Below, in pieces: positions 1 to 64,000 of a stretch of 64,000 bases of DNA. The notes beneath the pieces are model-generated. The model ran no database searches. It was not told the origin of the DNA and was given only the letters and a program-made list of their open reading frames with translations. The translations under genes and the position numbers were made by a program. Numbering within the stretch: the first letter of the stretch is position 1; each line of letters opens with the position of its first letter. Source of the stretch: Monocercomonoides exilis PA203 (Eukaryota > Protista > Preaxostyla); the NCBI GenBank assembly GCA_001643675.2, contig LSRY02000033.1, positions 992,001-1,056,000 of the forward strand, read 5' to 3'.

Positions 1-3000
1 GCGGATGAGATGTATGTTGCGAGTGCTGTTTCGTTTTCGTTGAATCTCGTATCCTGCCTCTGAAGCTCTGTCTCCACAAGCAGCTTGTAAATTTCATCCC
101 ACACTTTGTGACAGGCCTTGCCAGATGAAGAATTCACTTCCACTTTTTCATCTGTCGTTCTCTGCAAACTTTGCTCGTCTGCCTCATCGTCCAAAATAAG
201 CATCATCTGCTTCTGGAAGCATTCGTCTCTGTCCTTCCACACATCTCCGCTCTTGCGCTCCTTCGCAACCTCTGCCGTGCTGTTCCAGTTGAGCCCTTTC
301 TCCTCCACCGCCCTTTTCATATGCAGCATCCACCCATCCAATTTTGCCAGTTCTTCTTCGATTTCCTCAGAGTTGTCTTTCATCTCGTCCACAACACGCG
401 CCAAGTGTGTCATCTGCGCAATGAGCGGTGCAGCTGGCGGTGGCGGAAGCGGAAGAAGAAGAGGAAGCAGCTGGTGTGCTGAATCAAACGCAATCAGTTC
501 CTCCATCGCTGCCGAGTCCTCTTCACTCGCAAGACGCTGCAACTCAGTCTCAGAAAGATGCTCAGCCATTCTTTTCTTCGCTCGCTCTTCTCTTTCTTTC
601 TTCTGCTGCTGCATTAGCTTCTCTTTCTCCTGTTGTATTTCATCCAGCTCCTCTTGTCTTCTCCTCTTCATCTCTTCAACGACTGCCATCCATTTCTTCA
701 CTTGTTCCCTTCTTCTTTGCTTGTAGTGGAGAGACCAATAGATGCATCTGATGAGCTTGGCGTCTGACAGAAGAGAGAGCGAAAGAGGAAGCGAGCGAGT
801 GTACAGAAGCTGCTCAAAAAGAGTGTAAAGCTCTGTGTGCAAGATAGAATTGTAAGGGAACTTGAACATGATGCGGACAAGCGGACAGAGAAGAGATTGA
901 GAAGAATGTGAAGAAGAAGAAGAAGAAGAAGAAGATGGTGATGGTGATGTGGATGAAGATGAGTCGTTTGTTAGATCAAATTTCTGTGAAAAAAAGCCTT
1001 TTCGAAGGAAAGCATCGTCAATAGACAGTCCATAGCCACTTCGGATGATTGCAGAAAGCAAAGCGATTACTGTTCATATAATGTGCAAAGCAAACATAAA
1101 TGAATAAAATATAAAACAAGCAAATTGGTGGAATTTCGCAATTTGAATTAGCAGAATGAAAATCAAGAATAAAGTGACGGTGAAATTTAAGGAAAAGTTC
1201 AAAAACAATTTTAAATAAAAGGAGCAGATAATAAAGAATAAGCATTTGCAAAGTCTATTTATCAAACCTTTCAATCTGTAAAGTCCTAAACTCTGAGTTT
1301 TCAGAAGAATGGGCGGGGGAGGGTAGTTTACTACTTCTATTGTTTCATCATTAGATTGATAATTCAGATTATCAGCATGTGTTTTTAGGTGACATTCCTC
1401 TTCTTTTTTCAAATGTTCGTTTTCGTCTCCTTTTCCTTGGCAATTTTTATTGCCTGGCTCAGCCATGTTCAGCCATTCCACATTCAAGCAGCTCACAAAG
1501 CACGGAATTTCAGCCAAAATCCATCTCTTCAGAAAAGATGGCACATCCGCGTTGAACTCAACAGGCTTTTGCTCATCATAAACTGCCCTTTTGTGCTCTT
1601 CAGCTGTTTGTTTGGTGCCATCTGAATCTTCTGATGTGCCTTTGGAAGAGTCTTCTTTTATTTCTTGCTGTGCATTTTGTGTGTTTTGTGTGTTGTTTGC
1701 AGTTTCTGCTTCGTCGGCTGCTTCGCACCAGAACTGGTAATTGAATTGATTGCAGAACACGAAATCGATCAGAAGCTGAACAGCAGTAACAGCAGAAGAG
1801 ACAGGAATGCAAGGACAGCCACAGCTGGTGGCTTTGTCGCATTTCAATGAGGATGATGTGGAGGATGTTTCAGAGGAAGTTGCAGAAGAAGATGTTGAAG
1901 AAGAAAGGCGAATTGGAAAATAATTATTTTCTATCAATTTTGATCTGTCATGAGAGTCATGTCGGTTAAAAGTTGCAATTTGAAGCAATAAGTTCATCTC
2001 TTTTTCCATAAATACTTCGTCAAATAATAAGCGCTGTCCCGCCAAAGTTTTGCTGAATCTTGTTATCACATTGGTTAAGATCTGTCCAATATTTTGAGCA
2101 ATCTGAGATAAAATATTATTAGTTTAAATTATGATTTATAGATCATCGACAATTGCAGACATTTCGATGAGACGGCGATCGTAGCGCTAAAAGCAAAGAA
2201 TAAATTATTCCATTTTCTTGGAGCCACTGTTTTTTGCGGAAGATGTGAATATTCAAAGAGTGTTTTTTGTATTTATTATTTTTAAAAAATATCAGCAGCA
2301 TCATACTTGAGCAAGACCTTCTTGTAACCTTTGAGTTTCAACAGCAATAATAAGACTATAAATCATTTCGCATACAGGAAGAAGGTCCAAATTACGGAGA
2401 AGTTTGAATATTGTTTTCTCTTCCTCTAAGAATGGTAAAACCTAAGAAAAGTCAGAAACAAATATTTTAATTGAAATAAATTTAAAATAGAAATTGTGTA
2501 CTTCATGTCCGTTGTTTGTAAGAAGTGTGTTTACAACTCTAAAGACATATTGAGCATATAATGGTTGAGAATGAAAATTAACTTCCAAATAAGAAAAAAG
2601 TTTCTCCAAATATTTTCTTTTTGTTAAAATTGTTGATATTCTATCAATTTGTTGAGAAAATATTTCGCAAATAATGTACGGAATTCGATATATTCTGTTT
2701 TCATCAGAATTTGATGGAGGATCTGAAACAAGGTATTGAAGACATTTTTCGATAATTTCATCTTGTACAAAGCTAATTTCAATTCATGGAATTGTTGAAT
2801 GTTTCAATGAAAAATTAATTTACAAGAAGAACTGAAAAATAAAAAGTTATCACAAACAAATTTAAAACAATGTTCGATTGTGCGCCCACATCTGCCAGAA
2901 GATCATCAACGTTAAGAATGTCTTCTAAAAGTTTCCCTTCAAGAATAGAATTCTCTGCTTCAGACTTTTGTTCTTGAATAACACTCTGCCAAGCAGACAT
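1..3000 (-). CDS. SIT4 phosphatase-associated protein (SAPS/PP6 regulatory subunit) family; multi-exon; 3' end beyond the window start
   Basis: ATG at 3000 (MSAWQ...LLEDILNVDDLLADVGAQSNIVLN). The next exon reads IIEKCLQYLVSDPPSNSDENRIYRIPYIICEIFS...LYAQYVFRVVNTLL, matching the SAPS N-terminus (LxELMDEEDVLQECKAQN...IIEEPP...RYKYPNISCELL). ORF 1074-2069 is an internal exon. Confidence 0.7.
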
Positions 3001-3392
3001 ACTGATCAAATTCAATAATATTTTTTTAATTCGAAAATTTAGAAAATTAACCAGATTATTCATGTATATGCAATCGTTCTACCCCATTTTAGGGACCTCA
3101 TGAATTTGTTGATGAGTTAAAAATTCATTTTTCTCCTTTTTCTTCTTTTTCTTCTTTTTCTTCTTTTTCTTTTTCTTTCTTTTTTTAAAATTATAATTTT
3201 TTTGGGCAATGCTCGTTAATAATGATTGAACTTTTTTTTAATTTTGATAATTAAATTAGACCTAGGAAATTGTTTTGATTTGTCAATTTCGATTGACGTT
3301 TAATTAAAAAATTAATCAAAACAAAAAATGAAGCACATTTTGTTTCTGCAATTGTTTTTCATTAAAGCTTAAATTGCTTCGGTTTCATTAAA

Positions 3393-3893
3393 GGCATATG
3401 ATAACTTTACGTAGTCGTTGAAATGTTCACAAAATTTTTAAACATTAATAAAACGTGATTTAATAGAATAAATAAAACATGTTTAGCATCGAATTTTTGG
3501 TTTTTAATCTCATATTTTTTTTTTTAAAAAAACCTAGAATAAAGTTAAATATTGTGGGAGCGATCAATTTTTGAAAAATTGAAAAAACAGATATTTCGCA
3601 TTTATGCTATGTATTTAATAACGCATTTGATAAAACGAAAGATATATTTATAAAATTAAAATTAAAAACAAGATTTAACTTTTAAGACTTCGGAATAATG
3701 AATTTTTTAAATTTTTATTTATCAAATTAAAAAATATTTAGGGTATTTTTGATTAAAAATTAGTAGAAATATATTTGAAATATTCTTTAATTTTCGAACC
3801 TATTTGTTTTTTATTTATCATTTAATATACAACATAAATTAAAATATAGATTAAAAACATATTCTCATTGACTACGTTAAGTTATCATTAGCC
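3393..3893. mobile_element. MITE, 501 bp, ~24-bp imperfect TIRs, 8-bp target-site duplication
   Basis: Left end GGCATATGATAACTTTACGTAGTC; right end GACTACGTTAAGTTATCATTAGCC. TCATTAAA is directly repeated at 3385-3392 and 3894-3901. Interior is AT-rich and non-coding. Confidence 0.8.
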
Positions 3894-3980
3894 TCATTAA
3901 AATTTATGAAATAAAATAATAATAATAGGAACGAAATAAAAATTAACAATAGATGAATTTTGAACAGATCTTTTTAATTC

Positions 3981-4080
3981 AAATAAACCAGGTTTATTCA
4001 AATGAACTCATGTTTATTCGAATAGATCGGGTTTATTTGAATAAACCGAGTTCATTTAAGATAGACTGAGTTTATTTGAG
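3981..4080. repeat. Tandem array of about five self-complementary 19-21-bp units (AATAAAC-nnn-GTTTATT)
   Basis: Units: AATAAACCAGGTTTATTCA / AATGAACTCATGTTTATTCG / AATAGATCGGGTTTATTTG / AATAAACCGAGTTCATTTA / ATAGACTGAGTTTATTTG. Confidence 0.7.
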
Positions 4081-4603
4081 TTACGAAATTTTTAGGTAAA
4101 AATAAACAATTAAATTGCAAATTTTGTTGATTGCAAAAACATGCAAATATTAATTGCATGTTAGTGATGTTGTTTTGAAAATGATTTTTCATTGTTTTCG
4201 TCAAATTTTTTCATAAATCGAAAGGATCTAAATATTTATTACACGGAAAAAATTCTTTTGCACCAACAAACGATACAAAATATGTTAACATTACATCCGT
4301 TGATTGTTTCACTTTATAATTATGTAATCCACATGTTTTAACTTGTTTCAAAAATTGATGAAAAGAAGAATTTCGTGAATTATTTCAAGTATTATATATT
4401 TTTTTATTGCACATATAAAACAAGTTGGATTGCACCAATACATATATAAACAACTGGCACTTATACTTTCATTTGTTCGATAACATTAAAAGACCGGAAA
4501 AAACAACCGGACAATATTAGAAATCTGTGTCATTTTTTGAAAAAAGATAAAAAAACAAATAAGCTGGTCTTCATAATTTTATTGAATAATAAAGGAAGTT
4601 TTA

Positions 4604-7490
4604 TTGTCTTTTTTTTTGCTATTTGTCTGCGCTTCTCGAGCAGACATTCCTTGTTGCATCGTCTCCTGCCTGTTTGGAACGTGCAAATTATCGAGCTGCT
4701 TATTCAAATTCGTCCAAGCCGAAGAAAGCATCCTCATTGCATCGGATGGCTGCAGAGTTAACTTGACGAATGTCTCAATGAGCGATATGGGGCTGAAGGG
4801 CGAAAGCATTGTGGCTGTGCTGGCGCATGCTGAGTTGGGAGGCGAGTCTCAGAGATTGAATGAAGAAGAATGCCTAGCAGCGAATCTTAAATGCTTCACA
4901 CTTTTCTCGCTCCTCCAAAGTGCTCCTTCTTTGCCTTCCGTCATCAGCTGCACTGGCAGCGAGCCTTGCAGCGTGTCTGTGCAAAACACATTGATCAAGA
5001 ATTGCGGAAGCAGCCAAAGCGAGAAAGGGGGAGGAATGATTATGAAATTGATCGAAGGAGGATATTTTAAGTGCCATTTTTCTGCTGTCTCGGAGTGTTT
5101 CTGCTCAGAAAGTGGAAGAGGAGGCGCAATATTCCTGGATTGCTCATCGATCACAAGCGATGGTCCTTTGCCGTTCCTCTTGGAAAACACAACTTTCATG
5201 AACAACAAGGCGCTCACAGGACGAGACCTGTATGTGAGATGCACAAATATCAAATCTCAAATCAGCATTGAACTCTTCCAGCTGGACTTCAGACCTCCGT
5301 TTGTTCGGGATCTTGCGATGTGGGGATTCACTGCAACTAACAATTGAGACGAGCAAGATCTTCTGCTGCTTGTAGTTGTGTCTCAGAGCGAGACAATATT
5401 TGCATCTTCTTCAGCCGATAATGCCTCTGACACGCGCCAGTGTGGTGCAATGAGCGAACCATGCATTTCTTTGAATGTTACGCTGCCCCACGTCATTCCT
5501 TTCGTTTATAGCAATTTGCTGATTGACAAAAGTGCTATGGTTTTAGGGGAAGCAAGCTCACATGATGTGACGATAAAGTCGCTGGATCCGGAAGGCGTCA
5601 AAGGGAATATTGTGCTGAACAGCAGCATCGGAAGCGAGATGGGTAGTTTCATTTCGTATTCGTCGAGAGTGAAAATGGAATTTCTAACGTTTTTGTTTGG
5701 AAGCGCTTTTTCTTCTTCTCATTCCAGCTTGTTATTGCTGACTGATGGCAACTTGTCTATTACAGATACAGCATTTGCTCAAGAAGATTGGAGTGGAAAC
5801 TCTGAAATGAAATTAAACTGCTCTATCATTCTCATGGAGAATGGCAGGCTATCAATCAACGGGTGCACTTTTGCTTCCCTTCATCTTAGCTCTTAATGTG
5901 TGGCAGCAAGAGAAGGACAATAATGCTCATTTATGAACTTGAACATTTCTAATATAAATTCTGCTGTGTTGTTGGACTTCCGCAATCTGGTGAACCTCTC
6001 TATGCAGTAGCTGCTTATTTCCAGTTGCGCACTTGAACAATCCGCCCTTCTCCTTCACAGATGCAAAGACTCCCAGTTTCAGAACATTCAGACGAGATGT
6101 ACTCAAAGCGGATCGAACATGATTGTGTTTTCCTCAGATGGTTCGGAAGTGCATTCATATATCTAGTGCATTCATTTGGAATTTGATGATACATAACTGT
6201 CAGATGAATCGTTGGTTTCTATTGAATGCGAAGATTCAGATGCTTAGATGAATATCTTGTCTATTTCAAAAACAGTGCTTAAGGATGGGTTTGCGGTGAG
6301 TACAATGATAAATACCTCAGCAATCCGGTTGAAGCAGTCATCATTTCAAAACATAACCCGAGATTCGTTTGGTCCGTGCTGCTTGGTCACTTCATCTTCA
6401 TCTTTATTGCTGGAATTGGAGAACTGCTCAAACAAAATGTGTGCTTCGCGACAAGAAAAAGGGAGCATTGCAGCATTGGGAAATTTGTCGTATGTTAACT
6501 TTTCTTCATGTTCAGTTGATGGAACAGCTGGCGTGAAACAGTTTGGCACATATGAAAATAGTTTCGAAAATCTGTGCCGGTGGAGCGGTTCAATGGTTGA
6601 TCTTCAGAATTGCTCATGAAAGGTAATATATACGGGTGTAGCCAACTCATCAAAAGGAGGGCTGTCTGTGCCTTGTGGAAGCATCTCCGTGCAATTTGGA
6701 TTATTTGCCAACAACAGCCCAAATGCACATGCTATCCATCCATGAGGAACAACATAGTCTGTTCAGACCATGCACTGCTGAACGTTCAATGCCTGAAAGG
6801 CGGAGATGGCTTAAAAGAGAACTCATCACTTTGGTTTTTGAACTTTGGATGCAATCTTTCTGGAATTGCTTCAAAAAGAGCTTCTCCCTTCTTCATTCCG
6901 CAACTGGCTTCAGTGAAGTCTCGCCAGCAAGGCAACACTCTTGCCATTGATCTTGCTGGCTCCTTGCTCCTGCCCTGTGGCTTGTCCCTCCAGGTTGATT
7001 CCTTCGATTGAATGATTCACAAGCTCCAGGTGTATCCGCCACAAGCAGAAGAGTTTGCAGATGAAATAGAGATTCATGCAGCCATTCCAGCATCAATTGA
7101 AACAATCCATCTGAGGAAACGGAAGTATATGTAAAGATCTTGTTTGGAAAGATTGATTCTCTTTCATGAACGGAGGCATTCATCCTAAAGAACAGAGCTG
7201 AATCTGAGTTAAAGGGAGATGGAAAACTTGTTAAAGGAGGAAAAGAAGGAAAATCTTATTGGTTGTTGATTGTGATTGCGTTTGTGCTTGTTGTGGTATT
7301 ATTAATTGTTCTGAATGCATCAATGATATTGGATGTTCGATTGAGGAATGCAAAGAATGAAGTAGAATATCTGAGAGAGATTGAAAATGATAACATCAGA
7401 AAAGATCCAAAGGCATTTGGAATGGTGACGATGGAGATATTACAAGAACAGCAGTGGAGGAGAGAATGGAAAAAGAGGTCGAGAAGATAA
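4604..7490 (+). pseudogene. Pseudogene of a large beta-helix-like (GGAI-motif) type I surface protein family
   Basis: One frame from 4604 to 6619 is interrupted by stops at 5345, 5894, 5921, 6008, 6164, 6194 and 6245, then frameshifts. Motifs GRGGAIFL, CGAMSEPC, LCRWSGS, SPFFIPQL and GSLLLPCGL have counterparts in the 48810-52861 gene. TM segment at about 7260-7330. Confidence 0.8.
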
Positions 7491-8495
7491 ATGAAGAGCG
7501 GCCTTTGAAAAAAAATCAATAAATGAAAATGAAATATATCAATTCAATGGAGAAAGTGGCAAAGAGGAAAGCAGCTTCAACCTGTCGACTCGACTGAGCG
7601 CTTCAGAATTATTTGCAATGTTGGCTGTAGATCACTTCACGAACATCAATAGAAACAAATTTTTGTATTTCTATATTTAGTTATACAGAGATTAAATGAA
7701 AAACCAAAAAGTTGGAATGGAATAGAATAATGATAACAAATTGATATTTGCATTCATTTCTACCTCTATTTATCAAATAAATTTTTCTCTAAACATATGG
7801 GAATGAATTCTTGCTTTTATGAAAAATTCAATGATTTGTTCCAAACTTTTTCTTCAATCGAAAGATTATTATTCTAACATTATCGTGCAATCTTAAAAAA
7901 GAAATATGAAAAATCGGAAAAAATCATTAAAATAACTGAGTGGAACAAAATTCATAAAACAATAAAATTTGTCCCATATATCAAATATTGTTTAAGAATA
8001 AAGAAAAATCTCAAATTTTTATAGTTTTTCAATTTTTTTTATTGATAAAGAAAAAGAAAAAATGTGAAATTTTTAAAATTATTGTTCACCACTTTTTCGT
8101 AAATTTTTTATTTAAGTGTATCGCACTTTATTCAAGTGTCACTTCAACCTTTAAAAATAACATAACTTCATTTAAGAAAAACCCAGTTCATTCAAATAAG
8201 AAGAATTTATACAAATTAAAAAATTCTATTCAAAATTCATCTGACATCAAAAACACAAAGAATGAAAGGAAATTGAGATCTTTTTTTGAAATTCATCTCG
8301 TAGCAGGTTTTTAAACGTTTCTGACACAAAATATTCCAAAAAAAAGAACGATCATTGAAAGAACTTCTTGGATTATTTAAAAACATTTATCACAAATAGT
8401 GAAAAAATTTGAAAAAAAATATGTCAACTGAATAATTTATTAAAAGATATGGATGATCAAGAACTTTAAATTCCTAAAAATATTTCAATTGAAGC

Positions 8496-10635
8496 ATGGA
8501 TGGTAAAAATCAAAGAGCTTTTTATTTTACATGTTCAGTTGTTTATGGTAAAGATATTATATGGACAATTTTTTCGGGCGCATTACATGTATTAATGGCA
8601 CTTTTTGCATTTGCTCGTTTTTATTTGGACGGTGGATTTAAACATTTGAAAACAACTGCAAGCAAAATAGCTTCTTTGTTTTTGCTATTTATTTATCTTT
8701 TATATCGGTGCGTTTTATTTTTTGTTCCATTTCCATGGGATATGTTGACAAATCTCCTTTTTTGTTTGGAAATTCCACGCTTTATTTCATTTGCATCTTG
8801 GACGTTTCTTGCCGTTTTTTTTCTTAATGCTTTTCTTTTGGTTGATGCTCCAAAACATTGCTTAAAAGGTTGCTATGCAACAATTGCAATTTACATGATA
8901 ATTCTATTTGGTTTATCTGTTTTCATCGCGATAAAAGGAACTGATTTTTATAAGCAAGATATACACGAGAATAATAAAATTGAGAAATATGATCGTTATG
9001 CGTCGATTATCAATACACTTTTATATTTTTCTGTAACAATTTGGGTATGTATATACACCGTGAGAATTATCGTGTTGTTAAAAGTTGCACATCTTACGGA
9101 TAATCTTCGCTCGGCTTTAAAACGATATCTTGTTTTATTTTGTCTGTTTACTTTGTTTTGGGGTATGCGTACAGTTTGGAATTTATTTTTGGCTATTGAT
9201 TCAAACAATGCCAATGACGCAATCATGAAACTTGGAAAAGAATGTGTCGAAAAAGATGATTCAAAAACATGGTTTGCATTTTACAAATTTATATTTTATG
9301 TAATTGAATTTCTCGTTTGCAATTTGCGAAACTTCGCTTTTGTCATCCACACAAAGCTTGAAATTTGATTTTTGGAGTCAAACATTTTATTTTATTGTTG
9401 ATGTTGCTCCAACGTTTTTGCTTCTTCTTCTTTTTTGGATGAGTCCAAACAGAACAAAATCCAAAAAGAACAAACATAGATCCAAAACAAAAAAATATGG
9501 AGGAATAACTGATATGAATCTGGAAAAGAGAAAATCAAAGCGAATACGAAACAAAATTCGAAGAAGCGAAAGGAAGCAGAACATTAAAGAAGAAGAAGAG
9601 GAGGAGGACAGTGGGTTTGAAGTGAATGACAACAATTACTCGAATTATTCACAAGAAGATGATCAGTCGGGCTATTGCTATCGGAACGAAGACAAACTGT
9701 TTCAATATTATTCACACGAAGCATCAGAAACTGAAGATCTTTCAGGACAGAATCCAAAATACAGCATTGACAGAGGAAATAAATCGCACATTGACAAAGC
9801 AGGTGAAAACAATGAAGCAAAAAAACTGCCTTTGAACAAGATAAAATACTCACAAAACGTTCAATCTGATTCAGCTGGTAGAGAAAAGTGTTTTTATCAG
9901 TCACAATCTCTATTTAAACAAGACTCAGGGTTAACTTCAATGCTTTCTGATTCAGAGAATATTAACAGATCAGGAAGTGAAAACGAAAATGGAGAAGGGA
10001 GAAATCAGCACAAGGAAAAAGAAGACACATAAACGAAAAAAGAATCAGACAGTCAATCAAAAAAGCGAAGAAAGAGCAAAAATTCTCGCAAAGATGAACA
10101 GAGTCTGAAAGGATTCAACTCTCTTGCTCCGAATCCTGGACACTCAGGTTTCAGTGCGTATGAAGTTCCTTATTTGCCATATGCAACTGTGCCATACCAA
10201 AAAGTCAGTCTGACAAGCTCTTCTCCAGTTGCTTCTCTGAACTCTGCATTTGATGCTTATCGACCTCTCGAAGAAGACGAAGCACAAAAGAAACTTAAAC
10301 AAGATATGGCAATTACAACAACAACAATTTCTACTTCTTCTTTGACTGGAATAAGCCCATCTGCTTTGCCATTCGACTCAACTCAGACGCCGTTGATGCA
10401 TTCACAATTATCCACTCCGCCTCTGTTCACAACTGCTCTTTCCATTCAGCACCAATCGAATTCTCCGCTGTCTTCTGCTCAGCTGGCAACAATGCAGTCC
10501 TCAGACATTTCTGTCTCTGCCCACATTTCTGGAACATCTGCAAAACAAGAATCAGAAGTCTTTCGCTGTTCGCCATCTCCTGTGTCGTCTTCGTCTTTTG
10601 TGGTGGAAGAATACAAAAATATGCTCGAAAAATGA
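8496..10635 (+). CDS. Seven-transmembrane protein, TOM1/THH1-GPR137-like, with a long charged/Ser-rich tail; in-frame TAA at 10030-10032
   Basis: Seven hydrophobic segments after removing GT-AG intron 9272-9356, which joins ...DDSKT-C-LKFDFW in frame. TM3 EIPRFISFASWTFL and TM7 YFIVDVAPTFLLLLLF resemble TOM1 DLPGLLFFSTYTLL and YYMLVEILPSALVL. The same frame continues past the TAA to 10635. Confidence 0.6.
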
Positions 10636-11161
10636 GACTTTGTTATGTTCCTAATTCTTATCAATAAAAGCTATTGTCAATGACTGCAAATATTTAAATG
10701 ATGAGAAAAATGATTTGACAACTGACAAATGCAATACATTAAAAAAAGAAGAATTTCTTGAAACACCAAAAGGAAAATTTCATAATTATGAATCCCAAAC
10801 TTTATCCTTCGCACTTTCTTACAAGATAATTTGTCAAAACCATTTTCTTTGAAAGTTTACATACTTTTTCAGTTGGCTTATTTTTACAATTATTTCGAGA
10901 TTTCTTTTCTTTTTTTTCTTTGAATGCATGAATATGTTAAATTCTTAACTTGTTATATTGAGTGTCGTGTGAGTTCAAATCTCGAGAAACAAAGTGACAT
11001 TATTGTCATCATTTGATAACCCTTTTTTACGCATCTATAATATTTTATATTAATTATAAAATGTATTCCACATTGCTTTTTTTCTCGTTGTGTTATGATT
11101 ACAATATTTTTTTTTGAATTTATTTTTGATTAATTGCTTTATAATTTCTTTTTTATAATTA

Positions 11162-13171
11162 GGGTTATAATTTTATCTCGACCTTTTTTTTTTATCTTGA
11201 CCTTCTTTTTTAATTAATCATTAACTTTTCCCACAATTTCATATTTGAAAAGATTTTTAAGTATATATATGAATTCAATTGATAAAAATAAATACATTTT
11301 GAAACAAACCCAATTTCGCATGGGGGGGAGATGGGGGGGTTTAGCCCCTTCATTGAACTTCTGTGTGGAATTGGAGGGTTACATGGGGCATAAAACCTTT
11401 AGTTTGTTAAAAATGTTATTTTTTGATTTTTTTTTCATTTCATTTCAATTAAAAAAATAAAAAATTATTATGATCTTAAAAATATTATAAAAAAAATGAA
11501 AATATCAACAGAAATAAAATTAAAAGAAGGGCAGAAAAAACTGCAAAGAGCAATGTCTTCGCGCAAGTATAGAAAATACAACAGTCGGCTGGAGCGAATG
11601 GCTCACATCGTTGTTGATGGAGTTTTTCGTATAACTGATGCTATCAATTCTAAGGAATTTAGTCGCACTGGAATAAAAAATGCAGTTAGAGCTCTCAGAA
11701 AAGGAAGGCTGGTTGGAAAAATTGGCAGACCTGCAGCAGTAGTGGGCGAAAAGGAACAAAGAGTTTTAGATATTATTCATATTGAAGCAAAGTCTGGAAC
11801 ATGTTTAACGTTAAAAAAAACAAGAGAATTGGTTTGCTTTATTTTTATTTATATGTTTTTATTATTTGCTTTTCAGATAGAAAATGTTATAAACGACAAT
11901 GATGATGAAGACGCACCATTTACAGAAGTTTCAATGTCTGCAACTTACGGCTTTGTCAAGCGTCATCCGGAGCTGAAGACTGGAACGCCGAAGAATCTGG
12001 ACATTAACAGACTTGCTGTTTCGTGCAGAAGTGCTTTTAAACCCTGGTATCAAACTCTCGACGAGCTGCATGAAAAGTTCCATAATAATCCAGCTTTGAT
12101 GATAAATGTCGATGAATCTTCAACGCGCGTTCCCACAGACTCAAAACAGCTTGTTGTTGTACATTCAGCAGATACAAAAGCAGGTTTTTCGAAGGAACCA
12201 CCAAGAATGATTAATACGACATTCGTGGCAGCTGTTGCAGCGGACGGATATGCCTTTCCTTCTATTATTCTATGGCCAAGTGCAAAGCTGCCAGATGAGC
12301 TGAAAAGCCTATTATCTCCTACGCTTGAGATATGGGCAAATGGAAGCGGCTGGATGGATAACGAGTGCTTTGAAAGGTATGCTCTCACCATTCTTCTTCC
12401 TTCCATCATCGAAAGAAGAAAGCGCATGTCACTTGAAAATGAACAAATTCTTCTCCTTCTTGACTCGCATGCATCTCGCGCAGATCCATCGATCTGGCGA
12501 GAATTCCAAAAACAACAAGTCGACGTTTTAACCTTCGTGCCACACAGCACACACCTCTGTCAACCACTGGACAGAGGAGTGTTTGCTGTTTTCAAATCTG
12601 AACTGACAAACAGATTTGAGGCTCCATCATCCTCTTCATCTTCCTCCAAACGAGCAGCAATTTCCGACGTTCTGCCTCAAGCTATCCACACTGCATTATC
12701 ACCTTCTGTAATTCAGAAAGCTTTCGTCTGCAGTGGTGTTCTGCACAATACTTCTGGGCCAGTTCTTTTGAAACTGCCCGAATCTTCAATTTACCCTCTT
12801 CCATCCCGAAGAAATAGATTCAACTTTTATGGAAAAGTGATAACCGACGAAATTCTTTTAGAGAAATGGGAAAATCATTTGAAAATGAATATTGAAAGGA
12901 AAAATGAAATGGATGAAAAGGAGAAAGATGAAGTGAAGACTGTTGTGGATGAAAAGAAAAAAATAAAAAGAAGATTTCTTCATGTGAAAAACGATGATTC
13001 TGAAGAAGAAAAGAAAGATAATGCATTAAATCGAGGTGAAGGAAAAAGAAAAGTTATCAGAAGAATTAATTCTGATTTTGTTTTCTTTTAATTATGTTAT
13101 TTTTTGAACTTTTCACACTTCATTTTTTTGGGTCAGAATAAAGAAAAAGGGTCAAGATAAAATAATAACCC
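11162..13171 (+). mobile_element. pogo/Fot1-like (DDE_1) DNA transposon, ~2.0 kb, ~40-bp TIRs, TA TSD
   Basis: TA|GGGTTATAATTTTATCTCGACC ... GGTCAAGATAAAATAATAACCC|TA encloses a transposase gene. Confidence 0.9.
11496..13091 (+). CDS. DD35D transposase (pogo/DDE_1 family) with a 45-nt in-frame intron at 11832-11876
   Basis: Catalytic motifs NVDESS, LLLLDSHASR and HSTHLCQPLDRGVF, with 35 residues between D2 and D3. Also GSGWMD and an N-terminal GRP motif. Intron reads GTTTGC...TTTTCAG. Confidence 0.9.
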   Translation: MKISTEIKLKEGQKKLQRAMSSRKYRKYNSRLERMAHIVVDGVFRITDAINSKEFSRTGIKNAVRALRKGRLVGKIGRPAAVVGEKEQRVLDIIHIEAKSGTCLTLKKTRELVCFIFIYMFLLFAFQIENVINDNDDEDAPFTEVSMSATYGFVKRHPELKTGTPKNLDINRLAVSCRSAFKPWYQTLDELHEKFHNNPALMINVDESSTRVPTDSKQLVVVHSADTKAGFSKEPPRMINTTFVAAVAADGYAFPSIILWPSAKLPDELKSLLSPTLEIWANGSGWMDNECFERYALTILLPSIIERRKRMSLENEQILLLLDSHASRADPSIWREFQKQQVDVLTFVPHSTHLCQPLDRGVFAVFKSELTNRFEAPSSSSSSSKRAAISDVLPQAIHTALSPSVIQKAFVCSGVLHNTSGPVLLKLPESSIYPLPSRRNRFNFYGKVITDEILLEKWENHLKMNIERKNEMDEKEKDEVKTVVDEKKKIKRRFLHVKNDDSEEEKKDNALNRGEGKRKVIRRINSDFVFF

Positions 13172-13688
13172 TAAGTAGTTTATTTTTTGGTTTATTGTAG
13201 AATTGGAGTTTTGCTTTAACAGAGAACTGTAATATTCTTTTCATTTCACATTATAAAACACATACTGAAGGAACAACATTTGCTTTTATTGCGAATAAGC
13301 TTTCTATTTTTCAATTTTTACCTGATTGTATTTGGTTTGAGAGATTTTTCAGAAAAATAGAGATTATTAATGAATGAAAAAAAATTGACGGATAAAGTTT
13401 TATAGAACAAAATTTATTATTCAACAAAAGAATTCAACATAAATAAAAATTTGTCTAAATTAGATTTATAAACCTTAACATTTTTCTTTAAATTTCACTT
13501 TGCCCAACAAGATTAACCACATAAATTTCTTGAATCCACCGATGTGAAATGATAGTTTGAAAATTTAGAGTTTCATCGCTTATTAATGATTCAGAATTAT
13601 TTAAAAAATATGAAACAACTGTTTAAATCCTTTTTTATTTCCTTTTCAGGAAGATAATGTATTTTCGGATAATTACGACAAAACAAAT

Positions 13689-16160
13689 ATGTTTATTCGT
13701 TCTTCAAATAAATCATATCAAACGCACACTCCATTGGTTGAACAACGGCCATTATCATCTTTCCATTTAACATCAGAAACAAGTTCTTCTTCGATTCCTT
13801 TTGCCAAATCTCCGAGCGGATTTCTTGGAACAAGAACAATGAGCGAATATACTTCATATTTTGGTTATACGTGTCCTTCTTTTTCAAATCCTAATTCACG
13901 TTATTTCGAACAAATTATGTCTCGACGAAAAGATAAACAAAAGCATTTTTCTTTATCTAGCTATCAAACTGAAAATATTATAAATACAAATTCTGACATT
14001 TCCTTAGCTCATTCATCACAAGTGAAAAATAATTTTAACGATCAACCTTCTTCACCATTATTGTTACCTTCACTTTGCACTTCTGCTTCAATTTTTCCAT
14101 CGAGGCCATTTAACCAACCAACAAAACAAGAAATAGTTAAAACAGATGACAAGATGCGCCCTCAAAGTCCGTTGGATCCACTTCTTACAGATAATTTTTT
14201 GTCTTGGCAGCCAGTACATTCTGCACATCTGCAGCAATGCCCTGACACAGAAATCGAAATGTATGGCAAGAAATTCTCTGTCATCTATGATTACTATAAA
14301 CTTCATATGCAGATGAAATGGCGGAAAAATGATGAATTGAGGAATCAATCATCGTTATGTCCTTCAGCATTTGCAAAGATTCAAGAAAGTGACGCTAAAA
14401 ATGAAAAAAGCACATTAACTGAAAATTGTTTCGATAAAGATGAGGAAGGAAAAGAAGGTGACGAAAACAACATAATAACAGATAAAAGGGACGATGAAGA
14501 TATTTACCTAAATGAAGAAGAAACTGAAGAGAAAAAGAGGCGATTGAGAATGATAAGACAGGAGATAAAGGAAGCAAAAGAATTCAGAAAGGTTTTTGGA
14601 GAATGGGTGAGGAAAGATTGGATTTCAGACAAAGATGAAATAGCTATGTGGGATGCAGCTGAACAAAAGATTAAGGAAAAGGAAGAAAAACAGATGCCTT
14701 GTATGGAAAACACTGAAAATAAGGGAAATCAAACAATATTGAATGTAAATGGGAAGCTAAACGAGAGCACACTGGAAGAACTTCAGATTTTGTTGAAAGA
14801 GGAATTGGAACGTGGAACATTAGAAAGCGACCTGAAAGAGCTGATGGAGAGCATTTCATCAAAAGCAAGCAAAGAAGAAAAAAGGCAAAGGATGAGGGAG
14901 ATGTCAGAACTTGAGCGATATTTTGCTGAGATCGATGAAAAGAGAGGGAAGATACAGAAGAAGAGAAAAGAAGAGGAGGCACTTAAATGCGAAGGGATAC
15001 AAAAAACAGAGGGAGAAGAGCAAATTGAAAATAACAAAGAGATGGACAACAAAGAAACAACCTCTGAAAATGCGTATTTGGGAGATGATAAAGAAGGCGA
15101 AACGGGCATACACATTTCATCAAATTTGGATGAAAGAAATGAACATTTGTCGAAAGCCATCCAGCAAAAAGGAATTTCTCTACATTCACTCACAAAAAGT
15201 TCTGTTTTCTTTTTTTCAACAAAGACAGATTCATCAGAACGAGAAAGTGATTTGGACAAGAAAGAAGACGATTTCCCATTGATGAGTCAGAAAGTCGATT
15301 TGGATGGAAATAATTGCCAGGAAATTCAAACTGAAGGGCATTTCTCTGATATTTCAAAAGAACTAAGTGAAAACTTGAAAAATTTATCAGAGCACTCAAA
15401 AGCACAGCTCTCCAACAATCTTCCACTGATTTTGAGAATGCAACCATTTTCTTCATCTCGTGTAAGTCCTTCTTTATCAACATCTCCAACATTTTATGAG
15501 CCTTTCATTTGTTCTCCCAATTCAACAAGAACAAGCCCTCAAATATCTCCAGAGACAAAAAAAATGCTGCGAAACATAAAATCTTCAAACGACCTTTGTT
15601 TCATCTCATCAAAATACAATTCATCGCCTTCTGAGTTGCTTTCTTCCTCTCCATTTGATTCAAAAGAGTCGGATGTTCCTGTTTACACAATGGACATAGC
15701 AGATTCTTCATTCAGCACTCAATCACAGCACATTCTGTCTGTCCAGACATTTTTAAATTACTCGCATGCTTCAGACGAAGTATATTTCATTGTTCCTCTT
15801 CTCTTCTTGCCTTTTTCTAAAACAGCATTCAACAGCCCGTTTGATGCACATTCATTTCAGAAAACGGCGAACGAAGTCTTATTGACGAAGAGAAAGAATT
15901 TCCATGAGGTTACCCTTTCAGTTCTTAATCAAAGGTTTTTCTTAAAGACACCACCACAAAGAAAGTTCTTATGGTGTTTTGACAAAGTTGAAGAAAACGA
16001 GAAGAAGCGCCAAAAGGTTTTATATTACAAAAAGCTTCATTCGCTAAACAACGGAACTCTGAAAGATTATTTAATTTCAAGAGATGGAGAATTAGAGCCT
16101 CAAAATCCAGTTGTTCAAACCGAATATTTTCCTCCTAATGTATATTTTTCAATTGTTTAG
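13689..16160 (+). CDS. Hypothetical protein (Ser-rich and Glu/Lys coiled-coil regions); ends uncertain
   Basis: 823-codon uninterrupted ORF with no recognisable motif. Confidence 0.6.
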   Translation: MFIRSSNKSYQTHTPLVEQRPLSSFHLTSETSSSSIPFAKSPSGFLGTRTMSEYTSYFGYTCPSFSNPNSRYFEQIMSRRKDKQKHFSLSSYQTENIINTNSDISLAHSSQVKNNFNDQPSSPLLLPSLCTSASIFPSRPFNQPTKQEIVKTDDKMRPQSPLDPLLTDNFLSWQPVHSAHLQQCPDTEIEMYGKKFSVIYDYYKLHMQMKWRKNDELRNQSSLCPSAFAKIQESDAKNEKSTLTENCFDKDEEGKEGDENNIITDKRDDEDIYLNEEETEEKKRRLRMIRQEIKEAKEFRKVFGEWVRKDWISDKDEIAMWDAAEQKIKEKEEKQMPCMENTENKGNQTILNVNGKLNESTLEELQILLKEELERGTLESDLKELMESISSKASKEEKRQRMREMSELERYFAEIDEKRGKIQKKRKEEEALKCEGIQKTEGEEQIENNKEMDNKETTSENAYLGDDKEGETGIHISSNLDERNEHLSKAIQQKGISLHSLTKSSVFFFSTKTDSSERESDLDKKEDDFPLMSQKVDLDGNNCQEIQTEGHFSDISKELSENLKNLSEHSKAQLSNNLPLILRMQPFSSSRVSPSLSTSPTFYEPFICSPNSTRTSPQISPETKKMLRNIKSSNDLCFISSKYNSSPSELLSSSPFDSKESDVPVYTMDIADSSFSTQSQHILSVQTFLNYSHASDEVYFIVPLLFLPFSKTAFNSPFDAHSFQKTANEVLLTKRKNFHEVTLSVLNQRFFLKTPPQRKFLWCFDKVEENEKKRQKVLYYKKLHSLNNGTLKDYLISRDGELEPQNPVVQTEYFPPNVYFSIV

Positions 16161-16382
16161 GAGAATATTCGTTGCTTATGTGGATAGCTTCTCAACAATT
16201 ATCTGTAAAAAAATTTTTTTTCTTACCTTTTTTATCAATTTAAAATAATGACGCTTAATTTAAGGTGGCGAGGAGATTTAGCACAAGAGAATTTATTTGA
16301 ATTACATGAATATTTGAAAATATTTGTTTAAAAAAATAATAATACATATGGAATATGGATAATTGTTGATCTAATAACTTTG

Positions 16383-19300
16383 ATGGAAAAACAGACTGCC
16401 ACAGGTGATTTGGTTGATCCAAATTTTACTTATCATAACATATCTGTAAAAGAAACAGCTAAGATTTTGCACACAAATCTTGAGACTGGATTGACGGACT
16501 CAGAAGCAGAAAAGCGCTTGAAACAATATGGCCCAAATGCTCTTCCAGCAGCAAAAAGACTGCATCCTATCCTTATGCTTTTAAAACAATTTCATAGCGT
16601 ATTGATATATTTATTGCTGGTTGTTATGATCTTTTGCTTTGCTACTGAGCAAATTGTGTGTTTATCTTTTTCTTCATTTTTGCTTTTACGGATGACATTT
16701 GCCTTTCTTTTTAAAAATAAATATTTTAGCCGGAAGGTGTTGTTATTGCAGTTGTCTTGATTGCAAATGCAATTATTGGATACATTCAAGAAAGTCGTGC
16801 GGAAAAAGATACAGAAGCTTTGACAAAAATGCTTTCATTAAGCGCACTTTGCGTTCGGAATGGAATTAAAAAAGAAATTGAGTCATCAAAATTGGTTCCC
16901 GGTGACATTGTGGCCCTTACAGGTGGGGATAAGATTCCAGCCGATTGTAGATTGTTTGAATCAAAGAATTTTCATGCACAAGAAGCTGCTTTAACAGGAG
17001 AAACAACAACAAACCCAAAGACTGTTGACATTCTTGACAAGGATACAGTTCTTGGAGAACGCTCTAACATGGTGTTTTCTGGGACATATGCTTCTCAAGG
17101 TTCGGCAACTGCAATTGTTGTTAATACTGGGATTCATACGGAGATTGGAAAAATTAATACAATGGTACAAAATGTGGATGAGAAAAAGACTCCTCTCACA
17201 ACTCAAATTGATGCATTCAATCGAGTTATTGTGATTTTATGCATAATCCTGATGGTTGTTGCCTTTGGTGCAGTTTTTGGTATGAATTATGGAATCATCA
17301 CTTGGCAAGAGGCTATTATGTATGGTGCTTCCATTGGTGTAGCTGTTGTTCCCGAAGGAATGCCAGCTATTGTTTCGCTCACGCTTGCAATTGGTATGCA
17401 GAGAATGGCATCGCGCAAAGCCTTGATTCGTAGACTTCCAGCTGTAGAAACACTGGGTGCTGTCTCTGTTATCTGCTCCGACAAAACAGGAACACTGACA
17501 ACAAACCAGATGACGACACGTGCAATTCTCCTCAGCAAAGCCAAGTACAGCGTTGGAGGAACAGGATACGATCCGTGTGAAGGAGAGGTGATGACAGAGA
17601 CAGGAGAGTTGTCGCTGAAAGAGAAAGATGGAGATCCACGGAATGACTACACTTTGTCATATCAGCCAGGCTCAGATGGATTTGAGCTGATGCAGAAGAG
17701 AGTTATGGAATGGAAGGAAAGAAGACAGAGACATGCTGAAAGTGTGCTCAACATTGTGGGGATGAAGGCATCAGACGATGAGACCTTTATTGAGGAAAAG
17801 CAGAATGAGCAATCAGCATCTGATTCCTCTCATGCCCCGTTGGGAGCTGTTGATAATGTGCCTTCTGAGGTGACTCCCAAAGGCGAATCTCCGTTCTATG
17901 CCTATCCGCGTCTTGTACGTGCAATGGTCCGCTGTGGTGTTCTGTGCAATGATTCGTCGCTGGTTAAAAACGAGGAAGGAAGATGGACCATTCAAGGTGA
18001 CACGACTGAAGGATCGCTTTTCCCTCTGGCTGTGAAATGCGGCCAGTCACCGGCTTCGATAATTGCGAACTGCCCCAGATTGGATGTCATTCCATTTGAA
18101 TCAGACTTTGGATTCATGGCAACAATCAACAGATGCCCGAATGATGTGTGTGATGTGAAAAGCGCATTTGAAGATGCTTCATCATCGTCTTCGTCTTCGT
18201 CTTCATCATCAGAGCCTTCTCCTTCTCCTTCACCTGCTTCATCGCCAATGGACGAGATGATTGGAATGAGGAGAAAGAGCAAGAAATACCACGATATTCT
18301 CTTCCTTAAAGGAGCACCCGAGAAAGTGTTTGCTCTCTGCTCGACGCAATCATCAACACGCGAGGTGCACGGCTCGTTGGATGAAGATGTTGTGGCTGAG
18401 CCTCTCAATTTGGAGTATTGGAAGGAGCAGACAGAGAAAGTGGCTGCACTGGGCCTTCGTACCCTGGCACTTGCACAGCGCATTTGTGAGCCTGGCCGCT
18501 TTTTGACACCAGAAGAAGAGAAAGAGAAGAAGCGCAAGGCGCAGAAGGAAGCAATGGAAAGACAGAAAACAGCTGGCGGAGCAGACGGAGATGACGCAGA
18601 AGCCTTGCCTGTTAAAGCTGTTTCTCACAACGAGCCTTTGCAATTCGAAGAGATTTACAAAGGCGGATTCACTCTGCTTGGTGTGGTTGGAATATTCGAT
18701 CCGCCACGTTCTGAGTCTCGCCGTGCAATCAGACGGTGCCGCCGCGCTGGAATCAGAGTGGTGATGATTACAGGTGACCACGCAAAGACAGCAGCAGCTG
18801 TTGGAGGATTGTTGGGGCTGAACCCGAACGAGACAAAGACATCCACAGAGCTCGCTCAGCTGTCTGAAGAAGAGCTGAGAGAGAATGTGAAACACATTGA
18901 AATATACTCACGTGCCACACCAGCTGACAAGCTGAGGATTGTGAAGGCACTTCAGGCAGAAGGATTTATCACAGCAATGACAGGCGATGGAGTGAATGAT
19001 GCACCCGCACTGAAGCAGGCACATGCAGGAATTGCGATGGGGATCAACGGGACAGAGGTGGCAAAGGAGGCATCGAAGATGATTCTTCTGGATGACAACT
19101 TTGCAACCATCGTGTCTGCTGTGGAGCAAGGAAGGATTGTGTACAACTCGTTGAAGCGATCCATCTCGTTCATCTTGCCAACAAACGTGGCAGAAGGCTC
19201 TGTTTTGTTTGTGTCCTCGTTTATTTCACCAATTCCTCCGATCAATGCACTGCAGATTTTGTGGGTGAACACCATCACCTCAATCACTCTTTCCTCTCTC

Positions 19301-20761
19301 ATTCCTTTCCAGAGAGGCGAACAGAATGTGCTGACTGTTCCTCCACGTGACACAAAGAAGGGATTCTTGACTTCGACAATTATCATTCGTACTCTGTATG
19401 TTGGGTTCCTGATTGCAGCCATTGTCATCTTGTGGTTCTATCTGAATCTGCCGTATCCAGTGAACAAAGAGCTCAACGGCGAGTTGGTGAAGCATTACTC
19501 GACAATGGCAGTGAACATTATTGTTATGTGTGAAATCACCTTTTTGTTCAACTGTGTCTATCTGAAGGACAATGCGTGCACGCCCTTCGTGTTCAGAGAC
19601 ATCGGGTGGCCGTCTCTTGTGTCGATTGTGATTCTGATTGGGCTGCAGATGATGCTGACATACACCCCTGGGCTGAACGAGGTGTTTGGGATGAAAGGGA
19701 TCTCGTTCATCGACTGGCTCATTGTGATTGCCTTTGGTGTGGGGGTGTTTATTGTTGTGGAGATTGAGAAGGCGATTCGTCGCTGTGTCCACGCCATTCA
19801 GCGGAAGAGGAAGGGAATCTCTGTCGACATGGACGACGACGAGGAAGACACAGAAGAGAACAAAAAGAGAAGAAAGCTGCTGAGATCAGAAAGGAAAAAG
19901 AAAAAGTACGAAAAATCTGCAAAGAGCCCAAGCGACAATCAAAGTTCATCATCGTCTTCTTCTTCTACTTCTTCTTCTTCTTCTCCTGTAACAACAATGT
20001 CAACAATGCCAGTTAAATCTTCTTCATCACAGGCAGCTGATAAACAATCAAGTCCATCAGAATCAAAAGCGGTTGAGATGTCGACATTCTTTATGTCTCC
20101 AGCTGCAGCTGAATCTTCATCAAGCTCTGAAACACAAAAGAAGGAAGAAGAGGAAAAGAAGAAACAAGACAACGAAGAAAAAGAAGAAAAAGAAAAAGAA
20201 GAAAAAGAAAAAGAAGAAAAAGAAGACGAAGAAAAAAGAAAGATGGAAGAAGAGGAAAGAACAGAAATGGAAAGGAAGAGAAAAGAAGAAGAGGAAGAAG
20301 AGAGAAAAAGAAAAGAAGAGGAAGAAAAGAAAAGAAAGGAAGAAGAAGAGGCAGAAAAGAAAAGAAAAGAGGAAGAAGAAGAGAAGAGAAAGATGGAAGA
20401 GGAGGAAAGAGAAAGAAAAGAAGCAGAAGAGAAGAAGAGAAAAGAAGAAGAAGAAGAACGCTTAAGAAAAGAAGAGGAAGAAAGAAAGCAAAAAGAAGAA
20501 GAAGAGAAGAAGAAAGAGGAGGAAGAAGAGAAGAGAAGAGAAGAGGAAGAGAAAGCAGCAGAAGAGAAAGAAACGAAACAAGAAGAAGACAAACAAGAAA
20601 GTGGCTCAACAGCCGAACAAGCAGCAGAGTCAACCGAAGAGCCAACGGTTGAAACCCCATCGACTGAAACAGAAGAGCAATCAGCTGCCGAACAGCCTCC
20701 AAAGCAGACAGAAAATGAGGCAGCGGAGTCAGCTGCCAAAGCAGACGAGTCAAGCGAATAG
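16383..20761 (+). CDS. P-type II cation-transporting ATPase with a long E/K/R-rich C-terminal tail; intron 16656-16729
   Basis: Motifs [34 protein letters not shown] and [15 protein letters not shown]. Splicing joins [26 protein letters not shown] in frame. Confidence 0.95.
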
Positions 20762-20764
20762 GGA

Positions 20765-22600
20765 TTTACATCTCGAAGTGAGAAATGAAGGGGCAATCAC
20801 ACCAGTCAACTCATCAACATTGATTGTGGCTTCTTTAATTCCACAGTCTGTTCCTTCGACAGCACCACCTTTCCTTTTTCTTTCCTTTCTTCTTTCTTTT
20901 AACTCCGAAAGTAGTGCTAACTAAACATTAAAGACCTTTTTCATTAGCATGCTAATGGAATAAGACATTCACAGTTAATTTGCCTGAAGATACAAATAAA
21001 TACTCAAACATCAGAATTCTATAATAACCAACTGACAGATCATAAGGACTATCAAAAGCTCTTGATTCACTTGTTCAGATTTCAGTTATTTACACATAAT
21101 TTATGAATAATTGGGCATCTAATATTCACAGATGGTGCTGCCAGCAATATTCTCTTTATTTTCATGACTAAACTTCTTATAAGAGCCGATGAACTGAAGA
21201 TGCCATGCGAAGTCTGTTGCTTCGCATCTGCTTTCATTTGGTTCATCTTTCTTCAGAAATGGATGAAGTTTTTCAAGCAACTTTACATTTTGGACAAAAC
21301 ATTCTACGTCTCTTCAACTTGTTCCAATTCATCGTATTTCTGTATATATGTGTGTATGTTTATCTGCGAAATTGATGTTTTCTAAATGAAAATTAACAAT
21401 AAATCGCAGACTGATACAAATTTATGGATTTTATATTCAGCCTGTATGGATCATTACAATTATGCATTTTTTGAAGTGATGTGTAGGTCATATTCAATTG
21501 AAAAGTGCATCAAGTGAATGAGAAGAATTGGAGTTGCTTTTTTAAACCAATTTCTGTAAATGAAGCAAAAGGACACATCTTGTTAATGTTGAAGAATATT
21601 TATGAGTCTGATAATAGATGAACATGGCGAACTGAATTATGTTGTTTGAATTCGGATTATTTGAACTTAAAGTGAAAATAGAAGCGAAAATTACAGAGCA
21701 AAAATCGGCAGACGAAGATAACTTATGCCACACTCATTTTGCATGTTGAATTTAACAGAATCTTGGAGTTTTTTATTTTCACGTTAGTTTTGCCAAAATT
21801 TCTGTTATGAGCTTATTGTTCATGCGAAATGAAGATTTAGGCTGTCCGCCTGTGGTTATAGTTATCATTCCCTTTGATTACAATATTGAAGATTGTTTAT
21901 TCGTCTTCACATATTATTTCTTGATGATATGTTGCTGCTCCGTTTTAGTGGGATACTTTTCGGAATTCAGCCAATCAGTTAAATATACTCTTGTTTTATT
22001 GAGGCTGAATTATTTGTTGTGCTTCATCTGAAGTCATTTCTTTTGCTGTCTAACTTTTTCACTATTCTAATTTACTGGTTTTCTCTCTTGTCCTCATTTG
22101 TTCCAATTCCTTTTTGAACTTATTTTGTACAGAATTTTGTGGATGTGATTGTTCTTAATCATTTCTTATTCGAGATGTATATTTATGGATGCATTTACTT
22201 GTGCTTGTAATAAATAATTAAATTTTCATGATGGATATTCTGCTTATTAGAATTATTATTAGTTTGACTTTTTTGAGAACGATTCAAGAAGAAATTTATG
22301 AATTAATTTCTTGACAATTTTGAAATATTTTATTTATCATGATTATTATTTCTTTTTTTCAAATGTTTTCTTAATGCGTCTTTTTTTTGAAAAGAATGTA
22401 TATGCTTCAGTGAATTTTGCTTCAAACTCTTTTTTTATTAATTTTTTAAAATCTTCTTTAGAAAGTTATTCATCAACTTGTGTCTTTAATTGTATTTTTA
22501 TCTCCCGTTTTTAACATCCAATAATTCCACGATGATTGGGGGATCATTTAAAGTTATATCGCAGCATTCACATCACAAATATCAAACAATAAAAGAAATG
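20765..22600 (-). pseudogene. Possible heavily decayed coding sequence of unknown identity
   Basis: Minus-strand frames give protein-like runs broken by scattered stops, e.g. EIKIQLKTQVDE*LSKEDFKKLIKKEFEAKF and DVECFVQNVKLLEKLHPFL. Confidence 0.3.
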
Positions 22601-22884
22601 CTTGCGCTATTCTTTTCCTATATAGCCTTTATGTTTCATGAACACAACAATTATTATAATTTAAGGAAAAAAAATAAATATCAAAGAAATGAATTAATGA
22701 CAGAACATAGAATTAAGATAAAAAATATTTCAAAACAACTGTAAGTTAGAATCAATTCACTCATCAAGAAATGATCACCTCAAAAAGGCAACCCAAATTG
22801 AAACATATAAAGTAATTCGTTGAAACAATGAATTGACAAAATTCATTAAATGAAAAGTCATCTAAAACCACTACATAAAGAACT

Positions 22885-23536
22885 TTATTGTATTTGCTTG
22901 TATCCCTTCTTAGCTTTTTTCTTTAGATATTTTATCAAAACAATGGCGCCCAACGCAAGACATAGAATAGCAGTAAAAATGGATGTTATAATGCTACATA
23001 ACATTCAACAAAGAAGAAAAAAATAAAATAATTGCATTTATAACAACAAAAAAGCTTCATACCCTAATGTTATATCAGATTTAAACATCTCATTTTTCAG
23101 TTGCATGCACGAAGCTTCGTTAACTGCTAAAAGATCATCCTTTGTAGATTGATCGGTCAATTTTTCCAAAGCACCTTTTGAAACCCAGTTGCATAAGTCA
23201 GTTCTATTTTTAGGATTTTCTTTTCCTAGATTATTTAGAAATTAAAACAAATGATTGAAAAAAACATAAGCATTCAAAACCTGGATAATCGAATGATGGC
23301 AATTTTGTGCAATCTGTGAGATAATAATTTTTTAGATCTGCCTTGGATTTAATTCGCTCACTTTTCTTGATCCTTTCCTCAACATCTAAAAAAAATCAAT
23401 ATATTTATATTTTTAGCAATGCGAAAAATTGTTCAAGAAATATACCAGTAATAATCTCTCGACATTGCCAAAAAATATTCACATATGCACATGATGTTAA
23501 ACCGAAAAGGGCAAGCAATAAATAAAGATGTTTCAT
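22885..23536 (-). CDS. 155-aa saposin-like type I membrane protein; 4 exons (23536-23446, 23385-23281, 23225-23063, 22993-22885)
   Basis: Three GT-AG introns give one continuous frame. Product: signal peptide MKHLYLLLALFGLTSCA, helical domain with 4 Cys (WQCREII..DCTKLP..DLCNWV..ASCMQL), TM IITSIFTAILCLALGAIVLI, tail KYLKKKAKKGYKQIQ*. Confidence 0.8.
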
Positions 23537-23843
23537 GATTTAAAGTAAAATGGAGAAATATGTGATCTAAAATTTATTTAAATATTATTTTTTTTGCTTT
23601 TTTAAAGGATAATAGTTCAAAAGTGATCTTTTCAATTCATAACATTTGATAAAATTGGAAAAAAAGGTGACACACATAAGCTTTTCTTTTCAACGTTTTG
23701 AAATATATTTGTGAAGAATTTGTTGCTTGAAAAATTGAAAAGGAATAATTGTATCTTCTGAAATGTTTCCATAAAAGTTTTTTCTTTGAAAGATGGAGAA
23801 AAATACACAATTGGAAACACCTTTTGTTTTTATTTGTTGTAGT

Positions 23844-23844
<1 letters not shown>

Positions 23845-23889
<45 letters not shown>
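23845..23889 (+). repeat. Poly(A) tract, 45 nt
   Basis: Uninterrupted run of A. Confidence 0.95.
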
Positions 23890-23891
<2 letters not shown>

Positions 23892-24064
23892 TCCATTAAG
23901 ACAAAAGGAAAAAAATATTACCTGAATATTTATAAAGATGCAGAATGAAATCAACGTTTATGTGCAAAACAATAGCAAAATTAAACAAAGACAAAAATCT
24001 TTTGTTTCTTTATTGATTTCACATTTACCGTTTTTAAATTGAGTTCACAATTTAATAATCATTA

Positions 24065-27034
24065 GATGAATTGAACAATTTTTATGTAATTGTGAAATTT
24101 TTGAAAAATTTTGAAATTCGTATATGTCATTTTGAAATAATCAAGTAATTTTGAAATTTTTTAGAAAAATTGAAAATAAGGTAGTTATTTTAAGTTTCAC
24201 CAAAAAATTTCAAGTTTACAAAAATTGTGGGAAGATCTCATATTATTCACAGTATTTTTTGCACATTCGAAAATAGCTCTTTATTTATCATTAATATTAT
24301 TATTTATGTTTTATACAATTTTCAAACCATTTAACAACAAATAATGCGAAATATATCATTTTTCGTATTTTTGTGTCAATCGTAAAGGAATAAAAATATT
24401 ATTTTTTGTTTAATGCGATTATTAAAATGTTTCCATGAACAATAAATGATTGTTATTATTCAAAACATTTCAAATTTTCAATTTTAAATGTTCAAGAATC
24501 TGAATTGCTCTAACCTTAAAAAAACATCAAAAATAAATGAAAAGAGCAAAAAAGAAATCAAAAATGTTTCAAATATTAATGTTATGCACAATAATGAATA
24601 TTTCCTGAAGAAAAAAATGTTCCTGTTGCTTGTAAAATAGGCAAAAAAATCGAAAAAGAAAATCAAGTTAGATTTAGATAATGCATGTTCAATATGCAAC
24701 TTTATATTCAATATTAACACTATTCAAAGCTTTTTGTAAATCTTATTGTTTCTTCGTTCTCCTCATGTTCTTCTTCTCAATATATTTTAACTTTCAATCT
24801 TTAATATTATTTTAATCCATTTCTCTTGTTAATTTCAATGAAAATTTCATCGCCTCATTTCTGCCTTCCAAGAAAATTCATCAAAGCCTAATCCTCTATT
24901 CTGCTTCCGCTAGAATAACTTCACATTCTCAATTCTATTAAAAACTGGTAAAGAAGAAGATTCTTTCAGAAGAATCCCTTCTCATCTCTTTTCGCTGTGT
25001 TGCCTTCTTCTTCTCTCCATTTCCTCCACAACAACAATAATGCCATCCCACCAAATATCACAATCCCTGTCTCCCCGTCTTCCATTCCCCTTCTTCCAAC
25101 CAATAAAAAATAAATACCTCCATCCTTTTTCTGTCTCTTTCCATTGCAATACACCCTCTCGTGGTAAACCCCTCATCTTCCTCTGCCTCCACACCTCCAA
25201 TGCAAAGTGTTACACCCCATGTTCCTTCTTCCCGTCTTCCTCCGCCTCCACCTCCATCCCTTGCCCTGCAAATGAGAGGCGCGGCCAAACTGTCCACCCA
25301 ACAAAAGATAAAAAAAGAAAAAAGAATATCTCTTACTTTTTTTTCTTCAACCTTACTTCTCTTTCTTATCAAACATAAGCCCATAAAATCTCTTCTCTTT
25401 GTTCCGCCTCATATGAACCCTCCTCTCTCTCCCTGCATTTGAAAATAAAGAAACATCTCCTCCACACATCTCTCTATCTCTCATCTTCCCCTCCAATAAA
25501 TATATTCCATTCACTCCACCCATCTTCCACCCTTCTTGTTTTCCCCTCTTATCCCACCTCCTCCGTAACAAATTCATTTTCTCCAACAAATAACACAACT
25601 TCCACTCCTTCTAACTCACAAAAATCGAAAAAACAACCTTTCCAAACTCCATCCAAACCCATCCCCCACGCATCCATTTTGCCTCTTAAACCTCCCAAAA
25701 ACACCTCTTTTCCACAAAAAATATTCTTTTATCGCTCCTTTCCCTCTCAAAACCCTGTCTCCTCCAAAAGCTCAACCCCATCGCCACACACCACAAATCC
25801 ATCCTATTGTTATCACATTGTCTTCATATGCCAATTCAGCCACGACACATCGAGTTGTGCCCCTTTTCTTTTGTGGCTCTAATTCGTTATGGAACATGAT
25901 CAAGAAATGTCAAATGCTCAGACTGCCAACGGAGTGAGATTCCGAAACTAAAACAAAGACAGGTTGACCAAGTGAATTATTTTCAGAGATATGGCAGATG
26001 AGACAACAACAGTTTTATTTTTAGGGAAGCTGGAATTATTCATTTTGATTGTTAGAATGATGTGGAGCATCAATATTTTCAATGGAAATGAAGAATTTTC
26101 AATGTATGCATTTTATATTGTTCTATTTGTTGTGAAGATATTTCCATCCATATCCTCTCCAAAGTCGTGATTCAGGCAAATTATTTAAAATGGACAATTT
26201 ATTCCATGCAGAGGAAAACAGCAAGGAAGCGAGTCAAATGTTACCTTTAAAATATATTGGAGCCAGAATGTATTTTGTGACGAATATTTATGTTTCTTAT
26301 TGTTGACTCAACTTGAGCGATGGATATAAATACGATGAAAAATGAATTTTGCGGAACGGACAGCCTCTGAATGTGAAAAACTTGTGGACATAAGAGATTT
26401 TTTTTTAACTTACGATGATGATGATGAACTCTGTTCGAAGAAAAATGTGAAATAGATATTAAGGAAGAAAAAAATTATGAGAGAAAAAAAAGAATAAAAA
26501 CGAGGAAAAAAGGCTGAACAGTTAGTTTGAAGACAAACATAAATGAAGCTGTTCTTTTATTGAAGCAAGAACTTGGAGGAATTGAAGAAAAGATACTGTG
26601 CTGTCGGGATGCATCAATGAGATCTATTTTTTTAGATATTTCATTTTCAAATTTCTTTTTTGAAGAAATCCCTCAAAAAAATGTTTGAAATTGTAATAAA
26701 TATCGTTTATTGTGATTTTTTCCCAATTGTTTATCAAAAAACAGTAGCGTAAAAAGGTTTTATTTGAATTATCTTAAAAAATCACAAAAAAATATCTTTT
26801 ATTAGTCTTTTCAATTTATTTTTATAAAAAAAACAGCAGCGTATTTTTTGATAAAATGTTTTGAAAAACTTCATGAATATGCATAACATATTTTTACACA
26901 GAAAAATTTTGTCCACCTGAGTTATTGCAAAATTCCCCAAAAATTTCAAAATTTCCACAGACAATTTCAAAATAATTGGGTAATTTTGAAATAACTTAAT
27001 AATTTTGGAATTTTTTTTTATTTCACAATTCATC
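24065..27034 (+). mobile_element. Candidate highly degenerate pogo/DDE_1 element
   Basis: Ends TA|GATGAATTG ... CAATTCATC|TA with shared AATTTTGAAA subterminal motifs. Internal remnants PHISLSLIF..., IQP and FREAGIIHFD occur in the order expected for a DDE_1 transposase. Confidence 0.4.
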
Positions 27035-28211
27035 TATTATTTTAATTGTCTTAGAATGATAAAAGAAAAAAAAAGTGTGGTATTTTTATCCTAACTTTTT
27101 TTTATCCGGACAAAAATTTAAAATTAAAATATCTCAACAAATATTCAATATTAATTTACAGAAATTTGCATAGTTGTATATTATCATATATGACATCTAT
27201 TCATATGTCTAAATTTTTATGTAAAGTTCCTTTTGTTTAATTTTCAAATAAAATGAAAATTTCATTTTTCGATCAAATTTCTGTTCCCACTCACAAAATT
27301 TCTCTGTCATGAATATAAGATCTTGACAATGTTATTATTTTTGTTATTGAGTAGTTTCGTGAGTGGGAACAGAAATTTGATCGGTATATGAAAATTTTAC
27401 TTTATTTGAGAATTAAACAAAAGGAACTTTTCAAAAAAATTCAGACATATGCAAATTTTTAATAGCAGTGTTGTATATTTTTTGAAATAAATACTTTTTA
27501 TTTTTGAAAATCCGACTTTTGATGAATTTTTCTATTTTAATAAAACGATTCAATTCATCTTTTATACGCACAACATATTTTTTCCATGATATAAACAATT
27601 TAGGTTATTTTTTATTTTTTAGAAATTTGCTTGTCTAGATTGTATGGAAATCCATCATTTTTGAAAAATCATTGTCAAAGGGATAACTTAAAAAATATTT
27701 TTGACGAAACTTAACAACATCCAAGTGAATTTAACACATTCATCAATAAATATGATAGTTATGTAAATTTTCTTTATTGATGAAATTTAAAATGCTTCAG
27801 TAAAGATTCCATTGAAAAATTTTTTAATTTTTTTATTGAATATTTTTTTGAGTAAAATTTCTAAGAAATTTGAATACCATCGGTGCTTAACCCGCACCCT
27901 GGTGCCAAACTCGCCCCCTCTCAATTTTGCAAAACACAAATATTATTGTTATTATTTCTACAGATTTCTTTATGTTTGCTATAAAAAAGAAAAGGAATAT
28001 ATGATTGAAATGAAATGACTGCATAAAAATGCTCTGCAAAAGTTAATAAATAATTAAATATCCATCTTCAAATAACTTTGAACAAAGTATTCTCCATTGT
28101 TGCTAGAAGTGAGAACAACAAAAACAATATTCACTTGTTTTTCATTATTGATCTCAACTTTTCGCGGTTCCAAACTTTTCTATTATAAAAAGAAAGATAG
28201 ATAGAAAGAAA

Positions 28212-30562
28212 CTACGATGACAAAGAAGAATAATATTTTTTGAGAAATTCAATTTCTTTTTTACTAAAACCCGGTGAAACTGCTCTTTGAATTGGCTTTT
28301 CATTTTCCATTTTTCTTCTTTCCTCATCGCTTCCTCCACTCACATCATCGTTCACGATTTCATATATTTTCTTTTTCTTTTTCTGCTTTATTTCTCTTTT
28401 ATCTTCATTTGAAGAAGAGCTTGACAAAAGAATGTTGAATTCTTTTCGAGAATGCTTTGTTTTTAAAGTTGAAGAAGTCGAAGAAGCTTTTGAATTTTCA
28501 ATTTCTTTATATTTCGATCGAAGAAATGCAAGATGCTTTTCAGCATCTTCAAATTGTTTTTTCAATTCGAAGCTATCCAAATCTTCAATAATTGTTGTTG
28601 AATTTAATTCGTGATCATCAGATGGAAAAGAACAGGTCGGTATGTTCGATGAAGTTGATTTTGCTGAGTTTGCTTTTTCTGCAGTATAAATATCTGATGG
28701 TTTTGATGAAGCTGAAACACTTTGCCTTTTTGGTGGAAAATAGCTTCCAAAAAGTTCTTCACACCAATCTTGAGACGAAGAACGAAGATCTTCTTTCAAT
28801 GCAGATGTTTCTAAAGGTGCTCCTGCCACTCTTGAGAGCACAGGGGCTGCAGCAACAGGCAAAACTCCTGTCTTTATGAATGCTGCTTTTATTGTTGAAG
28901 GTGAACATGCAGCTGCCAAGGCTTCAGGAAGAACTTCTACGAGTTGTGTTCGATAAGAAGAGAGGGAGAATGGAGATGGAATGACAAATTTGTTGTTCAA
29001 TGTTGATTTCAGTCGAGAAAAGTTACAGGAATCGCACGGTTGAAGTAAGTGTGTCATGTTGGGTGGGAATCGCTTCAAAATGATGTTGTTTTTTTTCAGC
29101 GGCTTCAATTTCAAATTCATCATTATGTGTTGAATGATTGTCTATCAACAGAAGGGCACGATGTGAGCTGGTTGGTTTGACTTTCTCTGCGATAAATGGA
29201 ATCCAACAATTGATCATGTTATGTCAAAATTTTTTTGAAAAGTTCCATTTGGGTGATTCTTTTTGAAAAGTCACAAATGTTTAATTTTCAAAAATATGTC
29301 CAAATTTTTTTGAAAAGTTCCTTTTGTTAAATTTTCAAATAAAGAAAAAATTTCATATTTCGATCAAATTTCTGTTCTCGCTCACCAAATTTTGCTGCCA
29401 TGAAAATAAAATCTTTACAATGTTATTATATCCATTCAAGAAAAGTTTCGTGAGTGGGAACAGAAATTTGATCGAAATATGAAATTTTTTCTTTATTTGA
29501 AAATTTAATAAAAGGAACTTTTCAAAAAAATTTAGGCATATCGAAAATTTCATATTTTGCTCAAATTTCTGTTTCAGCTCACAAATCTCCTCAAGAATGT
29601 TTGAAATAGCATTATCAAGATTTTGATTCCATTTAAGTTAAGTTTGATATTTGAAAACAATATATTTATCAAAATATGAAATTTTTGATTTATTTGAAAA
29701 TTATACATTTGTGACTTTTCAAAAAGAATCACCCATATATCTGATATCAAATGATGAAAGAGAACGAAACTCTTTCGGGAGAGTTTTCTTAGGGAAAAGA
29801 AGAAAACGAGGCAACGATGATCCGACAGCGCAGACACAGAGGCAAATTGTGGCATTCGGTTCTTTTGGAGGCGATGGAACGCATGGAGGAGTTTGATCTT
29901 TGAAGCAAACAACCAATTTTGATGAAGATTCCCCGCAAGTGATTGAAGATTCGTCGAAATTGTATATGTCGGATGATGTGATGTTATAGTCTGAAATAAA
30001 AGCTGACAGTTCTGAAAATCATCTGCTAATATTTTCTGGTGACTGTGCTTTGATTTTTGCAACTTCTATTGGCCTTGCTATAGCGGCTTTCAAAATTTCG
30101 CTTCGTTGAATTAATTTGTATGCATAATTTTTTTTGATCATTTTCAATTCATTCTTAAATTTTGGATCATTTTCGATCAGATCGACACACTAAACCATTC
30201 AAAAAAGTTAAAAAAGCATGAAAATAAATATTACGAACCATGTTTTGCACATCACGAATTCGAACAACTGTTTGGTTAGACAAAAGAACCAAAACTTGGT
30301 TTTCAATTGTTTCCAACTGGTTGTCTGTGAATGTTTGTGAATGTCCATTCCTTCCGACCTCTCTTCCTGCTTTCTCCGCTCGTATCCCTCGTTTTCGAGC
30401 GTTCTTTGAAATAACTTTGGCTTTCATTGCAGTTGCATATTTCACTTTGAAATTTTGTCGAATCGCTAATAGCTTTTTTGATGGGGATTTGAACGCGCGA
30501 TATTCACTTGTTGCCAGAACTCTGTGCAATTGAGATGATGATAATTCTGTTTTTTCTGTCAT
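28212..30562 (-). pseudogene. DDE_1 transposase pseudogene (intron 30238-30190)
   Basis: Motifs YNFDESS, LLLIDNHSTH and PPNMTHLLQPCD. Lesions: TGA at a probable Trp position (ENISR*F, about 30020), an insertion at about 29219-29737, and a frameshift near 29100. Confidence 0.85.
29250..29735. mobile_element. Foldback/MITE insertion inside the transposase
   Basis: TIR TGGGTGATTCTTTTTGAAAAGTCACAAATGTwTAATTTTCA at both ends. The interior has CGATCAAATTTCTGTTC...GTGAGTGGGAACAGAAATTTGATCG, homologous to the foldbacks in the 851-bp arms. Confidence 0.75.
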
Positions 30563-32320
30563 CAAAATTTGGAATTATCAATTACTCCAGAATTATCAAA
30601 ATTAATGTTTCTGTCATAAGCAATCCTTTTCAGATGTATGGTTTGAAATTTTGTAAATATTTATCTTTATTGAAACATTGAAATTATCAACTTTCCAAAT
30701 TTTTGCTGAAAATCAAACATGTGAATGAAATAAAAAATAGCAACATTCAGCTTGAAGAAGACATGATGAAGAAAAATAATAATTGTTCTTTCATTATTTA
30801 ACACAATTTCGATTGTTTTTAAAATGTTTTTATTTCTTCTGTTCATAATAATGAAAAACAAGAGAATGCTTCATTGAGAGGGGGCGAGTTTGGCACCAGG
30901 GTGCGGGTTAAGCACCGATGGTATTCAAATTTCTTAGAAATTTTACTCAAAAAAATATTCAATAAAAAAATTAAAAAATTTTTCAATGGAATCTTTACTG
31001 AAGCATTTTAAATTTCATCAATAAAGAAAATTTACATAACTATCATATTTATTGATGAATGTGTTAAATTCACTTGGATGTTGTTAAGTTTCGTCAAAAA
31101 TATTTTTTAAGTTATCCCTTTGACAATGATTTTTCAAAAATGATGGATTTCCATACAATCTAGACAAGCAAATTTCTAAAAAATAAAAAATAACCTAAAT
31201 TGTTTATATCATGGAAAAAATATGTTGTGCGTATAAAAGATGAATTGAATCGTTTTATTAAAATAGAAAAATTCATCAAAAGTCGGATTTTCAAAAATAA
31301 AAAGTATTTATTTCAAAAAATATACAACACTGCTATTAAAAATTTGCATATGTCTGAATTTTTTTGAAAAGTTCCTTTTGTTTAATTCTCAAATAAAGTA
31401 AAATTTTCATATACCGATCAAATTTCTGTTCCCACTCACGAAACTACTCAATAACAAAAATAATAACATTGTCAAGATCTTATATTCATGACAGAGAAAT
31501 TTTGTGAGTGGGAACAGAAATTTGATCGAAAAATGAAATTTTCATTTTATTTGAAAATTAAACAAAAGGAACTTTACATAAAAATTTAGACATATGAATA
31601 GATGTCATATATGATAATATACAACTATGCAAATTTCTGTAAATTAATATTGAATATTTGTTGAGATATTTTAATTTTAAATTTTTGTCCGGATAAAAAA
31701 AAGTTAGGATAAAAATTCCACCCTATTTCTTCGATATTGAAAATCAATCCATTTTATTTCGTCAACACTACAAAGCTCAATACAAAATCTATTAATCTTT
31801 TTCCAGTTTTCACATGGGCAAATTTTTGGCAATTATGAAATAAACCGAGATTTATTCCAAACTTTTTCTGTAATATGTCACGATAAGTCAACCACAACAA
31901 TGCAAAAATTTATGGAAAACTTTCAACATGAGAAAAATATTTGAAAGTGAAGAATTGAACAAAATTTTCAAAGCAAAAAATTTCTTCCATTATTCATTCA
32001 TTGACCATAATAATTATTACTATTTCTCTATTTCATTTGAGTTGCTTTGAGAATAATTTCAATGATTCTAAAAATTTTCAAAACTTCGACAAATTGAGTA
32101 ATTTTATTGAATCATTTTTTATTCGAAATAAATCAACTATTTTTCTGTGAAATATATGGTTAATTCGAATTTTTGTTTTTACTTCAAAAGAGTGCAAAAA
32201 TGAACCATAAAAATGCACAGTTAAAAAGGAATCGAACGAATACAATATTAATGAAACTCTTTTGAGCACATTTTTTAATGACATGTTTATTGACGAGCTG
32301 TTTCACTTTTTATATCATTC

Positions 32321-33766
32321 ATGATTCTTCTTGTGCTATTCATTTCAAAAGCCGCATCAGAACTACAACTTGATGCCGTAGATTCTGCATCGCGAGAATA
32401 TGCTCAAGAAACATTAGAACTTTCATACAAACGGTGATATAATTTTTTATGCGAATTTTAACAACTATTATTTTTTGTTCAGTTGCATAGTTAGGACAAT
32501 TGGAAATAATAGAACCTTTGCTTTTGAAAATTCGATTAAAGAATGTTTAAATGATGAATGGGCAAGATGCTTTATTACAACTTTCCACAATATATTCAGC
32601 CATATTCCAGAGTTTTATTTACAGCATTGCTTATCAGGGCCTTTAAACACGCTTCTATTCGATTATGAGCAACCGCGTTTTATTCCACCTCCTCCAACAT
32701 CATATGAGATTATTGCTCCAATGGAGATTTCATCTTGCGAAGAAAAGCAAATTAAGCCTTTATCCCATTGTCTAACCAATAGAGGAGCAATATGCAAGGA
32801 AACATGCTTGGGCCTTACTCAGGATCAGAATGAATTGCAAACCTGCCTTCGATTATGTCAAGCGAATGTTTTATCAAGTTGTCCAATTGGAGAAGCAACT
32901 CCAAAACTAATGAAAGCTTGGGCAGGTGAGATAATATCTGGAAACTGTAGCATTTTCACAGAAACAAGAACATCTCTTTTAAAAAGGCCAAGAAGAACAG
33001 GACTTATGAGGCCAAGCGGAAAAAGAACGGCTGCTGAAAAATGGAAATTAAATAACTTGGATGCAGATGCAATTTTTACGAATGGATGTGGAGGTTTGAT
33101 GCTTTTTTATTCAATATTTTAACCTAATTTAAATTTTTATATTTTGATTTGAATTTAATAATTTTTATCTTGCAGATTTATTTCCTTGTTTTCATTGGGG
33201 GCTTTGTGGTTCTCCAACTAGAACTCGTCCAAGGCTCAATAGTCCATTGTGCACAGCTGGATTACGATCAGATAATCCTAATAAAGATATCATTGATCGA
33301 GTGACAGCGCTTGATCTCGAACCCTTTGAGGTTGAATTATTGTGATTCTTTCTAAAATTTTTAGAAATTTTTCATTTAATTTATTAAAGAATGAGCAAAA
33401 AGAATGCATTGATAGAATGTTCACAGAGTGCGATTTGGAGTGTGGGATGGATCAAACGTGTATCAATAAGTGTTCTTCTCACAAAATTGCTTCTTGCATT
33501 GTAAATACATTGGTTCATATAAGAGATAAAGTTTGTTTTTATAAAATGTTACATTAACATAAATTATGATTTTTTGATAAATTATGAAGATTCTCATAAA
33601 TCCTTCATTGGTCTGTGTGAATGCAAACAAACAAAAGCAGGTCCTCAACTCCCCTGTACCTACTTATTCCTCTTATTCATCTCATCATTCATATCCAATG
33701 AAAGATTTAGTCTATTGGACAAGCACCCCTGGTGGACGACCTTCAAGATCTCGCAAGTCAATTTAA
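32321..33766 (+). CDS. Secreted Cys-rich protein, about 5 exons; probable distant paralogue of the next gene
   Basis: Starts MILLVLFISKAASE. Introns at 32434-32482, 33094-33175, about 33331-33389 and about 33531-33589 keep the frame. Contains CIDRMFTECDLEC-GMDQT-CINKCSSHKIASC. Confidence 0.7.
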
Positions 33767-33934
33767 CTTTTGTTTCACATTGAATTAGATGTGAATGTTA
33801 TATATAACAGAAATCGTTTTTGTCAATCATTGATCATATAAATTATTTTTTTTCAAAAAAATGACGTGATGCGTTTTACGCTACAGTTTTTCCACAAAAG
33901 TAAATATTTCAGCATTTGCTGAAATTACTAATAA

Positions 33935-36900
33935 ATGCATTTCCTTTTTATTCTCTTGATTTCTGTTTTCAATGCTTCAAACTATGGAGAACAACAAAAA
34001 AGTAAACGAACGTTTTCTGTGGTGAATACCGCTTATCTCTCTACAAACAAGCCAGAAAAATGCAATAATCGATGCGTTACAACATTTTCGAAATGTGTAA
34101 ATTCCACAACTGATCTTTGTTCAAAAGAATGTGCATATTCGTCTTTTCCAATTGAATGCCTGAACCATTGTGAATATGAAGGTTAATAACTTGTTTAAAT
34201 ATTTTTCTTTATAAAAATTAATTTAGAAATTGATGTATGCGCTATGGATTTGCTTAGCTGTCAAGATGTTTGCTCTTACGGGATTGTCAAGGCATGCCGA
34301 GCTGAACTTGTTAAGTGCCAACAAAATGCAATTGAAAAATGTTCTGGAAAAAATATTGAACCTTTGAAATGCTCTTCTGAACAATTTGCTGCTTGTGCTC
34401 AAAATTTTGTCAACTGTACTGTAACAGGTCAAAATTATAATGGAATGAACAGTGAATGTTCTTTTGACTGCAAGCAAGAACTTGATAGCTGCGAAAATGA
34501 TATTAGAACGGAGTGTCATCGAGAATGCACTTCATCAGTTACGCGCCAGAAAAAGAGCACGCAAAATGCAAACATGACAGATGATGTTCATCAATGCGAA
34601 AGAGGATGTTTTGTAAACAAAATACCTTCTTGTCTTGATCCATACACTTCATGTATCGGAAATTGTGCAAATGATAGTAACATTTCTAATTATATGTCAC
34701 AGGTAAAGAAGCCTTCAACATTTTTTGGATGGGGATTATCTTCAGACCTTATTGTGAAGCAACAGGACACGAGTAATAATTTCAATCATTCAAAATGTGA
34801 GGACGGATGCTTCGAAGGTGTGCAAATGCTTCATTTACCAGATGAATGAACGATAAACGAAATAAATGTTGAATATATTATTTTTTTTTTTTGTCTTTCT
34901 ATGAACAGATCACCACAGATGCACCGCAAACTGCGGGATTCTCTGCAACGACAGCTGCGCCGTTGATCGGTCCTCGTCCAACTCCACTTCGCAGATGAAG
35001 CAATGCCGCGAGTGTGTGTCAGACTGCGTCTCACGATGCACATCGCAGAGGCAGCGCTGTCTTGTCGAGTGCGATGAATCCAACATCACCGAAGCAGCAG
35101 AGACACGATGCACAGAAGAGTGCACGGCTAACTCTGCTTTGTGTCTGTCTGCAGCATCCGAAGAATGCATAGCAAAATGTCTGAAGGACGATGAAGATGG
35201 AGGTGATGATGATGGAGAAAGAAAAGGAGATGGAATATTTGACAGAAGAGGAGGAAGAAGTCGAGGGAAGAGAAGGCAACTGCGAGAGATAGAGACACCT
35301 GAAGAGAAATCTTGTGTCGGGCGCTGTCTGATTGACCAAGCTGCAGAGTGCGATGAGGTGTGGTCTGACTGCAGAGACACCTGCAAAGAAAGCATTTCTC
35401 GAATCAGAAGAACACAATCACCTGTTTCAGATGCAAAAAGAGGAAGTGGAAGAAGAGGAGCTTTGTTTGAAAATGGGAATGAAGATGATGATGATGATGA
35501 AGACAAAGACGAGGAAGAAGAAGAGAGGATCGACAGCCTTGTTTTGAGAGAAAGCGAGGCTGCAGACAGAAACATGGAAGAATGTCGCAAGCAGTGCAAA
35601 GGATCCTTCCATCGCTGTTACGACGACCTTCACGAATTCTGTTCATTGGAATGCGACAAAAGAAGCCAGAAGAGGCAGATGAAGATGAAGATGGCCAAAA
35701 AGCTCAGAGGAGAGCAGCAGGGAAAGAGAGGGATGCTGACCAGCAGATACGAGAAAGGGGAGAGCGCTTATGCTTCAGGAGAAGGCAAAGAAGGTGAAGG
35801 AGAAGAGGAAGACGAGACGCAGAGAGAGAAAGAAGATGCCCGTGAAGACGTGCTGTGTCTGTCTGAATGCTACAAGCGCAATCGTCCCAGTTGTGTTGAC
35901 GAGATGAAGAACTGCTTTGGCGTCTGCCGAGATTCGTATCTTTTGCCTTCGACGTTTGCAGAGGAAGAGCGAAGACAAGCTGTTTGGGAGCAGAAGAATG
36001 GCATTGACAGCAATGGGACTGTTGTGAGAGAGAAGGACATTCCACAGCAGAATGAGAACAAAGAAAAGAGGAGACAGACAGAGCAGGCGAGAAAGATGAA
36101 GGAAAAGGAGCAAAAAGAAGCAGATGAGCGAAAAGAGCATCTAAGGCATGATCAAAAGAGGAAGGAGAAAGAAGAAGAAGAAGAAGCAAAGAGAAGAGAA
36201 GAAGCTGCAAAGAAAGAACAAGAAAAAACCAGAAATGAACAGGAAAAAGCGAAGAAGCAAGAAGAGCAGGTGAAAAAAGAGCAAGAAGAGAAAAATAACA
36301 TAGAAACAGTGCCGACTGAGGGGAAGCCAAACCGAAGGAGATATCCGCACAAGGGGCTTTTGAGCACAGAGGCGAACAAAACAGCGACAGAAAAAGAAGC
36401 CAAAGACGAAGCGAAAAGGGCGAGTGGGCTGTGTGGAATGGGATGTGCAGATGAATACGCAGAGTGTGTGAAGGCTGTGGAAGAGGAGTGTGAAAGGCAG
36501 AATGAGTCAGATGAAGAAGGGAGAAAGCGCTGTGTGGAAGAAGGCACAAAAGAATGTGATCATTTGAAGGAGAAGTGTGTTATCAAATGCAGAATTAACA
36601 TCAAAAAGAAGGACACCAGTTTCAGATTGGCTGCTATGCACCGTGAAGAAGAAGAAGAAGCAGACAATAAAAGAAAAGAAGAAGAAGAAGAAGATTTCAT
36701 TCAGGCGAAGAAGAGTGGATATGGCAGAGCAGAGCGGAAGAAGACAGCAGCGGTGGCGGTGTCAGTGGCAGACACACTTTATGAAGTGGCGAAGAAGAAA
36801 GAGCGAAGGCTGCTTCTGATCAACAGGACATTCGAAGAGTGTGCCGACAGATGCAACGAAGATGAGCTCAAGTGCATCGACCGCTGCGACGAAGACGAAA

Positions 36901-38312
36901 GCAGGTCAGCCGACGACAAACACACCACACTGGCGAGGGAGTGGAGAGAAGGGAACAAAAGATACGAGAGCAGAAGAAACAGCAGGAGCGAAGGAAAACA
37001 GGCAGAAAAGACGAAAAGGAGGCAGATGGTGCGTCTGGGGGTGAAGCGTGCTGTGATGGTGCAGTTTGGCAGCGAAGGCCTGAGGGAATGCATAACTGGC
37101 TGTGGGATGACGAGGGAGCGGTGCTTTCTGCAGTGCACAGACAGGAAAGTGAAAGGGACGATTGAGGCAAATGAGAAGGAAGAGGAAGAGAGAAGAAGCG
37201 TTTTGAGTGGGGCGAGGAGAAATTTGTATACGGCAGAGGAAGAAAAGGAGGAAGAGAAGGATGCAGATAAGGAAGAAGAAGGAGGAGGAGGAGAAAGTGA
37301 TGGCAAGACAGACAAAGCACACAAAGTGATTGCAGTCGGCGTTGAGGAGAAGAACATTCTTGAAGCGCGTGTGGAGGCAGAGATTGATGTGTTGGCTCTT
37401 TTGAAGGAGCTTGGATGGAGCGAAGAGAACGCTACCAACACAACTCCAGAAAATGAAGAGCAAAACAAGCAAAATGTGCAAAAGGGAAGAAAATCGAACA
37501 AAAGCAATGATTTTGACAGGACACACGAAAAAGACGAAGAGGTGGAGTCATTGACAGACTGTGATGCAGAGCAAGCGGTGTGCTTTGACGAGTGTGTTGC
37601 AGCAGGAGACGAGTGTGTGGCTGAAGGAAAGACAAAAAGCGAATGTTCGCCTTTGGTGAAGCGCTGTCTTGTTGTGTGCGATGAGAAGTATGCTGCGTGT
37701 GTTGGCCCGCTCCGAAAGCAGATGGCAGAAAGAGAGAGAAATGCTGGAGGTGCAGAAGAAAATGCAAAGGAAAAGATTTTGAGGGAAAAAGAACTGTGCA
37801 AAGATGATTGCAAAGAAGAGAAGGAGCTTTGCTTGAAAGACGCGTTGTTTGACACCAGTGGCAGTGCAGAGTCTGTTGAAAAATGCGAAAAGAATGAAGG
37901 AAAATGCATCAAGCAATGCGAAAAGGAAGCAAAGAAAAGTGAGAAAAAGATAATATCTGACAAAGAAGACGATGATGAAGATGATGATGACGACGAAGAT
38001 GATGATGATGACGAGGAAGAAGAAGAATACGAAAAAGCATCTGAGTACCAAAAGAGATATGCTGCAAATGATAAACAAAAGAAGAAAGAAAGAAAACAAC
38101 GAAGAAAAATAGCGAAAGAAAACAAAATTAGCCATTCCGAAGAAATAAGCAAAAACGAAGATGTGGATGGACTTGAGAAAAAAGAGTGCAACGAAGGTTA
38201 TGAACGCTGTTCTTTGATGTGCAAACGAGAGTTTGATGGGGCTTCTGAATGCTTTAGTGAGTGTTCAACACTTCTTGATCTATGCCTTTCTGGAAAACTT
38301 GATATGCAATGA
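33935..38312 (+). CDS. ~1413-aa secreted protein with repeated CxxxC helical modules and charged linkers; introns 34182-34226 and 34818-34908
   Basis: Signal peptide MHFLFILLISVFNA. Two GT-AG introns join three ORFs in frame. No TM segment seen. Confidence 0.85.
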
Positions 38313-38403
38313 AAGTTATGATTGCAAAAATTTGGGATTATTTTTCTTTTTTTACTGAATATTTTAATTTTATTTTCATTCTACTTTGAATTCTTCACTT
38401 CAA

Positions 38404-41400
38404 ATGGACAAGCCGCGAACAATTGAAAGAATTGTTGAAAAAATACAAATTGATCATAAACCATCTAAATTTTTTATTTCTAATTTTTCTTTTTTTTTCC
38501 AAGATTAACTCTTTTGAAACACAAATTGATATAGCATTCTCATTATTCTATGGTGTGTAGTAGGATGATTTTTCAAACAACATTTTGTTTCTTGTTGCAA
38601 AAAAGTCAAGTCTTGATTCAAGTATTTTAACGCAAGTTCTCCAAATGATGACGGATATCTCAGAAGGTGTTGAAATAGCAAAGAAAGAAACATTCATGGT
38701 ATGGAAATTGTAAAGTGCATTTATTGTTTGTTTTGACTTTCGAAGAAACATGAAATATTCCATTTAGCGTCTTCGTCAATCACAGCAATCAATTCAAAAC
38801 TATCCGCTTTATGTTGCTGCAGTGGCAACGAACAACGCTGTTCGCCCCATCGTTCGACAAAAAGCAATGGGAGAACTTAAACGACTTTTGGAGGATAAGA
38901 CATATACATTTGATCCATCATTATTTCAGGCAATTCGTGATCAATCACTGCAAATTTTAAACGATCAGGAAGAATCTGTTAGAACATATGCTGCAACCTT
39001 GATATCGGCTTTGATTGAGAAGGAAGGTTTTTTTAAAATATTTTTTTATGCAATTTTTTTAAATATTCAAAAAATAGGAATACAAAATTCGCTTAATATA
39101 ATTGCAAAATTACTTGAAATTATGAGGATTGGAGGCATAAATGCGACTTCACAAGCAGCAGCTACATGCTTTTGGTTTATCATTGAAGACAACTCGAATT
39201 CGTTTAACGCACCAGCAATGGAAGGGTATTTTATTTAAAATTTGAACTTGTTAACTTCTTTCTCAATTTTTTATTTTTTTGACTTTGCGTTTTTAAGACT
39301 GACAAAAACAATTGCAACCAACTTATTTCCGCTGGGGCGTCGAATGTCAACAAATGCCGATGGTATTACAATAGCAAACACACCTCAGATTATTGTCACA
39401 GCCCTTCGTTCGCTGAGGCGGTTCAGTGAAGTTGCACCTCGAGTATTTGACAGCGTTGCACAGAGCAATTATCTTCAGACGCTATTTGATTCGGCGGGGA
39501 GTGACGACGATGCTGTGTTGTGTGAGGTGATGGACTGTTTCACAGCGCTAGTTGAGTTTCCGATGGAAAAGAATGAAGCTGGGCAGATGACACACATCCT
39601 GAAGAGTTACCTGGAGCCGCTGCTGGCATTTGCCACAGACAGGATCGAAAAGGGGAAGGAGATAGAAAAGATGGCTGGCTCGCTGTTTGTGATGGAGCTT
39701 GGCAGATGTGGAATGAGAGATGTCGAAGGCCTGGGGAAGCTGCTCCTCAAAGACGATGCTGTTCTGAAAGCTATTCCAAGGCATGACTTTTTTTTTATAA
39801 AAAATATATTTTTCATTTTTATTCTTTTGCTTTAATGTTTATTTCTTTCTCTTTATTTGTCTGTGAATGTATTCATTTTTCTATTTAAATGCAGATTGCT
39901 TCCAGTTCTGATGAAGCACACTGTGATGACAGCAATTGACCAGCAGAGCTACTATTCAAACATGTCTGCAGATTCTGACAAGACAATGGCACCGTCTCAT
40001 GCGAGTGGGATGTCTGCGATGCAAAGCAGCTACGCTACACCTTCTCAGGAATCATATGGAAGTGACAGTGAAATCTATGAGGATGACGAAGAATACGAAG
40101 ACGAAGACGACATGGCTCCCGAATTCTCGCTGCGGAAGAGGTGTGCGCAGGGGATTCTGTATCTGTCCTTCTTCCACCCTGTTACTGTATTCAACACCGC
40201 TGCCCCTGTGCTGAGCAGCCTGTACACCTCCACCCCGACGGACTGGCACTTCCGCGAGGCTGGTCTCTTCTGCGCAGGCATCCTCGGGAAATACTGTCTA
40301 GTGACCAAAGAGACAAGCGACGTGGCTGCCTCGCTGATTCCGTGGATGGTCCAGTTTACGCAGGAAAAGGAGGTGTTTGTGCGGATCATTGCGCACTGGG
40401 CGATTGGAGAGTATTCGACGTGGCTGTGTGGCCCAGTCGAGCCAGAGGACGAGCAGATGGGGCTGCACGATGAAGAGAAGGCCATCCAGCAGAGCCGGGG
40501 GCTGCCACTTGCCCGTGCGCCAGACAGAACCCTGTTTGGCCAGGCAATCAACGCGCTGGTGGCAGGCATGCTGGACGAGAACAAAGAGGTTGAGCGGTCT
40601 GCATGCAGCGCATTGACTGACCTGATCAGCACTGCACACAGCAGAATACGGCCGTATGTGGACGGCTTCCTGAGGAACATCGATTTGGCTGTTCAAAAGT
40701 ACGAGAAGCGCAACCAGCGCATTTTGTGTCTGATGATGAATGCGCTGATATCTTCTGCGGCGTCGCTGTTCCGCTCGGCTGAGTATCTCAAGATGATTGT
40801 GGAGCTGCTGATCAAAATGTGGAAGGTGTTCCCGCCGACCGACCAGCTTGTCACGCCGCACATTCTGTCTGTCTTCTCCACCCTCATCACAACTGTCGAG
40901 GGTGAAGCTATTCAGAATCTTATCCTGTATCCACTGCAGAGAGCAGTGGGGACTATCAACCTTGCCCTGCAGCAGGAGAAGTTTGAGCTGATGAGATTGG
41001 CACAGGCACAGCTGGCGTCGTCTGCATCGCCTTTCATCGACTTCAGCGACGAGGCAGTGCACGAAAACGAAAATCCATCAGTCACCTCGTGCTTTGAGAT
41101 GCTACTCGCCTTCATCTCCTCGTCGAAGAGTGAGACAGTTGTGAATGTGCTCTTCTGCAAGACCACTTTCCTCGTCAACTTCTTTTCTGCATTCCACAGC
41201 CGCAATCCGTCTGTTCTGATGTCGCTGTTCAGTGTCATCAGCACTCTGGCTGAGAAGCATCCTTCTTCTCTCACTGCCCCTCTCTCTCCCAGCTGGCTCA
41301 CCCAGCCCAGCAAGCTCCCCTTCCCTGCCCCTTCTCCCGAATCTGTCGCAGCCACAAGCACAACCATCCTCGCCCAGACGTTCCCGTCTGTGCTGCTGAA

Positions 41401-42247
41401 CATCGTCCCTGGCCACATCATCCGCAGAGAGACGCCCCAGCCGCTTTTGGTGAAGATGGACTTCAATTTGACCTCCATCGCCACACACGACGCCCTCTGC
41501 CTCGCCAAATTCGCAGTCACCGCGCTGTCGTCGATTGTCGTGGCGGCGGGGCAGAAGGAGCTCCTAGAGCCTGTTCTGCCTCGTCTCCTCCACTCCCTCG
41601 TCCCTCTCCTCTTCTACGTCTCCCCCGTCCCTTCCTCTCCTCTCCCCACTCCGCCTTCTGCATACGACAAAAGAGACCTCGCTCCAGTCGATTTCCATCA
41701 TCGCGCCTTCTTCTTCGGCGTGGCTGTGGCTGAGTGTCTCTGCCAGCTCGCTCGCTTCTTCCCTGACAGCGTCGCAAACGCCATCCTCAATCCTTCTTCG
41801 TTGGCTTCCCTCTCTTTTCTCCGGAGCTGGCCTTCGTTTGCCCTCCAGCTGCTGTATGCGATGAAGATATACACACAGGACTCCTTCACTCCCATCCACA
41901 TCAACTGCATCATCGGCTTCATCAGCATCATCACTTCTACCAAAATCAACCCCTTCGCTGCTGCTGATCTGACCATGTTAATACAATGTCTTCTGTCCAT
42001 CTCAAATTCTGTGACAATGAAAGGCAATTCATCGATGCCTCCTTCTCTTTCTGCTTCGTCATCCACAACTCCTTCATCTGCCTCTATTTCAGCTGAACAA
42101 AGATTGATTCACGAGCAGATAAGTGCTATTTTGAAATATTTGGAAGCTGAATGCAGAAAGGCAGGCTCCTGGCCAAACTTATGTAAATCTTTAACTCCAA
42201 AAGAAGTAGAAACTTTAAACTCTATCTATGCAATTTCAACTAATTAA
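38404..42247 (+). CDS. TNPO1: Transportin-1 / karyopherin beta-2-like (importin-beta family, HEAT repeats); multi-exon
   Basis: An acidic loop is followed by FSLRKRCAQGI, WHFREAGLFCAGILG, VRIIAHWAIGEYSTW, MLDENKEVERSACSAL and YEKRNQRIL. These parallel TNPO1 WNLRKCSAAAL, WVVKESGILVLG, VRSITCWTLSRY, ILDSNKRVQEAACSAF and YQHKNLLIL. 5' exons are uncertain. Confidence 0.8.
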
Positions 42248-42490
42248 TTTTATTTTTTACATAATTTACATAATATATTTTATTGTTATGGGGAAATTGA
42301 ATTATACATGAATTATTAATTCCTTTTCAGTGAAATATTTTAAATTTTTTTATTTTTATGATTTGATTTGGTGTTAATTAGACAATAAGAGTTATCATTT
42401 TAACAAATTGTGGGGTCCGGATCTTTATTACTTGAATTATTTCTCGAATAAAGTGCCAAATTTTCACATAAATTTGCATGGAAACTTTGA

Positions 42491-45400
42491 ATGGGAATTC
42501 ACAATTTGCTGCAAATTCTTACTGGCATCGTAGAAACAAAACATCTTTCGGAATTTGCTGGACAGACAATTGCAGTTGATACTTATTGTTGGCTTCATAA
42601 AGCTGGAAGTAGATGCGCATCTGAAATTTGTCAAAATGTTCCAACAGATTATTTTGTGAAGTTTTGTATGGCACGTGTTGATTTGTTGAGACAGAATGGT
42701 GTCACACCAATTCTTGTTTTTGACGGACGTCATCTTCCTGCAAAAGAAGGCAAAGAGAGGGAACGTGCAACATCGCGTAAGTACAACTTATTGAAAGCGC
42801 AACAGTTGATGCGTGCTGGAAATAAAATTGGAGCTGAACAACTTTTTCAGAGAAGTGTTGATATAACTCCGACGATGGCTTACGAAGTTATAAGGGCTCT
42901 TCGAAAAGAAAATCTTCAATACATTGTTGCTCCGTATGAAGCAGATGCACAGCTTGCATATTTGTATTTTTCTGGTCTGGCATCAGCAGTAATCACTGAA
43001 GATTCAGATCTACTAGCTTTTGGTGTTGAAAAAGTAATCGTTAAACTTGATAAAACTGGTTATGGACAATTCATTGATTTTACTAGGAGAGGAGAGCTGC
43101 GGGAGTACGAATTGGGATCGCTCTCCCAAGAACAATTCCAAATGATGTGCATTTTATCAGGATGTGATTATCTTCCGTCACTTCGAGGAATGGGAATTAA
43201 AACTGCTTACAAGTTAGTGAAGACTTATAAAACAGAAGAAAATGTATGAATGGGTTTTAATTTTTTTCTCACTAAAAATTTCACTCATTTTTCTCACATA
43301 TATACAGATTATGGCAGCTCTTCCTTCATATGTTTCTGCTTCATCACCTTCATCAAAACTGAAAATACCACAGATACATGCAGCGAATGCATCAATGCAG
43401 TATATTTCATCTCCTTCCTCTTCTCCTCTTTCATTGTCTACTTCCTCCTCTGATATTCCATCATCATATCCTCTTCAATTTCACATGGCTTTACTAACAT
43501 TCAAGCATCAGACAGTGTTCTGCCCTAAAACACGCAGACTGAGATGGTTGCAGCCGATGGAGGATGGAAGTGTGTGTGAGACAGAAAGGCTTCGGAAGGA
43601 AAAAGAACGACAGGCAAACTCCTCTGACAGAAGTGATCCTTCCGCATCATCGTCGCTTGCTCCTCTAAAAGGAAAGCAGCAATCATCACTATTTCCTTCA
43701 ACTCTTTTTCCTGCTTTGTCTTCATCTTATTCATCGCCTTCTTCATCGATGTCGTCTGTTGGTCCGTCTTTGTCAGCTCCTTTCTTCTCTCAATCGTATC
43801 GGCAGCCGTATGATTTCTTGGGTCCCTTTTTCAGCAATCGCAAAGCATTTCTTGTGTCTCTGGGGGAACTCGATCCATTCACATTGACACCACTCGGAAA
43901 GAGACACGTGGCAATACACGGAAAGATGAGTGATCCAAAGGAAGACGAGAGAAAGAGAGAGAAAGCTGATGCGAAGGAAAATGAAGTTGGAAACAAATCG
44001 ATGAATGATGAAGAACAGGATGCTGAAACAAAAAGTACAACGAAGAAAGCAAATATCACAGAAAATGAAGAAAAAGACCAAAAAGATTCGTTTACAGACG
44101 AAAGAGCAGACAAGGAAACAATGGATGCATTCGATGAAAACGATACAGAAGAATTTCTTGGGGCAAAGCGGAAGATAAACAGAGAAGAGGGTTCAGAAGG
44201 TGATGCAGAAGAAGAAGAGAAGCAAAAGAAAGAGCGTCCACACATTTTGAAGGAGCTGCGAGAAGGAGAGCGCAAACGGCTGAGGAAAGAGTGCAGAAAC
44301 TACAGTTTCTTCAGCAATTCTCCGAGTCAGAACAACAAAGATGGTGATTCTCTTCTTGAAAGAAGCAGTCTGGCTGACGGAGACATCTGCTCCGCAAAAG
44401 GATTTATGGACTGCGAAGAAATAGACGAGCCTTCTTCATCCACTTCACCATTTCTGTCGCCTTCACTCACACCTTCCCTTTCCCTTATGCACACACCAGT
44501 CAGCCACATCCATAGCCCCACCCCTCTTCCTTCTCCATGCTCTCCTTCTTCTCCTTCTCTGATGACTCCTTTGTCTCCCCTCACTCCAATTCCCAGTTCT
44601 CCTTCGTCTGTGTTCTCCTTCTTCTTCTCTGCCAAACAGCCCGTACTCACTCGGCGCAGTGCTTCTACAGAGGAACAGCAATCATCCCAGCCGTCTTCTC
44701 AGTCATCAGCCACATCAGCCACAACACCACTTGCAGTGTCTTCTCCTCCATCCGTCTTTCAGCATCTCTCTCCTTCTCTCCCTCTCTTAAAGTCTTCTCT
44801 CAACAACGTCCGCACTCATCCACTTTCTCCAACACGCTCGCCTTCTCTTTTCTCATCGTCTGCTTCCAACACAACCCCACTGCCTTCTCATCGCTCGCTT
44901 CGCTGCTCTCCTTTGGTGTCTTCTTCGCCTCTCGAGAAATCTGCACCACCTGACCAGCCACAAGGGAGCACTGAAGATGTCAGGTATTTGCAGAACAGCC
45001 AAAGAGTGGGAAGCATATCATTGAAAAACGAGTGGGAGAAGAAAGAAGAAGAACTTCGAGAAAGCAAAGACAGAAAGAAAGACAAATCTGAAAATGAAAA
45101 GAAAATAGAAGAAAACATTTTATTTGACGACAAAATGACAAAGCAAAAAGAGCTCAACAGAATAATTGCATCTTCGCCTTCTCCAAAATACACAGAACAA
45201 AAACGTCTTCGGCTGTCTTCGTCTCCATCACCTCCAAATTGTGTATTGCAGTCGTGTCTGTTGAGTCCCAGTGAAAAATACATTACATCTCGTTTTTCTG
45301 GATCTGCCAACTGCACACCTGAAGAAATTGATCCTCTTTCTGAAGAAGACTCTCCACTCCAATCCACTCCACCATTTTCTATGGATTCACTGGCACCTAA

Positions 45401-46061
45401 TTCTCCCTCGCTATCCACTTCAAATAGAATATCAGTCATCACTTCATCGCAACATTCATTATCTTTGGCTCCTTCATTACAATCAAGCACTTCTGCACAC
45501 ATCACTTACAATGCAGATTTATCTGATAATGTGCCTTCACAACATGCCTCTCAGTCACAGCCCTTGTCACAGTCACCCTCTCCATCTCCCTCTCCATCAC
45601 AGCCTCTATCACAATCGCAGTCATTGGCATTACAACAATCTTCCTCAACTATTCATTCTGACTTGTCTATGCATTCACAGTCGCCCATTTCCATTTCGCC
45701 AAAGCAGCTGTCTTCCACTTCAATGCCTTCACCTATCACATTTCCTATTTCTATTTCATCTTTATCTCCACCCAGCGCTTCTGCAAAAACTGCATTTCGC
45801 GAAGAAAGTTCGTCGTATCTTCGTTTTCTTGAGCCTTTCACCACACTCACCACAGCCCCAACATCACACACCTCGGGGTCTCAACCTTCTGCATCTTTAT
45901 ATGGTTCTTTTCCTCTTCAAAAGGAGTTGCGCTCATCAAAACAACAAAGTTTTGGTGCTACCTCATTTTCTTTCTCTCCACCTCAATTGGTTGTTGCTCC
46001 ATCAACAAGAAGACAAGTCCCAGCTTCGTTGCCTTTTATCAAAAAGAAAAATTTATATTAA
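42491..46061 (+). CDS. EXO1: Exonuclease 1 (XPG/Rad2 family); intron 43244-43307; long disordered C-terminus
   Basis: Motifs MGIHNLL, AVDTYCWLHK, LVFDGRHLPAK, VAPYEADAQLAYL, ITEDSDLLAFG, CILSGCDYLPSLRGMGIKTA and TFKHQTVF. Confidence 0.95.
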
Positions 46062-46520
46062 CACTGTTTACAATGAATGTGATATGTTACAATGAATTTT
46101 ATTATTTTGATTAGCTTTTTTTTTTCTAATTTAAAGTTTATGAAAAATATTTTTTTTTTGATTTTGTACACCAAAAATAATTCGTAAAGAGAATTTTTGC
46201 AATAAAATTAATAGTTTTTCAAAGGAAATAATAGTTTTTTCTTTCAAAATAATAAATTTGCATCAAAACAAAAAAATATTTTTGTGTTAAAAATGAAAAA
46301 TTTTTATGTTTTCATAGGAATTAAAAAAAAAATTTTTTTTTGGAAATTCATATGTTTGATGAAGTGAAGCGGTATTTATTTATAGAGCATAAAATTTAAA
46401 CGATTCTCATAAAATGAAATTGTTATTTTTTCTTAGAAAATAATCAACTGTTTAGGATGTAGAAGATGCATAATAAAATGTCTCCTTTGTTTGAATTATT
46501 ATTAATTAACTTTTGAATGA

Positions 46521-46920
46521 TCACTTTTCTTATAGGCGGACACTTTCCAAATGGCCGGGCAGCAGACTTTTCTCAGCAGCTAATGATTGTTGATTTTAGA
46601 TCTTTTCCCACATCGCTTGTCAAATGAATATGAGTACATGCAGTTTGCCAAGAATGAAGAATTCTTATGAACTCATTTTTTAAAAATATATTTTGTTTTT
46701 CGGAAAATTTCGGAAAAACAAATTCCTTTGTGTTTCTCCGAAAAACAAAATATATTTTTAAAAAATGAGTTCATAAGAATTCTTCATTCTTGGCAAACTG
46801 CATGTACTCATATTCATTTGACAAGCGATGTGGGAAAAGATCTAAAATCAACAATCATTAGCTGCTGAGAAAAGTCTGCTGCCCGGCCATTTGGAAAGTG
46901 TCCGCCTATAAGAAAAGTGA
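46521..46920. repeat. Perfect 184-bp inverted repeat (46521-46704 / 46737-46920) with a 32-nt spacer
   Basis: TCACTTTTCTTATAGGCGG...TTTTTCGGA and TCCGAAAAA...CCGCCTATAAGAAAAGTGA are reverse complements. Confidence 0.95.
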
Positions 46921-47054
46921 CCATCAAGATGACTGCGACGAAAAAGTTTTTTTCAAAAACAAACTCGAAGACAATAACTTTAACAAAAACAAAAATTGAA
47001 ACAACATTGAAAATTATTTAACAAGCATAAATAATAATAATTTCAAACAAAATA

Positions 47055-47510
47055 CAGTCTAAACCGGATATACTCACAAGGAAGATAATCAAAATCGTTT
47101 ATTGTCACATTTTTCGATACACCGACATTTTTTGCTTGGTTTTCTTTCATTTTCCATCGCTTTTAATCGCAGGGCTGAAAATGAATGTTAACATTTTTTA
47201 TTGTTATTGGTGATTTTTTCAATGCAAATTTATTATTTGAACAAAAATTTCAATTTTTCGCATTATCTAAAAATATGCTCAAAAAAGTCAAAATAATGTG
47301 TATTAATGAAAAAAATTAATTTCGAAAGTGAAAAATGCGTTTTTATGAAAAATTTTCAGAAATGGAATAATTAACTCAAAATTCATTAATTAATTTATTA
47401 ATTTTTATTTTTATTTATGTGTGTGTTAAACAGCATCTGATATTATCACAATCGGTTATAGTCACAAAAAGTTGTGCAAAAACCGATGTGATTATATCCG
47501 GTTTTGACTG
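47055..47510. mobile_element. Tc1/mariner-pogo (Tigger-like) MITE, 456 bp, TA TSD
   Basis: TA|CAGTCTAAACCGGATATACTCACA ... TGTGATTATATCCGGTTTTGACTG|TA. Confidence 0.8.
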
Positions 47511-47848
47511 TATTTCATTAATAGTCAAATCAATATAGTTCTGGTTTTTATTTCTTGTTGTTTCTTTAACAAACTGTAATGGAATCGACTATTTTCAATT
47601 GCTCACTAAACAAAATTTTATTAATCGATTGATTATCGGAAAGATCAATGAAAATGAATTTTTAAGTTTTCATTTGTCCAAATTCGCTTTTGTTTTCTTC
47701 GACAAATCATTAAAATTTTGGAATCGTTGCATTGTATAAACAAAAAATATGAAGCGGCAAGTCACAACTTTAAGTAACATTCAGAAACTCGTTTTTTTTC
47801 GGATTTTTTGTGATAGAATGATTTAATATCAAATAGTAAAACATGCTA

Positions 47849-48501
47849 GGGGTGAATTTTCCATATTTAGAATAATTTTTTTTTTATGAAAAAATTAAAT
47901 TTACGAAAATATTTTGGTTATGATCAAAAGTATTTTCGAAAATTTTTTGTTTGAAAATTGAACGATTTTTGGAAATTTCATTATTTGGTAAAACTTAATT
48001 TGTTAAAAAAAAACTTTCGATTCAAATGAAGTGAATTAAAGAAGTTTGAAGTTCATATTTGAATGTTTTGTAAACTTTTTAGTTATAAAATGAAGTGAAA
48101 ATGAACTTCTCGGGTTTCGTTCTGCTTTAGGGTTTTCCTTCGAATCGAAATATTAGGTTTAAAGGTTTGCATTTTATTTTTATTCATTTTTTTATTAATA
48201 GGGTTAAGGTTTCAATCAAAAAACACTTTTTCACACATCAAAAACGTGTGTTTCAATGATTGAGCAAGATGAAAGGTGAAAATAATAAATATAAAAATGA
48301 ATTGAGAACTTTTGTGATTTTCTTTTTATATAATAAAAAAGGAAAGCTTAGAATTATATAAAATTTATTAAAATAATTCTTTATTAAAGTTGGTTTCATT
48401 TTAAATAATCAGTAATAAGTTTGATCAAAACCATAATACTTTCGAAAATTTGATTATTTTCATTAAAAAAAAAATTATTCTAAATATGGAAAATTCACCC
48501 C
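47849..48501. mobile_element. MITE, 653 bp, GGGGTG termini, TA TSD, set in a mirrored 85-bp flank (47762-47846 / 48504-48588)
   Basis: TA|GGGGTGAATTTTCCATATTTAGAATAATT ... AATTATTCTAAATATGGAAAATTCACCCC|TA. The TIR degenerates inward after ~36 bp. Confidence 0.75.
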
Positions 48502-48809
48502 TAGCATGTTTTACTATTTGATATTAAATCATTCTATCACAAAAAATCCGAAAAAAAACGAGTTTCTGAATGTTACTTAAAGTTGTGATTAACCATGAAT
48601 AGTACTTTATATTGTGTATTTTCTAGAAAAATCTTCAAAAATATCAACAATGGTGTTTTGAAGAAACAATAATTCCAAGAGGATGATTTTTTTTCATTGA
48701 TAGATTACAGATAATAAACAATGATAATCATTTTCCCCAAAATTCATCACTTATAAAACTTTATTTTTTATGCAGTTATTGATCTTTTATTTCATTATCA
48801 ATTCGAACA

Positions 48810-51800
48810 ATGAACTCATTTCTTATTATTTTGACTTGTTTCCATATATGCATTTCCTCTAAGTTCATTGGTGCTGGGATTCGAACATATACATCAGCAT
48901 CAGAAGTTATTTTTGTCTCTGAGAAAGGAGACGATTATCTTCAGGATTGCGGAACAGAAAGGGATCCATGCAAAACAATAGGAAAGGGAATAGAGCAAAT
49001 GAAAAAGGGGCGCGAAGCAAAAACTTTAAAGATTGTTGATTCTGCAGAAATACCTTATGGATTTTTATTTAACAAAGATTTCAGCTTAACATTAACAACG
49101 GTGTCAAAACAAAGAATTCAACGAAATATTTCATTTAAATTGAAAGAGTTGGCGGAGAAAGGAAAATTTCATATGATTAATGAAAAAACCTTGAAACTCG
49201 AACATTTGAAGTTCGATCTTAATCTTTATAAGGCAAAGCAATTTTCATCTAAAGGTGTTGAAGAAGAATCAGCAATTATTCTTTCAAAAGGAGCTCAAGG
49301 GGATCTGACTATAAGAGATTGTGATATGAGAATTAATGAACGGACAGATGACTACACCACATTTTCGTTTTTGAGAATAACTGATGGGAAAATCTTGATT
49401 GACGAACTTGAGTTCTTGTCAGACTATTATTATCAAAACAAAGCAAATTAACTGCATATTTCTGAAGGTGTCGTAATATCAAAAATTTATGGATTAACCA
49501 TTTGTGATGCGAAATTGCAAAAAGAATGTGCACTGAAACTTCCATCTTCGTTCACATTAGAGAAAAGCGAAATAAATCAGATGGAACGGAATTCTGATGG
49601 TCCTGCTTTTCTAGAAGCTTGCAGTTGTACAGAAGAGAAAGTCATGATTTCTATTTCGAAGTGTTTATTTGATTCAGTGAAATCGCCAAAATCGAAAAAA
49701 GGAAGTTGCATCTATTTTGAGATGTTGCACTCAGAAAGCGTTTTGAATGTTATTGACACAACATTTAAAAATGGAGAGGCTCTCCTGGGCGGAGGGATAA
49801 TGATTGGAGCGACAAAAGGAAAAGTTAAATTGGAGAATGTGGTGTTTTTCCAGTGCAAGGCAATCAGAGATGGCGGAGGGCTGATGATTCATGATTTAAC
49901 ACAGATAGCAGGACTTGAATGCACAAACGTGTCATTTGAAGTGTGTCAAGCAACGAATGGTGGTGGGATTGAAGCAATTTTTGGAGAGGAAAAAATCAAA
50001 GAAGGAGCTATCTTATTTAAGAACTGTTTTTTCAGAAACAATAAAGCATTCCTTAGCGGAGATGATGCGGCAATCATGTGCAAAGGAAATTCACATTTGA
50101 TAAAAACACCTTTTGACGAAAAGTGCTTTAGCACAACAACGAAGAATCTGGTATGTGTTATGAAAAAGGATGGATCATCAGTATTTCACGACGAATGGCT
50201 AAAATTGGTTCATTGAAATTGAACGTTGACGCAAAAAACGGAGCGAACAGCGCAGAATGCGGAAATCAAGAAAAGACTCCATGCAAAACACTGAAACAAG
50301 CGATTGCTAACAGTCTTCCGGAAAGACCATTTTCAATCTACACGACGGAAGAATGCAATAAATATGATACGGAACCAATAACAATCGAAGCATATCACAT
50401 TGAGATCAAAGGCAAAGACGATTGTAGAATTTCACTCACAAATGTATTGGATGAAACGAAAGTGCAGCAGGGAGAGAGTCTATTCAACTTGAAGAAAGGA
50501 GGGTATCTGGAGCTGTGCGGTGCTAAAGTCATTGTGGACACAGCAAGAAAAAGTGGTCGAGACAATGGACTATTTGTATGTGATGGAGAAGATGCAAAAC
50601 TTTGTATTTATCGAGATAATATAACTTCAACTGATTCTAATCAGGCTTTGAACTGCATTTTAATTGAATGCAATTCTGGAGTACTTAATATTTCTCAATC
50701 AATCTTCGAACATTTTTCGTCTGCATGCGCATTTATACTTGCAGCTAATTTAAAAGAGATACATATAAACAATATCGTTCTTGATTCGATTTCAACTACA
50801 AGCGATACCCAATCAGTTTTCACAATTTTGAGCGGATGCCAAAAAATTTATTTGTCTGAAGGAAAAATTTCGAATTGCAACTCAATTGGACATAAAATTG
50901 GAGGGGCTTTGTATGTGGAAATTGGAGACTGCAAAAGTTACAAGATGTTCAATGATTTGAACTTTGCAAACTGCTCATGCAGAAGTGGGCAAGCAAGTTC
51001 GAACAAAAGGTATTTAAGGTCAAATGAAGTATCAAAAGGTGGGGCAATGTATATCAAAGCTACCGACGAAACAACTGAACAATTTTTAGCTTATATTTCA
51101 CAGATGACATTTGCAAACTGCAGTGCAGATAAAGGACAGCACATTTTCATTTCAGTGCCAGTTGGGAGAGAGCAGATTAGCAATGACATGTTTTATCTTG
51201 AGATGAATAATATTTATGGAAAGGAGAATTTAATACTTTTAGAAGAAAGAAAAAATGGAGAAAGAAAAATCATTGATCTCTTGAGCGACGAAGAAAACAG
51301 ATTGCCTTATCATTCATCAACGATCTATGTGGGAGGAGATGAATCAAGCGAAAATAAAGAATGTGGAAGAATGGAAGAACCGTGCGATATGATAAGCACT
51401 GGATTTCATCACGCAATACAAGGTAGTCATTTTATGATGCTGATTAACGGAAGAGTTTGCATGAATGAACCATTAAAAATACTGAGTATTGGAGCGATTT
51501 CGTCGGTATCTGAAACTTCTACGTCTTCAAATTCACCTTTTTCAACGAACCCAAGTTGTGGAACCATTCGCATTGGAGCAAAAATGGAAGCAGGCGCATC
51601 AGATACCGTGTTTGAAATATCATACAATAGTTTGCATTTTAAACACATTGATTTCGAATACCCAGATGCTATCGAAGGAGATGCACTCGATTTGATTTAC
51701 GCAAGAAATAAGTTTCAAATGAATGATGTTGTGTTTCGACCATGGTACACAGGACTTACAGGAGAGAACGTGCTTGGCGGAGAAGGAAAGATGCTTCCTT

Positions 51801-52861
51801 ACAAACTATTTAATTTTTATGATGGATATGTAACCGTTTCGCAACTAGTTATTTACGGAAGAAATGGAAATATAACTGAAAAGTGTCATCATTGTAATAA
51901 TCTAATTCAAAATAATGACAATTTTTTGAAAAAGGGTGAAATAGAACCAAAATTCGGTACAATTGACAGAATTGGAAAAGAGGATAATCCGTTGTGTTTG
52001 TGGGATTCTGGATTATTTTATATAAGAAAGTCAATTGAAGCACACATTGACGATAGCACATTTGCGGATATAAGTGATGGTGCAATTCTTTCTGATTCAT
52101 CTGATCTGAGGATAAGCAATTGCAGTTTCATTAACAACCATCCTACTGGAGAGAATTGGGAGAAATATCATTCGATCCGCCACAGCATCCGCCAATCTGG
52201 AGAAGAAATCAGGTGTAACACTCAGTTGGATTCCTTGACACCTGGAAGCGATGGGTTAGATGGAAAGCTGTTTGGAATGATATCTGATATAAAAGCATCT
52301 GGAACAGCTGCTGAGAATATGGATTCATATTTTTTTTCTCCCATTTTGAAAAACGTTACGCTTAAATGGGAAGATTCTAATCAAAAGAATGAACAGCAGA
52401 TCAAAAAAGAAAACAAGAAAGAAATTGAGGCGGTTGTGCATGGATCGTATCTATTTCCTTGTGGACTGACGTTTGAAGCATCCAAAAAAAAGAAAGGAAA
52501 AGAGATGATATGGGCAGATTGCTATATTTCAGAATATTCAAATGAGACATATATGAAAGCGAAGATTCCTTCATATTTGTTTAATGATGATGATTGCACA
52601 TCATTTGCCTTCCGCTTTACATATTCGTATGGAATTATTAGAGCAGAAAAGAAGCGAACAGCAAGTGTGATGGTAATCATACAGAAGAAAGATAAACCAA
52701 ACAAGAACAATTCAAAGAAATTGACGAAAGAACAGCTTTTTGGAATTATTGTTTCTGTAAGTGTGTTTGTTGTTGCTGCTATTGTTACAGTGGTTGCCGT
52801 TACTGTCTGTGTTGTGAGAAAGAATAGAAGACATTACATGACAATAAGAGATTATAAATAA
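48810..52861 (+). pseudogene. Beta-helix-like type I surface protein; nearly intact, with an in-frame TAA (49449) and a frameshift (about 50205)
   Basis: Signal peptide, repeated CG-x4/5-PC motifs, GGG(I/L)/GGA motifs, C-terminal TM and a YMTI tail. ORFs 48810 and 49515 share a frame; ORF 50153 is shifted. Confidence 0.75.
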
Positions 52862-53471
52862 TAGAGAGCTGGATGGAAATGTAAATTGGAATTTATTAGA
52901 GTTTTATTCAAAGAAAGCAAAAAACGTTTATTGCTTTGTAAGTTTTCACATTTTCTTTTGTTTTTTAAGTGCTTTTGTTTATTGACTTTTCAGAGAAGAA
53001 TTATCACAAGCATGGAATTAAATCTCTTAAAAACGAGAGCATTTATTTTTATTTCGCTGTATGGTTCAAAAAGTGTTTAAAGTTTAATTTTTAAAGAAAT
53101 TTTCTCAAATTTTATTGTCATGAAAATATATTTTTTTGTTTGTGTTATTCCTTGTATGAATGCATTTTCATTTGTTTATGATTAAGCGAGTTTCATTTGC
53201 GAAAATGTTTTTTAGTTTTTAAATCTTTTTGTACATCCTCTTTTACAAAAAAAATTTCAAAATTCCTTGGAAAGATTATTTTCTCATTTCGAATATAAAT
53301 CATGATCGAACTTTTTAAGACCATTCATGCACTCGATTTTTGGGGAAAAAAAAAACAGCATTTTAAAATGTGAAGTTAATGCTTTCAAAATATGCTTGAA
53401 AGAAAACATTCAATTTTTTCTAATTTTTAATAAAAAATGAATATATTTCATTTTAAACAGTGAAATGCAAG

Positions 53472-56400
53472 TCATTTTTGCTCAAATGACTTTTGAAAAT
53501 CTTCCAAAATGATTTGCCTATCGTCTTTTTTCAGTTGCTGAAAGAGCATAACGAAAAGGAAAGTAAATTTGAGAATAAAATATAAGCAGAAAGAAATACT
53601 TCAATACACACTCTCAAATCAACAATGCGTAGAAAGTCCAGAGGCTGCCCATCAGGAAACGTGGCAAAAAATGTGCCCACCAGAACATCTAACGGTACGC
53701 TTATTAAACTGCAAATCTTTTTTATTCTTTTGAATCCATTGTCGATGATTTGTTTCAGCCTAAGCAAATGACATACACAAACAATAAACAATACAAATCA
53801 TATAAATGAATCATACATTGCATCAACTGCCTTCTGCCTCTTTGAAGCAACAACAACCAAAATAGCTTTTATCTCTTCGATGTCGCACAGTAGCTGTGCA
53901 GCGGCTTCTTTGCTGAGTCTTTTGATCCCATCAACAATATGGCAGAATCTGTTGATTAGCTCCTTCACAAACAGACTGTAGAACCTCTGCCACCTCCGAT
54001 TGTCCAACGTGGCTTGTATTCTGTCGAGTGATGCTGGCAGTGCTGTGCGAAGTGAATGGATAACAGAAGAGTCGCGCCCAGCCATCGAAGGTGACGGGGC
54101 AGGTGGAGAAGGAGAAGAGGAGGAAGTGAGAGACAAGGTGAATGAGGCAAGGGTGGCGAGAGGACCAGGAAGTGATGAAGTGGATGAAGTGGTTTGCGAC
54201 TGAGATGGAGACGGGAGAGGGTCCTGGATTTTGTCGAGCATCTTCGGAATGGATGAGATGATTGGGTCGAGGCGTGTGAGCACAGCGTATATCAGCCCCA
54301 TCTGTCCAACTGAAATGATCTGTGAGGCCTTTTGCTGAGGCTCTTCAGGTGTAATTGACTTCGCATACTGTGACTCGATGACGCGGCTGATGGTGTCCAC
54401 AAGCTGCTGAGTGGTCTCAAACACATACATTGCTGTATTGATCAACACGCACACACTTTCCAGCTCATTGTCGGTCATTCGAACATCACCAGGAGAAAAA
54501 GGTGGAATGGTTGGAGAGGAAGATAAAGATTGAACACATCTGAAATCACAAAGTCATGATGAAAGAATAAAAAAGATAGAAAAATAATGTATTGATTGAA
54601 AAATACACACTTTGGTAGCTTTAGGAAGTGATTGTCAAGATAAAGCTTAATATTTTTCAGGAAAGCAAATGAAATGTCTGCGAGCGGCTGCCCCGTTGAA
54701 AGGGCTTTTGTGCGAGCATATCCAGTTTTAATTCGCTGGAATAGAAGTGTCGAACTGCTAAGCACAACAACGTCGTCATCTCGTGCTGTTTCATTATCAT
54801 TAATCAATTCGTCATTCAATGCTTTGAGTGACTCGTCTTCTTGCTTGATGAAAAGACCTAAAATAACAGAGATATGAACATATAAGTTATAAATGCAAAA
54901 GAGTAAGTATTCAAAAAAATAGAATGATAATTGAATAAGACAATATTCAAAAAAAAGAACAGACCAAGATGAGGAACAAAGCAAGACGAAATGGCACCTC
55001 TGAAATGAGGAAGATAAGGTGGAATGACAATTTCGCCCATCATTCTTGCTCTCTCTTTCTTTTCTGCTTTTATTCTCATCTTTTCTTTTCTTTGCTCCTC
55101 TTTCTTTCGTTCTTTCTCTGCCTGCCGTCTTTTCTCCCATTTTGCCCTAACTTGCGCGGCAGATGTTGCCGGTGCGTCATCATCCAGCTCATTTTTGTTG
55201 TCTGGCAGAAATTCTTCATCTTCTTCTTCGTCTCTCTTTTTCATTGCAAGCTTTCTCCCACGTGCCGCTCTGGCGCTGAATTCGCCTTCTGCTGTGACTG
55301 TTTTGTTTTTCCCTTTCTCTCTCTTTTGCTCTCTTTCTTGCTCTTCCTCTTTTCTCCTCTCTTTTTCTTTTTGCATTTTACGTCGCTGCCTTCGAGATAC
55401 ACCTTGCAATGCATCATAATTTCCTTCTTCGTCATCGTCAATCTCAATATCTCCTTTCAATGTTCTACTCCTCCGAGAAGGTTCTTCATTTCCATAATCT
55501 GATTCACTATCATCAGAATCAATCTCATCGCTGCTATCTTCTTCATCATCATATTCAATGTGCACAGTCACATCCTTCAAGTACATTTCCAGATCTTCTT
55601 CGAATTCCAATGTTTTCACCATCGTCTTCACAAGAAGCGCAACAACGAGTGTCTTTCCCCTCTGCGCTGAATCCAGAACAGAAGACAGGTCTGAGCGTGT
55701 GATCTCACAAAAGTCAAATGCCAGGTGTGCCTGCATTGACCAGTTTGGCGGGATCAGGCCACGTCTCCTGTCGATGCTTTGAATAACTGCTTTGAACCAG
55801 CTGAAGCGCCCAGGAACATATTTCAGTTCGTTCTTCGGACCTCCAAAGAGATACTCTTTTTGATAAGGAAGAAGATACGATTGGCAAAGACTGTGCGTTA
55901 TTTTTGAGCTGATGTGGAAACAAAAGCCATCCATGAACAAAAATTATTGTTATTTCCTGTTTAAACGAAGAGGTTCAAAATAAGAAATGTTGCGTACCGG
56001 AAATCATCCCCTAAAATTGATACACATTCACAGGCACTTCGCATTCGAGCTATTTCTGTTTCATTTAAAAATAAATCAAGATCTCCAAGTCTTTAAAAAG
56101 CAATTGTTATAAAGAAGTCTTAAATTAATCACATACATCATTATGTCTTTAGAAATTATCCTTTCAAGTAGTTGCTCAATTTCAAACGTTTCATCGACAA
56201 GCTTACGAATTTGAGGAGCTTCATATTGTTCAAATTGACAACATAGAGAAAATGTGATCTGAAATTGAAAAATAAATTCAATATTTTTTCGTCTAACGCG
56301 AATAAACAACATACTGTCAAGTGATCAGGAATTTCTGTGTAAAATCTTCTTTCGACCAACGTTCTCAAAGTCCCGAGACTAGTTGCTGCATGCAAAGAAA

Positions 56401-56908
56401 ACAATATAAATTTGCTGCAATTTTAAAATCGATACGAATGTAAATACCGAAATTTTGCAGATTTTTTAAAGTGGAAATAGTTCGAGAAATATTCTGCTTT
56501 GCATGATCTAACTCACTTATTTCTTTACACAATTGTTGCAACATTTGCTCTGATTCATCGCTTTTATGCTTTATTGCTTCAATTTTCATATTTAGGAGCT
56601 TATGTTATTTTCGCAAACATCTTTATAAAAAAATAAAGAATTTAAGATACCTCAATGGCAGCATGAGCACGCTCAAGTTGTTCTTTTCCTTGCGATCGAG
56701 AAAGAGATTGCTTTCTTACAGCATCGGACATTTCCGAATCAAGCTGAGTGATGCGTTCTCGCAAGATTGCCACAGTTCGTTCAACTTCCCCGAGCGATTC
56801 TTCAGTTGGAAATGCAGTATTGACGAAATTTATTGGATTGAAATCATTGCTGTCAAGGCTTTCCCAGGAAAGTTGTTTTTCAGAAATTGACATCTTATTA
56901 TGCTGCAT
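53472..56908 (-). CDS. VPS53: Vps53, GARP/EARP tethering complex subunit; multi-exon
   Basis: Motifs SLDSNDFNPINFVNTAFPTEESL, SEQMLQQLCKEISELDHAKQNISRTISTLKNL, RFSWFK, FCEITRSDL, FRGAISSCF, VLSSSTLLF, LINTAMYVFETTQQL and AAQLLCD. Start is ATG 56908 or 56893. Confidence 0.92.
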
Positions 56909-56967
56909 TTGATCAGTTTAATAAAAAAATACTAAAACAATTGTGACATACAAATATAGTCATTGAA

Positions 56968-58775
56968 ATGGAAATCAAACAAAAAGAAATGGATAAGTCT
57001 TGGTGGGCATGCATGATTGCAGGAGGGGCAAGGTTTTATTCTTGTTGCTTATCAGAAAAAAATTCATTCTTGCTTTATATCAGCTCTCGTTTTTTCCCAC
57101 TAAATAAAATTATGTTTGATCCAGTGAAATGTGGACGTACACTGTCTCAGCAAGCTGTAGATCGTCTTTGTGGGCAATACGCCGAGGTTTGTAATTTTTG
57201 TTTTTCACTGCTTTTATTGAACCTTTTCTTAAATAAAGACAACAGTTCCACCACTTGATCCAAAGCAATTCATTGTTGTCACGAGCAAAGCGTTTGCGCC
57301 AGTTCTTGCACAACACATTCCTGAGATTCCAAGAGACAATTTCATCGGAGAACCTGCACCACGTAGTACTCTTCCAGCAATTCTCTATGCAATGTCCCAC
57401 GTTAAAAAAGTTGATCCAAACGGAACGATGTGTGTTGTGACAGCGGATCATATTATTTCTGACACACAAACTTTTCGTGCAACATTGGAGACAGCTCGTC
57501 AATGTGCTCAACAGAATGATTGCATTGTAACGATTGGAATAAAACCAACAACAAAACCATCAGATTGGATCGGATTTGGAGCAATAAATTCAGTGTTCTC
57601 TTCTCCAATAGAAATTAAAGATAAAAAATATCCACAGTACACAATTTATCCTCTTCGAAGATTTGAAGAGAAACCTTCTGTTGAGAGAGCAGCTCAAATG
57701 ATTCAAGAAAACGAGTCAGCAGCATCATCCACTTCATCTTCAACACCTTCTTCTTCTGTTACATCATCCTCTTCCACTTCTCTTGCTTGGACATGGAATG
57801 CTGGAATGTTTGTATTTCGAGTGCCAACGATGGAAAAAGCACTTCAGCAGTTTCATCCATCAATTTCTGCCAGCTACAATGCTTTGTGTGCTGCTTCCAC
57901 AAAAGAAGAAGAGGAAAAGACATTCCTAACATTCCAGTCGAAGATTCCCAATCCATTGAATCCATCTGCAGTTGTTGACTGCTCTATCGATTATGCTGTA
58001 ATGATGCCTCTCACAACTGAAAGTGTGCTTCGTGCATTCAATTAATTGAGTCTTGTTTTGAGAACAACTTTAATATTATCTTTTGTCGTCTGAATGCTTT
58101 TTATTTTATTTTATTTATTTTTTTATTTCAATTTCGATTGAATTTTTACAAAAATACAATTTTTTTTCAAATTTATTCCTTTTTATTATTCGCCAGCAAG
58201 CACAACTCATTCGTTGTCTGCATGTGTCATTTCTGGAGCCTTTCCTTGGTTTGACGTTGGCGGATGGTCAGCCTTCAGGACCGTTGCAGCGATTCCACAA
58301 GATACACACAGCAACATCAGATTTGGGAATGCTCTTTTGGACGGGGCCACAAAAAGATGCATTTGTGTTGCAGAAGAAGGAAAGAGGAAAATCCAGTTGA
58401 ATGTGCAGAACATTGATGTATGATTTCTGCTTTTGTTTTATTCGAAATTAAGTTGAACAAATTTTCATTATGAAAAAAATAATAATTAAAAAAATCAAAA
58501 ATTTGATGTAGAATCATGTTGTGATTCTTTCGCAGGCGGGGACTCTGGTAATTATTCCAGATGAAATATCGCAAAGACTGAAGCAGCTGAAGGAGACAGC
58601 TGACAAGTCAGAGCCAGGTGCAGACGTGTTTGTGGAGAGCGAAGGCGTCGAGGTCGAAAGAGAAGCAGGAGCTGAATGCCGTGTCTGTGTTCTTGGCATC
58701 AGCCATTTCAAGATTCTTGTCAAAAAGGATCCTGGAAGTGACATTGAGTTGAGTGTCACTGTTGATAAAGCTTAA
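56968..58775 (+). CDS. Mannose-1-phosphate guanylyltransferase, bacterial ManC-type catalytic domain; about 5 exons
   Basis: Spliced product contains MIAGGASSRFFPLNK, IGEPAPRSTLPAI, VVTADHII, WNAGMFVF, SIDYAVM and WFDVGGW. Introns include 57033-57083 (in frame) and 57187-57238. Confidence 0.85.
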
Positions 58776-59120
58776 TTGCCTCCAACTGTTTATTATTTTT
58801 ATTTTTTTAGCACATTTTGTTAGTTATTTTGTCAAATAATTTGGACATTTGTGTTTGGGCGTTTAGAATATTTATCAGTTTCTGGTGGAACTCCACCTTT
58901 TGTATCGAATTGAACAATACCTCTTTCTTTGTATTGTTATAAAAGCAACAAGAAGACAAAGGAATTAAAAAAAAGAAAAAAACAACCAAAAGAAATTAGC
59001 AAATAAATCACTATAAAATGAAAAAAAGGGAGAAAGTTGAGTAAAGAATTCACATTCTGGTTGCCCAGTTGATGAAGTGAAAAGCTGACTTTACTGAAAA
59101 AACGATAGATTTAAAAACAT

Positions 59121-62100
59121 TTATTCGTTGTCATCGTCGTCATTCCAGTCAATTTCAATAACTTTAATTTCTTGTTTTGCACTCTTCTTCTTCTTCTTCT
59201 TCTTTTTCTTCTTCGTCTTCTGTTCTTCAGCATACACTTCAGCATTATCTTCATCTTTTCCTTTAGTCATGCTAACATTCTCCTCATTCATAGAATTGCT
59301 TTCCTCTTTCGTGCTCTGATCAAATGAAGCACCATTCTTTGCGCTTCCTTCCTCTTCCTCGTCTTCCTCTGGTCTGATGGCATTTGGCAGTGTTGTCCGA
59401 GGCGACGGAATGGGAATGTTTGCCGTTGTCTCTGGCACAGGGGCAAGAGAGCTCAGCGAAGATGACTTTGTCGCACTCATCTTTTTGGCTTCCTCTTTTT
59501 CGTGCTGTTTCTGATGGTACTTGGACATCTTTGCTTGGAGCGAGGAATAAGAAGTGGATGAGGAAGAAGATGCAGATTTTGGAGTAGTAGTAGTAGAAGA
59601 AGAAGATGATGATGATGGCGATGAAGCAGAACGAGAGGATGATGAAACATGAGCTGGAAGAGGTCTGCGATGAGAAGGTGATGTTTTCACTGCTTGGCTT
59701 AGCATCGAAGAAGACGAGGAAGAAGAGGAAGAAGAAGAGGAAGAAGAAGAGGAAACCGACGGAGAAGAAGAAATGCGAGGAGACTGAGGACGATTAGAAG
59801 AAGAATGTGTTGATGGCGTCGCAGCAGAAGCTGCTGAAGAGTTGTGGTTGTTCAAAGGAGGAGTTGTCAGAGCAGCGCGAGAGAGATCGATGAATGCAGA
59901 GGGAGAAGACGGGCGAGGAGAACGAGAACGAGGAGAGGCAGAACGAGAACGAGGTTGAACAGAAGAAGAAGAAGAAGAAGAAGAAGAAGAAGATGATGAT
60001 GATGAAGATGAAAGTGAATGTTTGGAGGATGAAGGAGTTGTTACAGATGGACGAGGCGATGAAGAACGAAAAGGTTCTTTTGGGGCAGATGAGGAAGGAG
60101 AAAGCAGACGAGAAGAAGAAGGAGATGAAGAACGAGCAGTGCCAGTGTGTGTGGATGAGTGTGTGGAAGAAAGAGATAGAGAAAGGCGGGGAGAAGGAGG
60201 GCGGGGTGAGCGAGAACGAATAGAAGAAGAAGAAGAAGAAGAAGAAGATGATGATGATGATGAAGCTGATGAAGAAGATGAAGGAGACGAGGTGTAGTGA
60301 GGCAAAAGAGGGCGAGGAGACGAGGAGCGTGGAGAACTTGACTGTGGCGAGAGGGCAGAGGAAGAAGGAGAGGCGTTGGAAGGACGCGGGGGAAGACCTG
60401 GACGCGGAGTGGCTAATGAAGACGAAGAGCGCTGATGGGCAGAGTGTGCTGCCTGAGCTGACTGAGGTCTCTGTGCTGAGTGAAGAGAACGAGAACGAGA
60501 AGGAGACGGAGAGCGGGATGTGCTGCGAGATGCATTCAAAGAGGATGAACTGCGCACAGAAAGAGAAGATGCAGAAGGCGATCGGATGATCCTTCTTCGT
60601 CTTTCTCTCCTTTCCTGATCGAAGTTTTCGCTGTCTGATTCTGACTGCTCTTCCACAGCAGCGCCATCAACACCTGAGCCATATGCCATCCCCTCCTTCC
60701 CCTTCATCCTCTGTCTCTTCTTCAGCTCAGCCTCGATGAGTGCATACTCATCCTTCATTTTGACTTCTCTTTCAGTCATCTTTGCCTTCTCCTCTTTCAC
60801 CTGCTTCAGCTTCTCTTCCAGCCGCACCTTGTTCTCCTTCGACCGGAAATCGACTGAACTGCGTCTGGCTGCTCTTTGCGAGGGAGATGCAGACATGCTG
60901 CTTCGTCTGGCAGATGTTGATGACGAAGAGACTGAAGGCGACCGGCCTCTCTGCTGCGAAGAGGACGAGGCAGGCGATGAGACCAGTGAGAACGAGGTGC
61001 CTCCTCTTGCTTCTGCTCTCCTTCTCATCCGTTCCTGCTCTGCCTGCTCTTCTGCCTCTTGTACACGCAGCAGGGCGAGCTCGCTGGAGAAGACGCGAAT
61101 GCGCTTCATCTGCTGCTCGATGGCATCGCCTGTTTCGATCAGCTCGGCCTTCTTCTTTTCGCGCAGTTGGCGCAGCTGCGTGTCAGACAGCGAGGCAAAG
61201 CGAGACGAAGAGAAATGTGGATGCAGACGATGAGTGGACGAGGAGGACGAAAGAGTCGAACCGAATGCGCTGAATGAGGGTGTGGCTGAGAGAGTGGCTG
61301 AAGATGTTGTTTGGAGAGATGCTGATGAGGGTGATTCAGCCACACCATTCAAAGAGGCAGTCGATGAAGACTGTCTCGAATGTGAAACAGTCTTCTTTTT
61401 CTTTGCCAGTCGAGGTATTTTCGATGGCTTTGGCGATGACACAGATGACACAGACGAGGCAGATGAGGCAGAAGGTGTAGCTGCCACTTTTGATTGTGCT
61501 TCTGCTGAGTCTTCTGCTGCATGTGTCTCAGCTGTTTCCTTCTTCTTCTTCTTCTTCTTTTTCTTCTTTTTCTTTGTTGTTGTTGTTGATTCTGCAATCG
61601 GAGTTATATCTTCTATTATCACATCTATTTCCTCTTCTTCCTCCTCTTTTCTTTTCTTTTCCTCTTCTTCTTCTTTCTTCTTCTTCTCTTCTTCTTCTCT
61701 TCTCTTCCTTTCCTCCTCTTCTCTTTTAATCCTCTCTTCCTCTTCCTTTTGTTTTCTTTCTTCCTCTTCTCTCTTAATTCTTTCTTCTTCCTCCTTCTTT
61801 CTCCTCTCTTCTTCCTCTTCCTCTTTCCTCTTCCTTTCCTCTTCTTCTTGTTTCTTTCGTTCTTTTTCTTGTTTTTTCTTTAACTTCAACTCAAGCCTTT
61901 CTTTTCTTTTCTTTTCTCTCTCTTCTTTTCTCTCTTTCTTCTTTCTCTTCTTCTCTTCTTCCTCCTCTTCTTTCTTCTTTCTTTCCTCTTCTTCTTTTTG
62001 TCTTGCCTCTTCTTCCATCTTTCTCTTCTCTTCTTCTTCCTCTTTTCTTTTCTTTTCTGCCTCTTCTTCTTCCTTTCTTTTCTTTTCTTCCTCTTCTTTT

Positions 62101-62382
62101 CTTTTTCTCTCTTCTTCCTCTTCTTCCTTTCTCTTCCTTTCCATTTCTGCTCTTTCTTCTTCTTCTCTCTTTCTTCTTTCTTCCTCCTCTTCCTCTTCTT
62201 TCTTCTTTTTCTCATCTTCAATTCTCTTCTTTTCCATTTCTTCTTCTTCCTTTTGCTTTTGCTTTGCTTTTTCTGCCATTTTCATTTTTAACTCATCAAC
62301 AATAGATTGTGCAACAGTGTTATTTCTGCCTTCTGAATTTGCTTCTGTTGAATTATTTTTTTTCTCCTCCTCCTCCTCCTCT

Positions 62383-62417
<35 letters not shown>

Positions 62418-63955
62418 TTCCTCTTCTTCCTCTTCTTCCTCTTCTTCTTCCTCTTCTTCTTCCTCTTCTTCCTCTTTCTTTTCTTCTTTCTGTTTTTTGG
62501 CAGCTGCTATTTCACTCTCTGCTTTTGATGCATTTGTGTCTTTCGAAGAGAAAGCATTATCATTTGCACCTGAAGCTTTCTTTTCTTCTTTTTCTTCCTG
62601 TTTTTGTTTGTTTCTATCCTCTTTAACTTCTTCCTTATGCTCTTCTTCTTCTTCTTCTTCCTCTTCCTCTTCCTCCTCTTCCTCCCCTTCCTCCTCTTCC
62701 TCCTCTTCCTCTTTTTCTTTTTGTTCTTTCTTTTCCTCTTTTATCTCCTTTTCCTTTTCGGCTTTTTGTCCGCTTTTTGGCATCTCAGCATCTGGCCTTT
62801 CTTTTCCATCTTCATTTTCCTGTTTTTGCTGATCAGAAGATATTTCTGTTGTTCTTGAAGCATTTTCATTGTTTTCCTCTTCTCTTTCATTTGTCCTTTG
62901 TGAAGACGATGACGAGCTGTTTCCTGCTTTTTCGGTTTCTTTTGAATAATTATTCGCATTCTGCTTTTCTTTCTCTTTTTTTTCTTTCTCTCCTTCCCCT
63001 TCCTCCTCCTCCTCCTCCTCTTCTTCTTCTTCTTCCTCTTCCTCTTCCTCTTCTTCCTCTTTCTCCTTCTCCTTCTTTTCCTCTTTCTCCTTCTCTTTCT
63101 CCTCCGGTTTTTCATTTCTCTTATTTTGATCTCGAAGAGATTCAGATTCATTTGCATTTTGCTGTAAATTCGCATCTATCTTAACTTCATCCTTTCCCTC
63201 CTTTTTTTCTTTTCCTTTATTTTCTTCCTTCTCTTCTTCTTCTTCCTCCTCTTCCTCCTCCTCCTCTTCTTCTTCTTCTTCATTTTCTTTTCCACTTTCT
63301 TTTTTTTCATTGCTCGACGAATTGTTTCCATTGTTTTTAACTTCATCATGATTGCTTTCTCTGTTCTCGCTTGAATCTGAAGAACTGGAAGACTCTTCTG
63401 GATGGCCATTATTTGAAGTTAAATTATTGCTATTTGCGTTTTCATTATCATTTTGTTGAGTGTCGTTTTGAGTTGAAGAAGATGAATCACTACTATTTGC
63501 ATCTACTCCACTTAATTGAGGTGTAGAATTATCAATTGTTGAATTTTCATCTGAATTAGTTGAAACGTTTCCTGTCTGTTGTACAACTTGATCTGATGGA
63601 ACGTCATGAGGTAATTCCTCTGAATTTGATTGAGAAGAATCTTGTTTTGGCTTTTCAGAAAGAGGGTTATCTAAATCAAACAAATAATTTGAAAATATCA
63701 TTTCAAACAAGAAGATCAAAATTAATCGCCATTTAGTTATTTACAAAGATTCACGTGAAATTAAAAAAAAATACAATATTCAAAATTCACTGGTGATTAA
63801 GTCCAGAAATAAATATAAAATTCAAACCATTGATGGGAACATCTGGAACTTCAGCTGGGGTACTCTGCTCCTTGGAATTCTAAAATAATTAATAATGTTA
63901 TAAAAACAAGCTCAATATTTAATTGCAAAAACATTAAACAAACCGTGCACCCCAT
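59121..63955 (-). CDS. ~1537-aa low-complexity protein with an N-terminal MGCxxS acylation motif; exons 63955-63944, 63879-63828, 63670-59121
   Basis: Two GT-AG introns give MGCTNSKEQSTPAEVPDVPINDNPLSEK, in frame with the long ORF. The rest is poly-E, E/K/R helix, coiled coil, S/R/P-rich and poly-K blocks. Confidence 0.85.
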
Positions 63956-64000
63956 TGAAATTCGTGAAATGATATAATATGGGACTATTTTCGAATTTTT

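Follow-up and report, generated by a model that had tools for sequence, protein, structure and literature searches.

The window analysed here, a 64-kb stretch of the genome of Monocercomonoides exilis PA203 (contig LSRY02000033.1, positions 992,001 to 1,056,000), contains a pogo-type DNA transposon flanked by two long inverted arms. These flanks recur throughout the genome and are, on that evidence, the arms of an outer transposon and not host DNA. The features are listed below by window position; C17 is a second locus with a pogo between arms of the outer family.

27073-27074, unstranded: left target-site position, decayed to AA (mismatch at 27073); the right counterpart is TA at 31724-31725.
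27075-31723, unstranded: outer element, a copy of a transposon family (~1.05 kb) that is palindromic over its whole length and apparently non-coding, here with three nested insertions; termini aligned with 17 copies.
27075-27876, + strand: left arm, ending in the TA of pogo and equal to the right arm from 27082 on.
27203-27450, unstranded: hairpin MITE of the left arm, ~248 bp, itself an inverted repeat.
27824-27874, + strand: central "loop" segment, mirrored at about 30924-30974; placed by central alignment, with approximate boundaries.
27877-30921, transposase on the - strand: pogo-type DNA transposon, non-autonomous, 3045 bp, with TA at both ends and a DDE_1 domain in a relative.
27877-27925, + strand: left pogo TIR, 49 bp.
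28248-30562, - strand: transposase remnants in four pieces, located by tblastn with the intact C17 ORFs.
30562-30224, - strand: remnant 1, matching the 113-aa upstream ORF of C17.
30186-29734, - strand: remnant 2, aa 1-151 of the C17 transposase.
29241-29734, unstranded: private insertion in pogo, about 480-490 bp of hairpin-MITE-related repeats, splitting the transposase gene.
29256-29092, - strand: remnant 3, aa 154-208 of the C17 transposase.
29096-28248, - strand: remnant 4, aa 207-492, with a frameshift near 29092-29096.
30873-30921, - strand: right pogo TIR, matching the left one at 49/49 positions; both have T at TIR position 35.
30922-31723, - strand: right arm, mirroring the left arm at every position but element positions 2 and 7.
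31348-31595, unstranded: hairpin MITE of the right arm, exact mirror of the left-arm MITE.

A repeat search of the window returned an inverted repeat of 859 nt (27067-27925 and 30873-31731) around a spacer of 2947 nt. When both arms are compared base by base, four mismatches appear, at 27069, 27073, 27076 and 27081; all lie at the outer GGGTGG-like tip, so the stretch from 27082 to 27925 (844 bp) is perfect. Inside the outer element the only mismatches are those at element positions 2 and 7, and the probability that both would fall within the first 7 of 851 positions under random placement is about 7e-5. In silico removal of pogo joins the arms as ...AAATTTGAA-TA-TTCAAATTT.... The geometry described in the earlier note is therefore reproduced: a pogo element centred in a palindrome of its own flanks, GC-rich 49-bp TIRs seen at both pogo ends and terminating at TA (27875-76 and 30922-23), symmetry that ends at GGGTGG-like tips with the sole mismatches there, and a palindromic junction once the element is removed. 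That note missed that the arms are a repeated transposon and that each of them holds a further nested MITE.

The inner element is of pogo type, as judged from the DDE_1 domain of a relative, its TA and its short TIRs. The 503-aa C17 relative matches Pfam DDE_1 (PF03184) with an E-value of 1.1e-17 and 64.6 bits (cut-off 22), and the 303-aa remnant of the window aligns to the same region at a sub-threshold 18 bits. The window gene is collinear with that of C17 in tblastn, and the C17 copy is probably intact. For the N-terminal CENP-B/psq-type helix-turn-helix DNA-binding domains, a Pfam scan of the 113-aa upstream ORF and of the first 110 residues of the 503-aa ORF returned no family at E ≤ 0.01. 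The transposase of the window is decayed, as had been noted: the gene is in three pieces through the insertion of about 480-490 bp and the frameshift. This insertion (element positions 1365-1858) is missing from all nine other full-length copies compared.

The 49-bp terminus occurs twice in the window, against 0 occurrences expected by chance. Pogo-family termini adjoin TA in 29 cases out of 30 (about 16 elements), and the TIRs measure 43-49 bp in ten copies. The left and right TIRs differ at 3-7 positions in each of nine other copies but at 0 of 49 positions in the window, where both share the rare T at position 35. Over its full length, the window pogo shares 88-92% identity with eight other copies, none of which has such arms. 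This lineage is apparently undescribed in M. exilis; transposable elements come up once in the assembly paper (PMC8767320), and pogo never.

The outer element also belongs to a family. A genome search shows arm positions 1-154 and 380-810 at more than 30 loci, arranged there in inverted pairs, head to head, and dozens of outer-family loci carry no pogo. The 17 family copies that were fetched are all palindromes of 1.0-1.1 kb with termini TA + GGGTGGTTTTTTTTATCCGGAC; their arms are 88-97% identical to each other. Across the family, the arms differ by 4-13%. Aligned with these copies, the outer tips of the window read TA|GGGTGGAAT on the right and, in mutated form, AA|GTGTGGTAT on the left, and the symmetry of the window ends at the family terminus. 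TA directly adjoins the GGGTGG or CCATCG tips in the aligned copies, with no duplication of 7-10 bp. The tips of subfamily b, CCATCGTTC..AAAACCCGG..AAAACCCGG (CCATCG followed by two AACCCG boxes), resemble the pogo TIR, CCATCGGTGC..AACCCGC..AAACCCGC; the GGGTGG tip of the window's own subfamily differs from this pogo-TIR-like tip. The element has TA and inverted termini, and at ~1.05 kb it is larger than a typical MITE. This is apparently an undescribed transposon family of M. exilis. Since the arms are a family with pogo-free copies and the symmetry ends at the family terminus, most of the symmetry predates pogo and is independent of it.

Three copies of the outer family allow comparison with the window. 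At C17, the pogo is only about 74-82% identical to the window pogo, and C17 without its pogo aligns to the pogo-free C91 copy without gaps over 1047 bp at 97.6% identity. This empty site implies that one TA was duplicated at insertion, and the C17 insertion is independent because its arms have a 97.6% identical empty sister. A single ancestral pogo-plus-arms composite for the window and C17 was considered and rejected on the basis of the pogo identities (74-82%, versus 88-92% for arm-free copies) and of the empty sister. At C80, a sister copy carries the loop to the left and to the right of the TA that pogo uses in the window, and this TA has received a hairpin MITE. The palindrome there spans at least 8 kb, its arms measuring at least 3.98 kb each around a 16-bp spacer, and extends at least 3.3 kb beyond the element terminus. 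Three independent hits (the window pogo, the C17 pogo and the C80 MITE) fall within 10 bp among about 33 loci.

Several patterns point to a copying event between the arms after pogo arrived. Ordinary outer-family copies have an asymmetric centre of ~65 bp, with the loop on one side of the TA only, whereas the window has it on both sides. Measured from the homologous TA, the two sides are 541-555 and 491-506 bp in ordinary copies, versus 556 and 556 bp in the window. The hairpin MITE is missing at this site in every other outer-family copy seen, arm positions 1-154 and 380-810 being contiguous there; its sequence (arm positions 136-394) is also found as separate repeats with up to 94% identity. 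Two independent MITE insertions at mirrored sites were rejected as an explanation: the two copies are identical to each other, yet their nearest relatives reach 94%.

The divergence between the window arms is 0.7%, all of it at the tip, and the nearest relative is 15.6% away. From the pogo terminal branch of 0.035, about 55 differences would be expected between the arms and 0 are observed over 27082-27876, in an ONT/Canu assembly polished with Nanopolish and ten Pilon rounds (PMC8767320), where single-base arm identity could be inflated. About 3.4 differences would be expected between the TIRs, and 0 are observed (P about 0.01-0.03, on 49 bp). The copied tract is confined to existing homology: its outer limit is 7 bp from the outer terminus, and its inner limit falls in the TIR or at its edge. 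Beyond the outer limit, homology amounts to 7 bp, two of them mismatched, which is little for classical two-ended recombination.

Two claims of the earlier note are thereby modified. It held that one flank had been overwritten by the other; the equal side lengths, the mirrored MITE and the TIRs identical at 49/49 positions agree with overwriting, but the arms were already inverted repeats. It also took the symmetry to be younger than the element, which the perfect identity supports for the last copying, though most of the symmetry is older.

Taken together, these data suggest that the locus, a nest of three TA-inserting DNA transposons, probably became perfectly symmetric later through the copying of one arm onto the other. 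The first two steps of this history can be read at the locus itself. It begins with an old ~1.05-kb palindromic, apparently non-coding, TA-flanked copy at 27075-31723. Pogo then inserted some 25 bp from the axis of this copy, into a TA where the central loop ends; one arm took up a hairpin MITE, and another MITE insertion split the pogo transposase gene. The third step, to which several independent patterns point, would be a single recent templated repair event that copied one side onto the other: an arm-to-arm gene conversion, most simply by synthesis-dependent strand annealing after a break. Anchoring would have come on the outer side from the arm homology already present and on the inner side from the inverted termini of pogo itself. 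Starting 7 bp inside the outer terminus, the tract would take in the arm with its MITE, the loop and the TA, and would end within the 49-bp TIR or beyond it. Such a conversion would have mirrored the MITE and the loop, erased the differences between the arms and between the TIRs, and made pogo look exactly central. The break could have arisen when the inverted repeat was cleaved as a hairpin or cruciform, or from an abortive transposase cut at one end of pogo; the same product would result if a strand folded back on itself were corrected. Arm-to-arm conversion in palindromes is established biology (PMC8600007, PMC8981503), and the locus, as far as its sequence can tell, illustrates clearly how known processes act in nature and does not reveal a new mechanism.

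The order of the last two events could also be the reverse. The palindrome would have been perfected first, with loop and MITE mirrored, and a diverged, trans-mobilised pogo would then have inserted very recently into the exact central TA, with no later copying. C80 gives some weight to this: its inner flank is mirrored in the same way and that TA has likewise taken an insertion, so the symmetric centre could predate pogo. Tc1/mariner-type elements prefer TA in palindromic, deformable targets (PMC5481204, PMC8934666), and the genome encodes at least one apparently intact transposase, that of C17. An arm-copying event is needed in any case, and only the order would differ. But the fold-back of at least 8 kb mirrored everything at C80, which makes this copy uninformative on the order, its symmetry being explained by its own large fold-back, and every informative family copy has an asymmetric centre. 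Nor is it explained why only the window TIRs are identical and share a rare base, since the 3-7 differences seen elsewhere would have travelled along with the element. This order is therefore considered unlikely, and copying after the arrival of pogo is preferred.

It is quite improbable that one arm, or the perfect identity, is an artefact of the Canu consensus or of Pilon polishing. In favour of it are the assembly route described above and the ambiguous mapping of short reads in near-identical inverted repeats. However, the locus is internal to a large contig and the 4.6-kb structure is easily spanned by ONT reads. Fold-back reads yield spacer-less palindromes at arbitrary points, not terminus-bounded arms around a 2.9-kb asymmetric centre; polishing cannot make a mirrored 248-bp MITE or a 50-bp loop, and the tip mismatches have been retained. 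An exact-protein look-up of an ORF spanning the left junction, aimed at an independent assembly, gave no match.

In the version derived from the earlier note, conversion or template switching primed by the pogo TIRs made a palindrome anew out of unrelated host flanks. One element of this idea stands: the symmetric tract has the TIRs at its inner edge, and they probably provided inner homology. The rest is very hard to reconcile with the data: instead of anonymous DNA, the arms are a pre-existing dispersed family that has TA-flanked termini of its own and whose palindromic copies are free of pogo in dozens of cases, and the symmetry stops at the family terminus, not at an arbitrary point. The flanks of at least 15 other pogo copies are unrelated and none is mirrored; among 30 termini of about 16 elements, no two have a common flank, apart from the window's own pair. 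These unrelated flanks also answer the caution, raised in that note, that arms common to all copies would make this simply a long-TIR family.

The further suggestion that short-TIR elements are thereby converted into mobile long-TIR or foldback composites found no support, as no second copy of the composite was found. At least two pogo-plus-arm composites exist (C24:553102, C38:50992, C18:853416 and C16:174672 were scored for one arm), and a genome search found no second arm-TIR junction of the window type at any other locus. Because of this and of the unrelated flanks, the window holds neither a long-TIR pogo family nor a mobile composite. That the 851-bp arms are working ends which transpose as a unit with pogo is the least credible reading, for although arms of this family enclose a pogo at C17 as well, the insertion there was independent, the C17 pogo is further from the window's than the arm-free copies are, and the outer target-site duplication of the window has decayed on the left (AA versus TA).

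The locus thus replaces the idea of a palindrome-manufacturing transposon by a documented series of ordinary events. It is an unusually clear record of one arm-to-arm copying event, with its limits, the heterologies of 248 bp and ~50 bp that were carried along and the TIRs used as inner homology. It provides a natural example for the growth of long TIRs and foldback structures, and for the question of why the M. exilis genome is rich in near-perfect palindromes. The two apparently undescribed families also matter for the annotation of this model amitochondriate genome. More speculatively, short-TIR transposons of this genome may regularly gain long, perfectly matched arms through conversion anchored on the TIRs of a nested element, and the loop of a hairpin-forming palindromic element may be a structure-specific landing site for TA-inserting transposons. 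Conversion recurring in this way would mark the beginning of a path to foldback or long-TIR elements.

Among known systems, the inner element resembles the pogo superfamily of IS630-Tc1-mariner transposons (PMC7386202, PMC7325037) in its DDE_1 domain, short GC-rich TIRs, TA duplication and burst of copies at 88-92% identity; for its N-terminal DNA-binding region, no Pfam match was obtained. The outer element is similar to the foldback-like transposons Drosophila FB, Galileo and Tetris (PMC2775673, PMC4079207): it consists mostly of two long inverted arms with a short middle, is apparently non-coding and has repeated subterminal boxes. Foldback-type structures form hairpins and attract breaks and rearrangements (PMC2775673, PMC4079207), and TIR elongation has been proposed as the origin of the foldback structure (Marzo et al. 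2008, as cited in PMC4079207). The outer element is neither Galileo (P superfamily) nor a Mutator-related foldback, because its duplication is TA and not 7-10 bp. It may be more like an oversized Stowaway or Tc1-mariner-type MITE.

Hairpin-seeded fold-back inverted duplication is described in yeast and mammalian cells. The window is similar in that one side was probably mirrored from the other by templated synthesis, and C80 fits this process, turning on its hairpin MITE. In contrast, the symmetry of the window halts at the element terminus and does not run into unique DNA, and it does not turn on a hairpin tip, since the 2.9-kb asymmetric pogo interior lies between the arms.

The palindromes of primate and mouse sex chromosomes are much larger (10 kb to more than 1 Mb, versus 0.8 kb in the window) and consist of gene-bearing duplications, not transposon arms. 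The window tract, unlike theirs, carried heterologies of 248 bp and ~50 bp and nested transposon termini, and it looks like the product of a single event, with no sign of selective maintenance. What the window shares with these palindromes (PMC8600007, PMC8981503, bioRxiv 10.1101/800185) is an organisation of inverted arms around a unique spacer, a resemblance between the arms far greater than their age predicts, and copying that is restricted to the homologous arms.

A repeat search of the window returns an inverted repeat of 859 nt, whose arms (27067-27925 and 30873-31731) are 2947 nt apart. The base-by-base comparison of the arms gives four mismatches, at 27069, 27073, 27076 and 27081, and the 844 bp from 27082 to 27925 mirror the opposite arm perfectly. 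In both arms, the innermost 49 bp are the GC-rich terminus that adjoins TA. Everything that the earlier note described is found where it placed it. The locus is composed as follows:

27075-31723: outer palindromic TA element, which holds a pogo element at a central TA
27073-27083: left tip of the outer element, AA (mutated) followed by GTGTGGTAT
31725-31715: right tip of the outer element, TA followed by GGGTGGAAT
27203-27450 and 31348-31595: hairpin MITE, one per arm, at mirrored positions
27877-30921: pogo element, 3045 bp, with extra MITE sequence inside

Elsewhere in the window, 132-nt inverted arms (98%) flank 563 bp at 47762-48588, and a hairpin with 191-nt arms (99%) and a 26-bp spacer lies at 46517-46924.

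The inner element is a short-TIR transposon of the pogo type. In the genome (82,301,135 bases, 101 contigs), its 49-bp terminus is found on numerous contigs, in pairs 2-5 kb apart. TA adjoins 29 of the 30 termini examined, and no flank is common to two of these 30, the window's own pair excepted; the remaining flank cross-matches are dispersed repeats located farther outward. The long arms are not shared by all pogo copies, a possibility that the earlier note had raised against its own reading: the TIRs of this family are short. Both a mobile composite and a pogo family with long TIRs are rejected, as the join between arm and TIR is found only at the two junctions in the window. Two unrelated pogo copies are flanked by a common long tandem array (L012:614-1198 and L028:777-957, two fetched stretches, which correspond to G000:C56 ~85.1-85.7 kb and C12 ~75.8-76.0 kb), which gives dozens of BLAST matches of 92-97% at 5-bp step offsets.

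The window pogo is 88-92% identical to eight other copies across its length; it belongs to a star-like burst, where its terminal branch measures 0.035. The pogo of contig C17 is more distant (74-82% identity to the window copy). This second-lineage element is TA-flanked (L056:994-3569 = G000:C17:391493-394068). It has a 113-aa ORF upstream of an open 503-aa reading frame, to which the Pfam DDE_1 domain matches (E 1.1e-17), and it may be an autonomous transposase source. The transposase gene of the window pogo is collinear with that of C17, yet broken: a private insertion of ~490 bp with hairpin-MITE-like repeats (29241-29734) parts residues 151 and 154, and a frameshift lies near 29092-29096. 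A further pogo-like gene or remnant is present in the window at 11919-12815 (+), which encodes a distant relative of the C17 transposase (29% identity over ~300 aa, E 2e-38).

The flanks of the window pogo are another transposon, a palindromic TA element. A genome search with the 810-bp arm finds positions 1-154 and 380-810 contiguous at more than 30 loci, where they form head-to-head inverted pairs, with an inter-arm gap of 0-120 bp at most of them. In the 17 fetched copies, the palindrome extends over 1.0-1.1 kb (arm identity 88-97%), and their ends align to TA followed by GGGTGGTTTTTTTTATCCGGAC(A)TTTTTTTTATCCGGAC. A separate and abundant hairpin MITE of ~250 bp, whose copies elsewhere are at most 94% identical, occupies arm positions 136-394; the arm search of the genome finds it in no other copy of the palindromic family at the same site. 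The asymmetric central loop of ~65 bp varies in its orientation to the contig from copy to copy (L052:1014-1066 versus L070, L062 and L054). A second subfamily (L064, L065, L068, L069; e.g., G000:C69:1121869 and C58:1932114) starts with TA followed by CCATCGTTC and has two AAAACCCGG boxes ~19 bp apart. This tip and box layout is the same as that of the pogo TIR (CCATCGGTGC..AACCCGC..AAACCCGC), which suggests that pogo transposases may mobilise these elements.

A second composite is found at C17:391018-394642, where the other-lineage pogo lies between arms of the palindromic family. When the pogo is removed and one TA retained, this locus aligns without gaps to an empty sister copy (C91:412060-413140, L059) over 1047 bp, with 97.6% identity. 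The match is a classic empty site and shows that pogo elements insert into already existing copies of the palindromic family. The C17 pogo is ~30-50 bp off axis, and its inner flanks are not mirror images.

For the window, five patterns show that simple nesting falls short and that one side was apparently later rewritten from the other. In ordinary family copies, the TA used in the window is at one edge of the asymmetric centre of ~65 bp; from the homologous TA, the loop side measures 541-555 bp and the other side 491-506 bp (totals 1032-1061). The two sides of the window copy, with the nested MITEs removed, measure 556 bp each; thus this copy holds an extra, mirrored loop. The hairpin MITE is identical and mirrored across both arms. 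Divergence between the arms is 0.7%, entirely at the tip, versus 4-13% within ordinary copies, while the nearest relative, the C80 copy, is 15.6% distant over the whole arm. Within the outer element, the only two mismatches are at positions 2 and 7 of 851, as is expected for an old, diverged copy that was overwritten as far as homology was usable; a young copy would not be expected to show this. Finally, the TIRs of the window pogo are identical (49/49), versus 3-7 differences in each of nine other full-length copies, and both have a T at position 35, which is otherwise seen solely in the C37 copy, in its left TIR. From the terminal branch, ~55 arm differences and ~3.4 TIR differences would be expected without homogenisation. 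Since TIR differences move along with the element, their identity here indicates that pogo had probably already arrived when the copying took place, and that its termini were included. The overwriting of one side, proposed in the earlier note, is thus retained, but its formation of a palindrome from anonymous flanks is rejected, since these flanks belong to the palindromic family.

The C80 copy (89% identity over arm positions 382-810) has a hairpin MITE at the TA that corresponds exactly to the one used by the window pogo (preceded by AAGAAATTTGAA). The MITE is at the centre of a near-perfect palindrome (L071:1991-9966 = G000:C80:1550490-1558465), whose arms are 97-100% identical, measure at least 3.98 kb and are separated by a 16-bp spacer. 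This palindrome, a fold-back inverted duplication turning on the hairpin, reaches at least 3.3 kb past the outer-element terminus and ends outside the fetched stretch. In contrast, the symmetry in the window stops at the palindromic-family terminus and encloses a 2.9-kb asymmetric interior, so the process was different, and homology-limited. The window pogo, the C17 pogo and the C80 MITE are three independent insertions within 10 bp in the family loop. They suggest, as a lead from a sample that is not unbiased, that the loop may be a preferred landing site, in agreement with Tc1/mariner-type integration, which is known to favour TA targets that are palindromic and deformable (PMC5481204, PMC8934666).

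On the best reading of these sequences, templated repair between the inverted repeats would have copied one arm onto the other in a single event. The arms of the outer element would have provided the outer homology and the inverted termini of pogo the inner homology, which would explain where the tract stops at either end and how the two heterologies were carried across. Long inverted arms form hairpins or cruciforms and attract breaks (PMC2775673). A strand folded on itself and then corrected is a possible alternative route. The ONT assembly of M. exilis PA203 comprises 101 contigs (~82.3 Mbp, N50 1,379,369 bp), made with Canu and Nanopolish and polished ten times with Pilon (PMC8767320). The gross structure is unlikely to be an assembly artefact; the base-level identity of the arms might have been inflated by Pilon.

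The pogo lineage and the foldback-shaped TA element are apparently undescribed in M. exilis. The process favored here, arm-to-arm conversion, is already known and well documented in large palindromes (PMC8600007, PMC8981503), but the setting is unusually legible. Beside the C80 palindrome, the window locus would be a homology-limited variant that involves a nested pogo.
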